Below are positions 1-64,000 of a stretch of 64,000 nucleotides of DNA, piece by piece. The translations under genes and the position numbers were made by a program. Position 1 is the first letter of the stretch; every line of letters starts with the position of its first letter. The notes under the pieces are model-generated. The model did not search any database. It was not told where the DNA came from and saw only the letters and a program-made list of their open reading frames with translations. The stretch is taken from positions 7,415-71,414 of the IMG/VR virus record IMGVR_UViG_2895192334_000003. One strand, written 5' to 3'. This stretch comes from a virus. Its lineage: Duplodnaviria; Caudoviricetes.

Positions 1-679
1 TAGTCATTTGTTGAATAATATTGTTACTAGTAGCATTTGTTGATTCAGCCTTAGTAACATTAGCTTCTAATTTACTATTTATTTCCTTAGCATTTTGGAT
101 ATTTTGAACAATAGGAGATGCCTTTAATTCTTCTGTGATACCTATCGCATTATCTATTGTAGAATTTAAATCTTTAACTATTTTTTGTCCCTTATCATTA
201 GAAGCATTTAACTTTTCAACAATATCATTTGACCTATTAACAAAACTTTCTTGTTGAGAAGCAAGAGAATTATATTCACTAATTTTACCCTCAATATCAG
301 CCAAAGTTAATATAACTCTATTAGAATCATCAACTTTTAACCAAACCCTTGAAGCAGGGAAGTAGGCAACACCCATACCATTGTAGCTAACAGAAATTTC
401 CTTACCATTTAAAGATTGATTAAGATAAATAAAACCATTGGTATAATCAACATAAAATTTATCAGCAGTAATTTCTTCTTCCTCACTTCTAACTTCCACT
501 AAAGTTTGTGAACCAAATTTAACAACAACGCCTAGTTTACTATCTGGCAACTCATTTAGAGGAACACAAGAATTAGCCACTTGATGCCTTTCACTCTCAA
601 TTTTATTTGAAATCCTATCACCATTATGAGTGTATCTATAATTTGTAATAATAGGATTTGAATATGATTTATAATACAT
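1..679 (-). CDS. Tail-region protein, 5' part only (runs off the window edge; missing from ORF track)
   Basis: ATG at 679 with GAGAGGTG RBS; manual translation MYYKSYSNPIITNYRYTHNGDRISNKIESERHQV...FYVDYTNGFIYLN...coiled-coil is open to position 1; lies downstream of the tail genes. Confidence 0.65.
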   Translation of the reverse strand, partial: MYYKSYSNPIITNYRYTHNGDRISNKIESERHQVANSCVPLNELPDSKLGVVVKFGSQTLVEVRSEEEEITADKFYVDYTNGFIYLNQSLNGKEISVSYNGMGVAYFPASRVWLKVDDSNRVILTLADIEGKISEYNSLASQQESFVNRSNDIVEKLNASNDKGQKIVKDLNSTIDNAIGITEELKASPIVQNIQNAKEINSKLEANVTKAESTNATSNNIIQQMT

Positions 680-694
680 TTAACACCTCTCTTA

Positions 695-1792
695 TTAACT
701 CCCCAAAACTCTTTCATTAACTTTCTCTCTTTGTACATAAAGACATTTGTCGACCACTTTCCCAATGTCATAAATAAAATATTTGGATATAATTTCATCT
801 TTTCTAACTGTATATGGTAAATTATCTGTCCCCAAACCAACTCTTCGACAACAACGAGCGACTGAATCTAATAGTGAGTTATACATATTGGCTGTAATAA
901 TATCTTCGCTTCTTGGAATGTAGTCACTATATTGAGTATATTCAATCGTTCCATATACTGTGGATTCTAAATAAAAACTCATATTAACCAATCTACGCCA
1001 ATCTTCACTTACAGAACTCAATTGAGTAACATTCGCATTAAACCCGTTGTCATCTCTTGTTAAAACAGTATTATAAACACCCTTGTATATTGTCCAATTA
1101 TTGTATTCACTCATACACAAAAAAGGTTTGGAAAAAACGTTATAATTATCACCATGCAAGCCACCACCAGAAGCCAAGTGACAAGTTCCAATTGGAACAG
1201 AGGGAAAATAGCTTAAATCAGTTCGACTTAAAGAATAAGAAACAGTTCCGTAAAAAGTGCCATCAGTCAGTTGATCTTCACGAATGTAATCGTGACCTTG
1301 AACAACATATCGGCTTGTTTTCGTACCATCAGCCCTATATAAATCCCAAGCTTTTGTCACACTTACTAAATCCACATCACCATACCCATCTGTTTCAATT
1401 TTAACTTTAACATAATTATCTTCCACAGATTCAAAACTCACCAATTCTATTCTCGTCAGCCTATGAGCAGGTGGCTTATCTCCACCACCATTCTTAATTA
1501 TAATTTCACTAGAACCTCTTATTGGTATTGGATATTCTTGGTGATTATATACACCATAAATAAAAGCTTTGTAATATCCAGATTGAGTAGTTCTACCATC
1601 AGCTGTTTGAGTGATATCAAATTGAACGTGAGCTTCGTTGGAATAACTTCCAGAAGTAGGGTCTCGCCAACCCATATGAGTACTCTCAAGATATAGTCTA
1701 AAACAGTCATAATCTCTGGCTGGATACTGTAAACCACCAATAGTAACGACTACCATACTATCGTTATAGTCATCAATTGTAGCATAAGCCAT
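695..1792 (-). CDS. Hypothetical tail/baseplate-region protein (365 aa)
   Basis: ORF with GAGGTGA RBS directly after the Tal-like gene; beta-rich composition; no recognised motif. Confidence 0.55.
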   Translation of the reverse strand: MAYATIDDYNDSMVVVTIGGLQYPARDYDCFRLYLESTHMGWRDPTSGSYSNEAHVQFDITQTADGRTTQSGYYKAFIYGVYNHQEYPIPIRGSSEIIIKNGGGDKPPAHRLTRIELVSFESVEDNYVKVKIETDGYGDVDLVSVTKAWDLYRADGTKTSRYVVQGHDYIREDQLTDGTFYGTVSYSLSRTDLSYFPSVPIGTCHLASGGGLHGDNYNVFSKPFLCMSEYNNWTIYKGVYNTVLTRDDNGFNANVTQLSSVSEDWRRLVNMSFYLESTVYGTIEYTQYSDYIPRSEDIITANMYNSLLDSVARCCRRVGLGTDNLPYTVRKDEIISKYFIYDIGKVVDKCLYVQREKVNERVLGS

Positions 1793-1803
1793 TTAATCAC
1801 CTC

Positions 1804-4599
1804 TCAACCAAATTGAACATAAGCAGGAACACGACCATTATCTAATTGACGTGCCAAAGAGTCTAATGCTTGATAAATTCTTTCTATATCTTTCATACTA
1901 GACACTGGAACACCCCCAATATACAATTGGCTACCATTCCACATTAAACCATTGTTCCCGCCAATAGTTAAAGTTCCATTGCTTGTGTTGTATTTAAAGC
2001 CATTTGATCCAAATATAACACCACTAGAGGATATGTCGATATAATTTGTTCCAGAGCTACCTATTTTTAACCTTGATGTAGCTGGCATTGATATGCCAGA
2101 AGTATTAACAACAATCTTTTCACCATTGGGAGCTATAATCGACAGATCCCCTTTCGCATTTACATAGAAAACCTCTCTGCCATCTTTTTTGATATAAAAC
2201 CCCTTAGCGTTCATTTCGGTATTAACAGTAGTACCACTATTAGTGTTACTTACAGTTATGCCGTCTTTATCAATGCGAACACCATTAGAAGTTGTAGTTA
2301 AGCCATTATCACTTAATTTAGCACCACCATAGGACTTATCTTTGTAAACTAAATCAGACACTTCTTGCCAATGACAAGTTCCACTATAAGAGCCTATACC
2401 AGTCCAAGAATAAGTCTTATCCTTATTGTATCTGTAAATACCCACTACCTTGCCAGAACCATCTTCATTAGTAGATTTAAGCCATAAAGCCCCATCTGGA
2501 ATTTTAATTGAACTATCAACAGTACCATTTTTAACATCTGGTGGAGTTTTTTGTCTATAAGTTTTTCCACCATTAGCTCTAACAAAATCTGCTAATTGAG
2601 ATTCTTCTGTTTGGTCTGTAATCAATATTTGATTAGCATTAACAGTAACAAACTCGCCAAGTCTACCACGAATAGCTTCCGCATTAATACCATCGCCACT
2701 AATAGCAGTACCCACAGTTTCCCAATTGTCATTAGTAAAAGCTATAACATTGTGAACACCTCTAACTTGTCTATTATCAATAGTTCCATCAGGATTTTCT
2801 TTTAATAACCACAAGCCCCTATCATCTAAAATAGGTTTTTGATTTTCAGCAGACACAATAGCTTGTTTAGACAAATCTAAATTCATATCTAATCGTCTAG
2901 CAATAGTAGAATATTTTTCAATAGACTTATTCCACTCACTATCTCTTAAAGCCACTTGATGAGAGGCTGTCTGTATATTGGATATTAAATCACTTAAATA
3001 GAAAGTAGGGTCAGTAGTAGAAAACTTGTTGCCAAAATGCAATTTAATGCCCTCATTGCTATAATCAAGTTCCATTTCTAGCAATCTAACCTCAAACTTA
3101 ATGTCCAAATCATCTGATTCTAAATTGACTAAATCACCAACTTTAAGTCTTGCCATAGGCTTCTTAAACCTAGCAATTTTTCTAAAGTCGTCTAAATCCA
3201 TATCAAAGGAAATAATAGGGTAACATAACCTCTTAATTTCTTCTTGTGCATATTCATAGAGATTGTTCTCATCAGTTCTTTTAAAAGAATTATCTCGAAC
3301 AACACTCTCTTTAATAAACCTATCATATTCTCTTAAAACATCTGGGGTAAAGAATAGGGAAACATCTACTTGTTTTTTTAAATCTTCTCTCTCTTTATTG
3401 GCAGCAATAAGATACTCTGTATTCTTTTTTATCTGGGAATGAATTTGGAGTAAATTTTGTCTTTCTTGCTTCAACTTAGCTTGATTTTCATGCATCTTGT
3501 TTGTCAACTCTGCACGAATTTCATCTTCATTATCATATTGAGAATTAGGAAGAGCTAAACCAGACACATTTTGGTCTATAAGCGTTTCTAGTCTTTTAAT
3601 AGCGTTTTCTTTTTCTTGTCGTAATACATCTAATCTGCCTAATTCTGTGTTGAACTTATCTAACTTTTTAACAATTTGAATAAAAGTAGGAGTTAAGTCC
3701 TTAACAGCCTTATCGTATTTATCTAAAGCATCTTCAAGATCCTTAGACATATAATGAAAATCTTTATAAAAAGACAAATCCTCCACATAGTTTTGTCCTA
3801 AAACATTGTAATTTTGAAAAGATATAGTATCATCACCATACATATATAATCGAGTAACAATGTCGTCAGTATTAATCTTCTTGGTGATTGACTTAACAAA
3901 ATTATTATCTGAAATCACAATACCTTGATTACCACCAAGAGCATTTTTTTCGCCATCAACAGTAATTACCCTTATCTCTTCTTTAACAGTGTCATATTGA
4001 AATAAACAATTAAACTTCTCCTGGCAAGTTTTAAAAGCATCTAAAATAGAAGTATCAGAGAATTTAAGTTCCCTAGTCTTGTTTAATAGCTTAGGGGCAA
4101 CATAACTTACTCTCCATGATGTTTTATTTTCCACATAATTGAGGAATCCTCTTTCAACACCATCTCTATCTATGCTATTGTTAGGGTCATACAACATACT
4201 ACCCTCTTTATCAAACTTTTGTACCTTTTTATAAGACAAAGTATATTCAGTAGAATAAGCAGTTATTGACTTTACAACTTCGCCACTTTCACTCTTTCTT
4301 TCCTCTGGATTTTGAATAATGAAATATTGACCCTCTTTGTCGTCTTTGCCATCATTTAAATATATAAAAAAATCTCCGTAAATAGCATCGTACAACTCAT
4401 TTCTAACCTTTTTACCTCTAGCGGTTGACCTATATAGAGGAACATCAAAGGACAACTCGTCAACATTTACAAGAGATATTTTTCTATTTAAATTATTGAT
4501 ATTGTGTATCTCCATAAAAGGCTTTCTATCTGGCTTACAAAGAGATAATCTCATCTTCTTTTGAAAATCCACACCCTTTAAAGATATATCCATAAACAC
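1804..4599 (-). CDS. Tail-associated Tal/tail-spike protein (prophage endopeptidase-tail type, SPbeta YomG-like)
   Basis: Follows Dit; N-terminal Tal-like region (ELSFDVP...TRLYMYG), central coiled coil, C-terminal Gly/Ser-rich beta repeats. Confidence 0.75.
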   Translation of the reverse strand: MFMDISLKGVDFQKKMRLSLCKPDRKPFMEIHNINNLNRKISLVNVDELSFDVPLYRSTARGKKVRNELYDAIYGDFFIYLNDGKDDKEGQYFIIQNPEERKSESGEVVKSITAYSTEYTLSYKKVQKFDKEGSMLYDPNNSIDRDGVERGFLNYVENKTSWRVSYVAPKLLNKTRELKFSDTSILDAFKTCQEKFNCLFQYDTVKEEIRVITVDGEKNALGGNQGIVISDNNFVKSITKKINTDDIVTRLYMYGDDTISFQNYNVLGQNYVEDLSFYKDFHYMSKDLEDALDKYDKAVKDLTPTFIQIVKKLDKFNTELGRLDVLRQEKENAIKRLETLIDQNVSGLALPNSQYDNEDEIRAELTNKMHENQAKLKQERQNLLQIHSQIKKNTEYLIAANKEREDLKKQVDVSLFFTPDVLREYDRFIKESVVRDNSFKRTDENNLYEYAQEEIKRLCYPIISFDMDLDDFRKIARFKKPMARLKVGDLVNLESDDLDIKFEVRLLEMELDYSNEGIKLHFGNKFSTTDPTFYLSDLISNIQTASHQVALRDSEWNKSIEKYSTIARRLDMNLDLSKQAIVSAENQKPILDDRGLWLLKENPDGTIDNRQVRGVHNVIAFTNDNWETVGTAISGDGINAEAIRGRLGEFVTVNANQILITDQTEESQLADFVRANGGKTYRQKTPPDVKNGTVDSSIKIPDGALWLKSTNEDGSGKVVGIYRYNKDKTYSWTGIGSYSGTCHWQEVSDLVYKDKSYGGAKLSDNGLTTTSNGVRIDKDGITVSNTNSGTTVNTEMNAKGFYIKKDGREVFYVNAKGDLSIIAPNGEKIVVNTSGISMPATSRLKIGSSGTNYIDISSSGVIFGSNGFKYNTSNGTLTIGGNNGLMWNGSQLYIGGVPVSSMKDIERIYQALDSLARQLDNGRVPAYVQFG

Positions 4600-4602
4600 C
4601 CC

Positions 4603-5373
4603 CTAAACTATTGGAAATTGCAAATCAAAAATAATCTCACAATCTCCCTTTATTTCTATACGATTATTGCCACCAACAAGATAAAACCAATTCTTGTTAA
4701 AGGATTCACCATAGACATTTCTAGGATTGTCTGTCGCATATATAGTCCTATATTCATTATCTATCTGAATAATTTCATTTTTAGCAATGTCCTTTAATTT
4801 CATAGTGTATGTGTCATTGGAATAATTTGCTAAAGATATATCTCCCTTTGAGTTTAATTTCTTTACAACCATTTGAGGATAGAATTTATCATCAAACACA
4901 CTCTTGTTAGATATATTTACAAACTTAGAACCATTAACAGTAAACGTCAATCTCTCTGGAACAGTCCAAGCATGATTAGCATTAGTAGTAAAGGAAAAGG
5001 GGATAGCACCATAATCATTTAACCCCTCCCAAACAACATAGTCCTTGCATATAGCATAAAAAATCTTATGAGGATCATCGCCAGCATAAAATTCTTTATA
5101 ATCATCGCATACCAGCCAATTAACTAACTCATTATATAAACTTCTAGTCCATTTTCTATCTTCCGTAGGAGCAATCAACAAATCAAACTCAATAGGTTCT
5201 TTCTCAATGGACTGTAAAAAATACACACCATGATTGCTATAATTAGATGTATTAATTTTTCTAGACCCAACCAAAGGTCTTTTAGCAAGTTCAGAACCCA
5301 TTCTAATATTCATAAACCCCTTGTCATAAGACTGAATTCCATTAAAGGAAAACTCGCTAGATTGCATAAGCAC
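4603..5373 (-). CDS. Distal tail protein (Dit)
   Basis: 256 aa immediately after the tape measure; FSFNG...WL..D.Y...L..G.N.I pattern typical of Dit. Confidence 0.8.
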   Translation of the reverse strand: MLMQSSEFSFNGIQSYDKGFMNIRMGSELAKRPLVGSRKINTSNYSNHGVYFLQSIEKEPIEFDLLIAPTEDRKWTRSLYNELVNWLVCDDYKEFYAGDDPHKIFYAICKDYVVWEGLNDYGAIPFSFTTNANHAWTVPERLTFTVNGSKFVNISNKSVFDDKFYPQMVVKKLNSKGDISLANYSNDTYTMKLKDIAKNEIIQIDNEYRTIYATDNPRNVYGESFNKNWFYLVGGNNRIEIKGDCEIIFDLQFPIV

Positions 5374-5412
5374 CTCTTTTCATAAATATAAACCTAAATG
5401 TAGGGAGGAGCA

Positions 5413-8400
5413 TCACTTCCTAATGCCCCTCTTTTTAAGTCCAATTATTAAATTATCTAAAATCTCATCTGATCGTCTTTCAATTTCTCTAACTGTATTT
5501 TGGTCAGCGTTTCCCTCTATATTAATCAAAGTATCAATGTTAATCTCTGGAACTATACTATCAGCACCATTGTAAACACCTTTGCCATAAATCGCTGGAG
5601 CAGAAATATAATTAGCTATAATACGCCCTAGAGCATCAAATTGTGGAGTATTGAAAATATATTCTGGTGATGACTTAGTACCATGTAACATAGCCATGCC
5701 AGTGTAATCAGCTACACCACCATTAGAATAACCATTGACTTTAGGATGCCTTAAAACCTTATAATCATAAGTCCAAACACTTGGACCAGCAGGTTTACTT
5801 GGACTGTGAGCACCAGTAGTGTTTAAAGTGCCGTCTTGTGTAGCTATTTCTGTGTGATTACGCTTACCATCTCTAACCCATAAAATATCTCCACGTCTAA
5901 TTTGCTCCTTTGGGATGTGTCCCAAATCTTGCCAACCGTATTGAGCAAGCTTAGGTATCATATCTCCAGTGTAAAAACCATCTCCACCATATAAACCAGC
6001 ATTTTTAACAGCATAGTAAACATAAGAAGAACAATCTCTGTGAGTTGTATATCTGTTGCTACCTTGTGAATAAGGTAGACCATCTTGTGCCTTAGCCGCA
6101 CTCATGAGAGCTTCCCTGACAGAGTTGTCGCCACTATCATAAGGATAATCTTGATTCATATATGAATCATCAAAATTATTCTCTAAATCTTCCTTATAAC
6201 CTCTAATATAATTTAAAGCACCAACATAATCGCTCTTATCGGCAGGAGTTCTATTAAATCTATCTAAAAATTGACTTTGTTCCTTATATCTATTGTAGTA
6301 ATCTCTACTAGTCCAATCTGCGAAAGTAGGTTGACTATAGGAATAGCCGCCTCTCTTAAACTGATTCATCTGATTATCAAAAAAGGCTTCACTACTACCT
6401 CTAGTATATGAACTTAACAAGCCAAAATCAGCCAATGCAGTATCTCTAGCTTCTTCTCTGCCAAAGTTGCCACCAAAAGGAGTAAATTGCCCTCCAGCTT
6501 GTCCGACTTTCATAGCAGAGCCAGTGTCTTCCACCCATGCCAACCCCAGTACTTCACCGTTGATATCTTTATTAAAGTTTTTGTTATTCCAGTTACCAGC
6601 ACCAGCATACTTTGCTCTCAATAAATGGTTCTCGTGAGATAATCTCTTTTTTTCAGATGCACTAGCACTACCCCAAGCTACTTTGTTGTTAATATATCTT
6701 TCTGTGTCGTCTTTACTGAAACCTAAATAATTAGCCTTGTCACCAAGATATTGTTGATAACCCTCATCTGTCAAGCCAAGTCTAGCTTGTAAACTACCAG
6801 CACTAGCAGATGATTTTGCCATACCCATGATTTGTTGAGCTTCTTTTGCTTTTCTAATGACAGCATCAAGGTCGTTAATATATTTTTGAGCTAATATACC
6901 ACTCGCATGTCCTTGTTCTTTCATGCCGTCAATCATAGCATCTCTAATAGTTATAGATGCACCAGTAGCATCTTGAACATAACCAGACAAAATAGCAGTT
7001 TTAGCTTCAGCATAAACACTAGAAGCTTTCATCTTCTCGTCTAATATTTCTAATTCGTGCTTATGTTCATCTTCAAGCATTTGTTTTCTATTGTCTAATA
7101 ATTCTCGTTCATGTTTAGCATTGTCATCCATTTTCTTTTGTTTCTGTTCAATGCTATCTTCATAATCTTTTAATTGTTCTTGTAGTCCGTCTTGCGTTAG
7201 CTTCCTAGAGCGTTCCTTTTGAAATTTCTCTATCTCATTATTTTTGTCGGCAAGTTGCTTTTTGAGTTCAATACGCTTTGCTCTTCCTTCCGAAGAGTCA
7301 TCAAGAGATAGGGAGTTAATGCGATATTGCAACTCATCTCTTTCTTGCATCTTCTTGTTGAGTTCTTCGTTATAATCTTCTTCTTCAGCTTCCTTGTTGA
7401 GGGCATCGATTTTCCCTTGAGTGTACTTTCTATAAGCTTCTAAAGCATCTTGTAGCCTTTTCTTTTCTTTTTCGAGTTCCTTATCACGAGCTTGAGCTTC
7501 TTTTTCAATGCTATCCATTTTAGCTTGATGATTTTTGTCTATTTGCTCTCTAATCTTTTGATTTCTCTGTTGAATATAAGTTACAAGTTTAGATTCAATT
7601 TGTTCTATGGTACTAACAGCATCATCGTATTTCTTCTGCATAGCATCATAAACTTTCATCTGTTCTTCAACTCTCAATTTTTGAAGTTCAATAATAGAAA
7701 TCTTAGTTTCATTAAGCTTATTAGTAAACTCTGATTGTTTAGATGCCAAGCCTTGCAAAGTAGTTTTATAAGAACTAGAGTTAGTATCTAATTTTTTAAT
7801 TTCCTCATTGATAACTTTTAACACAGACTCATATTTTTTAGCCAGAGCTTCAGTTATATAAAGCTTGTTGTTAATTACATTAATCTTAGATGCCTGCAAA
7901 CTCATACCAGCAGTGTCGCCCATATTTAAAGCTTCAAAAAGAGATTGTTCGGCTTGTATTTTCTTAATAGCTAAATCAGAAACCTTTATGATATTTTCGT
8001 ATTCATCGATTTGAGCCTTAAAATACTTATCAAGACCACCAACTTTAGCATCGCTAATCTTTTTTTCAATTTCCTTAATAGCCTTTGTTCCAAGTTGCGT
8101 CTTGTATCGTCTAGCCAAGTCATCTAATTTAGAGGAATAAGTATATTGGTCAATCTCGCCGTATTTTAATTGTTCCTCTAAATCATCAACTAAAACCTTA
8201 ACATAAGGGGGCATAGAGTTGTCAGCTTTGCTCTTGGCGTCTTTTAACATCTTTTCAAATTTCTGCTTGCCACGTTTAGACAATGAGCCAGAATTATTCT
8301 TATAAAGATTTTCCACACCCTTATAAAATTGTTCTTCTGAAATACGACCCATTTCAAGCTCGTGTCTTAAATCCTCAATCTTATCCTCAATGACCTTTGG

Positions 8401-11400
8401 GACACCATTTGGCGAAGAGTTGCCAGAGCCTTTGCGATTTGAATCATTGTTTTTTACGATGTTTTGTAGCCTCTTATCGCCTTGTTTAATAGTACCCGCA
8501 GTATTACTCATCTCTTGTTCAAATTCATTATTTGCATTTTTTAATTTTTCTTTAGCCTTTTTAACTTCCTCTGAACGCTTCTTATATTCCTCTATATCTG
8601 CTTCCAAAGTAGTGCCAAAGGCAGTGCTTTTTTCCACAAGCCTGCCACTAGAAGTTGGCACTTTAAGTTTGCCATTATTTAAAGTAGTATTTATTGTAGC
8701 AGTTGGAGATAATAGATTGCCAACGGGAGTTTGTAGAATTTTATAATAATTATCCTTTGTACCTAAAGCGGCATTAACAGTGTTCATAGTCGCCATAGCA
8801 AAATTAGCTAGAGTTGATAGTTTATCCCTAATACCAATAGCCGCCTTTGCTACTTGTGCTTCTGTTAAGCCTAATTGCGTTGCAAGATTTGAAAAAGTTA
8901 CTGTAACAGCACTTTTAACAATAGCATCTTGTTCTTTCACAAAGGCACTACTATCAGTTAAGCACTTTTCAGTTTCTTCTTTAGTCATTCCAGTTTTTTC
9001 CATAACCTCTGCGACAATCTTATCCCAAGTAACAGAGTTATTATCTTTCATATCACGCATCATGGCAGTAAAATCATCAGCAAACTTTGCAACTTGTTCT
9101 CTTGGAATGTCAAAATCATCATCAGCAAAAATCAAAGACATTGTAGGAGTATTCTCAAAGGCATCAATTAGACGATTATAATTATCTTTGGCATCATTTA
9201 TTTTAGAAGTAGATTGGTCTAAAGCATTGGCAAACTCATCAATTTCACCCTTTTGATTGACCCATACACCATTAGCGTTTTGAGATAAATTGTTTATTTG
9301 AGCGTATAACTCTAAAGCTTCACCCTTAGCAGCATTTAAAGCACCAGCATAGTCGCCAATATCTATAAGTCCAGCATTAAATTGATTGTGAATATTATTC
9401 ATGGATTGTTGCAATTGATTAGCTAACTCACCATTTAAAGCCTCTATTTGGGAAGTGTCAAGTCCAGACAATAGATTAGATAAATCCGCATCATCTTTAG
9501 CATTTTTAATCTTGTCTAAAAACTCCTTAACACTTGTCGTGCCACCCTCAAAGGTAGCTTTAACTTTATCCACACCCTTTGTAATATCATTAACCATGAG
9601 TTCAATATTTTTAGAAACATCATCAGGATTTGTTGCTTTAGCAATTGGATTGCCGCTTACATCAGTTTCCATGTCGTATTTTTCTCTTAACTTGTTAATG
9701 GCTTCGTCTGTTGTCTTATTGGCTTCATCTTGCTGTTCGTTATAATGTTCTAAAGCTCCGCTTAGCAGTGTATAGCCATCTTTAGTTTTTACAAGATATT
9801 GAGCCATTTCATTATCAGCACTTAAAAGCTTCATCACAGTACCATTGCTTATATGACCAGTGTCGTATATCTCTTGAAAGGCAGTGTCCATAGCATCAGT
9901 CTTATTAGTTAAATTATTAAACTCATCGACTAATTCTTGAATAGTTTTTGCCATTTCTTCTATTTCATCTTTAGTATCACTTGCCTTGTCGCCAATATCC
10001 CCAATTGCATCTTTCACATCTGGAGTTTTTGCCAAAAATGCATCAATAAAGTCTATTATTGGCTTGCCATTATATGATTGTCCATCAAGCATTTTCTTTA
10101 GTTCGTCATCTGTTGTGCCTGATATAGCTTGATTTTGTTTTAATGTTTGTAGTTTTTCTGTTAGTTCTAACTCTTTTTTAGTCTGTTCTATCATGGCATC
10201 ATCTAGCTTTTTCAACATTCCAGCCGGATTATCGCCATTATTGATTTTCTTTCGTAAATCCTTGACATTCTTTAGGGCAATTAAATACCTTTCCACAGAT
10301 TGTGTCAATTTGCTTGCACCCGTAGGCATTTTACTTGTGCCTAACCCACCAGCGGAATCCACTGTAGGTTTCACAAGATCGTGTATTGATTTTTTAGCTT
10401 CTGAAATAGCTATCTTATTATTTAACTCATACTCTTTCTCTTTTAACTCAACAGCAACCCTTAAAGACTCATTGTATAAGTCCATGGATTCTTTATTGCC
10501 AACAGTAACACTATGAGCTATACCTAATACCCTAGCCAATTCCTCTGTTGTAGACTTATAGGCATCAAGAGCATTAGAATCACCTTTCTTATAAGCATTA
10601 GTTTTAGTAATATCGTCTAGTTCCTTTTTAAGCTCTCTAATATTATTAATAGCTTCATCAGCCTTGCCAGATGTAAAATCCTCTAAAATATTAATTCTCT
10701 TTTGCCTATAAACATAATAAGCAGTAGCTAAAGCACCAATAGCTAATGTTATACCACCTATAATACCAGCAGTACCACTCATGGCGGTTTTCATTGCCAT
10801 AGCATTACCTTTGAGGTTAGCCATAGCCACTGATAAAGAAGAAACAGGACTTATAGTTTCCTTAGCTTTTTGCTTCATTGCATCAAAACTATCAAAGGCT
10901 TCTTTAATATCCTCTTTCTTTACCAAAAACTCTGTGCCGCTTAATGTAGATAGAGTAGCACCCACTTTGAACTTTTTACTATAGCCATTACTAGTCAAAA
11001 GACGGAACAAACCACCAAGACCATTAGAACCAAAGACTTTTTGAATACCAGATAGACCCATCATAGCGGTCTTAAAAAGACCAATAGTGCCAACAACAGT
11101 TAGGATTTCCTTATTATACTTAGAAAAGAATTCAATGCTAACTCTAGTTCCGTCTGCAATATTTTTAAGCAAATCTAAAAAGCCATTATTGCCAATAGAA
11201 ACAGCCAACTCTTGAAAAGCTACTTTTAACTGTTCAACTTTTTTAGCATAAGTTTCCATCATCTTAGCATTTTGTCTTTCAGCAAAACCTTTAGAGTTTT
11301 GAGATAAAAGAATCCTTTCTCTCATAGACGACCAGCCCTCAACCAAATTCTTTAATGTGGCTACATTACGCACACCTGACAAGTTTTTAATCATATCATT

Positions 11401-13158
11401 AGCCATAACATCTTTACCTTGACTTTTAAGTTCTTGGTATTTAGCCACGAGATTGTCCATCATTTCCATAAAAGGTTTCAAAGATTCAGTTCCATCTTTA
11501 TTTATATTGGTAAATTCCACACCATATTGTTTTAATTTCTCAATTCTTTTACCATCAGCCATATAAGCAAAGATAGTTTTAAATTGAGTACCAAGCACAT
11601 CTCCAGTTAATTTCATTCTCTCCATAACAACAGAAGATGCGGCGTTTAATTCATGCAAGTCCATTCCTAGAGATTTAGCATTAGCACCAGCACGAGAAAC
11701 GACTTCCACAAGGTCATTTACATTTCTAACAGCAGTTTTATCAGCAACCTTAGTCAAAGCATCTAATATCTCTGGAGCTTTAGTAGCGTCTCCATTGTAC
11801 ATTTGATTAATAATAGAGTTCATAGAAGCAACAGCAGATTCAGCATCCTTAAATTCAGCAACATTAAAACCAAGAGCGGTAGTTTTAGTAGCCTCTACAA
11901 GAGCTTGTCCACCTTTACCAGCTCTCGCCCACAAACCCTCAATTTCTTGAATGGTATTGACATTTAAACCCATATTTTTACCCATATCAAAGGTAGCATC
12001 AGCAAGGGCATCCATTTCCTTTTTTGTATAGCCAGCTATACGTTGAACCTCAACAGCGTTCTTTTCAAAGGTCATGATTTCTTTATTGATATAACCAAAG
12101 GCTCTTTTAATAGCATAAGCTTGCCCTAATAGAATACCTAAAGATTTAGTAGTACCTTTTACAGACTTATCTGATCCACTAAAATTAATAGCCTTGTCCA
12201 TTTTGCCCGCTTGTGTTTCAAGTTGTCTTTGCTCTTTCTTTATATCGCTTAACTGTTTCTTTAAGGCATTGGCACTTGCCTTACCCGTTTCAGTAGTAGT
12301 GCTTATGATTTTTACATTACCATCTTTAAGTATATGAAAAATTTGAGTAATCTCATTTTGAGCATCGTTTCGATATTTAGCCATAACTTGCGTAATACCA
12401 CTTTTGAGCATGGATTCCTTATAGCTAATAGCGTAATCACTTTTGGAAGCTAAATTCTTAATGCCGTCAAACTCGCCTTGCGAAATTATCTTGTCGTTTG
12501 ATTCTTTAAAAGTCCTAATAGCCTTACTTGCCTTATTATAATTATCCTCAATGGACTTCATGGCAGACTTATTTTGTTCAATTTGGTAATTGACAACAGA
12601 CATCGCTTGTCCAAGTCGTCTTAGAGATTCTGCCTTTTCAACAGCAGAGCCACTTTTACTATTAGTTTTATAATCATCTAAAGCCATTTGAGATAAATCT
12701 TTTAAATTTAATTCTTTAACAAGAGAAGTCCTTTCCTTCGCCCATTTAGTCAACTCTTGTCTTTGCTTGTCGATAAATTTAGATAAATCTTGTGTTTGCT
12801 TATCTATCCCAGCAGTACCCATATCCATTTTAGATAGAGCATCACTAGCCTTTTTAAAAGTATCGACATTTTTATCTATGTACTTATTTAACTCATTGAC
12901 ATCAGATGTTAAATTTCTCATAGAATTACTCACTTGTTGATTCCCAGCAGTAATTTTTACAAGTTCATCATACATCTTTTTAAGATCTTGCTCTGATTGT
13001 TTAGAGTTAATATTTAACTTGTTATCCTTAAAAGCATTGCCTAAAGCTTTCGCTTGCTTATCTATGTCATTTAATAGTTTATTAATAGCTTCGGCATCTT
13101 GTTGAAGTTGACCATAACCAAGACCAACCTCACCAAATAATTTTAAATCTTCTCCCAT
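5413..13158 (-). CDS. Tape measure protein with C-terminal NlpC/P60 peptidoglycan hydrolase domain (2581 aa)
   Basis: Very long helical ORF after the tail chaperone; TMP core (ALTKVADKTAV...GDVLGTQFKTI); RDCSSYV...GDILW...NHTEI NlpC/P60 Cys-His motif near the C-terminus. Confidence 0.92.
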   Translation of the reverse strand: MGEDLKLFGEVGLGYGQLQQDAEAINKLLNDIDKQAKALGNAFKDNKLNINSKQSEQDLKKMYDELVKITAGNQQVSNSMRNLTSDVNELNKYIDKNVDTFKKASDALSKMDMGTAGIDKQTQDLSKFIDKQRQELTKWAKERTSLVKELNLKDLSQMALDDYKTNSKSGSAVEKAESLRRLGQAMSVVNYQIEQNKSAMKSIEDNYNKASKAIRTFKESNDKIISQGEFDGIKNLASKSDYAISYKESMLKSGITQVMAKYRNDAQNEITQIFHILKDGNVKIISTTTETGKASANALKKQLSDIKKEQRQLETQAGKMDKAINFSGSDKSVKGTTKSLGILLGQAYAIKRAFGYINKEIMTFEKNAVEVQRIAGYTKKEMDALADATFDMGKNMGLNVNTIQEIEGLWARAGKGGQALVEATKTTALGFNVAEFKDAESAVASMNSIINQMYNGDATKAPEILDALTKVADKTAVRNVNDLVEVVSRAGANAKSLGMDLHELNAASSVVMERMKLTGDVLGTQFKTIFAYMADGKRIEKLKQYGVEFTNINKDGTESLKPFMEMMDNLVAKYQELKSQGKDVMANDMIKNLSGVRNVATLKNLVEGWSSMRERILLSQNSKGFAERQNAKMMETYAKKVEQLKVAFQELAVSIGNNGFLDLLKNIADGTRVSIEFFSKYNKEILTVVGTIGLFKTAMMGLSGIQKVFGSNGLGGLFRLLTSNGYSKKFKVGATLSTLSGTEFLVKKEDIKEAFDSFDAMKQKAKETISPVSSLSVAMANLKGNAMAMKTAMSGTAGIIGGITLAIGALATAYYVYRQKRINILEDFTSGKADEAINNIRELKKELDDITKTNAYKKGDSNALDAYKSTTEELARVLGIAHSVTVGNKESMDLYNESLRVAVELKEKEYELNNKIAISEAKKSIHDLVKPTVDSAGGLGTSKMPTGASKLTQSVERYLIALKNVKDLRKKINNGDNPAGMLKKLDDAMIEQTKKELELTEKLQTLKQNQAISGTTDDELKKMLDGQSYNGKPIIDFIDAFLAKTPDVKDAIGDIGDKASDTKDEIEEMAKTIQELVDEFNNLTNKTDAMDTAFQEIYDTGHISNGTVMKLLSADNEMAQYLVKTKDGYTLLSGALEHYNEQQDEANKTTDEAINKLREKYDMETDVSGNPIAKATNPDDVSKNIELMVNDITKGVDKVKATFEGGTTSVKEFLDKIKNAKDDADLSNLLSGLDTSQIEALNGELANQLQQSMNNIHNQFNAGLIDIGDYAGALNAAKGEALELYAQINNLSQNANGVWVNQKGEIDEFANALDQSTSKINDAKDNYNRLIDAFENTPTMSLIFADDDFDIPREQVAKFADDFTAMMRDMKDNNSVTWDKIVAEVMEKTGMTKEETEKCLTDSSAFVKEQDAIVKSAVTVTFSNLATQLGLTEAQVAKAAIGIRDKLSTLANFAMATMNTVNAALGTKDNYYKILQTPVGNLLSPTATINTTLNNGKLKVPTSSGRLVEKSTAFGTTLEADIEEYKKRSEEVKKAKEKLKNANNEFEQEMSNTAGTIKQGDKRLQNIVKNNDSNRKGSGNSSPNGVPKVIEDKIEDLRHELEMGRISEEQFYKGVENLYKNNSGSLSKRGKQKFEKMLKDAKSKADNSMPPYVKVLVDDLEEQLKYGEIDQYTYSSKLDDLARRYKTQLGTKAIKEIEKKISDAKVGGLDKYFKAQIDEYENIIKVSDLAIKKIQAEQSLFEALNMGDTAGMSLQASKINVINNKLYITEALAKKYESVLKVINEEIKKLDTNSSSYKTTLQGLASKQSEFTNKLNETKISIIELQKLRVEEQMKVYDAMQKKYDDAVSTIEQIESKLVTYIQQRNQKIREQIDKNHQAKMDSIEKEAQARDKELEKEKKRLQDALEAYRKYTQGKIDALNKEAEEEDYNEELNKKMQERDELQYRINSLSLDDSSEGRAKRIELKKQLADKNNEIEKFQKERSRKLTQDGLQEQLKDYEDSIEQKQKKMDDNAKHERELLDNRKQMLEDEHKHELEILDEKMKASSVYAEAKTAILSGYVQDATGASITIRDAMIDGMKEQGHASGILAQKYINDLDAVIRKAKEAQQIMGMAKSSASAGSLQARLGLTDEGYQQYLGDKANYLGFSKDDTERYINNKVAWGSASASEKKRLSHENHLLRAKYAGAGNWNNKNFNKDINGEVLGLAWVEDTGSAMKVGQAGGQFTPFGGNFGREEARDTALADFGLLSSYTRGSSEAFFDNQMNQFKRGGYSYSQPTFADWTSRDYYNRYKEQSQFLDRFNRTPADKSDYVGALNYIRGYKEDLENNFDDSYMNQDYPYDSGDNSVREALMSAAKAQDGLPYSQGSNRYTTHRDCSSYVYYAVKNAGLYGGDGFYTGDMIPKLAQYGWQDLGHIPKEQIRRGDILWVRDGKRNHTEIATQDGTLNTTGAHSPSKPAGPSVWTYDYKVLRHPKVNGYSNGGVADYTGMAMLHGTKSSPEYIFNTPQFDALGRIIANYISAPAIYGKGVYNGADSIVPEINIDTLINIEGNADQNTVREIERRSDEILDNLIIGLKKRGIRK

Positions 13159-13177
13159 ATTTCACCCCATTTTAAGT

Positions 13178-13209
13178 AAAAAAAAATAAGGGTCGATAAA
13201 CCCTTATTT
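13178..13209 (-). terminator. Intrinsic terminator between tail chaperone and tape measure genes
   Basis: Minus strand AAATAAGGGT-TATCG-ACCCTTATTT followed by 7 further T. Confidence 0.7.
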
Positions 13210-13841
13210 AAGCATAGAAACCAATTGTTGGGCTTCTTCGACAGTCATCTTTCTGTCCTCTTGTATAGCATCACTGAATGTGTAAAGTGGGTTTGCTTCT
13301 TCATCAAATTTTCCACTCATCGCTACTGTGTAATTTTGCAAATCCCAAATTTGACTTGTCTGTATCATAACAAGCAAATCTAAGTATTGATTAATCGTTA
13401 AGTTCTTAATTTCAGAGTAGGAAAGATGAGTGTATAATAAAATTGCATGAATACCAGATTTAAAGCTTATTTTTTTTTATTATCATTCTTCTTTTTGTCC
13501 TTATTAAGAACTAAACCATTTATAGAGAATATTTTTTTAATAAAATCCTCATAATTAGTAGAATCTACATTTTCGAGAATATCTTCCACCGCTTCAACAC
13601 CAAAGGTTAAAGCAATAGCATTTTTTAAACCCTCACCATTGTCAGCAAAAAAAGCGTGTGCCATATTGTCTAAACTAATGGTAGAAATGGAACGAATAAA
13701 TTCTGGATAATCTTTAAGGGTAATAGGGTAGGCAGTTCGAGATCGACCGTCTAAAAAACAATCGACCTCAACACCTAAACCTAAAGCAGAAATAATATCT
13801 TTTTCATCACGAGTAATTTCGTCAACTTGCTCTTTACTCAT
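13204..13841 (-). CDS. Tail assembly chaperone, -1 frameshift-extended form (lambda gpGT analogue)
   Basis: A9 run directly before the chaperone TAA; the -1 frame (ATA AGC TTT AAA TCT...) is open to TAA at 13204-13206 and has no start codon/RBS of its own near its 5' end. Confidence 0.75.
13467..13841 (-). CDS. Tail assembly chaperone (lambda gpG analogue)
   Basis: 124 aa between the major tail and tape measure genes; ends in a slippery AAA AAA AAA TAA. Confidence 0.8.
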   Translation of the reverse strand: MSKEQVDEITRDEKDIISALGLGVEVDCFLDGRSRTAYPITLKDYPEFIRSISTISLDNMAHAFFADNGEGLKNAIALTFGVEAVEDILENVDSTNYEDFIKKIFSINGLVLNKDKKKNDNKKK

Positions 13842-13850
13842 TTAATCACC

Positions 13851-14615
13851 TTAGACTGTTCCAAAATCTCCGTCTTTTGGCTCGACATCAACTAAACTAA
13901 TATCCCAAAGTTTCTTGTCAGGTCTTTTAGGGTCAAGAGTTTTAAGTGAAACTTGCGGAGCATAAGCTTGTTGTTGTGCTAAATCAAAATTGAAGTTGGA
14001 ATCTGATTTACATTTAAAAATTGTCAATTCCATTTGTTGAACAATTTGATTAGCATCATTGTAAATAGGAATTCTGTGTGTAAATTTAAAAGGTTTAGGG
14101 AATTTGCCTTTAAGTCCAGAAACAGATCTAACATTTCCCGTTCTCTTAACCTTGTAAATACCATTTATACTTGCATTAGCATCATCTGTATGGAATGTAA
14201 TTGTCTTACCGCTAACAGAATATTTGCCCTTTGCTGGAGTGTCATCTTTCGTAAATCCCTTAATTACAATTGAACCCTCAACTGGTTCTTCTTCAAGCTC
14301 TACAACACCATCAGCAGGAATTACTACATTTAAAAACTCTGTCATATCAACAGAAGCCTTAGTTTCAAATTTAGTCCCTTGAGATAGAGCCATATAATCT
14401 ATATCAAATAAAGCATTTTGAGCTGTAATTGTGATATTGTTAGTTCTTGGAAACTCTGTAATAGGATATGGATCATCTCCACCTCTAACTTCGTCTGTTT
14501 CAGCAGACATGTCTATTGTTAGGTTTTGTAGTTTAGAAAAACCTATAATCTTGTTGGGATCTTTAAGGTCAGTTAAAACAGCCTCTCCAATGCCATAAAT
14601 AATTGATTGTGTCAT
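13851..14615 (-). CDS. Major tail (tube) protein
   Basis: 254 aa after the tail terminator gene; typical size, position and beta-rich pattern. Confidence 0.8.
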   Translation of the reverse strand: MTQSIIYGIGEAVLTDLKDPNKIIGFSKLQNLTIDMSAETDEVRGGDDPYPITEFPRTNNITITAQNALFDIDYMALSQGTKFETKASVDMTEFLNVVIPADGVVELEEEPVEGSIVIKGFTKDDTPAKGKYSVSGKTITFHTDDANASINGIYKVKRTGNVRSVSGLKGKFPKPFKFTHRIPIYNDANQIVQQMELTIFKCKSDSNFNFDLAQQQAYAPQVSLKTLDPKRPDKKLWDISLVDVEPKDGDFGTV

Positions 14616-14626
14616 CTTTTTCCTCC

Positions 14627-15094
14627 TTAAATAATAATATTGCTATAACAAAAGGTTATACCATATTTTGTCCATTCTGCATTTTGAGCCTCACTATCAG
14701 GATTTCTATTGAAATAGGTAATCTCATAATCAAAAATCCTTGAATTGTGCAATAAAGCTCTTAACCTATCAGCTATCATGAGAGTTCGTCTATCTCTCAC
14801 ATTTTTTCTCTTTGTAACATATATATCTATTTGAATATAAGCTCTTTCCAATATAGAAAATCTAGATCTAGTAGCAGGTAGTTCGTAGATACAAAGCCTA
14901 ATAAAATCTGTGTCTACTAAATCTCCTGGATTTTTTTCTTCCAAAAATTGTTTCTTCAAATCTTTCATCAAATAAACATCTTTACCATTGGAATAAGTCT
15001 TTGGAACTTCCATAAGCTCTAAAAGTTCCTTGTCCTTTGTTAGCTTAGAAAATAATTCAACAGCTATACTCTTCAACTTCATATCAACCACCAC
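14627..15094 (-). CDS. Tail terminator / tail completion protein
   Basis: 155 aa preceding the major tail gene; IQIDIYV...IADRLRALL pattern. Confidence 0.65.
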   Translation of the reverse strand: MVVDMKLKSIAVELFSKLTKDKELLELMEVPKTYSNGKDVYLMKDLKKQFLEEKNPGDLVDTDFIRLCIYELPATRSRFSILERAYIQIDIYVTKRKNVRDRRTLMIADRLRALLHNSRIFDYEITYFNRNPDSEAQNAEWTKYGITFCYSNIII

Positions 15095-15665
15095 CTTTCA
15101 AATAATCTGAATAGGGGAAAGTCCTAAAAACATTGTTGATTTCAGAAATTAATCTATCTTTCGAATCAAGCATTACTCTGTCCAAGTACCTTGAGGGATA
15201 TCTTGGTAGAAATCTTGGATCGCCTTTTTCCTCCAAGTTATAATTAGTGTTATTAGAGCCATAAAGTGGTTTAGTACCCTCACCAGCTTCCCAATTGGGA
15301 ACTTCATGTACTCCTTTATGTCTTGGCACAATAGTCCTATCGAGCTTATCTCTTGCATCATTCCACAAAACATCATCATTCATATAATCTTGCAAAAAAG
15401 GATTGTCGCTTGCCATAGCCGAACCTTTACCATAATTGACTATCCATGAATACCAGTGAGGTGAACCAATCTTATATTTCACATAATCTTCTGACATTTC
15501 AATTAATTCCTTTTTAAAAGTGCCCGTTGCATATTCAAAGTCCTTTGAATTTAATTCAAGCACCATTTCATCAATTAAGGCAATAACTCTATAAGACAAT
15601 GTTTTTTCTAAATCCCTTAACATTCCTATTAAATCAAATTTAAGTCCTAATTTATTTAATGACAT
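15084..15665 (-). CDS. Neck/tail completion protein (HK97 gp10-like position)
   Basis: ATGTFKK...IVNYGKG...P..PSRYLD pattern and synteny. Confidence 0.55.
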   Translation of the reverse strand: MSLNKLGLKFDLIGMLRDLEKTLSYRVIALIDEMVLELNSKDFEYATGTFKKELIEMSEDYVKYKIGSPHWYSWIVNYGKGSAMASDNPFLQDYMNDDVLWNDARDKLDRTIVPRHKGVHEVPNWEAGEGTKPLYGSNNTNYNLEEKGDPRFLPRYPSRYLDRVMLDSKDRLISEINNVFRTFPYSDYLKGGG

Positions 15666-16374
15666 ATTTATCGTAATTATCCCTTGTAGTTCTTAGTTGA
15701 ATAGTGCATACACCAGAGGTTAAAGTGTCGATATCAGATATTTCATAATACTTGCCCTCTACCATAACCACATCTCCAACCTTAGCCTTTATTTGACTTT
15801 GAGCACCTATAACTCTATACACAGTGTCGTGTAAAAGACCCACATCTTGATTTCTAAAATCAACCCCGATTTTTTCAATAAAGACTGGTACAGACTGTTC
15901 AAGCATAAATAAAATTTCCTTGACATCGCCATAAGTCTTTGAGTTGGGATCTTCGTCATATTCAACTCTTGGTCTAAAGAAATCAATGAAATTGTTAAAT
16001 ATAACAATTCTAGCACTATTAATTACAATATCATCATTGGGAATGTTATAAACTATTGCCTTTGCGCCATTGGGAAACTCAACAACAGAACCTCTTTTAG
16101 CAACTGACGTGTGTAGGAAAGTAGCATCTTTCATATTACTTTGAATATTAGAATATATTTTTTTCAAATCCGATGTAATGACAAACTCTGGACTCCCGTC
16201 AACTAGAACCTTTGTACCAATTTGATTTATCAATAAATCGTTGACATAAGTTTTAATATCATCAAGAGGTAAATCAAAAGTAGAGGGGGCAGAGTAGACA
16301 GCATCAAATATATCAGCAGTAGTTTGTCTTTCTTCTTGGCTTTTGCCAACAGTGGAATTATAATCATCAAACAT
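15652..16374 (-). CDS. Head closure / neck protein
   Basis: Synteny after the adaptor; C-terminal KVGDVVMVEGKYYEI beta-barrel pattern. Confidence 0.55.
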   Translation of the reverse strand: MFDDYNSTVGKSQEERQTTADIFDAVYSAPSTFDLPLDDIKTYVNDLLINQIGTKVLVDGSPEFVITSDLKKIYSNIQSNMKDATFLHTSVAKRGSVVEFPNGAKAIVYNIPNDDIVINSARIVIFNNFIDFFRPRVEYDEDPNSKTYGDVKEILFMLEQSVPVFIEKIGVDFRNQDVGLLHDTVYRVIGAQSQIKAKVGDVVMVEGKYYEISDIDTLTSGVCTIQLRTTRDNYDKYVIK

Positions 16375-16385
16375 ACTTACACCAC

Positions 16386-16901
16386 CTAATATTTCACAGT
16401 GTCGCCAATAATTTTCATTTCAATAACAGAGCCAGCGAAAGAGGAAGTGTAATTTCCGTTTTCATCTTCTGGATTTTGAAAAATATCCGCTTGCAACTCC
16501 TTAATTTGAGTGTCGCACCACCAGACAATTCTCATAATTTCCTTTGCTCTTTCAGTTAGTCCCTTAACTGATAAGTTATTGATAGTAAAGTTTACAGCCT
16601 TTTTAGTGTAGGTATGATGAACACTTAGAGCAAGTTGTCTATAAGCGTACCTAGACGCTAATATAATTTCTCTGTTCGACATCTTCGCACAATTAACATC
16701 TTCTAATTTAATTTCAGAACTAATAGAGTCGGAAAGGCTAATGAAATTTTTCTTAATAGCTGTACCAGCTTCCGCCACACCAATGAGAACAAAGGAATCT
16801 GTAACTTTAATGTTTTTAAAAGCAGGCTTTAACTCTTCTGATTCTTCATCAGCAACTAATCTATCTAAAATAGTTCTAATTGCAATCAGTTCCTTAGCCA
16901 T
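16386..16901 (-). CDS. Head-tail adaptor candidate
   Basis: Helical 171-aa protein in the neck position. Confidence 0.45.
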   Translation of the reverse strand: MAKELIAIRTILDRLVADEESEELKPAFKNIKVTDSFVLIGVAEAGTAIKKNFISLSDSISSEIKLEDVNCAKMSNREIILASRYAYRQLALSVHHTYTKKAVNFTINNLSVKGLTERAKEIMRIVWWCDTQIKELQADIFQNPEDENGNYTSSFAGSVIEMKIIGDTVKY

Positions 16902-16905
16902 AGCA

Positions 16906-17313
16906 TCACACTAATTCTTCAATACGCTTGTTTAGAGCTTGAATATATCCCTTAGTTTTGTCTGCCTTTTCAGCTTCTTCTAATAACGCTTTAAGACCTA
17001 GCACATTATCTGTCTTTGCAATTTCATCTTCTAAAGCCTTAATAGAAAGGCTTAACATATCTTGGATTCTCCCCTTAGAGAAGATATTATCTTCCACAAT
17101 TTGCTCCTTGACATCTGGCACTTCTTTAGCATCCTCTTCCAATCTAATAAGACCAGATTCTAAAATTTTAGAAGACGAGGACAAATATAAAAGTTGATCT
17201 TCATTTATATAGCCAAAACTATTAGGGAGAATTTTAACAACTCTCCCGTCAAGGTTAGTGAAATTCAAAGTGATGTTAATACCATAGTCATTAATAACTT
17301 TGTATTTTTTCAA
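16906..17313 (-). CDS. Hypothetical head-associated protein
   Basis: 135 aa directly after the capsid gene; C-terminal small helical domain (LLEEAEKADKTKGYIQALNKRIEEL). Confidence 0.5.
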   Translation of the reverse strand: MKKYKVINDYGINITLNFTNLDGRVVKILPNSFGYINEDQLLYLSSSSKILESGLIRLEEDAKEVPDVKEQIVEDNIFSKGRIQDMLSLSIKALEDEIAKTDNVLGLKALLEEAEKADKTKGYIQALNKRIEELV

Positions 17314-17326
17314 TTACAACACCCCT

Positions 17327-18259
17327 TTATTGTATTTGTATTACTTGTATTCCTTTAGGGTTTGTAACAGCCATACCCCAATCCATATCTATTCTTGCAT
17401 TCCAAGACCAATCTTCAATTGAATTTTCTTGACCAGTCTTAGCATCTCCATAAGTAGCAGAATAGCCGATTTTATCAGAAATAACAAATAGTCTGTCCTT
17501 TGGAACTAGAGATTTGCCAAGAGCTTCATCGTAAACATCATTTACACCGATAATTCTTGCACCTCTGAAATATCCAAGAGTACCATTTTGTCTAATTTCT
17601 TCCTTAGCTTCATTAGTAAAACCCTCAAAACCCATAATTTGATTAGTTAGGATTTTATCTCCAAGTACAATAGCACTTTTGCCAGTTCGATATGTAACCT
17701 TGTCAATAGCTTCTTCAAGAGAACTTTTTTCAAGTTTAGTAGAACATACAGTTAAATAATCTTTATTAGTTTGCGTGTTATAAACTTGTCCTAATATTGT
17801 GAAGACCTTTTCCACAATAGCAGACTGTAAAGCTTCAGTACCATCTGTTAGAAGTTCCCTTAGAGAAGCAATTCTGCCAGCCTTTAACTCATCAAGTAAA
17901 CATTCAGGTCTAACAGAAAGAGTTTCAAATTCCATACCCAATGTTTCTTGATAGTTTTTAGTCTTTGGAGTAGAAGAGTTTGGAGCTATCCAATAAGCCT
18001 TAATTCCTTTTTTCTTTAATCTAAACTCTGGTCTTTCACCAAAATTAAAGTGTTTAGATTCAGTCATCAATGGAGCAATATCGATCTTATTTATTTGCTC
18101 TTGAAGATAAATTCCAATAACTTCTGCAAGTTCTGCCCTGCCATCTTCCGTAGAAGCCATTTCCATTAATACATTCTCAATATCCTTGACTTCTTTACTA
18201 TTTGGGTCTATTTCTCTATTTTTTAATTTTTCTGCAATTTCAAAAAAAGTATTTGCCAT
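17327..18259 (-). CDS. Major capsid protein (HK97 fold, SPbeta-like)
   Basis: 310 aa after the protease and decoration genes; size and synteny. Confidence 0.8.
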   Translation of the reverse strand: MANTFFEIAEKLKNREIDPNSKEVKDIENVLMEMASTEDGRAELAEVIGIYLQEQINKIDIAPLMTESKHFNFGERPEFRLKKKGIKAYWIAPNSSTPKTKNYQETLGMEFETLSVRPECLLDELKAGRIASLRELLTDGTEALQSAIVEKVFTILGQVYNTQTNKDYLTVCSTKLEKSSLEEAIDKVTYRTGKSAIVLGDKILTNQIMGFEGFTNEAKEEIRQNGTLGYFRGARIIGVNDVYDEALGKSLVPKDRLFVISDKIGYSATYGDAKTGQENSIEDWSWNARIDMDWGMAVTNPKGIQVIQIQ

Positions 18260-18270
18260 ATTTTCACCCC

Positions 18271-18684
18271 TTATCCTAAATACATAACATCAACAGCAGG
18301 GAATGAACCGAAATGCGTTATCTCTGTAACTACAAACTTTCCCTCACCTTTAGCAAGCTTACCTTCTGCACCACAAGTTAATTTGTCGCCAGCTTTAAGA
18401 CTGTCAATACCATCTACTTCTGTTGTAGACCATACATTGTTTTTTACCAAAGTATAAGCAACAGCCCTTGTGTCTTTAGCAATCTTATCATGGTCTTTAA
18501 TATCTCCACCAGCATTTGTGTCAATTCTTAGAGTAACAAAAGCATTAGCTTCATCATCTGTAGTTGCATACTCTAATAGTCCGTCTTTTTGATTAAATTT
18601 TACAAGTCTACCCTTTGTCATCTCATCTTTAGTTTTATAAAGACCAAAAGGAATAGAACCAGTATCAATTCTTTTTTGTAACAT
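18271..18684 (-). CDS. Capsid decoration/cement protein candidate
   Basis: 137 aa between scaffold and capsid; LKAGDKLTCGAEGKL pattern seen in decoration proteins. Confidence 0.5.
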   Translation of the reverse strand: MLQKRIDTGSIPFGLYKTKDEMTKGRLVKFNQKDGLLEYATTDDEANAFVTLRIDTNAGGDIKDHDKIAKDTRAVAYTLVKNNVWSTTEVDGIDSLKAGDKLTCGAEGKLAKGEGKFVVTEITHFGSFPAVDVMYLG

Positions 18685-18694
18685 CTTTTCCCCC

Positions 18695-19690
18695 TTATTT
18701 TCTTCTCAATATATCTAGCAAGGCTTCTCTAGGTTCTTTATGCTCCATTTTCTTTCTAGTGTCTATTAGCGTTGAAATAGCATCAGCAGATGTGTTTTCT
18801 TGTTCATTTTTGTTTTTGTCTAAATTTTTTGCATATTCATCGACAAGTAATTCTAATTTATTAACAAATTCTACATCGTCTAAAATACCAAGCTCTTCCA
18901 CGCTTTCCTTGACTTCGCCATATTTAGAAAGTTTTTCAAGTCTTTGTTGTCCCTTTTCTTTTATCGCATAGTCCTTTGCTATCTTTTTGTATTTAGAAAG
19001 CTCTTTTGTCAAGTTATCTTTTTCTTTTTTAGCTTCGATAAGTTCCAATTTCACATCAATGAGAGCTTCTTTTTCTTTGATTTTTTCATCAGCATCATCT
19101 TTTTTTACTTCTGATGTGCTATCAGAGTTATTTGCATTTTTTTCAGTTACATCTGCACCCTCATCTTCTGCTACCATAAAGGACTTGGATTTATCCCAAG
19201 CTGGATTTGCCACCATAGCCAGTCCAGTAAAATTATTGTCAAAACATCTTCTGTCGCCATTCTTCAATACTTCTATCTTCCTTTCTGCTTCTATTGAGAA
19301 TTTAAGTTCACCCTCTTTATCGAGTTCAACTAACTTTTCAGCTATTTCAGGATAATATTTTTTCCACATAATAGCTTGCACTTCTGCCTTATATTCATCA
19401 TTTTCACCATCAACAATATTGGCGTTGTGAACATAACCTATATTCATAACATTTTTGTCAAAGGTATTGTTCATTCTGTTATAGCCATGACCCGTAGGCT
19501 TGCCTTTCCACAAAACCCTTAGAGGTTTACCAATCATAGTAGTAATATCCTTTTTAGCATCATCTTTAAAAATAACAGCTCCGTTGGCATTAGTTCCACT
19601 GTGAAAAGCAACACCCTCGATAACTAATAAATCATTAGCATCGTAACCTGCAAGTTCAAGGTCATGATTTTTCTTAATTTTAAATTTCAC
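18695..19690 (-). CDS. Prohead protease-scaffold fusion
   Basis: GVAFH..N.NG, G.PTGH, SIEA, FTGLAMV.NPA protease motifs plus a coiled-coil C-terminus. Start moved from the TTG at 19732 to the GTG at 19690, which has a GAGGTGA RBS. Confidence 0.75.
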   Translation of the reverse strand: MKFKIKKNHDLELAGYDANDLLVIEGVAFHSGTNANGAVIFKDDAKKDITTMIGKPLRVLWKGKPTGHGYNRMNNTFDKNVMNIGYVHNANIVDGENDEYKAEVQAIMWKKYYPEIAEKLVELDKEGELKFSIEAERKIEVLKNGDRRCFDNNFTGLAMVANPAWDKSKSFMVAEDEGADVTEKNANNSDSTSEVKKDDADEKIKEKEALIDVKLELIEAKKEKDNLTKELSKYKKIAKDYAIKEKGQQRLEKLSKYGEVKESVEELGILDDVEFVNKLELLVDEYAKNLDKNKNEQENTSADAISTLIDTRKKMEHKEPREALLDILRRK

Positions 19691-19779
19691 ATTATCACCT
19701 CTAAAAATAGGGTAGGGAGTTTCAGCTCCCAATTGCTAAAGCATATAAATATACTCTAGTTGAGTTTTAAACTACACCC

Positions 19780-21195
19780 TTACTGTTTAGCAACTCTCGG
19801 TTGTTCATTATTTGATTGATTTTTGTCGGATTTTCTTTCAGATAGGTTTTTTTCTGGTCTGCCAACTTCTTTTAGAGCACTCCCTTGAAAAGGTTGATCT
19901 CTTAAAGAAAAGACATCATTATCATTGGAATTATTTTCTTCAATTCTTTCAAGCTTCATGTAATCATAATCGTAGCCGTGTTCTTCAAATAACACTCTAT
20001 ATGGCAGTCCTGCGTGTTCAAATAACCATTGAACCAAGTTAAGTCTTGCATTCTCATCAATGACGATATCATTAAAAGAAACCTTTGGCGTCTTGTCAGC
20101 ATTAATATTATTTCTTTCCAATTCTCGCCTTATCATATCTTCGATGATAGGCGGTAGGAAAGACCTAATAGACTCAATAGTTCTAATTAGACCAGTAATA
20201 TTAAGCATTCCCTCGCTGTAATTTCCGCCACCCTCTCCACGTAGAAGTGTTAAAGAAACACCAAGAGTTGACAATAAATCCTTATCAATCTCTAAAAACT
20301 TTGTTTCGCCAAAAATTTGAGAATCAGGACTAACCCATTCTAAACTAACAAAGTAGGGAGTTGTAACTCGCACAGAACCAGTCTTTCCAGTAAATAAATC
20401 AGAATAAAATAAGACATCTTGTTGGCTTGGCACATGATCCTTATCTCCAACTTTAATATGTAATATTTGATCAATAATTCCACTAGCAGTAGAGCGTTCA
20501 GCTTCCTTTAAAAGATTTTTTCTCGACAAGTCGTCAAAAGCAGGCACTAAAAAAGATACACCATAACGGTCATATCTACTAGAGTTCATCTTACAAAAAT
20601 AAGACTTATTCAAATCAAAGGGTATTTTAGCCATGTTTTGTTTTATTCCCCTTTGTATCTCATCTGGATAAGCTTTTTCCATTAATTTAGCATCATAAAC
20701 ATCATCTTCTATTTCAAATCCTATCTTGGAGTTGTCAAAATAAACTTGCTGTTTGCCATTTACTATTACATTGGAAACCTCAATTAAATCGAGAGGATAT
20801 ATATCAATATATTCGCCATCTCTGTCGTAACAAAAACAATTTCCAGTCATTGCCATTTCAAAGACAAAATCTTTACAAAACTTGTCAATATCTACTCTTT
20901 TCAAAAAGCTATCTACAATAGACTTGACTTTACCTTTGCCCTTATCATAATCTAAATGAAGCTTTGTAATAGAATAATCTCGAATAATATTGACAGTCCT
21001 CATAATTAGACCCTCGCTAATATAATAATACTTAGCAAGAGCTGCCAATTGACTAATGTACTCTTGTGGATTTTGAGCATACTTTTGTAAATCATATCCC
21101 TTAGGTTCGCCATTAATATTGAACTTTTGACTAAAGAAACGACTATATGTAGATTGCTTACTTTGTCCCAATTCTAAATTTTTCTCATCACTCAA
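19780..21195 (-). CDS. Portal protein
   Basis: 471 aa directly after TerL; FEMAMTGNCF, RYGVSFL..A pattern. Confidence 0.85.
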   Translation of the reverse strand: MSDEKNLELGQSKQSTYSRFFSQKFNINGEPKGYDLQKYAQNPQEYISQLAALAKYYYISEGLIMRTVNIIRDYSITKLHLDYDKGKGKVKSIVDSFLKRVDIDKFCKDFVFEMAMTGNCFCYDRDGEYIDIYPLDLIEVSNVIVNGKQQVYFDNSKIGFEIEDDVYDAKLMEKAYPDEIQRGIKQNMAKIPFDLNKSYFCKMNSSRYDRYGVSFLVPAFDDLSRKNLLKEAERSTASGIIDQILHIKVGDKDHVPSQQDVLFYSDLFTGKTGSVRVTTPYFVSLEWVSPDSQIFGETKFLEIDKDLLSTLGVSLTLLRGEGGGNYSEGMLNITGLIRTIESIRSFLPPIIEDMIRRELERNNINADKTPKVSFNDIVIDENARLNLVQWLFEHAGLPYRVLFEEHGYDYDYMKLERIEENNSNDNDVFSLRDQPFQGSALKEVGRPEKNLSERKSDKNQSNNEQPRVAKQ

Positions 21196-22850
21196 TAAAA
21201 ATCCCTCCTTCCTATTGCACCTATTGTTATTACATTATTTGTATCTCTAAACATATTCTTTTCTATATTGTCAGCTCCCAACAAAGCTAGTCCAGTGGCA
21301 GTCCATCTATCCTTTCTACCCTCACTTATTCCACCGCTTGGGACATCAAATGTCAAGAAATTGCCTCTAGGTTTGGCTTCTATACTCATTATTTCCCTAC
21401 GAGTTTTCATAGCTTCTTCTAACACCATTACTTCCTCTACTGTTGGATTCGTTACATCATCTAAAGCTTCCTGAGAATACATTCTAAACAATCTTTTTTG
21501 AGTATTTTGTTTTACTGACATACCTAATTGATGATTAAAATCTAAAGAAAACTTATGACCATGTATAATAAAATTACCATCTAGAATATTCTTTTTATGC
21601 TCCTCGTTGTTTACATCACATAAAGGCGGTTCAATTTCATTAGTGATAGGATCTATACTTGATTTAGCCAATTCATCTAACAAACCTAAACCAAGACCCG
21701 TTGTATCCATGTGGATTTCATCGCAAGGGAACTTGTTTAATATCTTTCTAATTGCAGTAGCTTGTTCATTAAAAGTCTTGCCATTTAAAGTTTTTTGGTA
21801 CACTAAATGTTTTTCTAAAACTTGTTTCTTTTTATATGGCACTAGTTTAAGAATAACAATAGCTGTATTGTCGTTCCCAGCAGTACGAGCAACATCAAGA
21901 CCCATGATATACTGATAATTTTCATCAAAACTTAAATCCATTTTCATTAAATTAGAACAAGCAATTAAGTCCATTGGATTTATCCAATTGTCGTCTGATA
22001 AATCTGGGAAAGTAGCATCGTACTCCATGTCAAAATCAAGTTTAGAATAAGTTCTCTTAGCTTCTTCAATAACAGACTCATTATATAGACCAACATCAAG
22101 ACCGACCTTATAATCTAAACAAGAAGCATAATGCTTATCAGAACCACGAGCTATTTGTTTTATAGTGTCCTTAAAAAATTCATAAAGATGATTAAACTTA
22201 AAAAAAGCAGAAGATATAGCAATGAATTTCATGTCAAAAAATTCCTCATCTTCGTGAGCATCTACTTTATAATCAAGTTTTGCTACCATCATAGGTTTAA
22301 TAACACTTTGAACAATATTCGGATTCATTTGAGCATACTCATCAGCAATGATAATTGAGAATCTACCACCACGAATTTTGCTACCTGAATTACCAATGGG
22401 AATAGCTATAATTTGACTATTATTAGCAAACTTTCTTATTATTTGGTCTGTACCATTTTTATAATCTACGATTTCTTGTCTTAGAGCATCTGACCTAATA
22501 CATAAGTCATTATCAATTTTATCTTCAACAAGCATCTTAGATTGTCTAAAAGAGGGAGCAATAACACCAATCCTTAAATTAGGGTAAAGTATAGCCATGC
22601 AACATACATAAAGAGCACTTAGCCATGTCTTGCCAAGTCCTCTAGACCACACTAATACAATAAAATTATATTTAGCCATAGCTCTTAGAGATACTTTCTG
22701 ATATAAATTAAGAGGTATATTAAGATATTCCTCACAAAATATATCAATATGATTGCGATAATACTCAATCTCTTTAGTTAATAACTTCTTCTTTAAATCA
22801 TAAATTTCTCTTGAAGTCATTCCAATAGTTCTGTCTGTAATCTCAACCAC
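21192..22850 (-). CDS. terL: Terminase large subunit
   Basis: Walker A SRGLGKT, Walker B IIIADE, RNase H-like GLDVAR...DTTGLG...KDRW. Confidence 0.92.
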   Translation of the reverse strand: MVEITDRTIGMTSREIYDLKKKLLTKEIEYYRNHIDIFCEEYLNIPLNLYQKVSLRAMAKYNFIVLVWSRGLGKTWLSALYVCCMAILYPNLRIGVIAPSFRQSKMLVEDKIDNDLCIRSDALRQEIVDYKNGTDQIIRKFANNSQIIAIPIGNSGSKIRGGRFSIIIADEYAQMNPNIVQSVIKPMMVAKLDYKVDAHEDEEFFDMKFIAISSAFFKFNHLYEFFKDTIKQIARGSDKHYASCLDYKVGLDVGLYNESVIEEAKRTYSKLDFDMEYDATFPDLSDDNWINPMDLIACSNLMKMDLSFDENYQYIMGLDVARTAGNDNTAIVILKLVPYKKKQVLEKHLVYQKTLNGKTFNEQATAIRKILNKFPCDEIHMDTTGLGLGLLDELAKSSIDPITNEIEPPLCDVNNEEHKKNILDGNFIIHGHKFSLDFNHQLGMSVKQNTQKRLFRMYSQEALDDVTNPTVEEVMVLEEAMKTRREIMSIEAKPRGNFLTFDVPSGGISEGRKDRWTATGLALLGADNIEKNMFRDTNNVITIGAIGRRDFY

Positions 22851-23661
22851 TGAAAGACCTCCTTATAGCATTGATATTATCTTCCAAAATAAAATCTATT
22901 TGATCTTTAGTGTATTCTTTAGGTTTTAAATTCACATCTCCTGACTTAACTAACTTGTCAACCCATATAGCAAACAGATTTTCTTTATCGCTATTATCCT
23001 GATTAAACTTCTTTAACACCTTTAACCCATCAAGAGATGCCATATAAGAATCTCTAACAGTTTTCATCTCTCTAGGATCTATATTTCCCGATTTAATTCT
23101 CTCTCTATTCATTTTCCTTAAAACTAATTCATCAGATATGGCAGTGATAACTAAATACTCATCACTAGCAGAATTGAGTTCATACTCGCCATAATAAGAT
23201 TTAATTCTTGCAATAATAAATTTAATAGAATCTTCATCGTAGAGTTCCACAAAGTACATATTCAAAAGTCTTAATATGAATTGACCTTGTGTTGAATTAA
23301 CATCATCAATATAATCTTCAAAGTGCAACACTTCTTTTTTAGGTTTATTGTTTTTAACTTCTTTTTTAAATTCTTCTAATTTTTCACTTGGAGTTATTTG
23401 TCCCTGCTTCTTCAATAGAATATCTTGTGCTATTTTCTTAAATCTAGGTTCATTAATAAACTCAAAATACACTCTTGAAGTGGAAACTCTCTTTTTCTTT
23501 TTAGGAGAAAGCTTATTGTATTCAGCTATCTTTTCATTTCTAACTCTAGTTTCTTCTTCTGCTATTTCCCAGCATTCCTCAACAAAGGGTAATTCTTCTG
23601 GTGTATTTTCTAAATAATTAATAATACCTTTTTTAGAATTAATATTAAGAGGTCTTGACAT
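22843..23661 (-). CDS. Hypothetical protein, terminase small subunit candidate
   Basis: Helical 272-aa ORF overlapping the TerL start; position only. Confidence 0.45.
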   Translation of the reverse strand: MSRPLNINSKKGIINYLENTPEELPFVEECWEIAEEETRVRNEKIAEYNKLSPKKKKRVSTSRVYFEFINEPRFKKIAQDILLKKQGQITPSEKLEEFKKEVKNNKPKKEVLHFEDYIDDVNSTQGQFILRLLNMYFVELYDEDSIKFIIARIKSYYGEYELNSASDEYLVITAISDELVLRKMNRERIKSGNIDPREMKTVRDSYMASLDGLKVLKKFNQDNSDKENLFAIWVDKLVKSGDVNLKPKEYTKDQIDFILEDNINAIRRSFSG

Positions 23662-24475
23662 CTACATCACTTCCAGTGTGAATAAATTTAGTACCAGAAT
23701 TGTAAATATCTACTTTATCCTTATGAAATACAAATAGTCCATAACCATTAGTTTGCGGAGTATAATTCACATTTCCTCTATTGGCATAGTCCATTTGTTC
23801 GCACAAACAACCTAATTCACACAAAAGAGTATTAGCATGAATAAAAGTACCAGCTTTATGAGTATGACCAATAGCAAGAGCATTAAAGCTTATGCCTTGA
23901 TTTTTAAAATAATCATAAGTAGAAACACAAGTCCTCATAGGTATCTTTGAAAAGCTTGTAGGGTGTGCCAATACTAAATCTTTATAAATGTAGTACCATG
24001 AATCAACAACTTTATAAGTATGGGGAAGAGGTTCAACAACTTTTTTAATATTTCGACAATCCCTATAAACAAAACCAGTTTTCAAGATAGATAGAACATC
24101 ATCAGACACAAAAGGAGAAAATTCGCTTTGAAATTTAGTTAAATATTTTTTAAATCTAAACTCATGATTACCTCTAAACAATATCTTTTTTGTATTGGGA
24201 GTTAATACATCTATTTTTTTTAACAATGAAGATGCAATTTTCAACTCCTCATATAAAGGTATGTGCATCTCTTTAGGAAAAGATGAAACGCTAAAACAAT
24301 CTAGGATATCTCCAGCAAAGACAATTAACTTAACATTAGAATTATCTTTAACTATATTCAAAATATCTTCTTCTTTATGAAAGGGAATATGTAAGTCAGA
24401 TAGAACTAATACCCTTTCAATATCTTTAATCTCATCAATCTGACTTTCGATATCTTTAATTACATTACCTACCAA
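23645..24475 (-). CDS. Calcineurin-like metallophosphoesterase
   Basis: SDLH, AGDILD, GNHE, AHP and GHTH metal-binding motifs. Confidence 0.88.
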   Translation of the reverse strand: MVGNVIKDIESQIDEIKDIERVLVLSDLHIPFHKEEDILNIVKDNSNVKLIVFAGDILDCFSVSSFPKEMHIPLYEELKIASSLLKKIDVLTPNTKKILFRGNHEFRFKKYLTKFQSEFSPFVSDDVLSILKTGFVYRDCRNIKKVVEPLPHTYKVVDSWYYIYKDLVLAHPTSFSKIPMRTCVSTYDYFKNQGISFNALAIGHTHKAGTFIHANTLLCELGCLCEQMDYANRGNVNYTPQTNGYGLFVFHKDKVDIYNSGTKFIHTGSDVDVKTS

Positions 24476-24483
24476 TTAATCAC

Positions 24484-24777
24484 TCACTTTCTTATAATTC
24501 CTTTGTTGACATTGATATATTTTTCTTTTCTCTTGTTCATCTTCACTTGAACTTTTTCTATGTATTTATCGTCAACAGAAATTCTTAATACTGATTGTCT
24601 TAAATATGTAGAATTGGGGACAATATCATTTTCCATTAGTCTAATCAATAACATACAAGTTGTAAATTTTTTAAAATGACCATGATTTGCATAATTACCA
24701 TGATTATTACATAATATGAAGCCATCTCTATTTTTCTTAACTGTGTACTTATCATCACTATAAACTGTATAAGCCAT
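24484..24777 (-). CDS. Hypothetical phage protein
   Basis: 97-aa ORF in the late operon with GGTAGAT-type RBS. Confidence 0.6.
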   Translation of the reverse strand: MAYTVYSDDKYTVKKNRDGFILCNNHGNYANHGHFKKFTTCMLLIRLMENDIVPNSTYLRQSVLRISVDDKYIEKVQVKMNKRKEKYINVNKGIIRK

Positions 24778-24783
24778 ATCTAC

Positions 24784-25092
24784 CTACTTGTAAAAATGGA
24801 ATAAAGGCACTTCCTTTTGTTTGATGACTGATTCTCTGCCTTTTCTTATAATCTCACTATCCTTATATAGAGCTTTACCATTTTCTTGATAAGTTTTATA
24901 AGTACATAAATAATAAGCAAACTTATCTAGCACTCTATAAATTTTCTTATCGTGCACATCATCTTTTTCATAATTTAATTTGAACTTATCCTCATAATCA
25001 CTTAACAAACAATTTATAAGTGATAATCTTTCTTCTAAATCATATGTAGTAGGTAAGTCAAACACTAAATTACTATCATAATAAACTTTCAT
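24784..25092 (-). CDS. Hypothetical phage protein
   Basis: 102-aa ORF coupled to the upstream gene by an ATGA overlap. Confidence 0.6.
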   Translation of the reverse strand: MKVYYDSNLVFDLPTTYDLEERLSLINCLLSDYEDKFKLNYEKDDVHDKKIYRVLDKFAYYLCTYKTYQENGKALYKDSEIIRKGRESVIKQKEVPLFHFYK

Positions 25093-25499
25093 TTCTCATC
25101 ACCACCAATTAAAAATTGTTGAACTCTTTTAGTGATTTTCTTAATAATGAAGTCAGCATTGGAACGAGTGAAATTATATTTTTTACCAATTTGAACTAAA
25201 GACATACCGAACATATAATCTTTTAGTACATTTCTATCTTGCTTGGATAATTCAATGCTATCAAGAGCAATACTCAAATCAATGAGCATAACTTGAAGTT
25301 CTAAATTGTATATTCTTGTTATATGTTCTAGTAAAATATAATAATTACATATGAGATGTCGAATTTTCTTCAAACTATAATAGAAATCATCATAATTGAC
25401 ATTCTCAACACTACTAGATAATTCATAATATCCTCTACCAGTAATGTTGAAAGACTTATCTTGATACTTTTTTTTGTAACTATGTTTTTCTAATTTAAT
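25089..25499 (-). CDS. Sigma-70 region-4-like HTH regulator, probably starting at a non-canonical ATT (136 aa)
   Basis: LSKQDRNVL..Y..GMSLVQIGKKY sigma-r4 pattern. The frame is open 42 codons upstream of the track's TTG (25373), back to an ATT 11 nt after AAAGGAG. Confidence 0.6.
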   Translation of the reverse strand: MKLEKHSYKKKYQDKSFNITGRGYYELSSSVENVNYDDFYYSLKKIRHLICNYYILLEHITRIYNLELQVMLIDLSIALDSIELSKQDRNVLKDYMFGMSLVQIGKKYNFTRSNADFIIKKITKRVQQFLIGGDEK

Positions 25500-25559
25500 C
25501 TTTGGTGATGCTCCTTTCTAATATATTTTTAATATTTTTGTATGTACGATTGATTTACT

Positions 25560-26170
25560 TTTATTGGGATTGGGGGTTTCACCCCCAACGCCCCCAGCAG
25601 GGGGTTACCCCCTGCACCCCCGCAAACCACAAACTATCTAAGCAGGATACATAAAGGATCACAAACTATTCTTTATTTTTCTCTTGACTTTTCTTTTTAT
25701 GATCTCTTCTCTCACGAGGCTTGTATACCCCCCCCCTGCCAGTCCAAAATAAATAAAGATACTTATTTTTTCATGGCAGGGCAGAATAAATCTGGGTACA
25801 ATATATACCAATGTTCTTCAAGCTCTAAAGAGCTAAGTCGTCTAGGTCTAGTATTATCAACTGGCATTTCAGCCTTGAACATTCCCCCTAGAGCCGAAGC
25901 TCACTAGGACAGGGAGGGTTAAAAAATCAAACAATCACTACTAGAATTTATACTCATCATGCTACACTATTACAGTTCCTCACAAAACGAGTATCACTGG
26001 CTTTAACCCATTAGTCGAGTTGGTAAGACTCGCTCGTTATTTTTTTATTCCATTATTCGACTCAAGGAATACTTGCGAGGGTGTCAGGAGGTGATATGTC
26101 ATCTTTAAAACATTAAAGAATAATATATGGCTAATAACTTTTATAGCAAACCTCGCAAGATTTTTTCTTA
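25560..26170 (-). ncRNA. Candidate structured late-operon leader RNA
   Basis: ORF-free; multiple stems including a C(UUCG)G hairpin (25887-25908), a junction at 25986-26038, CCCTGCCA/TGGCAGGG and CTTGCGAGG/CCTCGCAAG. Confidence 0.5.
25570..25621. repeat. GC-rich twin hairpins with extra C5/G5 tracts
   Basis: TTGGGGG-TTTCA-CCCCCAA and GCAGGGGG-TTA-CCCCCTGC, plus C5 tracts at 25591 and 25617. Confidence 0.85.
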
Positions 26171-26291
26171 ATTTTGTTGTATAATATATGCACTACCATG
26201 CACCTTTATGTATATTCTACAACATATAAAAATAAAATGTTCGACAAAAGTACAATTTCTTTGTGAAAGTTTTGTGAAAATGTTTTCTTCG

Positions 26292-26320
26292 TTGAAAAAT
26301 AGGCAAAAATATGTTATAAT
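26292..26320 (+). promoter_or_regulatory. SigmaA-type promoter of the recombinase operon
   Basis: TTGAAA-17 bp-TATAAT with an extended TG. Confidence 0.7.
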
Positions 26321-26347
26321 AAGAATCGCAAAGAGGGGGATTTTGTT

Positions 26348-27340
26348 ATGGCAAACAAAGAAAAAATTATGAATAGATATAATCATTCACTAATACAAAA
26401 ACTTTTTGAGGAGATGAAAGACACTTGCTCAAAGGACACATATAAAGTATATGAAACTCCAATTAGAAACTTTTTTTTCGATTTTTTGGATTTAGATTTT
26501 GTAACAGTGAGAGACATAAAAGCAGTTACCACATCACAAGTAAATGAGTGGATTTATCAATTAAAACAAGAGGGGAATAAAAACTCCACAGTCAACAGAA
26601 TGGTCAGTAGCTTATTTTGGTTCTATAAGAACTTACTACAAAAAGACAACCCAATAGTGGAGAATAACCCTTTTAGTACAGATATGGGTGCAAATAGATT
26701 AAAAGCAAGTAAAGTAGCAAAAGGAGTAAGAATATCAGATGAAAAGCTAAAAGAAATAAATACCTATTTTGCCAATGATAGATCTTGGATAGGGGAGAGG
26801 AACTACATTATGTTTCTAATATTCATAACAACGGGAATGAGAAAGAGCGAAGTGCGTAACATTAAAATTGGAGATTTTTACGACTATGGCGAAAAATTCG
26901 CAGTATCCTTTGTAGGTAAGGGGGATAAGTTCAATGTAGCAGAGATACCACAAGGAATAAAACACATTCTGCACTCCTTTATCGTCAGAAGTGATTGGAG
27001 TTACGATTTAAGAGGACAATATATTTTTGTAGCAGATCCAAAATCAAATGTAGCAATATCAGGTAGACAATTAAATTATATCTTTGACGATGCCTATAAA
27101 GCAGTTGGTTTGCCAAGCACATTAAGAATACACGATTTAAGACACACATATATCACCAAGTCATTAGAAATGGGACTAGACATATATGATGTTTCCAAAA
27201 GAGTAGGACACGCCAATATAGACACAACTAGAAGATACGACCATTCCTTTAGAATTTTTAACGACAATCCAGCAGAGGACTTTTTCAGCCAGCTAACGGA
27301 AAAATCACAACAAAATTATCCATTATTAAAAATAGTATAA
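26348..27340 (+). CDS. Tyrosine recombinase/integrase
   Basis: TGMRKSE (R), GKG.K, HDLRH, GHAN and RYDH (Y) catalytic set; N-terminal SAM-like domain. Confidence 0.92.
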   Translation: MANKEKIMNRYNHSLIQKLFEEMKDTCSKDTYKVYETPIRNFFFDFLDLDFVTVRDIKAVTTSQVNEWIYQLKQEGNKNSTVNRMVSSLFWFYKNLLQKDNPIVENNPFSTDMGANRLKASKVAKGVRISDEKLKEINTYFANDRSWIGERNYIMFLIFITTGMRKSEVRNIKIGDFYDYGEKFAVSFVGKGDKFNVAEIPQGIKHILHSFIVRSDWSYDLRGQYIFVADPKSNVAISGRQLNYIFDDAYKAVGLPSTLRIHDLRHTYITKSLEMGLDIYDVSKRVGHANIDTTRRYDHSFRIFNDNPAEDFFSQLTEKSQQNYPLLKIV

Positions 27341-27349
27341 GGAGAGCAA

Positions 27350-27667
27350 ATGGGAAGAGAAGAAAGAGAAGAACAATTTTTAGAAAATTACGAAAACACA
27401 TTAGAAGAATTAGCAAACACTTTTTTTGTTAAAAATGAAAGATACGGGAATAGCTTTACAGACACCATAGAAGATTACGGGCTAGTCGCATCAATAGTAA
27501 GGCTTACAGATAAATTTAACAGAATGACAACATTATATAAAAATAAAGAACTTGATTGTGATGACGAACCTATAATAGACACAATGTTAGATATGGCAAA
27601 TTATCTCATCATGACAGTAGCCTATTTAAAAAATTCCAATGGCACTTTAAAATTAGAAGAACAATAA
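27350..27667 (+). CDS. Nucleotide-modification-associated domain protein (DUF1599/Nmad1-like, MazG-fold)
   Basis: KNERYGNSF...RLTDKFNR...DTMLDMANY signature. Confidence 0.75.
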   Translation: MGREEREEQFLENYENTLEELANTFFVKNERYGNSFTDTIEDYGLVASIVRLTDKFNRMTTLYKNKELDCDDEPIIDTMLDMANYLIMTVAYLKNSNGTLKLEEQ

Positions 27668-27703
27668 ACAAGAGCATCTCCAAAAGAAAAAAAGGTAAAC
27701 ACA

Positions 27704-28294
27704 ATGATAACACAATACAAATTTTCAGAAGATGAAGAAATGCAGTCCATTGGAAGAGAATTATTTAAAAATGGAAATCACATAGCAGAATCTCGCAATC
27801 CTTATGGTAGGAGAGTATTATCCTTTCTAGTAATCGAAGAGGGGATATATAGAGTAAAAAACGAGCAACTAATGCCAAAGAACGCAAGCATAGTAGTGTA
27901 TCCAGAATTTGACGAAGCAAAGGAATGTTATAATATAATAATAACTATAAGTGTGTTCACACCATTAAGACATCAAAGTTATGATTATATCCTATGTGGA
28001 GAAACTAAAAAACAAAAACTAGAACAAAATCATATATTGAAAGCACTGTTAGATAAAAGAACTGTAATGGAAATATGGTTTAGAGGATCACATTCAACCC
28101 TATCTAATTGGATCGCCCCAGTGAACAACACAGACATATTCCATGAAGAACTACTGAAAAAGATAATCAAATGGAATAATCTGGACAATAAAAAATGCTC
28201 CCTATGTGGCAAAGAAATAAATAAAGCCAATAAAAGCGGAATCTGTGGAGATTGTCATTCAAAACAAGTCATAACAAAAAATCGTAAAAAATAA
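27704..28294 (+). CDS. Hypothetical protein with C-terminal zinc ribbon
   Basis: CSLC...CGDCH at the C-terminus. Confidence 0.6.
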   Translation: MITQYKFSEDEEMQSIGRELFKNGNHIAESRNPYGRRVLSFLVIEEGIYRVKNEQLMPKNASIVVYPEFDEAKECYNIIITISVFTPLRHQSYDYILCGETKKQKLEQNHILKALLDKRTVMEIWFRGSHSTLSNWIAPVNNTDIFHEELLKKIIKWNNLDNKKCSLCGKEINKANKSGICGDCHSKQVITKNRKK

Positions 28295-28320
28295 CACCTT
28301 AATCACAAGGTGTTATTTTT
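28286..28320. terminator. Bidirectional intrinsic terminator
   Basis: AAAAAATAACACCTT-AATCAC-AAGGTGTTATTTTT between convergent genes. Confidence 0.85.
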
Positions 28321-28360
28321 TTAATGCTATATAATTTAATAGGTTAGTATTTGTTGTGTA

Positions 28361-29705
28361 TTATTTATTAAAATTGTAATTATTTGCTATATCTTGCTTT
28401 AACTCTTTGTCGTATTCCTCTAATAGTTTTTGCACATCAGGAGCTATAGTGAGGTTAGTATATGCATTGAGGTCACGCACAATATCTGCATCGTATTGTA
28501 TAAGAATACGTTTGTGAGATTCTATCTGAGGCTTGTATTCATCAGTGCTATCTACACACCATATTTCTATTTTTCTCCTCACTAGATTTCTCCCTTTTAT
28601 GATACGGCGTAAAAAATCATTATTTCGCATATCATATTTCCCACTTATATAACTATCTCTAATTTTATTATATTGTCTGGAATGTGCATTAAAATCTTCT
28701 CTTGTCGAACTATTTTTAAGCTTTTCGTATGCCTTGTGTAATTCGTCACGTTGTTTTTGCGTGAATTGTAATAGGTTGTCGTCATATTCTACTTTATCTT
28801 TTAATTTATCTATACGAGCATCTGTATCTAGTTTGTCGATTTTTTCTTCTATCGTGTCCCCGTATTTGGCAGATTGTTGCTTTTTTTGCAATTGAATAAA
28901 ATCTTGTCGTGTTTGTTCCGTATTAAATTTCAAGATAGACAGTTGTTCCAAATCGACATCAATCTCTTGAAGTGAGCGTTTAGCATTATTCATATAAAAT
29001 TTTATTTGGCTATCTTCCATAAAATTTTCGTTATTTTTTTCTTTATTAAGAGTAGGCTTGATGATTGGCTTTGTTTCGTTTTTTTTGTGTTGTATTTTTA
29101 CTTGGAGTTGTTTCCTTATCTCTATATACATATATTATTTGAGGTTCTCTAATGATTTTTGTTTCAACTATTGGTTTAGAAGTAATTGGTGTAAATGTAT
29201 TATTTAAAGTTGGAATTTTCTTTTTATTGTTGTTAGTATCTTTAGTATTCACAATACTAGCAACTTTTTTAGATTCTTTCTTGTCAATTTTAACAGTCCT
29301 GGTGTTATTATCCCAATTAACATTATTATCAAAGTTTTCAGCAATGAATCTCAAAGGAACAAAAGTCCTTTCATCTTTAATCACTGGAGCAACATCAATA
29401 ACACTCTTATTGCCATTAACATTGACATTCTTATCTCCAATAATTAACTCAATAGATTTATCACTGTTTTTAACAACAACCTTTCTATTTTGATTATTCC
29501 AATCAACATGATATCCCAAGTTTTCTGATATAACCCTAATAGGAACTAAAGTCCTATCATTATCAATAAAAGGAGCAACATCAGAAACAACTTCTTTTCC
29601 GTTAATTTCAATTTTAATATCATCTTTACTTTGAGCATCTACAACATTGCCAACAATAACACAAGACAACAGAACAGCCATAGAAGCCTTTTTAAAATTC
29701 TTCAT
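28361..29705 (-). pseudogene. Secreted copper-amine-oxidase-N (stalk) domain protein split by an A8 tract; 447 aa if A7
   Basis: Signal peptide MKNFKKASMAVLLSCVIVGNVVDA, then APFIDNDRTLVPIR...VPLRFIAE stalk domain. The two track ORFs fuse in frame if one A is removed from the tract at 29079-29086. Confidence 0.7.
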
Positions 29706-29816
29706 AAAAAATATCCTCCTCAAAAATTCATCAAATAACCTTAAATAATAAATAAAAATCAAAAAAAAGATAAAAACAATTCTAAATTCCTAGACCAAAT
29801 ATATGTATTAAAAATA

Positions 29817-29859
29817 AAAACGCAACGTAGGGGTATTGTAGGCTCTTAGAATTGATTTC
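29817..29859 (+). repeat. Copy of the dispersed 43-bp intergenic element
   Basis: AAAACGCAACGTAGGGGTATTGTAG-N12-GATTTC; compare 40702 and 51989. Confidence 0.55.
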
Positions 29860-30323
29860 AGTAATCACATCTATTTTTAATCTTTAATCTTCTTGAAGTT
29901 CAAACCTTTAAAACTCCCACAAATAAAACCCTTTAAAAATACATAAAAATGTTTTTTAAAGAATCACAATATCATCAATGGGAAATAATTATCAAATTTA
30001 GCATTATTATATCAGATAATTGTATCAATCTAAATCATATTAGCACAAAATTTTATAATATAATTAATATTAGTATCATAAATTTTTTTACAAAATATAC
30101 TCTAATTATATAGCCAGCATCTTATTTACTCCAGACATCTTGTACTATTTTAAACATTATATTCTATGTGCCAATATCTCAATCCTTTAAATGCCTTGTT
30201 TGCTATACATATTCCAATCATTACAGTTATCTTGTTTTAGTGTCAATATTTTAATCATTACGCATAGTTTGTTTATTACAAACATCTCATTTACTATACA
30301 CGTCTTTTGAACATACACATCTT

Positions 30324-30364
30324 ATTCACTTATATATCTCATTCACTTATATATCTCATTCACT
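30324..30364 (+). repeat. 17-bp tandem repeat (2.4 copies)
   Basis: ATTCACTTATATATCTC x2 plus ATTCACT. Confidence 0.9.
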
Positions 30365-30579
30365 GTAAAAATTATCCCCCTTATATAAACATATTCCATA
30401 GAAAAACCTCAAATATACTATATTCTATTATGATTATATACAATATATACCACATAGAAGTTGTTTAAAATACCCCTAAATTAAGTTTTAAATAAATAAT
30501 AGATCAATAGTATTAATAAATAAAAAATAAAGCACAATTATAGATAATTCAATACAAAACACATCAAACATAAAAAAAT

Positions 30580-30657
30580 ACCTCATAGCATTTGTGTTAC
30601 CCATAAACATACGTATCAAATAAAACTTTATGTAACACAATTTCAGTAATATGAGGT
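30580..30657. repeat. Long interrupted inverted repeat
   Basis: ACCTCATA/TATGAGGT, TTGTGTTAC/GTAACACAA and CATAAA/TTTATG nested stems. Confidence 0.75.
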
Positions 30658-31588
30658 TAAATTTATTAGTTTTATTTAATTGAGTTGAACTAAAAAAATA
30701 GGTGCAAATACACCTACTTTGTCAACAGTCTGAATTTATTAAATGAAATGAATTATTGAAAAATAAAGACAATAAATTTATTAAAGAACAAATTGATTTA
30801 AAAAAAATTTATTACAAATTTATATTTAAATAATAAATTTATTTAATTGAGTAACCCCACCAATTTTCATAACACAAACAATTGTGTTTTTTAGTAAATA
30901 CCCCCCTTAAATAAAATACGCTACAAACTTTGTAAAATACATAGTTGTAATATCTTTAAAAAATTGTACTTTTTATAATACTTCTATTGGGTAAAATAAT
31001 CATTTCATAAAATCAATATTTTGTGAAACGCTAGACCCGTTGCAATTACTGGCTTGTAGAGGTTTTTGCGAACCATTATTATTTATTTATATTTATTATT
31101 TACTATTACTCATTATCATTATTGTTTATATTTATCACGATTTATCATTATTATTTACAAAAACTTATAAAATAAACATTTTAATTATGATCATTATTGT
31201 TTATTATCGCTCTTGGTCAAATGGTCGGAGTTTATTCTAATAGATCTAAATAAAAATAATTTTTCTTAGTCAGGTATATTTAAAAATATCCTCATTATCA
31301 TTATTTGTTATCGTTATTATTTACTAATACTAACTATTATTATTTACATTCTATGTAACAATATTTACACTGTATTTATTATTAAACAATCTAACAATTA
31401 CAATACTATAATATTAATAATATATCTATGATATAAATTTGTATGGTAGATATTAAACTAACGAACATAATACATTTAATGATAGATTAAATAATAGCCT
31501 TGTGATATTGTATAATACACCATAAAAAGAATTATTCATTGTAATTACTTCTATATAAAGGGAAATAAAAGAACAATAATAACTAATA

Positions 31589-31669
31589 AAAAAATAGATT
31601 GCAATAACATTATTATAAGCTTAATAATTATAACTATTAAACTTGTGAAGTTATTACAATCTATTTTTT
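31589..31669. repeat. 20-bp inverted repeat (one G-U on the minus strand)
   Basis: AAAAAATAGATTGCAATAAC ... GTTATTACAATCTATTTTTT. Confidence 0.8.
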
Positions 31670-31799
31670 AAAACTCTAAACAATTTAAACTCTATCTAAT
31701 ATAATTATAGTAAAATTATAAAAACAATGCAACAATAAAACTGTTAAAGTTAGTAAATAACTATATTATACGACATTATAAAAAAATAAAAAAAAGTTG

Positions 31800-31829
31800 T
31801 TGACAGTTTAAAAACTACGATGGTACAAT
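31800..31829 (+). promoter_or_regulatory. SigmaA-type early promoter 1
   Basis: TTGACA-18 bp-TACAAT with an extended TG. Confidence 0.7.
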
Positions 31830-31884
31830 ATAGGCAAGTTAAAAGCTTATATTTAACTTTGTTGTTCAAATCTAAAAAAAAGAC

Positions 31885-31913
31885 TTGACACAATAGAAAA
31901 CAGTTGATAAAAT
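31885..31913 (+). promoter_or_regulatory. SigmaA-type early promoter 2
   Basis: TTGACA-17 bp-TAAAAT with an extended TG. Confidence 0.75.
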
Positions 31914-31952
31914 ATAAGCAAGAAAACAAAAAAATATTTTTTTAAAGTATAA

Positions 31953-31971
31953 GTTAAGCATAACGCTTAAC
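31953..31971. promoter_or_regulatory. Palindromic operator candidate 1
   Basis: GTTAAGC-ATAAC-GCTTAAC; second copy at 32975. Confidence 0.65.
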
Positions 31972-32066
31972 AATATCTTTTAAAGATTGTTAAGAAAATT
32001 AGTTAAAAACGGATTACCTTGTTAAGTTGCCGTACAGTTTTTAAAAGATATTAAGAGCAATACAAT

Positions 32067-32095
32067 TTGACTTATACAAATAAAAAATATTTAAT
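32067..32095 (+). promoter_or_regulatory. SigmaA-type early promoter 3
   Basis: TTGACT-17 bp-TTTAAT immediately before the structured region. Confidence 0.55.
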
Positions 32096-32101
32096 TGAAT
32101 T

Positions 32102-32400
32102 CATTGGTGGTAAAACAGCGACTTGAAGTATCCACCTTGAACCTTGACAATTAAAAAAATTTAACCTCACTTAATTATTAATGAACCAGAACTTGAACTA
32201 ATTAATAATTAAGGGTAGAAAACTATAATCTTATATTTTTGGCTTGGATTAGCCTCACATGGGAATGTGATAGCATAGAGGATATAAGAAAAGGTAGGTT
32301 AGCTTGAACAATAGCACGTTCAAGTAATGGATGGCGTGAAAGTCGTTATAATCTCGGCAGTAATTGATACCCGCAGCTGAACTGAGACTTCCATTTTAAC
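32102..32400 (+). ncRNA. Candidate ~300-nt multi-domain structured RNA
   Basis: Four consecutive stem domains, two of them multibranch, with several G-U pairs valid on the plus strand; no ORF; lies right behind the promoters. Confidence 0.6.
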
Positions 32401-32561
32401 ACTCAAAAAAAAATCAAATTAATTTGATTTTATATTAATACTTGATATTAATATAATGAGTATTGATATAAGGTTAAAAAATTAAAAAAAGAGGTGGCGT
32501 ATTATAAAAAAATAAATACATTCATATTTTATGGTATAATCAACTATAAGAGGTTGATTAT

Positions 32562-32948
32562 ATGATAAATAATAAAAAGGTTTATAAGGTTGTAGACTAT
32601 CTTACACCTGCTGAAGTCTGCAAGGCTATCGGCATAAGTGAGAAGTCCACGCCTTTGATTACCCGTTGGATAAACAACGGGAAAATTAGGGGGCATAAAA
32701 GATTTGGAAGAAACAAAGCTATACCCGTAAATTGGGTAAAATCAGAGTGCCAATCTAGAGGCATAGATTGGCAAGGTGTAGAGTTAGAAGATAATGAAAT
32801 AGGTGTAAGTCTTGATGGCTATATAGATCTAAAAGCATACGCCAGCAATAGCAATAAAACATACGACCAATTGTATAAAGATATAGTAAATGGTAAAATA
32901 AAAAACTATATTCGATTCGGGAACGCTTTTGGGCTACCTAAAGAATAA
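32562..32948 (+). CDS. Tandem MerR/Xis-like HTH protein
   Basis: Two similar repeats: YLTPAEVCKAIG...WINNGKI and YIDLKAYAS...DIVNGKI. Confidence 0.75.
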   Translation: MINNKKVYKVVDYLTPAEVCKAIGISEKSTPLITRWINNGKIRGHKRFGRNKAIPVNWVKSECQSRGIDWQGVELEDNEIGVSLDGYIDLKAYASNSNKTYDQLYKDIVNGKIKNYIRFGNAFGLPKE

Positions 32949-32974
32949 AAGGTAGTCTTTTTTTTACTCTCATA

Positions 32975-32993
32975 GTTAAGCTAAACGCTTAAC
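32975..32993. promoter_or_regulatory. Palindromic operator candidate 2
   Basis: GTTAAGC-TAAAC-GCTTAAC; arms extend to 10 bp. Confidence 0.65.
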
Positions 32994-33024
32994 TATACAT
33001 AACAAAATCAGGAGGTATAAATAT

Positions 33025-33453
33025 ATGTATAACAATATCATAGGCACAAATTATGACGCCAATTTAAAAATAAAAGATATAGCGAAAAAAGTTAAAAGCT
33101 ATATCAAAGATACTTATGGAGTTAAAAATTCTGTACGAAGTGAATATGATACAATCTTTATCATGTTAAAGTTAGATAATAGTTTTAAAGCGACATCAAG
33201 AGAGGAGTTACCTAATAACAAGCGTTCTTTTATAGTAGAACATATCTCTAGAAAACTTGATGACGTCAATATAACTGTTGATATATTTAACAGTTATTTA
33301 AAAGACCATGTATATATCAACAAAAAAGGTCAAGATATGATCGAAGATATAGAAACATACATGAATAGCTTTAATTATGATAAATCAGATGTTATGACGG
33401 ACTATTTTGACTATAAATTTTGTGGTTCTGTTGATTATGAGTGGATAGAATAA
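33025..33453 (+). CDS. LPD29-like (large polyvalent protein domain 29) protein
   Basis: G..Y......DIAK.V...K.SVR...FNYD.SD.MTDYFD signature. Confidence 0.75.
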   Translation: MYNNIIGTNYDANLKIKDIAKKVKSYIKDTYGVKNSVRSEYDTIFIMLKLDNSFKATSREELPNNKRSFIVEHISRKLDDVNITVDIFNSYLKDHVYINKKGQDMIEDIETYMNSFNYDKSDVMTDYFDYKFCGSVDYEWIE

Positions 33454-33477
33454 AATATCCACTTGTAATTATAACGC

Positions 33478-33506
33478 TTGTTTAAATTAAAATAAGGGGG
33501 TATAAT
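33478..33506 (+). promoter_or_regulatory. Promoter giving a probably leaderless relE transcript
   Basis: TTGTTT-17 bp-TATAAT ending 6 nt before the ATG. Confidence 0.6.
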
Positions 33507-33512
33507 TAAAAT

Positions 33513-33749
33513 ATGTATAGTATCGAAATTAGTAAACAAGCAATAAAAAATCTAAAAAAATTAGATAATAGGTATAAAAATACAATACTTGAAGCTATTA
33601 GGAGTTTACCTAATGGCGATGTTAAAAAACTTCAAGGACTACCTCAATATAGATTGAGAGTAGGTGTATATAGAATAATATACACAAAAGAAAAAGATAG
33701 TATTAAAATTATAAATATATTACCACGAGGAGAGGCTTATAAAAAATAG
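33513..33749 (+). CDS. relE: RelE/ParE-family toxin
   Basis: YSIEISKQAIK.LKKL...DVKKLQG...YRLRVGVYRIIY...PRGEAYK. Confidence 0.88.
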   Translation: MYSIEISKQAIKNLKKLDNRYKNTILEAIRSLPNGDVKKLQGLPQYRLRVGVYRIIYTKEKDSIKIINILPRGEAYKK

Positions 33750-33758
33750 GAGGCAAAT

Positions 33759-33959
33759 ATGGACACTTTTACAAAAGATATGGCAGAATTAACAGTAGAA
33801 GAACAAAAGCTTGTGCTAACATTTTTACAAGATATGAGAATAAGTTATGATCCAGAGTGGATCACAGTAACAAATGAAGAAGCGAAAGAATTACAACAAA
33901 TAGAAGAACAAGGGGAGTTTATTAGTCTTGATGAAGCAATAAAGGAGTTGGGATTGTGA
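33759..33959 (+). CDS. Cognate antitoxin candidate (acidic, 66 aa)
   Basis: Directly after relE with an AGGAGG RBS; ends in GEFISLDEAIKELGL, typical of RelB-like partners. Confidence 0.7.
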   Translation: MDTFTKDMAELTVEEQKLVLTFLQDMRISYDPEWITVTNEEAKELQQIEEQGEFISLDEAIKELGL

Positions 33960-34087
33960 ATAAAACTATAGTAAAAGCTTATGATATTTTTAAAATACTA
34001 CCAGATGAAGCACAAAAAAGAGTTTTAGATTATATAAAGGCTCTGAAATTGACATCACAACAAAAAAACAAAGATAAAATAAAATAA
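33956..34087 (+). CDS. 43-aa DUF2281-like mini protein (not in ORF track)
   Basis: GTG overlaps the antitoxin TGA; MNKTIVKAYDIFKILPDEAQKRVLDYIKALKLTSQQKNKDKIK. Confidence 0.55.
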   Translation: MNKTIVKAYDIFKILPDEAQKRVLDYIKALKLTSQQKNKDKIK

Positions 34088-34100
34088 AATAAACAGACTT

Positions 34101-34135
34101 AAAGAAGTTATCAAAAAAAGATAACTTCTTTTTTT
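34101..34135 (+). terminator. Intrinsic terminator
   Basis: AAAGAAGTTATC-A7-GATAACTTCTTT followed by a T run. Confidence 0.8.
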
Positions 34136-34177
34136 ATATTCAAAAAAGCGTGAAATGTTTAAAAAGGAGAAAATAAA

Positions 34178-34978
34178 ATGAAAAAAATAGAAGATAAACA
34201 AATTGTACAAGTCTTAAAAGAGTCAATTAAACCTTTTAAACAATACAACAACAAAATAAATTATAGAAGAATTTCAAGATTTTGCCAAGATAACACGATA
34301 ATAAGAATTGTAAAAGCCAACATTGATGTATTTAACAACTATGGAATTAAGATAGGTACAGATGGGACTATTTCTCGAGGAAGAAGCTATGCAAATTTAA
34401 TTGAAAAATTAAACAAGCTATTTGATGAAAATGTAGAGATAGCAAAAACTGTATATTACAGTAACATTGATCATTATTACGAGTATTGTCGCTATTCACT
34501 ACCATATGATGATAATTCAAATGTTGCATTATCCAGTGAGGAGCTAACAGATATTGTTATCATTGAAATGTTAAAATTAGACAGCATTCAAATCATAGAT
34601 GTATTTGACTATGTTTATAACAAATTAAACGAACTAGAGAAAACAGGAACAGGAGAAGAAAAAGGGTTAAGAGTGCAGTTTTTAAATGATATTCTTCAAG
34701 ACAATTGCCAAAGTTATTATTTAGGAAAATATTTGGAGAAAGTGGACAAAATGTTCAAAAGTTTAACTATGGACTATAAATATATTGGATATTTTAGTTA
34801 TAGAATAGTTGGGAATATGATAACTTCGCAGTTTATTCCAGCCTGCCTTATCAATGGCAATAAAGATGATGAGAGGGCAATATGGCTCAAAGCGTCATTA
34901 GATGAATTTGAAGAAAAGATAATAAATAATAGTTCAAATAAAATTTTGAGAGATTATTTCAAATATCAAATTAAATAA
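34178..34978 (+). CDS. Hypothetical protein (266 aa)
   Basis: AAGGAG RBS; no recognised motif. Confidence 0.7.
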   Translation: MKKIEDKQIVQVLKESIKPFKQYNNKINYRRISRFCQDNTIIRIVKANIDVFNNYGIKIGTDGTISRGRSYANLIEKLNKLFDENVEIAKTVYYSNIDHYYEYCRYSLPYDDNSNVALSSEELTDIVIIEMLKLDSIQIIDVFDYVYNKLNELEKTGTGEEKGLRVQFLNDILQDNCQSYYLGKYLEKVDKMFKSLTMDYKYIGYFSYRIVGNMITSQFIPACLINGNKDDERAIWLKASLDEFEEKIINNSSNKILRDYFKYQIK

Positions 34979-35023
34979 TTGCTATAAAAGGAGAATAAAT
35001 CACGAGAAGATGGAGGGATATAA

Positions 35024-35233
35024 ATGAGATTTCAAAAAGATGATTTTTTAGAATATTATAAAGAGAATTTTAGCGTAGATAATTTTTATATCCAGCTAAT
35101 AGCTTCAGTAATTGATTATGGTGAAGAACACCATAACACCACTAAAAAACAAATTGTATATTTTATTTATGATATTTTATCCAATGTAGAGGGTACTCTA
35201 GATATCAAAGAAGTCGAACAATTTTATTATTAA
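35024..35233 (+). CDS. Hypothetical acidic protein (69 aa)
   Basis: GGAGGG RBS. Confidence 0.65.
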   Translation: MRFQKDDFLEYYKENFSVDNFYIQLIASVIDYGEEHHNTTKKQIVYFIYDILSNVEGTLDIKEVEQFYY

Positions 35234-35351
35234 ATTTTTTAACTTTTGCCAAAGGATTCTGCAAGTTTGACAGAATTCTTTTTAAATTGGCAAAAGAAAA
35301 TAAAAAGCACTCATCTTATTAGGCTTTTTATCGCTAAACACTATGTTTTGT

Positions 35352-35388
35352 TTTTGCCTATTAAGATACTTATTATTTACAAGAGAGA
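35352..35388 (+). repeat. Duplicated promoter/leader block, copy 1
   Basis: 30-bp identity TATTAAGATACTTATTATTTACAAGAGAGA with 36049-36078, plus shared TTTTGC. Confidence 0.85.
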
Positions 35389-35420
35389 AAACAAATAAAG
35401 AACAAAAAGGAGAAATGATT

Positions 35421-35867
35421 ATGAATATAAAAAAATATAGTCTTAGGTTAGTTAAAGAAGATGAAGAAGAATATATAAAAGATATATTTGTAAAGACTTC
35501 ACAAGCAGCAGCAAAGATTTTAAATAAGTTGTTTGAACTAGATTCAAGACCAAGTGAATTGTTTGTCATGCTTGCCCTAGATGTAAAAAAGAAAATTATA
35601 GGTGCTTTTATAGTAAGTCAGGGAGTTATTGATGGAACTTTGTCAGATCCAAGGGAAGTTTTTTCAAGAGCATTGCTTATTAATGCACATACAATAATTC
35701 TTGCACATAATCACCCAAGTGGAGACGCAAATCCTTCTTATGAAGATATAAAAATGGCTAGAAGAATGAAAGAAGCAGGCGAAATTTTAAATTTAAATGT
35801 CATTGATAATTTAGTAATTTGTGATGAAAATAATTATACTAGCATTTATAAAGAGTGTGGTTTATAA
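35421..35867 (+). CDS. radC: RadC/JAB-domain protein
   Basis: PREVFSRAL...ILAHNHPSGDANPSYED JAB motif; start reassigned to the ATG after AAAGGAG. Confidence 0.9.
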   Translation: MNIKKYSLRLVKEDEEEYIKDIFVKTSQAAAKILNKLFELDSRPSELFVMLALDVKKKIIGAFIVSQGVIDGTLSDPREVFSRALLINAHTIILAHNHPSGDANPSYEDIKMARRMKEAGEILNLNVIDNLVICDENNYTSIYKECGL

Positions 35868-35931
35868 ATAAAATTGGTAACAAAAAATTAATTGAGATTA
35901 ATTATAATGATTTATTAAATTGTAAAATATG

Positions 35932-35956
35932 AAAAGAGGTTAAAGCCTCTTTTTTT
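35932..35956 (+). terminator. Intrinsic terminator
   Basis: AAAAGAGG-TTAAAG-CCTCTTTT followed by TTT. Confidence 0.8.
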
Positions 35957-36041
35957 AAATATGCAGAATATAAAAGATAAATACATTTTTACATTTGAGT
36001 TATATAAACTATATACCACGAGAGCGAACTTAATATATTAG

Positions 36042-36078
36042 TTTTGCTTATTAAGATACTTATTATTTACAAGAGAGA
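36042..36078 (+). repeat. Duplicated promoter/leader block, copy 2
   Basis: See 35352. Confidence 0.85.
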
Positions 36079-36106
36079 TTATAAAAAAATAAAAGGAGAA
36101 TTGATT

Positions 36107-36631
36107 ATGATAAATTTAAAAGAAAAATATATAAAGCAATTGGACAGAGCCTTATTATTGGTAAGAAACAGGACATCAGAAATAACAACATATGAGATAA
36201 ATGTCGAATTGTGGGATATAATGTTAAAATGCAACATTGGGTTTGAACAAACCTGCGAAGAAGAAATGAAAAGCATGTTAGACACAATTTTAGACGATAT
36301 TCAAACGTATGAAGGCATAGTTTGGGACTATGCTACGCAAAAGTATTTTGAGTATAATTTTTATAACGGAACGAGAACATATTCAACAGAAGCATCAAAA
36401 CAAAATTTATGCCTCTGGCAATATGAAGATAGTAATTTGTATTGTAATGTATTAAAGTACCTTGAAGATGCTATATCAATATCTTATAATGTCGAACAAA
36501 AAGAACTCTTTTATGTACGAGAGGGGGTTCAAATATTATTAATGGACATACTAGACACTTTAAATATCGATAGCGGCAATATAATTTCTCCTACAACTGT
36601 AAAAGTAATATTAGACTTTTTGAAAGATTAG
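36107..36631 (+). CDS. Hypothetical acidic protein
   Basis: Start reassigned to the ATG after AAAGGAG. Confidence 0.7.
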   Translation: MINLKEKYIKQLDRALLLVRNRTSEITTYEINVELWDIMLKCNIGFEQTCEEEMKSMLDTILDDIQTYEGIVWDYATQKYFEYNFYNGTRTYSTEASKQNLCLWQYEDSNLYCNVLKYLEDAISISYNVEQKELFYVREGVQILLMDILDTLNIDSGNIISPTTVKVILDFLKD

Positions 36632-36676
36632 TGAAAATGATATAAAATAAAATTAAGTAATTAAAGGGGGTGTAAA

Positions 36677-37330
36677 ATGCAAGATAGATATAATATGACA
36701 CAAAAAGAAAATCTATATCTTGCAAAAAGAAATATTGTAGATTCTATCTGGAGAAGTGCTAACCTAGAGGGTATTAATATCACTTTTCCAGATACTTATG
36801 ATATAGTTAATAAGCTAAAAGTTAAAAATGCAGATATTTCAGAAATTAACACAATACTGAACTTAAAACATGGTTGGCAGGAAGTATTTGCAAGTTATGA
36901 TGAAGATTTAACGCTTGACTATATTTGCAACATTCATAAAGAGGTTGCAAAAGATGAAGCTTTAGAGTGGGGCAAGTTAAGAACTGGAAAGGTAGGTATA
37001 AGCGGAACAAATTATATTCCACCAATACCAGACGAAAAGGAAATAACAAAGAAATTGAAAGAGTTAAAAAAGATAGAGCCTAATACATTGAGATCAATAA
37101 AAATCATGCTTTATCTTATGAAAGCTCAATTATTTTGGGATGGCAATAAAAGAACAGCAATGTTAATAGCAAATAAGGAGATGATTCAAAAAGGCAATGG
37201 AATAATATCTATATCAGTAGATAAAATTAATGAATTTAATACACTCTTAAATAGATATTATTCATATGATGAAGAAGAAAATTTAATCAATTTTATTTAC
37301 AATTATGCAATAAGTGGAATTGATAAATAA
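36677..37330 (+). CDS. Fic-family protein
   Basis: QLFWDGNKRTA variant of the Fic HPFxDGNGR motif; GKLRTGKVGISG flap. Confidence 0.85.
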   Translation: MQDRYNMTQKENLYLAKRNIVDSIWRSANLEGINITFPDTYDIVNKLKVKNADISEINTILNLKHGWQEVFASYDEDLTLDYICNIHKEVAKDEALEWGKLRTGKVGISGTNYIPPIPDEKEITKKLKELKKIEPNTLRSIKIMLYLMKAQLFWDGNKRTAMLIANKEMIQKGNGIISISVDKINEFNTLLNRYYSYDEEENLINFIYNYAISGIDK

Positions 37331-37347
37331 TAAAAAATATAAGTTGT

Positions 37348-37378
37348 AAAGGTCATTGCAAAAGCAATGGCTTTTTTT
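37348..37378 (+). terminator. Intrinsic terminator
   Basis: GGTCATTGC-AAAA-GCAATGGCT followed by a T run. Confidence 0.8.
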
Positions 37379-37409
37379 AATGCAAAAAAACATATTAAGG
37401 AGATGTTAA

Positions 37410-37703
37410 ATGAAAAATCATAATATTACATTAGAAAAATTAGTGCGAGAATATGAAAGGCGAGGAAGTGATTATTTTAAAAAAGATACATTAAAGTTTT
37501 ATGGTGAGAAATTAAAGGAGATGAAGATAAAAGATGAAATAAGAGAAATAAGGGACAGAAAAGGAAATTTACACAAATGTATTGTATTACAAAAAATCAG
37601 TACGGGAATGTTTGGCGATAAATACCTTGATTATGATTATTTTGATATGGATACATTGGATAGAATGAGTGATTTAATACCAGAGGCAGAATACATTGTT
37701 TAA
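37410..37703 (+). CDS. Hypothetical protein
   Basis: AAGGAG RBS; 97 aa. Confidence 0.7.
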   Translation: MKNHNITLEKLVREYERRGSDYFKKDTLKFYGEKLKEMKIKDEIREIRDRKGNLHKCIVLQKISTGMFGDKYLDYDYFDMDTLDRMSDLIPEAEYIV

Positions 37704-37722
37704 AAAATGAAAGGAGTAAAAA

Positions 37723-38199
37723 ATGGAATATAAGAATTTTAAAAAAGAAATTAACAAAATGGGATTGGAATCAACAATAGATGAAAATTGTGTTTGTATT
37801 TTTAATGATAGGCTTGTTTGTTCAATTAGTGAAAAAATAGTAGGAGTGTTAAGCACAGAATATGAAAACTTTTATAGTTTACCCGTATCAATACGTAAAC
37901 AGTTAATTGATACAGCCTATGTATACGCAATAACAGATCTTAATTTAAGACATATTAAAAGATTTTGTTTATAACACAAATATTTAACTAATAATGCAGG
38001 ATACGCTTTTTTAAATGTTAGTGAAGATTATAAAAAATGCTCATTAGGATCAAACAGAGAATACAAAAATAAAAGAAACAAGGTGTTTTTTACTGGCAAT
38101 GAAATAGACATTTTGAAATTTACGCTTAATACAACTTTAAATGATTTTACGATTATCGAACAAAAAGAAACAACAAGAGGAACAAAAACAATTAATTAA
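37723..38199 (+). pseudogene. Hypothetical phage gene with an in-frame TAA at 37972
   Basis: After the stop the same frame continues HKYLTNNAGYAFLN...FFTGNEI...TIN to TAA 38197-38199, abutting the next start; N-half resembles ORF 62785. Confidence 0.65.
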
Positions 38200-38382
38200 T
38201 TGGAGTTTAAAGTGCAGATAACAAGTTGTTGCAAAAAATGTCAATATAGACAAGTAGGCTGTCATAGCGAATGTGATAGCTATAAAGCTTATAAAGAACA
38301 AATAGAAGCTATCAACAAAAAAAGAGAAGATTATAACTTTAAAATGAGAATAGAACATAAAACATATAGGAAATATATATGA
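38200..38382 (+). CDS. Small Cys-rich phage protein
   Basis: CKKCQYRQVGCHSECDSY. Confidence 0.65.
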   Translation: MEFKVQITSCCKKCQYRQVGCHSECDSYKAYKEQIEAINKKREDYNFKMRIEHKTYRKYI

Positions 38383-38392
38383 GGAGTTTAAA

Positions 38393-39472
38393 ATGATAAT
38401 TAATAATAATGAATTAAAACAAATGATAGATGTAGCAATGTTAGACAAAAATAGTTTGGAAACTGTAATAAATGTTAATGAAAAAGAAGTTGTATTCCTA
38501 TTGGGGAATGACTTAATTTACAGAATACAAAAAACACAAAAGATAGATATCCCAGTTGGAGAGTATGCTATCGGTTCAGGTAATTTGGTAAAAATTATAA
38601 AAAGTTTACCAAATGAAATGAGTAACATTAATATAGAGAATCAACAACTGATAATTAGCGATTCAAGTGGAGATATTAACACAATTTTAACTACTGGAGT
38701 AAAAATAAATATACCTAAAATAGAGAGAACTATTGCAGAAATTGATGTAAAAGAGCTCATAGAAGCATTAAAAGAAACAGATAGCTTTAGAAGTAAAGAC
38801 ACAAACGCACCAATGCTTATGGGAGTATGTTTACGTTACGATCATTGTAGCAATGAATTGTCAGTTGCTGCTATGGATGGATATAGAGTATATGTGCGAA
38901 ATATTGGCATAAAATGCAATGAAAAAGAAGATTTTGAATTAATTATTGATGATAAAACAGTAAAAAGATTAAAGAAAATTAAAGCAAAGCTAAAATTATG
39001 CATCAAAAAAGGTATATTAAGAACTGGGGAAAAATATTTTTTAACGACAAATAATATGATATTTTTAACGCCATTTATCGATGGAGAGTATTTCAATTAT
39101 GAAAATGTATTTCACAATGCAAAAGAAAATTACAAAACAAGTTACAACAACAAAGAGATTAAGACATTCATTAAATATTTTGAAAAATGTAATAAATTAT
39201 CAGAAAAGCGACCATTGATTGAAAGTTCTATAGAAAATTATAATCATAAATTAAGTTGTCAAGCGGGACTTGCAAACATTGAAAATAATAGTAAAAGTAA
39301 AGTAGAAAATAGGTTTACCATAGGATACAACGGGAAGTATATGTTAGAAGTTTTAAAATTATTTAATTACTCTGATAAAGTAGATGTACAAATGGAAGAT
39401 GAAATTCACCCGATAATATTTACTGATAATATTAAGACAATTTTACTTTTACCAATACAAATAAAAAAATAA
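38393..39472 (+). CDS. dnaN: DNA polymerase III beta-clamp-like protein
   Basis: 359 aa; GV.L...LSVAAMDGYR, IDGEYFNYENVF, IGYNGKYMLEVL, ILLLPI clamp patterns. Confidence 0.8.
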   Translation: MIINNNELKQMIDVAMLDKNSLETVINVNEKEVVFLLGNDLIYRIQKTQKIDIPVGEYAIGSGNLVKIIKSLPNEMSNINIENQQLIISDSSGDINTILTTGVKINIPKIERTIAEIDVKELIEALKETDSFRSKDTNAPMLMGVCLRYDHCSNELSVAAMDGYRVYVRNIGIKCNEKEDFELIIDDKTVKRLKKIKAKLKLCIKKGILRTGEKYFLTTNNMIFLTPFIDGEYFNYENVFHNAKENYKTSYNNKEIKTFIKYFEKCNKLSEKRPLIESSIENYNHKLSCQAGLANIENNSKSKVENRFTIGYNGKYMLEVLKLFNYSDKVDVQMEDEIHPIIFTDNIKTILLLPIQIKK

Positions 39473-39491
39473 AACAAAAATTCAAAAATAA

Positions 39492-39520
39492 TTGACAAGG
39501 GTAACGTGACAAAGTAAAAT
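39492..39520 (+). promoter_or_regulatory. SigmaA-type promoter
   Basis: TTGACA-17 bp-TAAAAT. Confidence 0.7.
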
Positions 39521-39557
39521 GATGTTTGAACAGATTTTTAAAAGAAAGGAGAACGAA

Positions 39558-39746
39558 ATGAAATTGCGTGTTAGTTTTGATGTGGATATTCCTAATGAGA
39601 AACTAGAACAAGCACTATTAGTTATGGGGTATAGGTCATTAATAGACCATGCCCGTAACTATTTAAACAAGACAGTAACGGAAGTGTTTCACAGACAAGA
39701 TAAGCAAGAAATATCCAATATTAAAATGAGTATTGTAAAGTTATAA
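39558..39746 (+). CDS. Hypothetical protein
   Basis: Start reassigned to the ATG after AAAGGAG. Confidence 0.6.
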   Translation: MKLRVSFDVDIPNEKLEQALLVMGYRSLIDHARNYLNKTVTEVFHRQDKQEISNIKMSIVKL

Positions 39747-39755
39747 GGGCGTAAG

Positions 39756-40019
39756 ATGAAATATACAATAAAAAATGATGACATGGTGCAAGATTTCCTG
39801 GATTTTAATTGTAAAGTTAAAATAATATTTTATAAAAGTGGAAAAGTTGAAATGTATCCGTTAAATTACAAAATTGAAGAAGATAAAAAAATATTAAACA
39901 TAATTAAAATAGCCAATATTAAAGATTATGGAGCAATAAAAGGACTCAAAATATATCAAGCTTTGCAAAATGAAATAATGATGAACAAAACAGATGAAGT
40001 GGAGGTCATTTTTAAATGA
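39756..40019 (+). CDS. Hypothetical protein
   Basis: ORF coupled to the next gene. Confidence 0.6.
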   Translation: MKYTIKNDDMVQDFLDFNCKVKIIFYKSGKVEMYPLNYKIEEDKKILNIIKIANIKDYGAIKGLKIYQALQNEIMMNKTDEVEVIFK

Positions 40020-40426
40020 ATGTGTTAGTAAATTATGATAGCTGGAAGTTGACAGATTGGAGAGAAGAGAGAGAGGAAACAATGAAAATAATGATAGATT
40101 ATCATTTAGAGCAAAAAATGATTGAAGAAGTAAAAAAAATAAATATAGCAAATTATTTTAGAAATTTTAAAGATAATTTAATAAAACAATATCAGTTTAA
40201 TAATTTAGAAATAGCTGAATTTAGCATTGTTGATGTTGAGGAAACAGAAGATTCTATGATATATACAATACAAGTAATATGGTCAAACATTGAAGAAATT
40301 GTATTAGATTCAGAAGAAGAAATTAAAGAATGTATACAAAAAGATATAAATAAATTGCTAGAAGATGATAGGACAATAATTGTGGATCATGAAATTGATT
40401 CAAAAGTAGAATATGAAGGAGTTTAG
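40016..40426 (+). CDS. Hypothetical acidic protein
   Basis: GGAGG RBS and ATGA overlap. Confidence 0.65.
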   Translation: MNVLVNYDSWKLTDWREEREETMKIMIDYHLEQKMIEEVKKINIANYFRNFKDNLIKQYQFNNLEIAEFSIVDVEETEDSMIYTIQVIWSNIEEIVLDSEEEIKECIQKDINKLLEDDRTIIVDHEIDSKVEYEGV

Positions 40427-40428
40427 TT

Positions 40429-40605
40429 ATGAAAATAAGAAAATGGAAATTATACACAGCAAATAATGAATTTATTGTAAATTTAAAAATATTTTTTAAA
40501 TCAACACTTATAATAGCAGGAGTAACGATATTATTATTAACAATATTGTTAATGATCGCAATATATGGACATAATATATTTAATGTACTAATGCAAGTAC
40601 TATAA
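40429..40605 (+). CDS. 58-aa membrane protein (not in ORF track)
   Basis: AAGGAG RBS; hydrophobic LIIAGVTILLLTILLMIAIY segment. Confidence 0.55.
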   Translation: MKIRKWKLYTANNEFIVNLKIFFKSTLIIAGVTILLLTILLMIAIYGHNIFNVLMQVL

Positions 40606-40622
40606 ATACACTAAAAAACACA

Positions 40623-40744
40623 CAAATCAATTTTAAAACGCTTAAAGATATCACAATGACGTTTTTAATATTAAGGCACATTATTTATCTAATAAAAATT
40701 AAAAACGTAACCTAGAGGTATCCTCGATTGTTAAGATTGATATT
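40623..40744. repeat. Inverted pair of the 43-bp element
   Basis: 40623-40665 (minus: AAAACG-...-N12-GATTTG) and 40702-40744 (plus: AAAACG-...-N12-GATATT) around a 36-bp AT spacer. Confidence 0.6.
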
Positions 40745-41183
40745 TGAGTGGGAAAATGTTTTCAAAAGTGTATAACATTTTAGAGGAGTTCGAGTTGTTG
40801 AATGTGGAATGTAAAAAATAACACACTCTGGAGAGCAATAAAAGATTAAGTCATAAATAAATAAGCACTCAATATAGATCCATAGTAAACAAGAGTGTTT
40901 GTTTAATAAAAATAGATACCTAATCTAATATTGCATCTCCAAAAGAAGATGTTCACGTAATATTGTTGTGCAATACTACAATATTATTATAACATATAAT
41001 TTCACAATTGGCGATGCAGAAGAGTTGTAGTTTATAACTGATTTAATCATTGGATATGGTATATAAAAATAATAAAGTAAATTTTACCATAAACAAAAAA
41101 ATAATATGTGTTAAAGTATATTTTACTATCTTAAAAATAAAAATGAGTATAGAAAAATAACTTATAAATTATAGGAGAATAAA

Positions 41184-41447
41184 ATGGAAAAGGAATATTA
41201 TATAAATATACCAAGTCAAATAATAGAAAATAAGAATTTAAGTTCTAGTTCAAAATTGCTGTATGGAGAGTTAATAAGATTAAGTACAAAGGAGGGATAT
41301 TGTTTTGCTAGCAATAAATATTTGGGAGAATTAGTCAATAAAAAAGAAAGAACAATACAAAAATTATTAAAAGAACTCAAAGAAAGTAATTTAATAAAAA
41401 TATATATAGAGAATATAAACCAGAGGAAAATATATATTCAGAATTAG
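41184..41447 (+). CDS. Winged-HTH protein resembling the N-terminus of phage replisome organisers
   Basis: LSSSSKLLYGEL..L....GYCFASNKYL.......ERTIQKLLKEL signature; only 87 aa. Confidence 0.8.
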   Translation: MEKEYYINIPSQIIENKNLSSSSKLLYGELIRLSTKEGYCFASNKYLGELVNKKERTIQKLLKELKESNLIKIYIENINQRKIYIQN

Positions 41448-41449
41448 TT

Positions 41450-41625
41450 TTTTCTTATAATCTTTTTATTATATTCTTTTTATTATATCTTTTATATTAT
41501 ACTTTTATATTATATGGTGCAAATTTTTGCGTAACTTGACGCAAGAAAGTTCGTAACTTGACGCATAAAAATTCGTAACACTTATGTATATTTTTGCACC
41601 ACCCTATGTATAAAAGTTCGTAACT
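41450..41625. repeat. Candidate replication origin: AT-rich repeats plus 22-bp-period iterons
   Basis: CGTAAC(TTGACGCA) at 41530, 41552, 41574 and 41619; TTTTAT(A)TTATA-type repeats at 41450-41515. Confidence 0.65.
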
Positions 41626-41655
41626 AAGTTTACAATAAAGAAAGGAAAGTGAACA

Positions 41656-42003
41656 ATGCACAAATGGATTGAAAGTGAATTATTTAATTTCATTTTAAAC
41701 TATTATGAAAAAACAAAAAAATTGCCAAAAGTATTTTTATCTGGAGCAATTACTGAAAGAATTACCACCTATAAAAAATATTTTAGAGAAGCAGAACAAC
41801 TATTTGAAGAAATAGGGGTGGAAGTATATAACCCAAGCGAGATTGACGTAAAAACACCATGGGACGACGCAATGGAAAAAACGATTTCAGAATTAAGTTC
41901 GTGTGATTTTATGTACATTTTAAAAAATTGGGAAAACTCAAAAGGTGTAAAAATAGAGATTGACAAGGCGAAAGAATTAAACATACCAGTATTTTGTCAA
42001 TAG
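41656..42003 (+). CDS. DUF4406 / nucleoside-deoxyribosyltransferase-fold protein
   Basis: VFLSGAIT...YNP...CD.MY.L.NWENSKG..IE..KA signature. Confidence 0.75.
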   Translation: MHKWIESELFNFILNYYEKTKKLPKVFLSGAITERITTYKKYFREAEQLFEEIGVEVYNPSEIDVKTPWDDAMEKTISELSSCDFMYILKNWENSKGVKIEIDKAKELNIPVFCQ

Positions 42004-42037
42004 CAAAAAAAGTTTATGAATTTTTAAAAGAAAACGC

Positions 42038-42066
42038 TTGCATAAAATAAAAATTAGTGTTATTAT
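42038..42066 (+). promoter_or_regulatory. SigmaA-type promoter of the ssb operon
   Basis: TTGCAT-17 bp-TATTAT with an extended TG. Confidence 0.7.
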
Positions 42067-42087
42067 AAGGACACAAAAGAAAAAGGA

Positions 42088-42816
42088 GTGATTAATATTA
42101 AACCACAATTTGAAACAAGATTCCTAGCAACGGGAACGCTTGACAAGGTAGAAAGAGTAGAATACGCCGATGGCACAAAGGAACTTTTAAAGCTGACTTT
42201 AAAAGCTGGAGAAGATTATTTCACATATACCATCTTTAACACAAAAAAAGAGCCACAGAGAGTAAGAGGTATGATGACAAAATTAAGAAAAGGTGATTTT
42301 CTTAAAGCAAGTGGCATAGTTTCAAACAACGAATATGAAGATAAAGAGGGGAATATAAGAAAAACACAAAATTATACAGCCTTTTACACAGAACATATTG
42401 ACGAAATAGGATCTCCGAGAGTTTTTATAACTATTGCAGGCATATTGACTAAAAAAGTGGATAAAGAAGATTTAGGCGGTAAAGAAATTACCATCAGGGT
42501 TTTTGATGACTACAGAGAAGTTAATGATTTGTACACTATGTCTGTTGATGAAAAAATGGGAGATTTTTTTGAAGATGTCAACGAGGGCGACAATATTTCA
42601 GTAACAGCCGAATATATAAATAGAGCAGTTGCAGAAATAAAAACAGATAACATTAAGTCCTATGGAGCTAGTGTTGAGGGTATTGCTCCAGCAGGTATTG
42701 CAAGAAAATTCAAAAACAAAGTCAATGTCATTCAAGGATATATTCTTGCAGAAGAATCAGAAATTGACGAAGAAGAAACATTTTTCGAGATAGACAATGA
42801 CGATATTCCATTTTAA
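42088..42816 (+). CDS. ssb: Single-stranded DNA-binding protein (tandem OB)
   Basis: Two OB-like halves (LRKGDFLKASG; NEGDNISV); acidic tail ending DNDDIPF. Confidence 0.75.
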   Translation: MINIKPQFETRFLATGTLDKVERVEYADGTKELLKLTLKAGEDYFTYTIFNTKKEPQRVRGMMTKLRKGDFLKASGIVSNNEYEDKEGNIRKTQNYTAFYTEHIDEIGSPRVFITIAGILTKKVDKEDLGGKEITIRVFDDYREVNDLYTMSVDEKMGDFFEDVNEGDNISVTAEYINRAVAEIKTDNIKSYGASVEGIAPAGIARKFKNKVNVIQGYILAEESEIDEEETFFEIDNDDIPF

Positions 42817-42828
42817 TGAGGAGGCTAC

Positions 42829-43041
42829 ATGGACAAAGTATTAACAGAAAAATATAATCGTGGCAGACGTTTAATAAAAGAATTAAATGAGGTTTTAGAT
42901 AGGTATCAAAAATTACAATTCTATATAGATACAGATCAAGAAACAGACAAAGCAACAAAGATAGTTTTAGAAACACAAGCTCGCATAATGAGAGAATATA
43001 TAAACATATTAACAAAAAGATTGGAAAACACAGAATATTAA
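42829..43041 (+). CDS. Small helical phage protein (crAss001_48-like)
   Basis: RYQKLQFYI...QARIMREYINILTKRL pattern. Confidence 0.55.
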   Translation: MDKVLTEKYNRGRRLIKELNEVLDRYQKLQFYIDTDQETDKATKIVLETQARIMREYINILTKRLENTEY

Positions 43042-43059
43042 AAAAAGGAGAAAAAAAGA

Positions 43060-43338
43060 ATGAATAAAGCACAATTAATTAAAAATATCGCAGAAACAAC
43101 AAAATTAAAGCCAGCAAAGGCAAAAGAAGCATTAGAAGCAACGCTTACTACTATTGGAGATGCACTAGCAAGTGGAGATAAAGTGAAAATTGTCGGATTT
43201 GGGACTTTTGAATCAAAACCAACAAAGGAAAGAATGGGAGTAAATCCACAAAATCCAACAGAAAAAATCGTCATTCCTGCAAGAAATAAGGTATCTTTTA
43301 AGCCAAGTAGTAACCTAAAAGAAATTATCAATGGATAA
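43060..43338 (+). CDS. hup: HU-like DNA-binding protein
   Basis: MNKAQLI...GDKVKIVGFGTFE...GVNPQ....IPA...FKPS. Confidence 0.92.
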   Translation: MNKAQLIKNIAETTKLKPAKAKEALEATLTTIGDALASGDKVKIVGFGTFESKPTKERMGVNPQNPTEKIVIPARNKVSFKPSSNLKEIING

Positions 43339-43347
43339 GGAGAACAA

Positions 43348-45432
43348 ATGGATTTATTAAATATACAAAAGCGAAAGCCTATTGTGGATTTAAACCAATA
43401 TAATTTTACAATATACGGCAGTGCGGGTGTTGGAAAGGCTCTTAGAAACGGCACACCAGTCCTAACAACAGAGGGCTGGATAGCCATTGAAGACCTCATT
43501 CCAAACAAAGATAAGGTTATTGGAAGTGACGGACAAGCCTATGATTTATTAGGTGTTTTCCCACAAGGTAAAAGACAGCTTTATAGAGTAAAGTTTTCAG
43601 ATGGTGCTTGGGTTGATGCTGATGGAGACCATATTTGGACACACTATAGAAGAAAATATCCTGACACAAAAAACCCAAGAAAACCACTAACATTTGATTT
43701 AACAACAAAAGAACTAAAAGAAGATTTAGACCAAAACTACATGAAGACATCAACGTTCCCTACAATCGAGAACTATGATGGCATACACAAGCACTTGCCA
43801 ATTCACCCATATTTATTGGGAGCACTTATTGCTGATGGATATTTGTCTGGGAATAATATTCAGTGGACTAAATCATACGAAAATGAGCCGAGAGTTTGTG
43901 CTTATGTGCACGGTCTAGTAGAATCTGATGAAATTAAAATGTCCATGAGAAAATCCAATAACACAAGAAATACAGATTGGGTTTCATGGCAACATTCAAT
44001 AGCTACCAATAAAGGCTATGGACAGCATAATCAAATTAAAGATAGATTGGAAATGTTGGGATTGCTTAACAAAAAAAGCAAAGAAAAATTCATTCCAGAA
44101 ATTTATAAATTAGCTACCAAAAAACAAAGACTAGCACTTATTAATGGACTGTTTGATGGTGATGGTACAGTTAGAACAGATAGACCAACTTGCAAATACG
44201 CAACAACGTCTAAACAACTTGCAAGCGATGTCCTAGAAGTGCTTTGGTCTTTAGGCATTAACGCTCATATAAAGTATATGAAAGGCGACAATTGTTATGC
44301 AGTCGTGATTTGGGATAAAGAATTTAACCCATTTAGATTTTCTACAAATAAAGAAAAAAGAGAATTAGCTGGCGTAAAGAGTTGGTCTAATAGAAGAAAA
44401 GTTGAATCTATTACAAAAGTAGACGTTGATGAAGCAACTTGTATATCAGTAGCGTCACCAGACAAGCTTTTTATCACAAAAGATTATATTGTAACTCATA
44501 ATACATCGTTTTGTTCTTATTTCTTTGATGAACCATTATTCCTAGCTTGGGAGCAAGGACAAAATGCACTTGAAGCATATGTTCAAGATATGTACACTTG
44601 GAAAGACTTTTTAGAGTTTGTCAAAGAGCTTAAAAAAATTCACAAAGAGGGCAAAACTACACCATTTAAGAATGTAATAGTCGATACAGTCGACATTATG
44701 AGGACAAAATGCGAAGAATATGTGTGCCGAATGAATGGCTGGGATAGTCCCGCAGATGGTAATTATGGTGCTGGCTGGGCGGCAATTACAAGAGAATTTG
44801 AGAAGAGAATCGGAGAAGTTAGAGCTTGCGGTTTAAAAGTCCACTTTATAGCACATGACAAAGTACAAAGAATAGAACGAAAAGATATGGCTTATGACAA
44901 AATAACACTTCAATTAGGCTCAACCGCTATTAATGAAGTTATTAAAAAAGTAGATTTTATTCTTTATTTTGACAAAGAGTATGAAAAAAACAACGATGGA
45001 GATACAATAGCAAAAAGAGTTGTCAGATTTCATGGTGGAGAAAATTACGAAGCTAAAACAAGAATTTCAGGCTTCCCAGAATTTATATATGCAGGCAATA
45101 GTGCTAAAGAAACAGCTCAATTGGTCAAAAAGTTATTTGAAGAAAAAGCAGAAGCTCTATTAGAATATGATTCTCCTAGAGAGGAAGCAGAAAAAGAAGA
45201 TACACCAGTCCAAGAAGAAAAAAAGCAGAGAAGTTCTGACATCAAGGAAATCGTTACCAAAAAAATGATTTCTGAATTAACGCAAATTGGGAAACAAAAA
45301 TTAAAAGAAAAGAAAGCTACGCTAGATGATATTACAAAAATCATCAAGGAAAATACAAGTGTTGAGTTAATGAGTGAGATTAAAGATATTGAAGAATTTA
45401 ACAAGGTAAAGGCACTTGTCGAAGCTCTTTAA
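43348..45432 (+). CDS. Sak4-like AAA ssDNA-annealing ATPase containing an intein (339 aa after splicing)
   Basis: Walker A GSAGVGK/TS is rejoined on intein removal; Walker B VIVDTVD; lies next to ssb. Confidence 0.8.
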   Translation: MDLLNIQKRKPIVDLNQYNFTIYGSAGVGKALRNGTPVLTTEGWIAIEDLIPNKDKVIGSDGQAYDLLGVFPQGKRQLYRVKFSDGAWVDADGDHIWTHYRRKYPDTKNPRKPLTFDLTTKELKEDLDQNYMKTSTFPTIENYDGIHKHLPIHPYLLGALIADGYLSGNNIQWTKSYENEPRVCAYVHGLVESDEIKMSMRKSNNTRNTDWVSWQHSIATNKGYGQHNQIKDRLEMLGLLNKKSKEKFIPEIYKLATKKQRLALINGLFDGDGTVRTDRPTCKYATTSKQLASDVLEVLWSLGINAHIKYMKGDNCYAVVIWDKEFNPFRFSTNKEKRELAGVKSWSNRRKVESITKVDVDEATCISVASPDKLFITKDYIVTHNTSFCSYFFDEPLFLAWEQGQNALEAYVQDMYTWKDFLEFVKELKKIHKEGKTTPFKNVIVDTVDIMRTKCEEYVCRMNGWDSPADGNYGAGWAAITREFEKRIGEVRACGLKVHFIAHDKVQRIERKDMAYDKITLQLGSTAINEVIKKVDFILYFDKEYEKNNDGDTIAKRVVRFHGGENYEAKTRISGFPEFIYAGNSAKETAQLVKKLFEEKAEALLEYDSPREEAEKEDTPVQEEKKQRSSDIKEIVTKKMISELTQIGKQKLKEKKATLDDITKIIKENTSVELMSEIKDIEEFNKVKALVEAL
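43438..44502 (+). mobile_element. Class 3 intein (355 aa) with LAGLIDADG homing endonuclease
   Basis: Starts with Ala (ALRNG); block B DGDHIW (Trp), block F TCISV (Cys), block G VTHN (Thr) form the WCT triplet; +1 Thr; LLGALIADG and LINGLFDGDG motifs. Confidence 0.9.
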
Positions 45433-45916
45433 ATATGAAAAGTCATATTTTAATAAAGAACAATTTTTTATTCGCCCATTAACAATAACATTTTACAAAA
45501 ATGATGAAAAAATTCTGAGGATAAGAGATGTAACTCATTTTTTATCCTTAGAAAATACATTATACCTATTTGGCGTTGGCTTTAAAGCAGAATCAGGAAA
45601 GTATATTGTAACAAAAGATGAGTTTGACTATTCAATATGTGAACTTAATTATGATTATAATTATCAGTTTTGTAAAAATCTAGTGAGAGATTTAAAAGTT
45701 GGTAGAACTGGCAAGCATTTAGGTAAGAGAATTGCAAAAACTTTTGATAATTATAGTATTGACTTTTTACCTTATAGATTTAGGGATTGGGTAGCATTTA
45801 TCTTAAAGCATTACAATTATGAGAGATATTATTTAGAAGAGATTTTAGACTTAGATGAAACAAGTTCAAGCTATTTAACTATAACAATGAAACTAAAAGA
45901 AAGGAATACAATATGA
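45416..45916 (+). CDS. Hypothetical protein
   Basis: 166-aa ORF coupled to the flanking genes. Confidence 0.55.
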   Translation: MSKLFKYEKSYFNKEQFFIRPLTITFYKNDEKILRIRDVTHFLSLENTLYLFGVGFKAESGKYIVTKDEFDYSICELNYDYNYQFCKNLVRDLKVGRTGKHLGKRIAKTFDNYSIDFLPYRFRDWVAFILKHYNYERYYLEEILDLDETSSSYLTITMKLKERNTI

Positions 45917-47088
45917 ATAAATACACTTATAAACAAGTAGCCAACATTCTTGGTATAGCTCCAAGTCAAGTTGGTTCAAAAGCAAGAAGGAAAGATTTCC
46001 CAGAAGAATTTAAGACAACTGTAACTAATGAACAAAATAGAGAAATACAAGCATTGACAGAAGAGGGCTTGCAACTCTTAAAGAATGAATATGGAATTAC
46101 AGATAGTGGAGTAAATGAAGAAAATAAAACCCTACTTGGCAATTTAGAGCTTGTAAAACAAGGTAATTTCTTAGGCACTGTATGTGATTTTTATAAAGAT
46201 GTAAGCAATAATATTTATATGACAAGGAGTCAAATAACAAAAGCATTGGAATATAGTTCCCCTAAAGGCATAATTTTACTCCACCAAAGAAACAGAAAGG
46301 TACTAGATAAAAATTCCGTTAGAATTTCAAATTTTAAACATATAACGAATAGCATAAATAACGGGAATAACGAGTTGCTACAAAATGTAGCAAACTTATC
46401 AAACGTTGAAAACAAGCCATCGCACAATCTACAACCTCATTCCGTTCTTTACAATGAAGATGGCATTTATGAAATAACATTTTTATCAAGACAACCTAAA
46501 GCGAATGAATTTAGAACATGGATAAGAGAAAGAATTAAAGAAATTAGAAAATATGGATTTACAACTCAAACTAATGAAGATGGAACACATAGTATACAAG
46601 CTATGGCAGATTTTCTCCATGGTGAAGAAGATAGTGTTGGTAAAAATGCTTTTATAGCTCTTGCAAAGTGGAAAATACAAGCAACGATTGAACTAAAAGA
46701 GCAAAAAGACATTATTTCCGCTCAAAATGAAGAAATCAAAAAGCAACAACCAAAAGTGAAATTTGCGGAACAAATATCTTGCTCAAATGACGTTATATCC
46801 GTCAACTCAATGGCAAAGCTATTACACAAAAATGGAATAAATATAGGACAAAATAGGTTATTTGCTTGGCTTAGAGAAAATAAGCTAGTTATGAGAATAA
46901 AAGAGAATCAGCAATGGAATAATATTCCAACTCAAATGGCTATTGACAAAAAGATACTTACTATTGAGGAAAAATCTTTTATCGACAAATGCGGAGTTAA
47001 GCGAATTAGCACAACAACAAAAGTAACACCAAAGGGACAATATTATCTTTTAAATAAATTTATTGGGAAAAGTGAGGTAGCCCAATGA
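45913..47088 (+). CDS. Phage antirepressor (N-terminal HTH, Bro-N-like, C-terminal ANT/KilAC)
   Basis: YNEDGIYEITFLSRQPKANEFRTWI; QQPKVKFAE...IGQNRLFAWLRE...TTKVTPKGQ. Confidence 0.85.
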   Translation: MNKYTYKQVANILGIAPSQVGSKARRKDFPEEFKTTVTNEQNREIQALTEEGLQLLKNEYGITDSGVNEENKTLLGNLELVKQGNFLGTVCDFYKDVSNNIYMTRSQITKALEYSSPKGIILLHQRNRKVLDKNSVRISNFKHITNSINNGNNELLQNVANLSNVENKPSHNLQPHSVLYNEDGIYEITFLSRQPKANEFRTWIRERIKEIRKYGFTTQTNEDGTHSIQAMADFLHGEEDSVGKNAFIALAKWKIQATIELKEQKDIISAQNEEIKKQQPKVKFAEQISCSNDVISVNSMAKLLHKNGINIGQNRLFAWLRENKLVMRIKENQQWNNIPTQMAIDKKILTIEEKSFIDKCGVKRISTTTKVTPKGQYYLLNKFIGKSEVAQ

Positions 47089-47441
47089 GAAATGAAAAAT
47101 TAAACGAAATACGAGTTATGCGTGGAGATGTCGTTATGGTCGATTTAGGCGAAAGGTTTGGCTGTGAACAAGATGGTATTAGACCAGCAGTGGTAATTCA
47201 AAATGATGTTGGAAATTATTGTGGAACAACAACTATTGTAGCTCCCTTGACAGCAGGCAAGAAAAACAATGTAAACTTGCCAGTTCACACAGTTGGCATA
47301 CAACTTAAAAGAGATTCCATTGCACTATTAGAACAAATCATAGCAATAGATAAAAGAAGAGTTATTTGTATATTAGACCATTTAAGTGACGAACTTATGC
47401 AAGATATTAACGAAAAAATAAAGGTATCACTTGCAGTATGA
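47085..47441 (+). CDS. mazF: MazF/PemK-family endoribonuclease (no adjacent antitoxin)
   Basis: RGDVVMVDL....GCEQDGIRPAVVIQND......TIVAPLT...ALLEQIIAIDK.R. Confidence 0.88.
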   Translation: MRNEKLNEIRVMRGDVVMVDLGERFGCEQDGIRPAVVIQNDVGNYCGTTTIVAPLTAGKKNNVNLPVHTVGIQLKRDSIALLEQIIAIDKRRVICILDHLSDELMQDINEKIKVSLAV

Positions 47442-47857
47442 ATATTTTCCCGTTGGTGAGTGAAAAGAAACCAGCATATAATACTAGACGAGCGGCTCGT
47501 AGATATGTAAGAAGAGAAGTTAGCAGAAAATGCAGAAAAAGTATAGATGAGATTAATTCATGGCTAGATGAGGAGTCTTTTAAAAAGAAATATCATATGT
47601 ATTTTATAAAAATCTATTTTGAATGGAGATATATTCTTAGGGGAAAGAGATTTAACTTTAATGATATGGTAGAACGAAATGATGAATATGAGTTTATCGA
47701 ACTTTTAAATATTATTAAAGACGAATTAGGACTTCACTATTCAGAATTCCCATTTAAATTTGAAATTATAATAAATGAATTAAAGGAGAAAGTCATTGGC
47801 GACAGTAAACAACAACATAATAGCAGAAAGAATTGTTATATCTGGAGTAATGAATAA
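47438..47857 (+). CDS. Hypothetical protein
   Basis: 139-aa coupled ORF. Confidence 0.55.
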   Translation: MNIFPLVSEKKPAYNTRRAARRYVRREVSRKCRKSIDEINSWLDEESFKKKYHMYFIKIYFEWRYILRGKRFNFNDMVERNDEYEFIELLNIIKDELGLHYSEFPFKFEIIINELKEKVIGDSKQQHNSRKNCYIWSNE

Positions 47858-49160
47858 TTTAGATTGGATAATAGATCTACAAAATCTTGAACCAGAACAC
47901 TTTTATAACTCAACTCACAAAATTTTATTTTATTTACTAAAAAAGCTATATGAAACTTTTAAAGGTGATAAAGTTGATCCTTTTACACTTTTATCAATAG
48001 CAAAAAATGAAAACATAGAATTTGAAAAAGATATAGAAAACTCTGGTGGACTAGACTATTTACAGACATTATCAGAGCTTGGAACTGATTACAAAAAAGA
48101 AGATATATTGACACAAGCTGAAATTGTTACTAAATTATCCTTTTTTAGAGATATGCATAACGCCTTAGATAAAGAACTGGCTTATATTGAAAATGGAGAT
48201 AATAAAACTAGAGAAGATGTAATTGATTCTTTGAGAAATAGCACAGACAAAACAATTTCAAAATATACTATTGCTGATAATTACAGATACATTGGAGATG
48301 TTTACGATGATGTGATGGAAAAAGTGAAACAAGATGTTAAAAATGGCGAAATAGGTATACCAACAAAAATAGAACCATTAAACAAATTTTACACCTATCG
48401 AAAGGGAGAACTTGTAGTATTGTGCGGCAGACCTAAACAAGGTAAAAGTGCCTTTGCCATTAACGAAGCTCACAATATGGCTGTGGTGCATGGAATACCT
48501 ACTTTATATCTTGATACAGAAATGCCAACTAAAACATTTTTAATGAGGTTAATTTCTATTGACTCTGGAATACCATTACACGCACTAGAAACTTTTCAAT
48601 ACGAAGCAGACCCAATACAGTTTAAAAAATATAAAGAAAGCGAAGTTAGAATTAAAAAAGCTCCACTAATACACAAATACAGCACAAGGTGGACAACTAA
48701 AAAAGTTAGAAATGATGTAATATCTCTTGTTAGGCAAGAGGGCATACAAATGCTTGTATATGACTATATAAAAGTAAAAGAAGTTAATGAAAGCAAAAAT
48801 AGAGAGCATAACGAATTAGGCAATTGGACTATTGCTCTAAAGGATTTAGCTGGAGAATTAAACATACCCGTACTGACATTAGCACAAACAAGTCCTTATG
48901 AAGTAAGGGTTGCCGATTCAGATAAGATTAATAGATATGCTTCTGTGATTGGATTTTTATTACCCTTATCAGAAGATGACAAAAATAGAATGAAGCAATG
49001 GGGTTATCCCAAAACAAAAGATTATATCTACATTAAATACAACAGAAATGGAGCATCAATGGAAGATGAAACGAAAGGTGTTTATTTAGAATTTAACAGA
49101 CACAATGTAACCTTTAATGCAAGTAAATTCCAAGAAAATTTTGAAGATTTGGTGCTATGA
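47796..49160 (+). CDS. dnaB: Replicative DnaB-type helicase
   Basis: GELVVLCGRPKQGKS, YLDTEM, LVYDYI, LKDLAGELNIPVLTLAQ, KYNRNG. Confidence 0.92.
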   Translation: MATVNNNIIAERIVISGVMNNLDWIIDLQNLEPEHFYNSTHKILFYLLKKLYETFKGDKVDPFTLLSIAKNENIEFEKDIENSGGLDYLQTLSELGTDYKKEDILTQAEIVTKLSFFRDMHNALDKELAYIENGDNKTREDVIDSLRNSTDKTISKYTIADNYRYIGDVYDDVMEKVKQDVKNGEIGIPTKIEPLNKFYTYRKGELVVLCGRPKQGKSAFAINEAHNMAVVHGIPTLYLDTEMPTKTFLMRLISIDSGIPLHALETFQYEADPIQFKKYKESEVRIKKAPLIHKYSTRWTTKKVRNDVISLVRQEGIQMLVYDYIKVKEVNESKNREHNELGNWTIALKDLAGELNIPVLTLAQTSPYEVRVADSDKINRYASVIGFLLPLSEDDKNRMKQWGYPKTKDYIYIKYNRNGASMEDETKGVYLEFNRHNVTFNASKFQENFEDLVL

Positions 49161-50188
49161 CAGATGTTAAGGAACTTTTAGAAAACTACGGAATAGACAA
49201 ATTTCTTGCATATGTTGGTGCAGAACACATACGAAAAGTGGGAGATAGCTATAGGAGTTGTTGTCCAATTCATAAGGGCAATAATTCGTCTGCATTTTCT
49301 TATCACAACGGATATTTTACTTGTTTTAGTGAGTGCAACAGAAATTTCAGTGCAATAGATATAATCATGAATGTATTTCACATTTCCTATTCACAAGCAA
49401 AAAAAAGATTAGAAAAGATATTAGGTCAAGAAATTGATAGCACAGATGACAGTACAGACATGACTTTTGAACATTTAGCAAATAGACAGTTTATTTCAGA
49501 TTATAAACGCATTAAGGGAGGCGAAAAATCCCATATAGTTGAAAATTTTATCTTTTTAAATACACAAGAATACAAAGAAATAACGCATGAATATTTGATA
49601 AATGAGGGTTTTAATGATGATACTAGAAAATTTTTTGATTTAAGGTTTTGTGAGAAAGGAATTATGAAAGATAGAATAATAATTCCAATAGACAATCCAG
49701 ATGGAAAGATATTAGGCATTGCTGGTAGATCAATACATGATTTTAGATGGTTGGAATTAACTGGTGAGAGCAAATATTTTTTCTCAAAAGGCTTAAAAAA
49801 AAGTGCTACATTATACAACATAAGTAGAGCCGATATATACGACAATTTTATAATTGTAGTTGAGGGTTATAAATCTATTTGGCGATTACACGATTGGGGG
49901 TTTGATAATGCAGTTGCCCTTATGGGAGCACATTTAAGCGATAGGCAGGCACAATTGCTATTGCATCTAGATGTTCCCATATTGGTATCTGGAGATAATG
50001 ACAAAGCTGGCAAGAGTTTGCAAAAAGAAGTTGTGACAAAATTAAGCAAATATGTACCAGTTGAACAATTCCCAATAGAAAAAATAGCAAAAAATGAAAG
50101 TGATTCAATAGCAGAAATAAAAAAGGAGGATTTTGCACATTGGACAAACAAACTAATGGGGAAATACCCATCGAGGATTCTGTTTTAG
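49157..50188 (+). CDS. dnaG: DNA primase (CHC2 zinc finger + TOPRIM)
   Basis: CCPIH...CFSEC; VVEGY; GDND.AG. Confidence 0.9.
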   Translation: MTDVKELLENYGIDKFLAYVGAEHIRKVGDSYRSCCPIHKGNNSSAFSYHNGYFTCFSECNRNFSAIDIIMNVFHISYSQAKKRLEKILGQEIDSTDDSTDMTFEHLANRQFISDYKRIKGGEKSHIVENFIFLNTQEYKEITHEYLINEGFNDDTRKFFDLRFCEKGIMKDRIIIPIDNPDGKILGIAGRSIHDFRWLELTGESKYFFSKGLKKSATLYNISRADIYDNFIIVVEGYKSIWRLHDWGFDNAVALMGAHLSDRQAQLLLHLDVPILVSGDNDKAGKSLQKEVVTKLSKYVPVEQFPIEKIAKNESDSIAEIKKEDFAHWTNKLMGKYPSRILF

Positions 50189-50469
50189 AATTTATTAAAA
50201 ACAGAGAAACAGCTAAAGTAAGAGAAATTGATAGATATTTTAACTTGAGAAGTGAAAGAACAGTAAGAAGAATAGTAGAAAAGTTGAGAGAACGTGGAGA
50301 ACCTATTTGCATGGGAAATAAAGGATATTACTATTCCATAGATCCATTAGAAATAGAACGAACTATCAACCAATTGTTGACACAAGCAAGCGGACAGCTT
50401 CGAACAGCTAAAAATTTAAAATTAACTAAAGAAAAAATAGAAACAACGGGTGAAATAAATGTCAAATGA
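50140..50469 (+). CDS. Winged-HTH protein
   Basis: LRSERTVRRIVEKLRERGEPIC..NKGYY. Confidence 0.7.
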   Translation: MDKQTNGEIPIEDSVLEFIKNRETAKVREIDRYFNLRSERTVRRIVEKLRERGEPICMGNKGYYYSIDPLEIERTINQLLTQASGQLRTAKNLKLTKEKIETTGEINVK

Positions 50470-50686
50470 AACATTCAATATCTATTTTGACAGTGGAAAA
50501 GTTATAAATTCTGAACAAGTAGACTTATGTGTTAAAGCAATTTTCAATACTTTAAAAAAAGAGCTTCCTCGAGAATTGCAAACTGACGGAATGGTGTATT
50601 TTTTACTCGAAGAAGCAAAAGATAAATTGAAAGTTAAAAACAGTAATTATATAAAGTGTCTTTCACTGGGAGAGAATTGGTATTAA
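50459..50686 (+). CDS. Hypothetical protein
   Basis: 75-aa coupled ORF. Confidence 0.55.
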   Translation: MSNETFNIYFDSGKVINSEQVDLCVKAIFNTLKKELPRELQTDGMVYFLLEEAKDKLKVKNSNYIKCLSLGENWY

Positions 50687-50687
50687 C

Positions 50688-51590
50688 ATGATGACAAAAA
50701 TATATAACAACTTATCATATTCACAGATAGAAACTTTTGAACAATGTCCTCAAAAATGGTCTTTTAGGTATATAGATAAGATATTATTTGAACAACAAAA
50801 CATACATTTAGACTATGGATCTGCTGTTCACAAGGGTTTAGAGAATGCTTTTAGAGATTTAAAAGATAATCATAGTTTATCAGAAGAAAATTTACTTCAA
50901 ACTGTCAACACTCTATCTTTTGATTATGCCTACGGCGATACAAAGGGCGAACTATACAAATATGCAATAGAAGATATGAAGCGATTAATTCATTATCAGG
51001 GGTTCTATGAAAAGATAAAAGACAAAGAAATTGTCGGCATTGAAGAAGAATTTAATTTAAAAATACCAACTATGTTTAGTGGTGAAAATATAGAAATTAA
51101 CATAAAAGGCTATATTGACTTAATTTATAGAGATGATGACGGGAAATTGGTAGTCGTAGATCACAAGACATCAAAAAAGAAATTTGATAAAAATAAAAGA
51201 AGAAATAATTTACAAATACCAATCTATTTTTTAGCTATAAAAAACAAATATGGAGAATACCCAAAAGCAGGAATATATAATTTTACAAAATTAAATGACT
51301 ATCAAGAGTCTTTGTTTGCAAGCAATATAACAATAGAACAACAAAAGTTAATGGATAAAAGAAGCCCTAAAGAAATATGGGCAAAAGATCCAAATAACAC
51401 AGTAAAAGATATTATTCACACTTTTAAGGATATGAACAATGCAAAGTTAAGAACAACAACAAAACCAAGTCCATTATGTTATTGGTGTGATTATAATATT
51501 ATTTGCTCTAATGCAAGTAGCTGGAAGCCAAAGGAGAAAAATGAAAATAGATATAAAACTACTGAAAAATACAATCTTGGAACTGATTAG
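50688..51590 (+). CDS. PD-(D/E)XK (RecB/Cas4-like) nuclease
   Basis: SYSQI.TFEQCP, GYIDL...VDHKT, Q..IY, CYWCDY..IC. Confidence 0.88.
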   Translation: MMTKIYNNLSYSQIETFEQCPQKWSFRYIDKILFEQQNIHLDYGSAVHKGLENAFRDLKDNHSLSEENLLQTVNTLSFDYAYGDTKGELYKYAIEDMKRLIHYQGFYEKIKDKEIVGIEEEFNLKIPTMFSGENIEINIKGYIDLIYRDDDGKLVVVDHKTSKKKFDKNKRRNNLQIPIYFLAIKNKYGEYPKAGIYNFTKLNDYQESLFASNITIEQQKLMDKRSPKEIWAKDPNNTVKDIIHTFKDMNNAKLRTTTKPSPLCYWCDYNIICSNASSWKPKEKNENRYKTTEKYNLGTD

Positions 51591-51765
51591 CGATATAGCA
51601 ACAGAAATGAACACACCACAATTTAAAGAATTAGATAGAAAGTCATTTACTGTTGGCAAGTTTGAAGGTGAATTATTAGGACTCTATAAAGTGTTTAATA
51701 TTATTACCGATATGGAAGAATATCGAAATAAAAAAGAAGAATTAAACGAAATGGAGAAGCAATGA
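51541..51765 (+). CDS. Hypothetical protein
   Basis: Start reassigned to the ATG after AAAGGAG. Confidence 0.55.
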   Translation: MKIDIKLLKNTILELISDIATEMNTPQFKELDRKSFTVGKFEGELLGLYKVFNIITDMEEYRNKKEELNEMEKQ

Positions 51766-51968
51766 TAGAATTAAGACAAGGACACAATATTGACGAATCT
51801 AAAATCGTAGGCATATTCTCAACAGAAGATGATTGTTATGCTGAAATGATAAACAGAGAAAAGTTTGACATACCTTATTTTAGGGTTTGGGGAACAGATA
51901 TAATAAAAAAGGTAGATTATGGTAAACACACAAAATTTTATTTTATGGTGCAACTAGATAAGGCATAG
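51762..51968 (+). CDS. Hypothetical phage protein
   Basis: ATGA-coupled; PYFRVW...VDYG.H pattern. Confidence 0.6.
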   Translation: MIELRQGHNIDESKIVGIFSTEDDCYAEMINREKFDIPYFRVWGTDIIKKVDYGKHTKFYFMVQLDKA

Positions 51969-51988
51969 GATAAGTCGCCTAAAAAAGA

Positions 51989-52031
51989 AAAACGCAACCT
52001 AGAGGCATCCTCGTTCGTGTGGTGCGATATT
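51989..52031 (+). repeat. Copy of the dispersed 43-bp intergenic element
   Basis: First 25 nt are 23/25 identical to 40702-40726; GATATT follows at the same 12-nt spacing. Confidence 0.75.
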
Positions 52032-52054
52032 AGGGATAACGTTTGCATTAAAAA

Positions 52055-52405
52055 ATGAAAGACTTATTTGCAAATAAAAATGAAAGGTTTTATGAAAACA
52101 TGGAACAGAAAACATTAAATATTAATGAAATTGACTTTAGATGCCTAACTTTATGTGCTTTGCGATATGCACTTGGCAGAGAAACTTATATGCCAGCAGT
52201 TGTTATTAACATTATTGAAGATAATCTAGAAGTTCTCGGCGATAGTGTTTTAACACAAATAGCAGATGAAATTAGAGATTATGCAACAGATGAAAGCTCT
52301 TTAAACAATCAAGAGTTAGAGAGGTGGTTAATGTGCAGAACTACAATTTTAGAATATTTAGGTGAAAAGTATTGGATAACAAATACCAAACAATTTAACA
52401 AATAA
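52055..52405 (+). CDS. Hypothetical phage protein
   Basis: LCALRYALGRETYMP pattern. Confidence 0.65.
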   Translation: MKDLFANKNERFYENMEQKTLNINEIDFRCLTLCALRYALGRETYMPAVVINIIEDNLEVLGDSVLTQIADEIRDYATDESSLNNQELERWLMCRTTILEYLGEKYWITNTKQFNK

Positions 52406-52426
52406 AAAGAAAGTAGGAATGATAAT

Positions 52427-53074
52427 TTGACAAGTTTGTTAGTAATTTACGATAGCTCTATATCTGACAAAGGTAGAGATCTTTATTTAAAGGGGATAAA
52501 GAAAGCTGTGCCTGATGTAAAGATCAAAGATGCAAAAGTGGGAATAGACGGAATACAATTTGATGCAGACAAAGTAATTGTATTAAGACCTATGAATTAT
52601 AAGCATTATTGTTATTTTATGTATCAATTAAGGGCAAACTATCCAGAAAAAGACATTGAGGGAGTAGCAACTGGAAGCCTCACAATAACAGCCGAAGCAC
52701 TTTTAGAAACTATTTATGATTATTACAACAGTAATATTGCAAATAAAACTGTTGTAGTAATAAATCAGTCGCCCACTGTTGGCATCCCTTTAGTCAAAGC
52801 TCTAATAGATTGTAGCTTAAATGTAATAAATTTAAACTCATCTTATCCTTGCATTGATAGTTTGTTGGCTAATACAAAAGTGGATATTTTAATTAGTGCA
52901 AGTGGAAACAAAAATTTTCAAATATCCGAAGCTTTAACGAGAGATATTGAAATGAAAATTGACTTATCTAATGACCTATTAGACACAGATAAAATAACAT
53001 CAATACCAACAATAAGAGTTTTAGAAGATAGATTAACTTTTTGCGAGGTGGAAGATGAAATTGAACAACAATAA
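52427..53074 (+). CDS. Divergent FolD-like (methylene-THF dehydrogenase/cyclohydrolase fold) protein
   Basis: PEKDIEG resembles PEKDVDG; KTVVVINQSPTVGIPL resembles VVIGRSxxVGxP; VDILISASG resembles ADILVVAVG. Confidence 0.7.
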   Translation: MTSLLVIYDSSISDKGRDLYLKGIKKAVPDVKIKDAKVGIDGIQFDADKVIVLRPMNYKHYCYFMYQLRANYPEKDIEGVATGSLTITAEALLETIYDYYNSNIANKTVVVINQSPTVGIPLVKALIDCSLNVINLNSSYPCIDSLLANTKVDILISASGNKNFQISEALTRDIEMKIDLSNDLLDTDKITSIPTIRVLEDRLTFCEVEDEIEQQ

Positions 53075-53684
53075 AAACAATAGTGTATTTATAACGATAG
53101 GAGCATCGAACCACGCTAAAGAAGAAAGAGAAATCCACGATTATTATGCAACAGAACCACAAGCAGTACAAATGTTAATGGAAATTGAAGATATAAAACC
53201 AATTGTATTAGAGCCTTGTGTAGGTGGTGGTCATATAGCAGAAGAATTAAAAGCTAAAGGGCATAAAGTCATATCATCTGATTTAATCGACAGAGGTTAT
53301 GGAATTGGGAATAGGGATATATTCAACTATCATAATAAAAATGGAAAGCTCTATTACAAAGATGAACTAATTATTGATGGAGATTTTGACATTGTTACCA
53401 ATCCACCATATAAACAAGCAAATGCCATGACAGAGCATATGTTAAATTTATTGAATGACAATTGTAAACTTATACAATTTCTCAAACTAACATTTTTAGA
53501 AAGTAAGGCAAGAAAAGAATTGTATAAAAAATATCCATTAAAAACATTGCACGTAAGTAGTAGCAGACTTATAACTTGCAAAAATGGAGATTTCGATAAA
53601 TATCAATCAAGAGCTATTGCTTATGCTTGGTACGTTTGGCAAAAAGGATATAAGGGCGAGCCAACAATAAAATGGTTTAATTGA
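53055..53684 (+). CDS. Amino (N6A/N4C) DNA methyltransferase-like protein
   Basis: DYYAT, VLEPCVGGGHI (SAM-binding), DIVTNPPY catalytic motif. Confidence 0.8.
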   Translation: MKLNNNKNNSVFITIGASNHAKEEREIHDYYATEPQAVQMLMEIEDIKPIVLEPCVGGGHIAEELKAKGHKVISSDLIDRGYGIGNRDIFNYHNKNGKLYYKDELIIDGDFDIVTNPPYKQANAMTEHMLNLLNDNCKLIQFLKLTFLESKARKELYKKYPLKTLHVSSSRLITCKNGDFDKYQSRAIAYAWYVWQKGYKGEPTIKWFN

Positions 53685-53893
53685 AAAAATATTATGGTGG
53701 AGGATATAGGCGATTAAAAAGGAATTTCAAGCTTAAAGCAATAAAGCTAAACTACGAAATTTTTGATAGCAATGCTAATGTCTATTCATCAAATGGTCGA
53801 TGTGCAAAGTAAAAATTACAAAAGACTTTAAATAAAATGTGTAGTGACATATCAAAGGAATATGTTAAAAGTGATGACGATATCCCATTTTAA
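53681..53893 (+). pseudogene. Small gene with an in-frame TAA (53810) and an SSB-like C-terminal tail SDDDIPF
   Basis: TTG overlaps the MTase TGA; the frame continues after the stop to ...KSDDDIPF, followed by the next RBS. Confidence 0.5.
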
Positions 53894-53905
53894 GGAGGAA
53901 TAAAA

Positions 53906-54470
53906 ATGAAAGTTAAAGATTTAATAATGGAATTGATTTATGTAAATCCTGATGCAGAGGTTAGATGTGTAACCTACAAAAATGCAAATGAAGATGCTGA
54001 CGAATTTGCTTTAAATATAAGGAGTTTAGAAGATTATAAAGATAATGTTGATTTAGTCCTTGATAATTTAGACGTTGGCAGAGTTAACGAGGACAAAGTC
54101 TTCGAGATACTAAGAAATAAAGTCCTTGACTGGGCAAAGAATAAAAACTTGTTACACGAAGAAAACGCAGAAAAGCAATTTATGAAATTTATTGAAGAAG
54201 TTTTTGAATTTAGAGATGAGTGGATTTTGTATATAAATCAATGCAACAAACATAGCTACCCAGACAGTTATGTCGACATGGATATTACAAAATATAGACG
54301 AAAAATGGAATGTGAAATGGGAGATATTTTTGTGATACTTATCATACTATGTGACCAATTAAATTTAGATCCTATTAATTGCCTAGCTAGGGCTTACGAA
54401 AAAAATCAAAGATAGAAAAGGGAAAACAATAAACGGAGTATTTGTAAAAGAAGGAGATAGCAATGGATAA
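53906..54470 (+). pseudogene. MazG-like nucleotide pyrophosphohydrolase fusion, frameshifted near its 3' end (A7 at 54399-54405)
   Basis: WAKNKNL...QFMKFIEE...EMGD; removing one A restores the family tail [17 protein letters not shown]. Confidence 0.75.
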
Positions 54471-55065
54471 AGAAAAACTACGAGAAATATTAAGAAAGCA
54501 TGAACTATGGCTTAATGGTGATGCAAAGGGAGAAAGAGCAGATTTAAGACGTGCAAATTTAAGCCGTGCAAATTTAAGATGTGCAATTTTAAGAGATGCA
54601 GATTTAGAACGTACAAATTTAGTGGATGCAGATTTAAAATATGCAAATTTAGAAAATGCAGATTTAAGCCGTGCAAATTTAAGATGTGCAACTTTAAAAG
54701 ATGCAGATTTAGAAGGTGCAGATTTAGAAGGTGCAGATTTAAGATGTGCAAATTTAATAAATGCAGATTTAAGACGTGCAAATTTAACGAATGTAGAACT
54801 CAATTGGTGTAATACACAAAATATAATAGGGCAAAAAATTATAAGCGTTCAAGTAGATACAAGTAGAGAAAACAATCTAATAAGTTATTGGGTTGATTTA
54901 GATATTTGGACTACTGGTTGTTTTCAAGGTAGTTTAGACAAACTGAAGAGAAGTATTGAAGAAACGCATAAAGATAATGAGTTTTTGAGAAATAGATATT
55001 ATCGTGTTATTGATTTTATATTAAATGAAGTTGAACAAGATAGATTAGTAGAAATGGAGGACTAA
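54463..55065 (+). CDS. Pentapeptide-repeat protein
   Basis: A(D/N)Lxx repeats; C-terminal WTTGCFQGS domain. Confidence 0.92.
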
Positions 55066-55071
55066 AGACAA

Positions 55072-55166
55072 ATGGAAGCGGTAAATGTAAAAAAAAGAAA
55101 GAAATAAAGTGTGAGTTATACAGAGATAATTTTGAAGTTTTGATAGAATCTCATATCACAATTTAA
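55072..55166 (+). pseudogene. Possible remnant of a DNA methyltransferase 5' end
   Basis: Frameshifted MEAVNVK / KEIKCELYRDNF resembles, from memory, N-termini of Bacillota phage N4/N6 MTases; truncated. Confidence 0.3.
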
Positions 55167-55190
55167 ATAATAAATAGTTGAGGCGAAAGA

Positions 55191-55385
55191 ATGAACATAA
55201 AAAGAAAAAATCAGATAATACTAATCATTTGTACACTAACGCAACTTTTAAAAGAATTTAACTTTGGATTAGAAATATTTAAAGACGGGAGCATAGTTTT
55301 TGTAGATGGCAATACTGGAGATAGATACAAAATTAGTGCAAAAGATTTTCAAGATTTATATGACAAAACAGAGGTAGAGGAATGA
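55191..55385 (+). CDS. Hypothetical protein
   Basis: 64-aa ORF. Confidence 0.6.
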   Translation: MNIKRKNQIILIICTLTQLLKEFNFGLEIFKDGSIVFVDGNTGDRYKISAKDFQDLYDKTEVEE

Positions 55386-55670
55386 ATGAATTAATTAAAA
55401 AAAGTTGAAAATATAACTTATAGACTAAATGTAATTGCAGAACAATTTAGGGAATATTATTTCACTCTTGAAGAACTAAGAGAGATCGATAAGGGAATGG
55501 AGCAAAGAAGAATGAAGAAATTTAAAATATCTTTTGAATTTGAAGCAGATGACGATTGGTCTGAAGCAGATGTTAAAGAAATGGTTGAAAAAGTAATAGA
55601 CCCTATATATCACTTAGGCGATGCAAGTATTGGAGAAATAAATGTGAAAGAAATAGAGGTGGAAGAATGA
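55382..55670 (+). pseudogene. Hypothetical gene frameshifted at an A7 (55397-55403); 95 aa if A6
   Basis: The repaired ORF has ATGA overlaps with both neighbours. Confidence 0.7.
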
Positions 55671-56029
55671 CATTAGATAAAATTATTTATTTATCGTTTT
55701 TAGCTGGCAGAGTTCAAATTATTGTTTGTTGCATATTAGGTGTATTGATAGCAACAATGTGTGTTTATTTAATCATGGGTGCTTCTGAATATGGATATGG
55801 TGATAGGGCAACTTATTATTTTAAATGCGTGAGAAAATATGCAAAACTATCGTTGGTTACAGCTTTGTTGTTTGTAATTCTACCATCAAAGTGGGAAGTG
55901 TTAAGCATGAATATTACAAAGGGATATAAGGTTGAAGCTGTTTATCAAATGACAAAAGATGAACTAAGAGATAGTATAAACTACTTTGTAAATAGCTTAG
56001 AGAAAATGGAGAGTATGAAAAATGATTAA
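55667..56029 (+). CDS. Hypothetical membrane protein
   Basis: Two hydrophobic segments. Confidence 0.65.
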   Translation: MTLDKIIYLSFLAGRVQIIVCCILGVLIATMCVYLIMGASEYGYGDRATYYFKCVRKYAKLSLVTALLFVILPSKWEVLSMNITKGYKVEAVYQMTKDELRDSINYFVNSLEKMESMKND

Positions 56030-56405
56030 AGTAACAAGAGAAAACAAATACAAGGTTCTCAAACCAGAATTATTTAAAGATGGTGAAGTGCTGTTGGATA
56101 AATATCCTTTGTGGATAAACATGAATATGCACCCACATCATATATGCTTTGTTAAGGATTTTGGGGATAAAGATGATATAACTTATGGAACTTCAAATAC
56201 CACTTGGTTAGGGTTCAACCCAGAAGCTAATGAACTCAAACTACATTGCACTTCTTATGGTGGCATGTGTGGATTTATATTTAGCGAAGAAGACTTAACA
56301 AGAAAAGATTTATCGTTATCAAAAAATGATATAGAATGTATGGAATTTACCATTAATCTTATTAAAGAATTAAAAGATAATGGAATTATCGAGGTGGCAA
56401 AATGA
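56022..56405 (+). CDS. Hypothetical protein
   Basis: 127-aa coupled ORF. Confidence 0.65.
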   Translation: MIKVTRENKYKVLKPELFKDGEVLLDKYPLWINMNMHPHHICFVKDFGDKDDITYGTSNTTWLGFNPEANELKLHCTSYGGMCGFIFSEEDLTRKDLSLSKNDIECMEFTINLIKELKDNGIIEVAK

Positions 56406-56582
56406 AAAAAACACTTAGTGATTAAGTATTTTGACACATACCCAGAAAATAAAATTTACTTCGACAGTAAAGAAAAAGCGGAGAAATTCCTTAAAGAAAA
56501 AAGAAAAGTTGATACAGGATATTTAACAGCCTATGAGTATAGGGGAGAAGTTGAAATAAATCCTTATGAATCAACAAAGTAG
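56402..56582 (+). pseudogene. Hypothetical gene frameshifted at an A7 (56405-56411); 59 aa if A6
   Basis: GAGGTGG RBS and ATGA overlap; the repaired frame MKKHLVIKYFDTYPE...STK is open to TAG. Confidence 0.6.
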
Positions 56583-56590
56583 ATGGGGTG

Positions 56591-56755
56591 ATGAGATTGA
56601 AAGATTGTTATTGTCATACTTGCGACAAAGAATTTAATTCTCTAGGTATTGCAAGACATAGGGCTATGCACAGAGACAGGCAAGAGGATTGCAAGATAAC
56701 CTACAAAGATGGAAAAACGCTTAAATATAAGTTTAGCCAGGTGGTGAAAAATTGA
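56591..56755 (+). CDS. 54-aa C2H2-type zinc-finger protein (not in ORF track)
   Basis: CHTC...HRAMH; GGGGTG RBS. Confidence 0.6.
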   Translation: MRLKDCYCHTCDKEFNSLGIARHRAMHRDRQEDCKITYKDGKTLKYKFSQVVKN

Positions 56756-56797
56756 AAGCAAATAGGAGAACTGCCACAGGAATTTTAAGGGCATATT

Positions 56798-57010
56798 TTG
56801 TATTTAAAGCAGGGCAAAGATAGATTTTTGCACCGATTCAGGTGGCACGAACTAGACGAGCCAGAATCAATTTTAATAGATTGTTATTATATTCGAGGTA
56901 TAAAGACTATAAACGAGGAAGACTTTTTGATGAATACAAATGGTCTATCATTTAACGCTATTGAACAGTATAAAGAAATTTTAAGAAAATTAAAGGAGAT
57001 AGAAAAATGA
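56798..57010 (+). CDS. Hypothetical protein (possibly 5'-damaged)
   Basis: TTG start without a clear RBS; an in-frame TAA lies just upstream. Confidence 0.4.
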   Translation: MYLKQGKDRFLHRFRWHELDEPESILIDCYYIRGIKTINEEDFLMNTNGLSFNAIEQYKEILRKLKEIEK

Positions 57011-57100
57011 CAAATTATTATTTTAAAGAAAGCGGTTATTACAAAATTACGAAAAATATAATAAATCAGTTGGAAAAAATTAAGGAGTAACAAATGACAT

Positions 57101-57820
57101 ATGGTGACATTAGATGGTGAAAATAAAAAGATAGCTAGAAAATATTTCAATCGCATTGCTTTAAGTCGTGAAGATATGAAAAGGTATTATAACATTTCAG
57201 GTAAAACAACTCAATTAATCAAAAATCCTAATGTTAGTTCAATAAAAGTATCTAATGTTGAATTTGATGTCATAATGAATATTGTTAATAATCGTGAGAA
57301 TCAACTATTTATGGTTGTAACAGACAGAACTATTAGTAGGGTTAAACAGTTAATTGACTTATTAGATATAAATCAATTAGCGAACATATTGGGGTTGGAA
57401 AAATCTTATATAGAACAACTCGTTAATCATCAGTTATCAATTATGAGAACAACTTGGAAGGAAAAAATTGATGATTTATACCAAGAGATGACAAGAGATA
57501 TTACAGTACCTTTAGATGACCTTTGTCCAGAAGTTGATTTACAAAAAATTAACATGCAAGGTTATAGAAAAGCATTAGAAAGCAATAAAAAAGCATTTAA
57601 AGCATTAGAGATTGGAAAAACTTACCGAATATATCAAAAAAGATATTTAAGTCAAAGGATAGATAAAGAGTTAGTTTTTGAGGGAACGATAATAGAAGAA
57701 TATAGCAAATATTATTTAGGCAAATATCATAATAGAAATGTAACATTTCTTAAAAATTTACTATATTTGCCAGATACCATTGTAGAAGAGGTAACAGATA
57801 ATGAGTTTGCCACGATATAA
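57101..57820 (+). CDS. Hypothetical protein, possibly DNA-binding
   Basis: INQLANILGLEKSYIEQLV HTH-like segment. Confidence 0.6.
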   Translation: MVTLDGENKKIARKYFNRIALSREDMKRYYNISGKTTQLIKNPNVSSIKVSNVEFDVIMNIVNNRENQLFMVVTDRTISRVKQLIDLLDINQLANILGLEKSYIEQLVNHQLSIMRTTWKEKIDDLYQEMTRDITVPLDDLCPEVDLQKINMQGYRKALESNKKAFKALEIGKTYRIYQKRYLSQRIDKELVFEGTIIEEYSKYYLGKYHNRNVTFLKNLLYLPDTIVEEVTDNEFATI

Positions 57821-58088
57821 TAAACAAGCTCAAATTAGAAGTCTTATTAGAACTTATGACATTAGAACACCAGTAGAAAAAATGAAAGAGCAACAAGTGT
57901 TAGGTGATGGCTCAATTAGAATATTGCCACGTGATGTAACAAATCACATGATAGCTGGTGCAAAAGATACGATATGTATTTTTTATCTCGAAGATGGAAG
58001 TTTATTATTAATGGAAAAAGGGTTAGCAGAAGAAAGGCTAAAAGATGAATACGGAGAAATACTTGAACAAACAACAAATAAAAATTAA
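57801..58088 (+). CDS. AbrB/SpoVT-like small protein
   Basis: QVLGDGSIRILPRDV....GAKDTICIFYLEDGSLLL resembles the swapped-hairpin motif. Confidence 0.45.
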   Translation: MSLPRYNKQAQIRSLIRTYDIRTPVEKMKEQQVLGDGSIRILPRDVTNHMIAGAKDTICIFYLEDGSLLLMEKGLAEERLKDEYGEILEQTTNKN

Positions 58089-58503
58089 ATTTACAGACAA
58101 AGAACTTTACAAAGATTTCAACTCAATCAAAGTGGGAGATTGGATAGATTTAAAAACAACGGACATGGTAACATTGCGAGAAGGGCAATTTAAAATGATT
58201 GATTTAGGAATTGCAATGGAATTGCCTAAAGGATACGAAGCGTGGATTGTGCCAAGAAGCTCCACATTTATGAAATATGGTATTTTACAAGCCAATAGCA
58301 TCGCTATAATAGACAACCTATTTCGTGGAGATTCAGATTGTTGGAAATTTCTAGTGTTAGCAACAAGAAAGGTAACTATACCAAAAGGAACAAGGATATG
58401 CCAGTTTAGAATTATGGAGAATCAACCACAAATTGAATTTCAAGTTGTAGATAATTTAAAGAACGCAAATCGTGGCGGTATAGGAAGTACGGGTGAAAAA
58501 TGA
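58045..58503 (+). CDS. dut: Trimeric dUTPase
   Basis: DWIDL, PRSS, IIDN..RG, RICQF, RGGIGSTG. Confidence 0.9.
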   Translation: MNTEKYLNKQQIKIKFTDKELYKDFNSIKVGDWIDLKTTDMVTLREGQFKMIDLGIAMELPKGYEAWIVPRSSTFMKYGILQANSIAIIDNLFRGDSDCWKFLVLATRKVTIPKGTRICQFRIMENQPQIEFQVVDNLKNANRGGIGSTGEK

Positions 58504-58814
58504 AAAAACTTTATGGAATTGAATATGACAATGGCGAACCATGGGAAGATGGATACAATTGTGCTTTAGATATTTTATTTAAAAGCGAAAAGGAAGCAAT
58601 AGATTATATCAAGAATATAACAATAACTATAGCAAGTGATGATTATGATGATGGTGTTGCTCCATATGGGAAAACATTAAAATTTAATAAAAAAGACGAA
58701 ACAAGTAAGGGAGAAACACGTTACTACCTAGAAAAAGATCCTGATGCAAATAAGTATTATGGGCATACAGAAAATGGGTTCTATAAAGTATTAGAGTTTA
58801 AATTACAAGATTAA
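58500..58814 (+). CDS. Hypothetical protein
   Basis: ATGA-coupled ORF. Confidence 0.6.
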   Translation: MKKLYGIEYDNGEPWEDGYNCALDILFKSEKEAIDYIKNITITIASDDYDDGVAPYGKTLKFNKKDETSKGETRYYLEKDPDANKYYGHTENGFYKVLEFKLQD

Positions 58815-58836
58815 ATATAAAAAAGGAGGAGAATAT

Positions 58837-59040
58837 ATGGAAAACAACAACAGATTAATTTTTATTTGCTTAATAAAAGCATTATCTATTTTAGCAACTT
58901 TGTCGGGTTTTGCTTTTTTACTATCAGACTTACTCTTTGGCGATATTGTTATATTTAGACTTATAATGTGGTCAATAGAAATGACCATAGGATCATTTGT
59001 GTATTTTTACATTGATGCTAATGACGCCGAAGAGGAGTAA
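58837..59040 (+). CDS. Small membrane protein
   Basis: AAGGAGG RBS; two hydrophobic segments. Confidence 0.6.
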   Translation: MENNNRLIFICLIKALSILATLSGFAFLLSDLLFGDIVIFRLIMWSIEMTIGSFVYFYIDANDAEEE

Positions 59041-59043
59041 AAC

Positions 59044-62000
59044 ATGGAAGCCTATTACACACCTCTCCATGTTCACACTTCACGAGGTTCATTATTGGAT
59101 AGCACCAATACTCCTAAATCTTTAGTAGAAAGAGCAAAAACATTAGGACTAAAAGCATTAGCTATCACAGATCATGGCTATTGCTCAAATCACGTAGACT
59201 TCTATAAAGAGTGTATAGCTAACGGCATTAAGCCTATTTTGGGTATGGAGGGTTATATCGCCAAAGATATGACTATAAAAGAAAAAGAACAAGGCTTTTA
59301 TCACGTTATTCTTTTAGCGAAAAATAACACAGGATATAAAAACTTACTAAAGATATCTTCATTAGGACACACTAAAGGTTTCTATTACAAACCTAGAGTT
59401 GACTTAAAGACCATTAGAGAGCTCAATCTTGGTGAGGGCATAGTTGCTACATCAGCGTGTGTGGGTGGACAAGTGCCTCAAATGATATTAAACAACTATT
59501 TCGTGGATAGTATAACGGATAAAATTCAAGAGTATAAAGACACTTTTGAAGATTTTTATTTAGAATTACAACCGACCAATACACCTGATAACGAGCAAAC
59601 AAGAACACAACATTATGTAAATTATCAAATATATTGTTTAGCACAACATACAAAAACAAAAATGGTGGCAACTTCGGATTGCCACTTTACCAACAAAGAA
59701 GATTTTGATTTACACAATGTATTCATTCAAATATCACAAGATAGAGATAATGAAGCCTATGAAAACTGTTGGCTAAAATCCTATGATGAAATGTTAAATG
59801 GAAACTATTTTGGTGAATACAAAACTATACCAAAAGAAGAAAAACGTCAAATAGAGGCAATCTTGAACGTTACAAAGGATGTTGCAAACGATTGCACTGT
59901 AAAGTTGGAAATGGGTAAATCCTATATTCCCTCCGCAGAAATACCAAATGGTAGAACAAAAGAAAGCCAAATACTGGAATTGATTATAAAGGGATGCAAA
60001 AAAAGAGGATTTGACAAATTTGATAAAGAAAAAAAAGAACTCTATTGGAATAGAATTAAAACAGAGTTTGAAGTCTTAAAAGCTAAAGGATTTATAGATT
60101 ATTTCTTGTTAGAATATAACATTATCCACACAGCAAGAAAAAAAGGAATAATCATATCTCCAACAGCCAGAGGTTCTGGAGCAGGATCGTTAATATGCTA
60201 CGTATTAGAACTAACACACGTTGATCCAATAAAATATAATCTATTGTTTGAAAGATTTCTCACAATAGAAAAAAAGGGTCTACCAGATTAAGATATTAGT
60301 CGAGCTGACTATAAAAAGGGATAAAAGTCAGTGTTAATTTTCGTGAACCACATAACAAAGTGGGTGTGTGAATGCTATTTATTATAGGCAGGAAAGTAGT
60401 ATTCATGCTAACGGGGAAACTCTAAAGAGCAATCTATGACAATCCCGTGCCAAGTTAAATAGAAGTGTTTATATTGAGAACGAATGTAACTAAAAATATA
60501 AAATTTAAAAACAAATATGTAGTCTTTTTCACTAGAAAAAACAAAAGAACAATTGCGAATATTTTAAACACATATATTTAAAAGGTGTAACGACTAGCTC
60601 GTAGGGGCGTAGGGTGGGTATTGTTCCACTCGAAGTGCGAAACACCATACCCGATAAAACATGGTGAAGATATAGTCTATTCCTTGTAGAAATATAAGGT
60701 AGTAAAGATAGATACAGATGTAGCAACACAAGACAAAGATAAATTAGTAGATTTAATTAAAGATATGTACGGACACGATAAAGTAGCTCAAATAGCTACC
60801 TTTGGAACATTACAATCTAAATCGGCAATACAATCCATAGGGAAAGTATTAAACATACCATATAAAACTGTCGAAGAAATAAAAAAGGGAGTAACAGATG
60901 GACTTTCCATAAAAGAATCCTTAGAAACAAATAAAGACTTACAACAATATAGAGAATTATATCCAAAGTTATTTGATTACTCAATGCGATTAGAGGGTTT
61001 AGAAAGAAATATATCAACTCATGCTGGAGGAGTAGTTATAACACCAAAAGATAAAACGATGAGTGATTTTTGCGGCATGAGTATATCAAGAAGAGAAGAA
61101 GAAATAACACAACTAGACATGGGAAATTGTGAAGAAGTAGGACTAGTCAAAATGGACTTTTTAGGACTATCAACACTTGATGTGATATATGACACCTACA
61201 AAATTATAAAAGAAAAAACTGGCAAAGACATAGAATTAAAACCAGAAACGATGAACTTTGACGATGAAAAAACCTTTGATATGTTAATAAAAGGTCATAC
61301 AAAAGGAGTATTCCAATTGGGATCAAAAGGAATAACAGAAGCGTGTAAAGAACTAAAACCAAACACCTTTGACGAATTGACCAACTTAGTATCACTTTAT
61401 AGACCAGCCACATTAAAAGCCTTAGAAAGATATATTAAGAAGAAAAAAGGCGAACTAGAAATAGAGTCCATAGAACCAAGAGTAGATGAAGTTTTAAGCA
61501 CAACAAAGGGAGAACTAATCTATCAAGAGCAAATGATGAGAATGTTAAAAATAATGGCAAACTTCTCTGACGGAGAAGCAGATCATGCAAGAAAAATCTC
61601 ATCAAAGAAAAAAGTAGAAGAATTTGAACAAGTGATGCAAGACTTCAAAAAGAGAGCAAAGAATAATGGGTTTACCGAAAAAGCAATAGACACAGTTTAT
61701 GACATGATAAAAGACAGTGCAAGCTATTCCTTTGCTTTAGCTCATGGAGTATCTTACACAATGCTAACATATATCACCGCATACCTTAAAGCTCACTTCA
61801 CAACAGAATTTATGTGTTCACTTTTAACTAATCAACGTAAAGAGGGTTCAACGGATATGGAAGCCTTAAACGAATACATAAAAGAATGTGAAGCAATGGG
61901 CATAAAATTAAAGAATCCTGATTTAAGAATTGGCAATTTTGACTTTAAAGTATCCAAAGACAAAGAAATAATCTATGGATTGGATTTAATAAAAGGATGC

Positions 62001-62777
62001 AACAAAAAAGAATTAGAAGAATTAGTCCAACATAAATTTACAACCTTTGATGAAGTGTTAGAAATTTCAACCTCAAAACAAACATTAGTACCATTAATAA
62101 AAAGTGGAGCAATGGATCATCTCGGAGAGAGAAAAGACTTATTGATAAAATTACTTGCCAAGAGATTTGAATTAGGACAAGAAAAGAAAAAGAAATTAAA
62201 AACTATAAATAAAAAACATATCGCACAATTATTATCAGAAAGGAAAATAACATTAAGTGAAGTTCCTCTTTTTGGCACAGAAGCCAAACAATTAAAGGAT
62301 AATCAAATAAAAGAAAATAATCTCAAAAAAGAAAAAGTACTAAAAATACTAAACCAAGAAAACAAAAAAGAAGTGTGGCAAGATTGGAAAGAAAATATTC
62401 TTATTGGAGATTATGCAATATGGGAATACCAAATATTAGGATATACCTTGACTGGAGAACTATTCCAGAAAGTAGACAAATTTGTTAATTTCTTTACAGA
62501 AACCTTTGAGTATATAGATTTACCTTGTATAGTAAATAAAATCGATAAAAAGAAAATAAAAAAAGGAAAATCAAAAGGACAAGAAATGGCAATACTAGAC
62601 TTAGACACACCCTTTGGAGAAATAAGAGCCTTATGCTTTGCTACAAGTTGGCAGAAGCTAAAATATAAAATAGACAAAGGAAAAAGATATATCCTATGTG
62701 GAACAAAAAAAGACAATCAGTTGATAATAACAGGCATGATGAGTTATGACAGATATATAAAAAACTTTAGAGAATAA
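59044..62777 (+). CDS. dnaE: DNA polymerase III alpha subunit, two exons (59044-60288 + 60708-62777; 1104 aa spliced)
   Basis: PHP domain (HVH, TDHG, DCH), RGSGAGS, FERFL..PD|IDTD, FGT, HAGG, KMDFLGL, IYQEQ, YSFA.AH; OB-fold C-terminus. Confidence 0.93.
60289..60707 (+). mobile_element. Group I intron (419 nt, IA-like, no homing endonuclease)
   Basis: 5' exon ends in U, intron ends in G. P ACGGGGAAAC, Q AATCCCGTGCCAAG, R AACGACTAG, S AAGATATAGTCT; P1, P2, P3, P7, P8 and P9 stems are visible; splicing restores PDIDTD in frame. Confidence 0.92.
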
Positions 62778-62784
62778 GGAGTAT

Positions 62785-63162
62785 ATGAAAATGAAAACAA
62801 AAGAGTTTATAGAAGCAGTAAAACAGAGAGGTTATAAGGCTATTGAGAGCGATTTTTTTTATGATGTTCACAATCCAGATGAAGAACGCATAGGAAGCGT
62901 GGCAAAAAACATGCCCTATGTATGCAGCACAGTGTCTCAAGAACTTAATAGTCAAATAGATAAATTAATACTTGAATATGCCATGACACCAAATGAAGAG
63001 CGAGAGGGAAAAAAGAAATATAAAGTAACAGCACATTTAGATTTTACAGAAGACGTGTTAGAACTTGATGATAATCTAACGGAAGAGGAAGTAAAAAAAG
63101 AGTTATACGAATATGCATGTAGCTTTTTGTATTGGAGTTATAAAAAAGTAGAAGAAAATTAA
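62785..63162 (+). CDS. Hypothetical phage protein
   Basis: MKTKEFIEAV...LILEYAMTP..ER; related to the 37723 pseudogene. Confidence 0.65.
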   Translation: MKMKTKEFIEAVKQRGYKAIESDFFYDVHNPDEERIGSVAKNMPYVCSTVSQELNSQIDKLILEYAMTPNEEREGKKKYKVTAHLDFTEDVLELDDNLTEEEVKKELYEYACSFLYWSYKKVEEN

Positions 63163-63178
63163 TAGGAGGCAAAGGCAA

Positions 63179-63313
63179 GTGATATTACCAGAATTTAAGA
63201 TAATCAACCAAATTACAGACGAAGTATACAAAGACGAATTAGTTACACAAATTACAGAAGATATTATACAAGGGATACTAAACGTTATTTCAACTTACGA
63301 ACAAGAGGTATAA
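63179..63313 (+). CDS. 44-aa acidic protein (not in ORF track)
   Basis: AGGAGG upstream, GTG start, fills the gap between ORFs. Confidence 0.45.
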   Translation: MILPEFKIINQITDEVYKDELVTQITEDIIQGILNVISTYEQEV

Positions 63314-63315
63314 AA

Positions 63316-63516
63316 ATGACGGGACAAAACAGTCAAGAAAAGATGGTAACAATAAAATTACCATATGACGACCTCACAGACGTTTTAATAGTATTTGAAG
63401 ATTGGATACACAATCGTAGCAATAAAAGTATAGTTAAAAGAGAAAATGTAGCTAGAATATATTATCGACTTGTAAACATATGGGGTGATAACGCAAAAGA
63501 TGACCAAAAAAAATGA
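63316..63516 (+). CDS. Hypothetical protein
   Basis: GAGGT RBS. Confidence 0.55.
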   Translation: MTGQNSQEKMVTIKLPYDDLTDVLIVFEDWIHNRSNKSIVKRENVARIYYRLVNIWGDNAKDDQKK

Positions 63517-64000
63517 AGGGAAAAAATTTGAAGAAGATTTTAGAAACTCAATACCAGAAGATGTGTTTTGTTATAGAATAAAAGATAGTTCTAATTTTAA
63601 CCAAACAACAAAAAATATGTGCGACTTGATACTATTTCAGTCGCCATATTTATTTTTATTAGAATTAAAATCAACAAAACAAAATCAAATATCCACAGAT
63701 GAAAAAATAATAAAGCAACATCAAATAGACAGATTGTATGACGCACAACAAAAATGCAACAATATAGTTGCAGGTTTTGTATTGAATTACAGAGGGAGAG
63801 AACTTAAAACAAAAATAGTATTACCAGAAACATATTTCATACCAATAGAAGAAATGAGAAAAATATACTATAAAGAAAAAAAGATACACAAAGACCAAGC
63901 AAGAGAAATAGGCATAACAATACCATATCGTAAAAGAATTACAAGATTTGAATATAGCGTACCTTTAAAAAATATTGTAAAAATAAACAAAAAACTGTAA
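63485..64000 (+). CDS. recU: RecU-family Holliday junction resolvase
   Basis: NEGKKFEEDF...CDLI...LELKST...HQI. Confidence 0.85.
   Translation: MITQKMTKKNEGKKFEEDFRNSIPEDVFCYRIKDSSNFNQTTKNMCDLILFQSPYLFLLELKSTKQNQISTDEKIIKQHQIDRLYDAQQKCNNIVAGFVLNYRGRELKTKIVLPETYFIPIEEMRKIYYKEKKIHKDQAREIGITIPYRKRITRFEYSVPLKNIVKINKKL

Follow-up and report, generated by a model that had tools for sequence, protein, structure and literature searches.

A phage-encoded structured RNA behind an rRNA-like leader

Between positions 32162 and 32394 of the window, by which we mean the whole 64,000-nucleotide stretch of phage DNA under analysis, lies what is very probably the core of a structured plus-strand RNA family, about 235 nt long and folded into five helical domains. 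Judged by sequence and model searches, the family is previously undescribed: it is new to Rfam 15. The initial annotation had read the interval as a single RNA of ~300 nt with four domains. Comparison with relatives divides it instead into a leader, made up of a short hairpin (H1) and a boxA-like sequence (32106-32150), and a separate, swappable RNA (32162-32394). Because H1 also occurs in relatives that do not carry the RNA, the first of the four proposed domains lies outside the evolutionary unit formed by the other three. Our explanation for the region as a whole, to which we give just short of an even chance, is that an antitermination leader and a separate, swappable trans-acting RNA together head the rightward early operon of the phage.

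Covariation supports a plus-strand fold

Homologues were sought with the protein encoded next to the RNA, an HTH protein with 32 homologues, as an anchor, and the contigs carrying these were fetched. Six full-length homologues of the RNA were recovered, all on metagenomic phage contigs and falling into two subtypes. Subtype A comprises, besides the window element, the copies in L045 (3137-3380; 87-89% identical to the window element), L044 (3200-3442; 78%) and L050 (1542-1780; 77%), and subtype B those in L038 (3116-3403; the same as L039), L049 (3153-3441) and L061 (249-535). Taken as a single sequence, the window element gives only a modest folding signal, with minimum free energy z-scores of -2.6 on the plus and -2.1 on the minus strand; it is the comparison with the homologues that is decisive and places the fold beyond chance. 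A MAFFT alignment of the four subtype A copies, folded with RNAalifold, contained compensatory changes in 14 of 75 predicted pairs, and a sequence-only alignment of two subtype B copies, likewise folded with RNAalifold, in 17 of 63. A covariance model built from subtype A only (R1), which scores the window element at 271.5 bits, still recovers the subtype B copies at 62-80 bits, all over their full length.

The homologue comparison proposed initially did reveal compensatory change on a broad scale. In an alignment of all seven sequences, fitted to the model and representing about five lineages, pairing holds in 96.7% of cells, and 43 of 71 pairs have changed on both sides, a level reached by none of 500 shuffles. 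Slid controls, with the pairing partner moved by 1-3 columns, left 37-45% of cells paired and 7-11 doubly changed pairs. At least one double change was present in each of the 11 helix segments counted. As for the strand, G-U cells outnumber A-C cells by 68 to 3, and the consensus fold of subtype A has an energy of -50 kcal/mol on the plus versus -31 kcal/mol on the minus strand; for subtype B the values are -58 versus -27 kcal/mol. With covariation in all helical domains and this strong strand asymmetry, the proposal of a structured plus-strand RNA is upheld. On the sequence evidence, covariation supports a folded strand, and the test reads alike for RNA and for single-stranded DNA.

The comparative fold is closed by helix P1 (TAACCT/AGGTTA; 32162-67 with 32296-301), which covaries and keeps its pairing in subtype B through other sequences altogether (GAUGC/GCAUC, GAGUC/GACUC and GAACC/GGUUC). 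P2 (32170-82 with 32201-13) is a long hairpin with 13-nt arms, 12 pairs of which are retained in the consensus; it corresponds to the 13-bp stem recognized at the outset. P3 (32229-40 with 32278-89) is the junction helix of a three-way junction and holds P3a and P3b. The GGCT/AGCC helix (32241-44 with 32251-54) and the TCACAT/ATGTGA helix with its GNRA loop (32255-60 with 32265-70) lie within it, so that the junction described initially is recovered at 32229-32289; the GNRA loop of P3b occurs in three of the four subtype A copies. P4 is the CTTGAAC/GTTCAAG hairpin (32302-09 with 32318-25), in which both partners of one pair have been lost together in L044 and L050. P5 (ATGG/CCAT; 32327-30 with 32391-94) forms a second domain with two hairpins, P5a (GGCG/CGTT; 32331-36 with 32344-49) and P5b (TCTCGG.../...CTGAGA; 32352-61 with 32376-87). 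All of these are plus-strand features. From the nested domain of the initial annotation, the CTTGAAC/GTTCAAG, ATGG/CCAT, GGCG/CGTT and TCTCGG/CTGAGA helices are retained, but the outer GTTAG/TTAAC helix is lost: its GTTAG lies in the AGGTTA strand at 32296-301, which pairs with TAACCT at 32162-67 as the covarying P1.

Several unpaired stretches are conserved as well, namely the P2 loop (AAMCAG..CUUGAAnUAAC), the joining segment J2/3 (GGGUARAAAACUAUAA) and the apical loop of P5b (AAUYGAUACC(C)). All features by which we define the new family are thus found: the P1-P5 architecture, the conserved P2 loop, J2/3 and the P5b loop. A long-range pseudoknot pairing of GGGUA with UACCC is not kept in L038 and has one mismatched position in L044. 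Pairing of the 3′ arm of P4 with the P2 loop was considered as a switch and rejected, the two being complementary in the window and L045 only and not in L044 or L050. Visual inspection suggested a likeness of GGGUAG, AAACAG and GAUACCC to the 790-loop region of 16S rRNA helix 24; local alignments in sense and antisense orientation scored like shuffles (p = 0.05-0.8), and this mimicry was discarded.

Genomic setting and distribution

The window corresponds to C3:88639-152638 of a 2.13-Mb genome of 30% GC, for which Peptoniphilus ovalis MSJ-1 is the nearest named host relative that we found. It lies almost wholly within an integrated siphovirus prophage of ~73 kb, flanked on the chromosome by comEC, an integrase and an amidase to the left and by a peptide release factor to the right. 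Genes for the terminase, portal and major head and tail proteins occupy the minus strand of the prophage, and replication genes (beta clamp, DnaB, primase, a Cas4-like nuclease and a split DnaE) the plus strand. Among isolated phages, Clostridium phage Amboise (77 kb) is the closest; the prophage shares its gene order, and the terminases are 40% identical. The hosts belong to the Gram-positive anaerobic cocci, a group whose phages are almost unstudied.

The structured interval forms the right end of a 2.8-kb ORF-poor, AT-rich gap with tandem repeats (29762-32562), situated between a leftward Cu_amine_oxidN1 gene and the first rightward early gene. The latter (32562-32948, plus strand) encodes the 128-aa DNA-binding HTH_17 protein used as anchor above (PF12728, below the curated cut-off; phrog_10045). 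No plus-strand ORF of at least 30 aa exists between 32072 and 32544, in agreement with the initial description of the segment as ORF-free. Nearby early genes encode ParE, RadC and Fic in the window phage and ArdA in the relatives L045 and L061; these are anti-defence-type neighbours of the RNA.

Two strong promoters point rightward into the element. Promoter A (TTGACA-18-TACAAT with an upstream TG; 31800-31829, plus strand) has both hexamers kept in L038, L042 and P. ovalis, and promoter B (TTGACA-17-TAAAAT with an upstream TG; 31885-31913, plus strand) is conserved in relatives; each scored 11/12 in a promoter scan. The third of the three sigmaA promoters claimed initially, TTGACT-17-TTTAAT (32069-32097, plus strand), was read from the sequence and is weak: its -10 has no A at position 2 and the scan did not report it, though the block is conserved in all relatives compared. 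Downstream of promoter B lies a palindrome, O1 (GTTAAGC-N5-GCTTAAC; 31953-31971), which from its sequence is probably an operator, or else a hairpin in the RNA. Exactly two perfect copies of this motif exist in the window, the second (O2; 32976-32992) being placed just past the HTH gene; P. ovalis also has two, in the same relative places.

On its 3′ side, the RNA is followed by an A-tract, an AT hairpin and a T-tract (32405-32436) which, by sequence and hairpin alignment, are terminator-like for leftward more than for rightward transcription. Relatives have AAGGGTA..TACCCTT at this position with a T-run on the minus strand only, and the hairpin 3′ of the RNA is devoid of a plus-strand U-tract in L044, L045, L050, L049 and L061. 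In most relatives it is thus predicted to be a terminator for leftward transcription only, so the early mRNA probably includes the RNA at its 5′ end as well. The HTH gene has a predicted promoter of its own with an extended -10 (TGGTATAAT; 32532-32540, plus strand), read from the sequence, whose GTATAAT is conserved in relatives. The initial annotation called the RNA immediately expressed; this we infer, for an element that sits in an integrated prophage. The ends of the RNA, its synthesis from the promoters described, the binding of Nus factors and the role in trans discussed below are likewise predictions drawn from sequence.

How widespread is this RNA? Searched at the gathering score over the whole window, Rfam 15 returned EGFOA alone (25809-25950) and nothing for the RNA, as expected from its initial assignment to an unknown family; at E <= 10 over 31600-32700, the best hits had E = 3.9-6.3, far below gathering. 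The window element had no blastn match among the INPHARED phages, and no relative emerged from IMG/VR via the HTH protein or three DNA patterns. Both blastn against 238 family genomes and model R1 run over 151 family and 151 order genomes (about 540 related genomes in all) detected the RNA in its own genome only; a 26.6-bit match of R1 in G175 sits inside an ORF and was discounted, as was the sole pattern match in JGI metagenomes (L043), which lies inside a coding ORF and is attributed to chance. Phage Amboise has no R1 homologue, and its early region no Rfam match. Within the databases searched, the RNA family is, by these sequence comparisons, not seen outside this phage lineage.

The leader resembles that of host rRNA operons

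H1 (GGTGG/CCACC; 32106-32136, plus strand) occupies a boxB-like position and has a conserved loop, AAACAG..ACTTGAAGTA. Its stem is present as initially annotated and covaries in relatives, reading GATAG/CTATC in L042 and L045 and GGTAA/TTACC in P. ovalis. A boxA-like sequence, CUUGAACCUUGACAA, adjoins it directly on the 3′ side (32136-32150, plus strand) and is conserved in relatives: the window transcript would read UUGAACCUUGACAA directly 3′ of H1, and in relatives a ...UUGAYAAUU... motif always comes after the hairpin. The window motif agrees with the E. coli boxA consensus at 8 of 12 positions and with that of B. subtilis at 9 of 13.

In B. subtilis, rrn transcripts begin with a small 5′ hairpin, followed by a boxA-like sequence (AUGAUCUUUGAAA; in E. 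coli UGCUCUUUAACA) that binds NusB (PMC13753749). For the rrn antitermination complex, boxA is necessary and sufficient, and the elements are ordered boxB, boxA, boxC (PMC10250234). An rrn-type layout of this sort, with a 5′ hairpin and an adjoining boxA-like sequence just downstream of a promoter, is what we find in the window. The rrn operons of the host itself have three tandem promoters, a hairpin 7-8 nt past the last -10 and then AUGAUAAUUAAAUA. Similarly, the phage has tandem sigma-A-type promoters, a hairpin ~8 nt past the last -10 and the U/A-rich ...UUGAYAAUU..., in the rrn order (boxB then boxA) and with the geometry of the host rrn; the -10 of the third promoter-like site, TTTAAT, ends 8 nt before H1, a spacing also seen at the host rrn promoter nearest the 16S gene. 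The host sequence AUGAUAAUUAAAUA and the phage motif are not identical: L064 and L062 match it at 13 of 14 positions and the window less well. In L064, AUGACAAUUAAAUA stands at the place matching the boxA-like sequence of the host rrn. Phage Amboise, too, has a hairpin and GGCTCTTTGACAA (in a fuller reading, GGCUCUUUGACAA) ahead of its early genes, and a GC-richer stretch able to fold comes next.

Unlike rrn leaders and lambda nut sites, the phage leader has no rRNA downstream and its match to the boxA consensus is partial; neither a boxC nor an N-like protein was identified for it. On balance, we give an even chance to H1 and the boxA-like motif being a boxA-type, Nus-factor antitermination leader with predicted binding of NusB/S10. 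The early control region as a whole would appear to mimic the rrn promoter and leader. Most likely, the leader at 32106-32150 would load an antitermination complex of the NusB/S10 type onto RNA polymerase, which may allow a long untranslated and highly folded transcript to be finished and to fold. The suggestion of an antiterminator in the initial annotation gains partial support for the leader and none for the large RNA. Mimicry of this kind, if true, would plainly illustrate how a phage can borrow the promoter and leader design of host rRNA operons to make a non-coding RNA.

The RNA occupies an exchangeable slot

Most phage-type relatives with enough upstream DNA share one architecture: a large non-coding gap leads to tandem promoters and the GTTAAGC-N5-GCTTAAC palindrome, next come a hairpin and a motif resembling UUGAAC-CUUGACAA, and a variable slot then separates these from the HTH gene. 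H1 and the boxA-like motif belong to the conserved backbone of most of these phages, and H1 is present also where the slot holds other cargo and not the 235-nt RNA. Four kinds of cargo were found: subtype A RNA, subtype B RNA, a further structured RNA that we call RNA X, and a protein gene. RNA X (~260 nt; in L042, L062 and L064) is unrelated to subtypes A and B and had no match in Rfam; 13 of its 78 pairs are compensatory, and its consensus energy is -58 kcal/mol on the plus and -42 kcal/mol on the minus strand. In P. ovalis the slot contains a Cas2/VapD-like ORF with its own promoter, and in L046-48 a 240-aa ORF, again with its own promoter, that matched no known family.

Two comparisons bear on this exchange. 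L061 and L062 do not differ in their HTH protein, and their downstream regions are 98% identical, yet the former carries a subtype B RNA and the latter RNA X. Between the window and L045, conversely, DNA is alignable across H1 and the RNA only (87-89%), with HTH proteins that are 59% identical. From the swap in the one pair and the restricted alignability in the other, it follows that the RNA and a short leader move as a cassette. No partner gene travels with the RNA, as subtypes A and B each occur with both HTH length classes and with varied downstream genes.

What might the RNA do?

The cassette behaviour, the position of the RNA as the first early product and its anti-defence-type neighbours make a trans-acting role our best guess. 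We tentatively favour the RNA being a trans-acting accessory early product, at somewhat below even confidence. It would act as an 'RNA moron', made first after induction or infection, that helps in taking over the host or countering its defences, for instance by binding a host or phage protein as a decoy, and not as a regulator of the downstream gene. No partner protein or target of the RNA was found. A precedent of sorts is the pRNA of phi29, a trans-acting RNA of ~170 nt that is made from a strong early promoter and belongs to the packaging motor of small podoviruses with protein-primed genomes. Like it, the window RNA is a structured phage RNA behind a strong early promoter (trans action being, for the window RNA, our proposal), but it has no similarity to pRNA and no link to packaging. 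A type III toxin-antitoxin RNA, which would call for tandem direct repeats of about 34-36 nt beside a toxin gene, was considered and rejected, as 32100-32400 contains no tandem repeat and the next gene encodes the HTH protein.

A bolder version, which we regard as possible but less likely, would make the first-expressed slot a hot spot of interchangeable RNA effectors, at least two of them unrelated (subtypes A and B, RNA X), that alternate with protein genes, with an rrn-mimicking unit of promoter, hairpin and boxA driving their abundant, termination-proof synthesis and their folding. The RNAs could then be decoys or sponges of a host protein, or self-assembling particles as known from other RNAs of phages, in the service of host takeover or counter-defence.

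The main rival to a trans-acting role is a cis-acting leader, wherein the fold, belonging to the early operon's 5′ UTR, would steer read-through into the HTH and early genes, be it as a processive antiterminator, a ligand or protein sensor, or a processing or stability element. Its location between the early promoters and the first ORF, with a hairpin after it and an antitermination-like signal directly 5′, would suit such a function, as would the fact that in relatives this hairpin is not a plus-strand terminator, so that read-through into the HTH gene is likely. We nevertheless consider a cis-acting leader rather unlikely. A conserved extended -10 promoter (predicted) serves the HTH gene separately, the same HTH gene and downstream DNA are found with different RNAs (L061 versus L062), and a protein gene with its own promoter replaces the RNA in P. 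ovalis and L046-48. HK022 put and B. subtilis EAR are cis-acting processive antitermination RNAs and, like the window RNA, structured RNAs between an early promoter and its operon. The window RNA, however, is three to four times larger than these, is followed by a gene with its own promoter and gives way to unrelated RNAs or protein genes in front of the same downstream operon; with a cassette swapped independently of that operon and no match to the put, EAR or riboswitch models of Rfam, an identity as put or EAR was rejected. The same fate befell a riboswitch or attenuator, given the missing plus-strand U-tract in five relatives, the separate HTH promoter and the lack of a conserved alternative pairing of the terminator/antiterminator kind.

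Improbable, in our view, is a Nus-factor sponge or rrn mimic, in which a transcript made from tandem strong promoters would draw NusB/S10 off the host rrn operons by means of several boxA-core-like CUUGAA motifs, placed in the loops of H1 and P2 and after H1. The recurrence of TTGAA(C) pointed out initially is real, in that CTTGAA/TTCAAG occurs five times versus 0.2 expected (2000 shuffles), but only three of the five copies are kept in homologues, namely those in the boxA-like stretch and in the loops of H1 and P2. These three sites are single-stranded in the model, and over-expressed lambda nutL RNA is reported to titrate Nus factors (PMC4807359), which provides a precedent. The idea nevertheless derives purely from a 6-nt motif, leaves the conserved P3-P5 domains unexplained and does not extend to the RNA X cassettes, which occupy the same slot without a repeated loop motif.

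Could the element act at the DNA level? In single-stranded form it might serve as a single-strand origin or ssi-type signal; alternatively, it might provide the iterons or operators of a replication origin. The 2.8-kb region around it is ORF-poor, AT-rich and furnished with tandem repeats, and G-T pairs are tolerated in folded single-stranded DNA too, meaning that strand asymmetry alone is no exclusion. Still, this is very improbable: the helices keep pairing despite sequence change, which is unexpected for protein-binding repeats, no periodic repeat exists inside 32100-32400, the phage has genes for a DnaB, a primase and a Pol III replisome of its own, and strong promoters aim into the element. 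An sso/ssi origin was rejected for its context, a 73-kb dsDNA siphovirus prophage with these replication proteins, and not by sso signatures.

RNA anti-CRISPRs are solitary repeat units expressed early as phage non-coding RNAs. The window RNA is similarly early (as predicted) and sits in an anti-defence-rich neighbourhood, and the stretch after H1 might imitate a solitary CRISPR repeat and so cause Cas proteins to be loaded wrongly: 32136-32149 agrees with 13 of the first 14 nt of a 30-nt CRISPR repeat from an array in the family member G219, L038 is identical over the first 15 nt of that repeat, and the P. ovalis relative holds a Cas2-like gene in the slot. Overall, however, just 18 of the 30 repeat positions match, well short of near full-length identity; the 3′ handle region is unmatched, this region forms P1 and covaries freely, and the host possesses neither Cas1 nor a CRISPR array. 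The motif is better explained as boxA-like. It also occurs in many genomes at the head of an ICE-type leader before pemK RNA motifs; scattered TTGAACCTTRACA copies in family genomes are not rrn and head a conserved ICE-like leader ~190 nt upstream of the pemK RNA motif. We rejected the CRISPR-repeat mimic and hold an RNA anti-CRISPR to be about as improbable as a DNA-level element. Least credible of all is that a gene has decayed here or that AT-rich DNA pairs by chance, a reading which could invoke the single-sequence z-score of just -2.6 and the protein genes in the slot of relatives but is contradicted by the covariation, by conservation that tracks the helices and exceeds that of the adjoining protein gene, and by the lack of a conserved ORF (a 17-codon ORF in P5 is shortened in L044).

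Relation to other phage RNAs

Structured RNAs borne by phages are known, with a function for almost none of them; here, a well-supported new fold comes in an informative context, as it stands first behind the strongest early promoters, follows an rRNA-style leader and is swapped in otherwise near-identical phages. This context renders function testable, through natural and engineered cassette swaps and in hosts with different defences. ROOL and GOLLD are orphan structured RNAs of phages and prophages that are much larger than the ~235-290 nt of the present family. A third such orphan, EGFOA (RF02955), is the one also present in the window at 25809-25950; it is phage-borne, lies in a large gene-free intergenic region and has a complex, covariation-backed fold of unknown function (bioRxiv 10.64898/2026.07.01.735769). 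The window RNA resembles all three in being phage-borne, in its big gene-free region and in a covarying fold of multiple helices. It differs from them in matching no Rfam model and, from ROOL and GOLLD, in its much smaller size, and also in its setting: it is predicted to come first in the early transcript, behind an rrn-like leader, and is exchangeable with protein genes.

Structured RNAs at the early and late operons

What takes the place of the window's early RNA in related phages? In three relatives with a related HTH gene, the early slot, that is, the interval between the early leader (hairpin H1 plus a boxA-like motif) and the HTH gene, is taken by a structured RNA of ~260 nt that we refer to as RNA X (L042:3118-3396, L062:~415-720, and L064:~1210-1500). 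RNA X is unrelated to the ~235-nt early RNA of the window (32162-32394) and represents a second structured RNA of that slot. Across the three sequences, its fold is biased to the plus strand and 13 of 78 pairs are compensatory, with the boxA-like stretch taking part in the closing helix; searching Rfam with RNA X returned no match. Phage Amboise (L065, ON453899) has, at ~12740-13060 on the locus's minus strand, a hairpin, the near-canonical boxA GGCTCTTTGACAA and then a GC-richer stretch that can fold (z = -2.5). This stretch is annotated as coding for a small hypothetical protein; it may represent a further leader RNA.

At the start of the leftward late (structural) operon, a ~1-kb gap without genes contains an EGFOA RNA (RF02955; window 25809-25950, minus strand, 40.1 bits). 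The early and late operons of the prophage therefore each begin with a structured RNA.

The boxA-like motif outside the phage leader

The boxA-like motif (window 32136-32150) recurs in two bacterial settings. G219, a genome from a different genus of the same bacterial family, harbors a CRISPR array (C115, L058, 52-325) with the repeat CTTGAACCTTAACAAAAGTTGTATTGAAAT, whose first 14–15 nt correspond to the phage leader's boxA-like motif (an exact match in L038, 13/14 in the window). Judged from the sequences, this agreement may be due to chance or, alternatively, to a boxA incorporated in the repeat. The motif is also common to the phage leader and a conserved leader, TTGAACCTTRACAAYTGAATAGACCAAGACA, found in the window's own genome (G000:C12:~53522-53534, L059) and in L052-L057. 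A pemK RNA motif (RF02913) lies ~190 nt downstream of this leader, which in many genomes of the family comes after a sigma-70 region-4-like ORF; its surroundings look like an ICE-type regulatory region.

Prophage context

The RNA and the HTH gene lie between two perfect TTAAGC-N5-GCTTAA palindromes (window 31954-31970 and 32976-32992), with a pair at equivalent relative positions in Peptoniphilus ovalis (L037; 2190-2206 and 3412-3428). These are likely operators for the HTH protein, or else RNA hairpins. In several relatives, the HTH gene's promoter region is overlapped by a conserved micro-ORF of 14–17 codons, M(K/E)G(S/C)(E/G)AY.ICKL (L061 ~585-635, L042 ~3440-3485, L045 ~3430-3480), that lacks an obvious ribosome-binding site and is absent from the window. 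Small tandem repeats (30319-30364, period 17; 31083-31135, period 13) occur in the AT-rich, ORF-poor region at 29762-31790, as do blocks conserved among relatives (30405-30527, 30832-31203, 31479-31593).

The prophage encodes two tyrosine recombinases. One, adjoining comEC at the left end (G000:C3:80299-81213), is likely the integrase; the other, XerC-like, sits mid-prophage between the late and early modules (window 26348-27340). The phage gene for DnaE (Pol III alpha) is in two parts (59044-60291 and 60765-62777), and the gap (60292-60764) contains a sub-threshold group I intron match (60507-60699; 36.9 bits, E = 1e-7). In an AAA_24 (Sak4-like) protein (43348-45432), a LAGLIDADG homing-endonuclease domain is inserted, probably as an intein.
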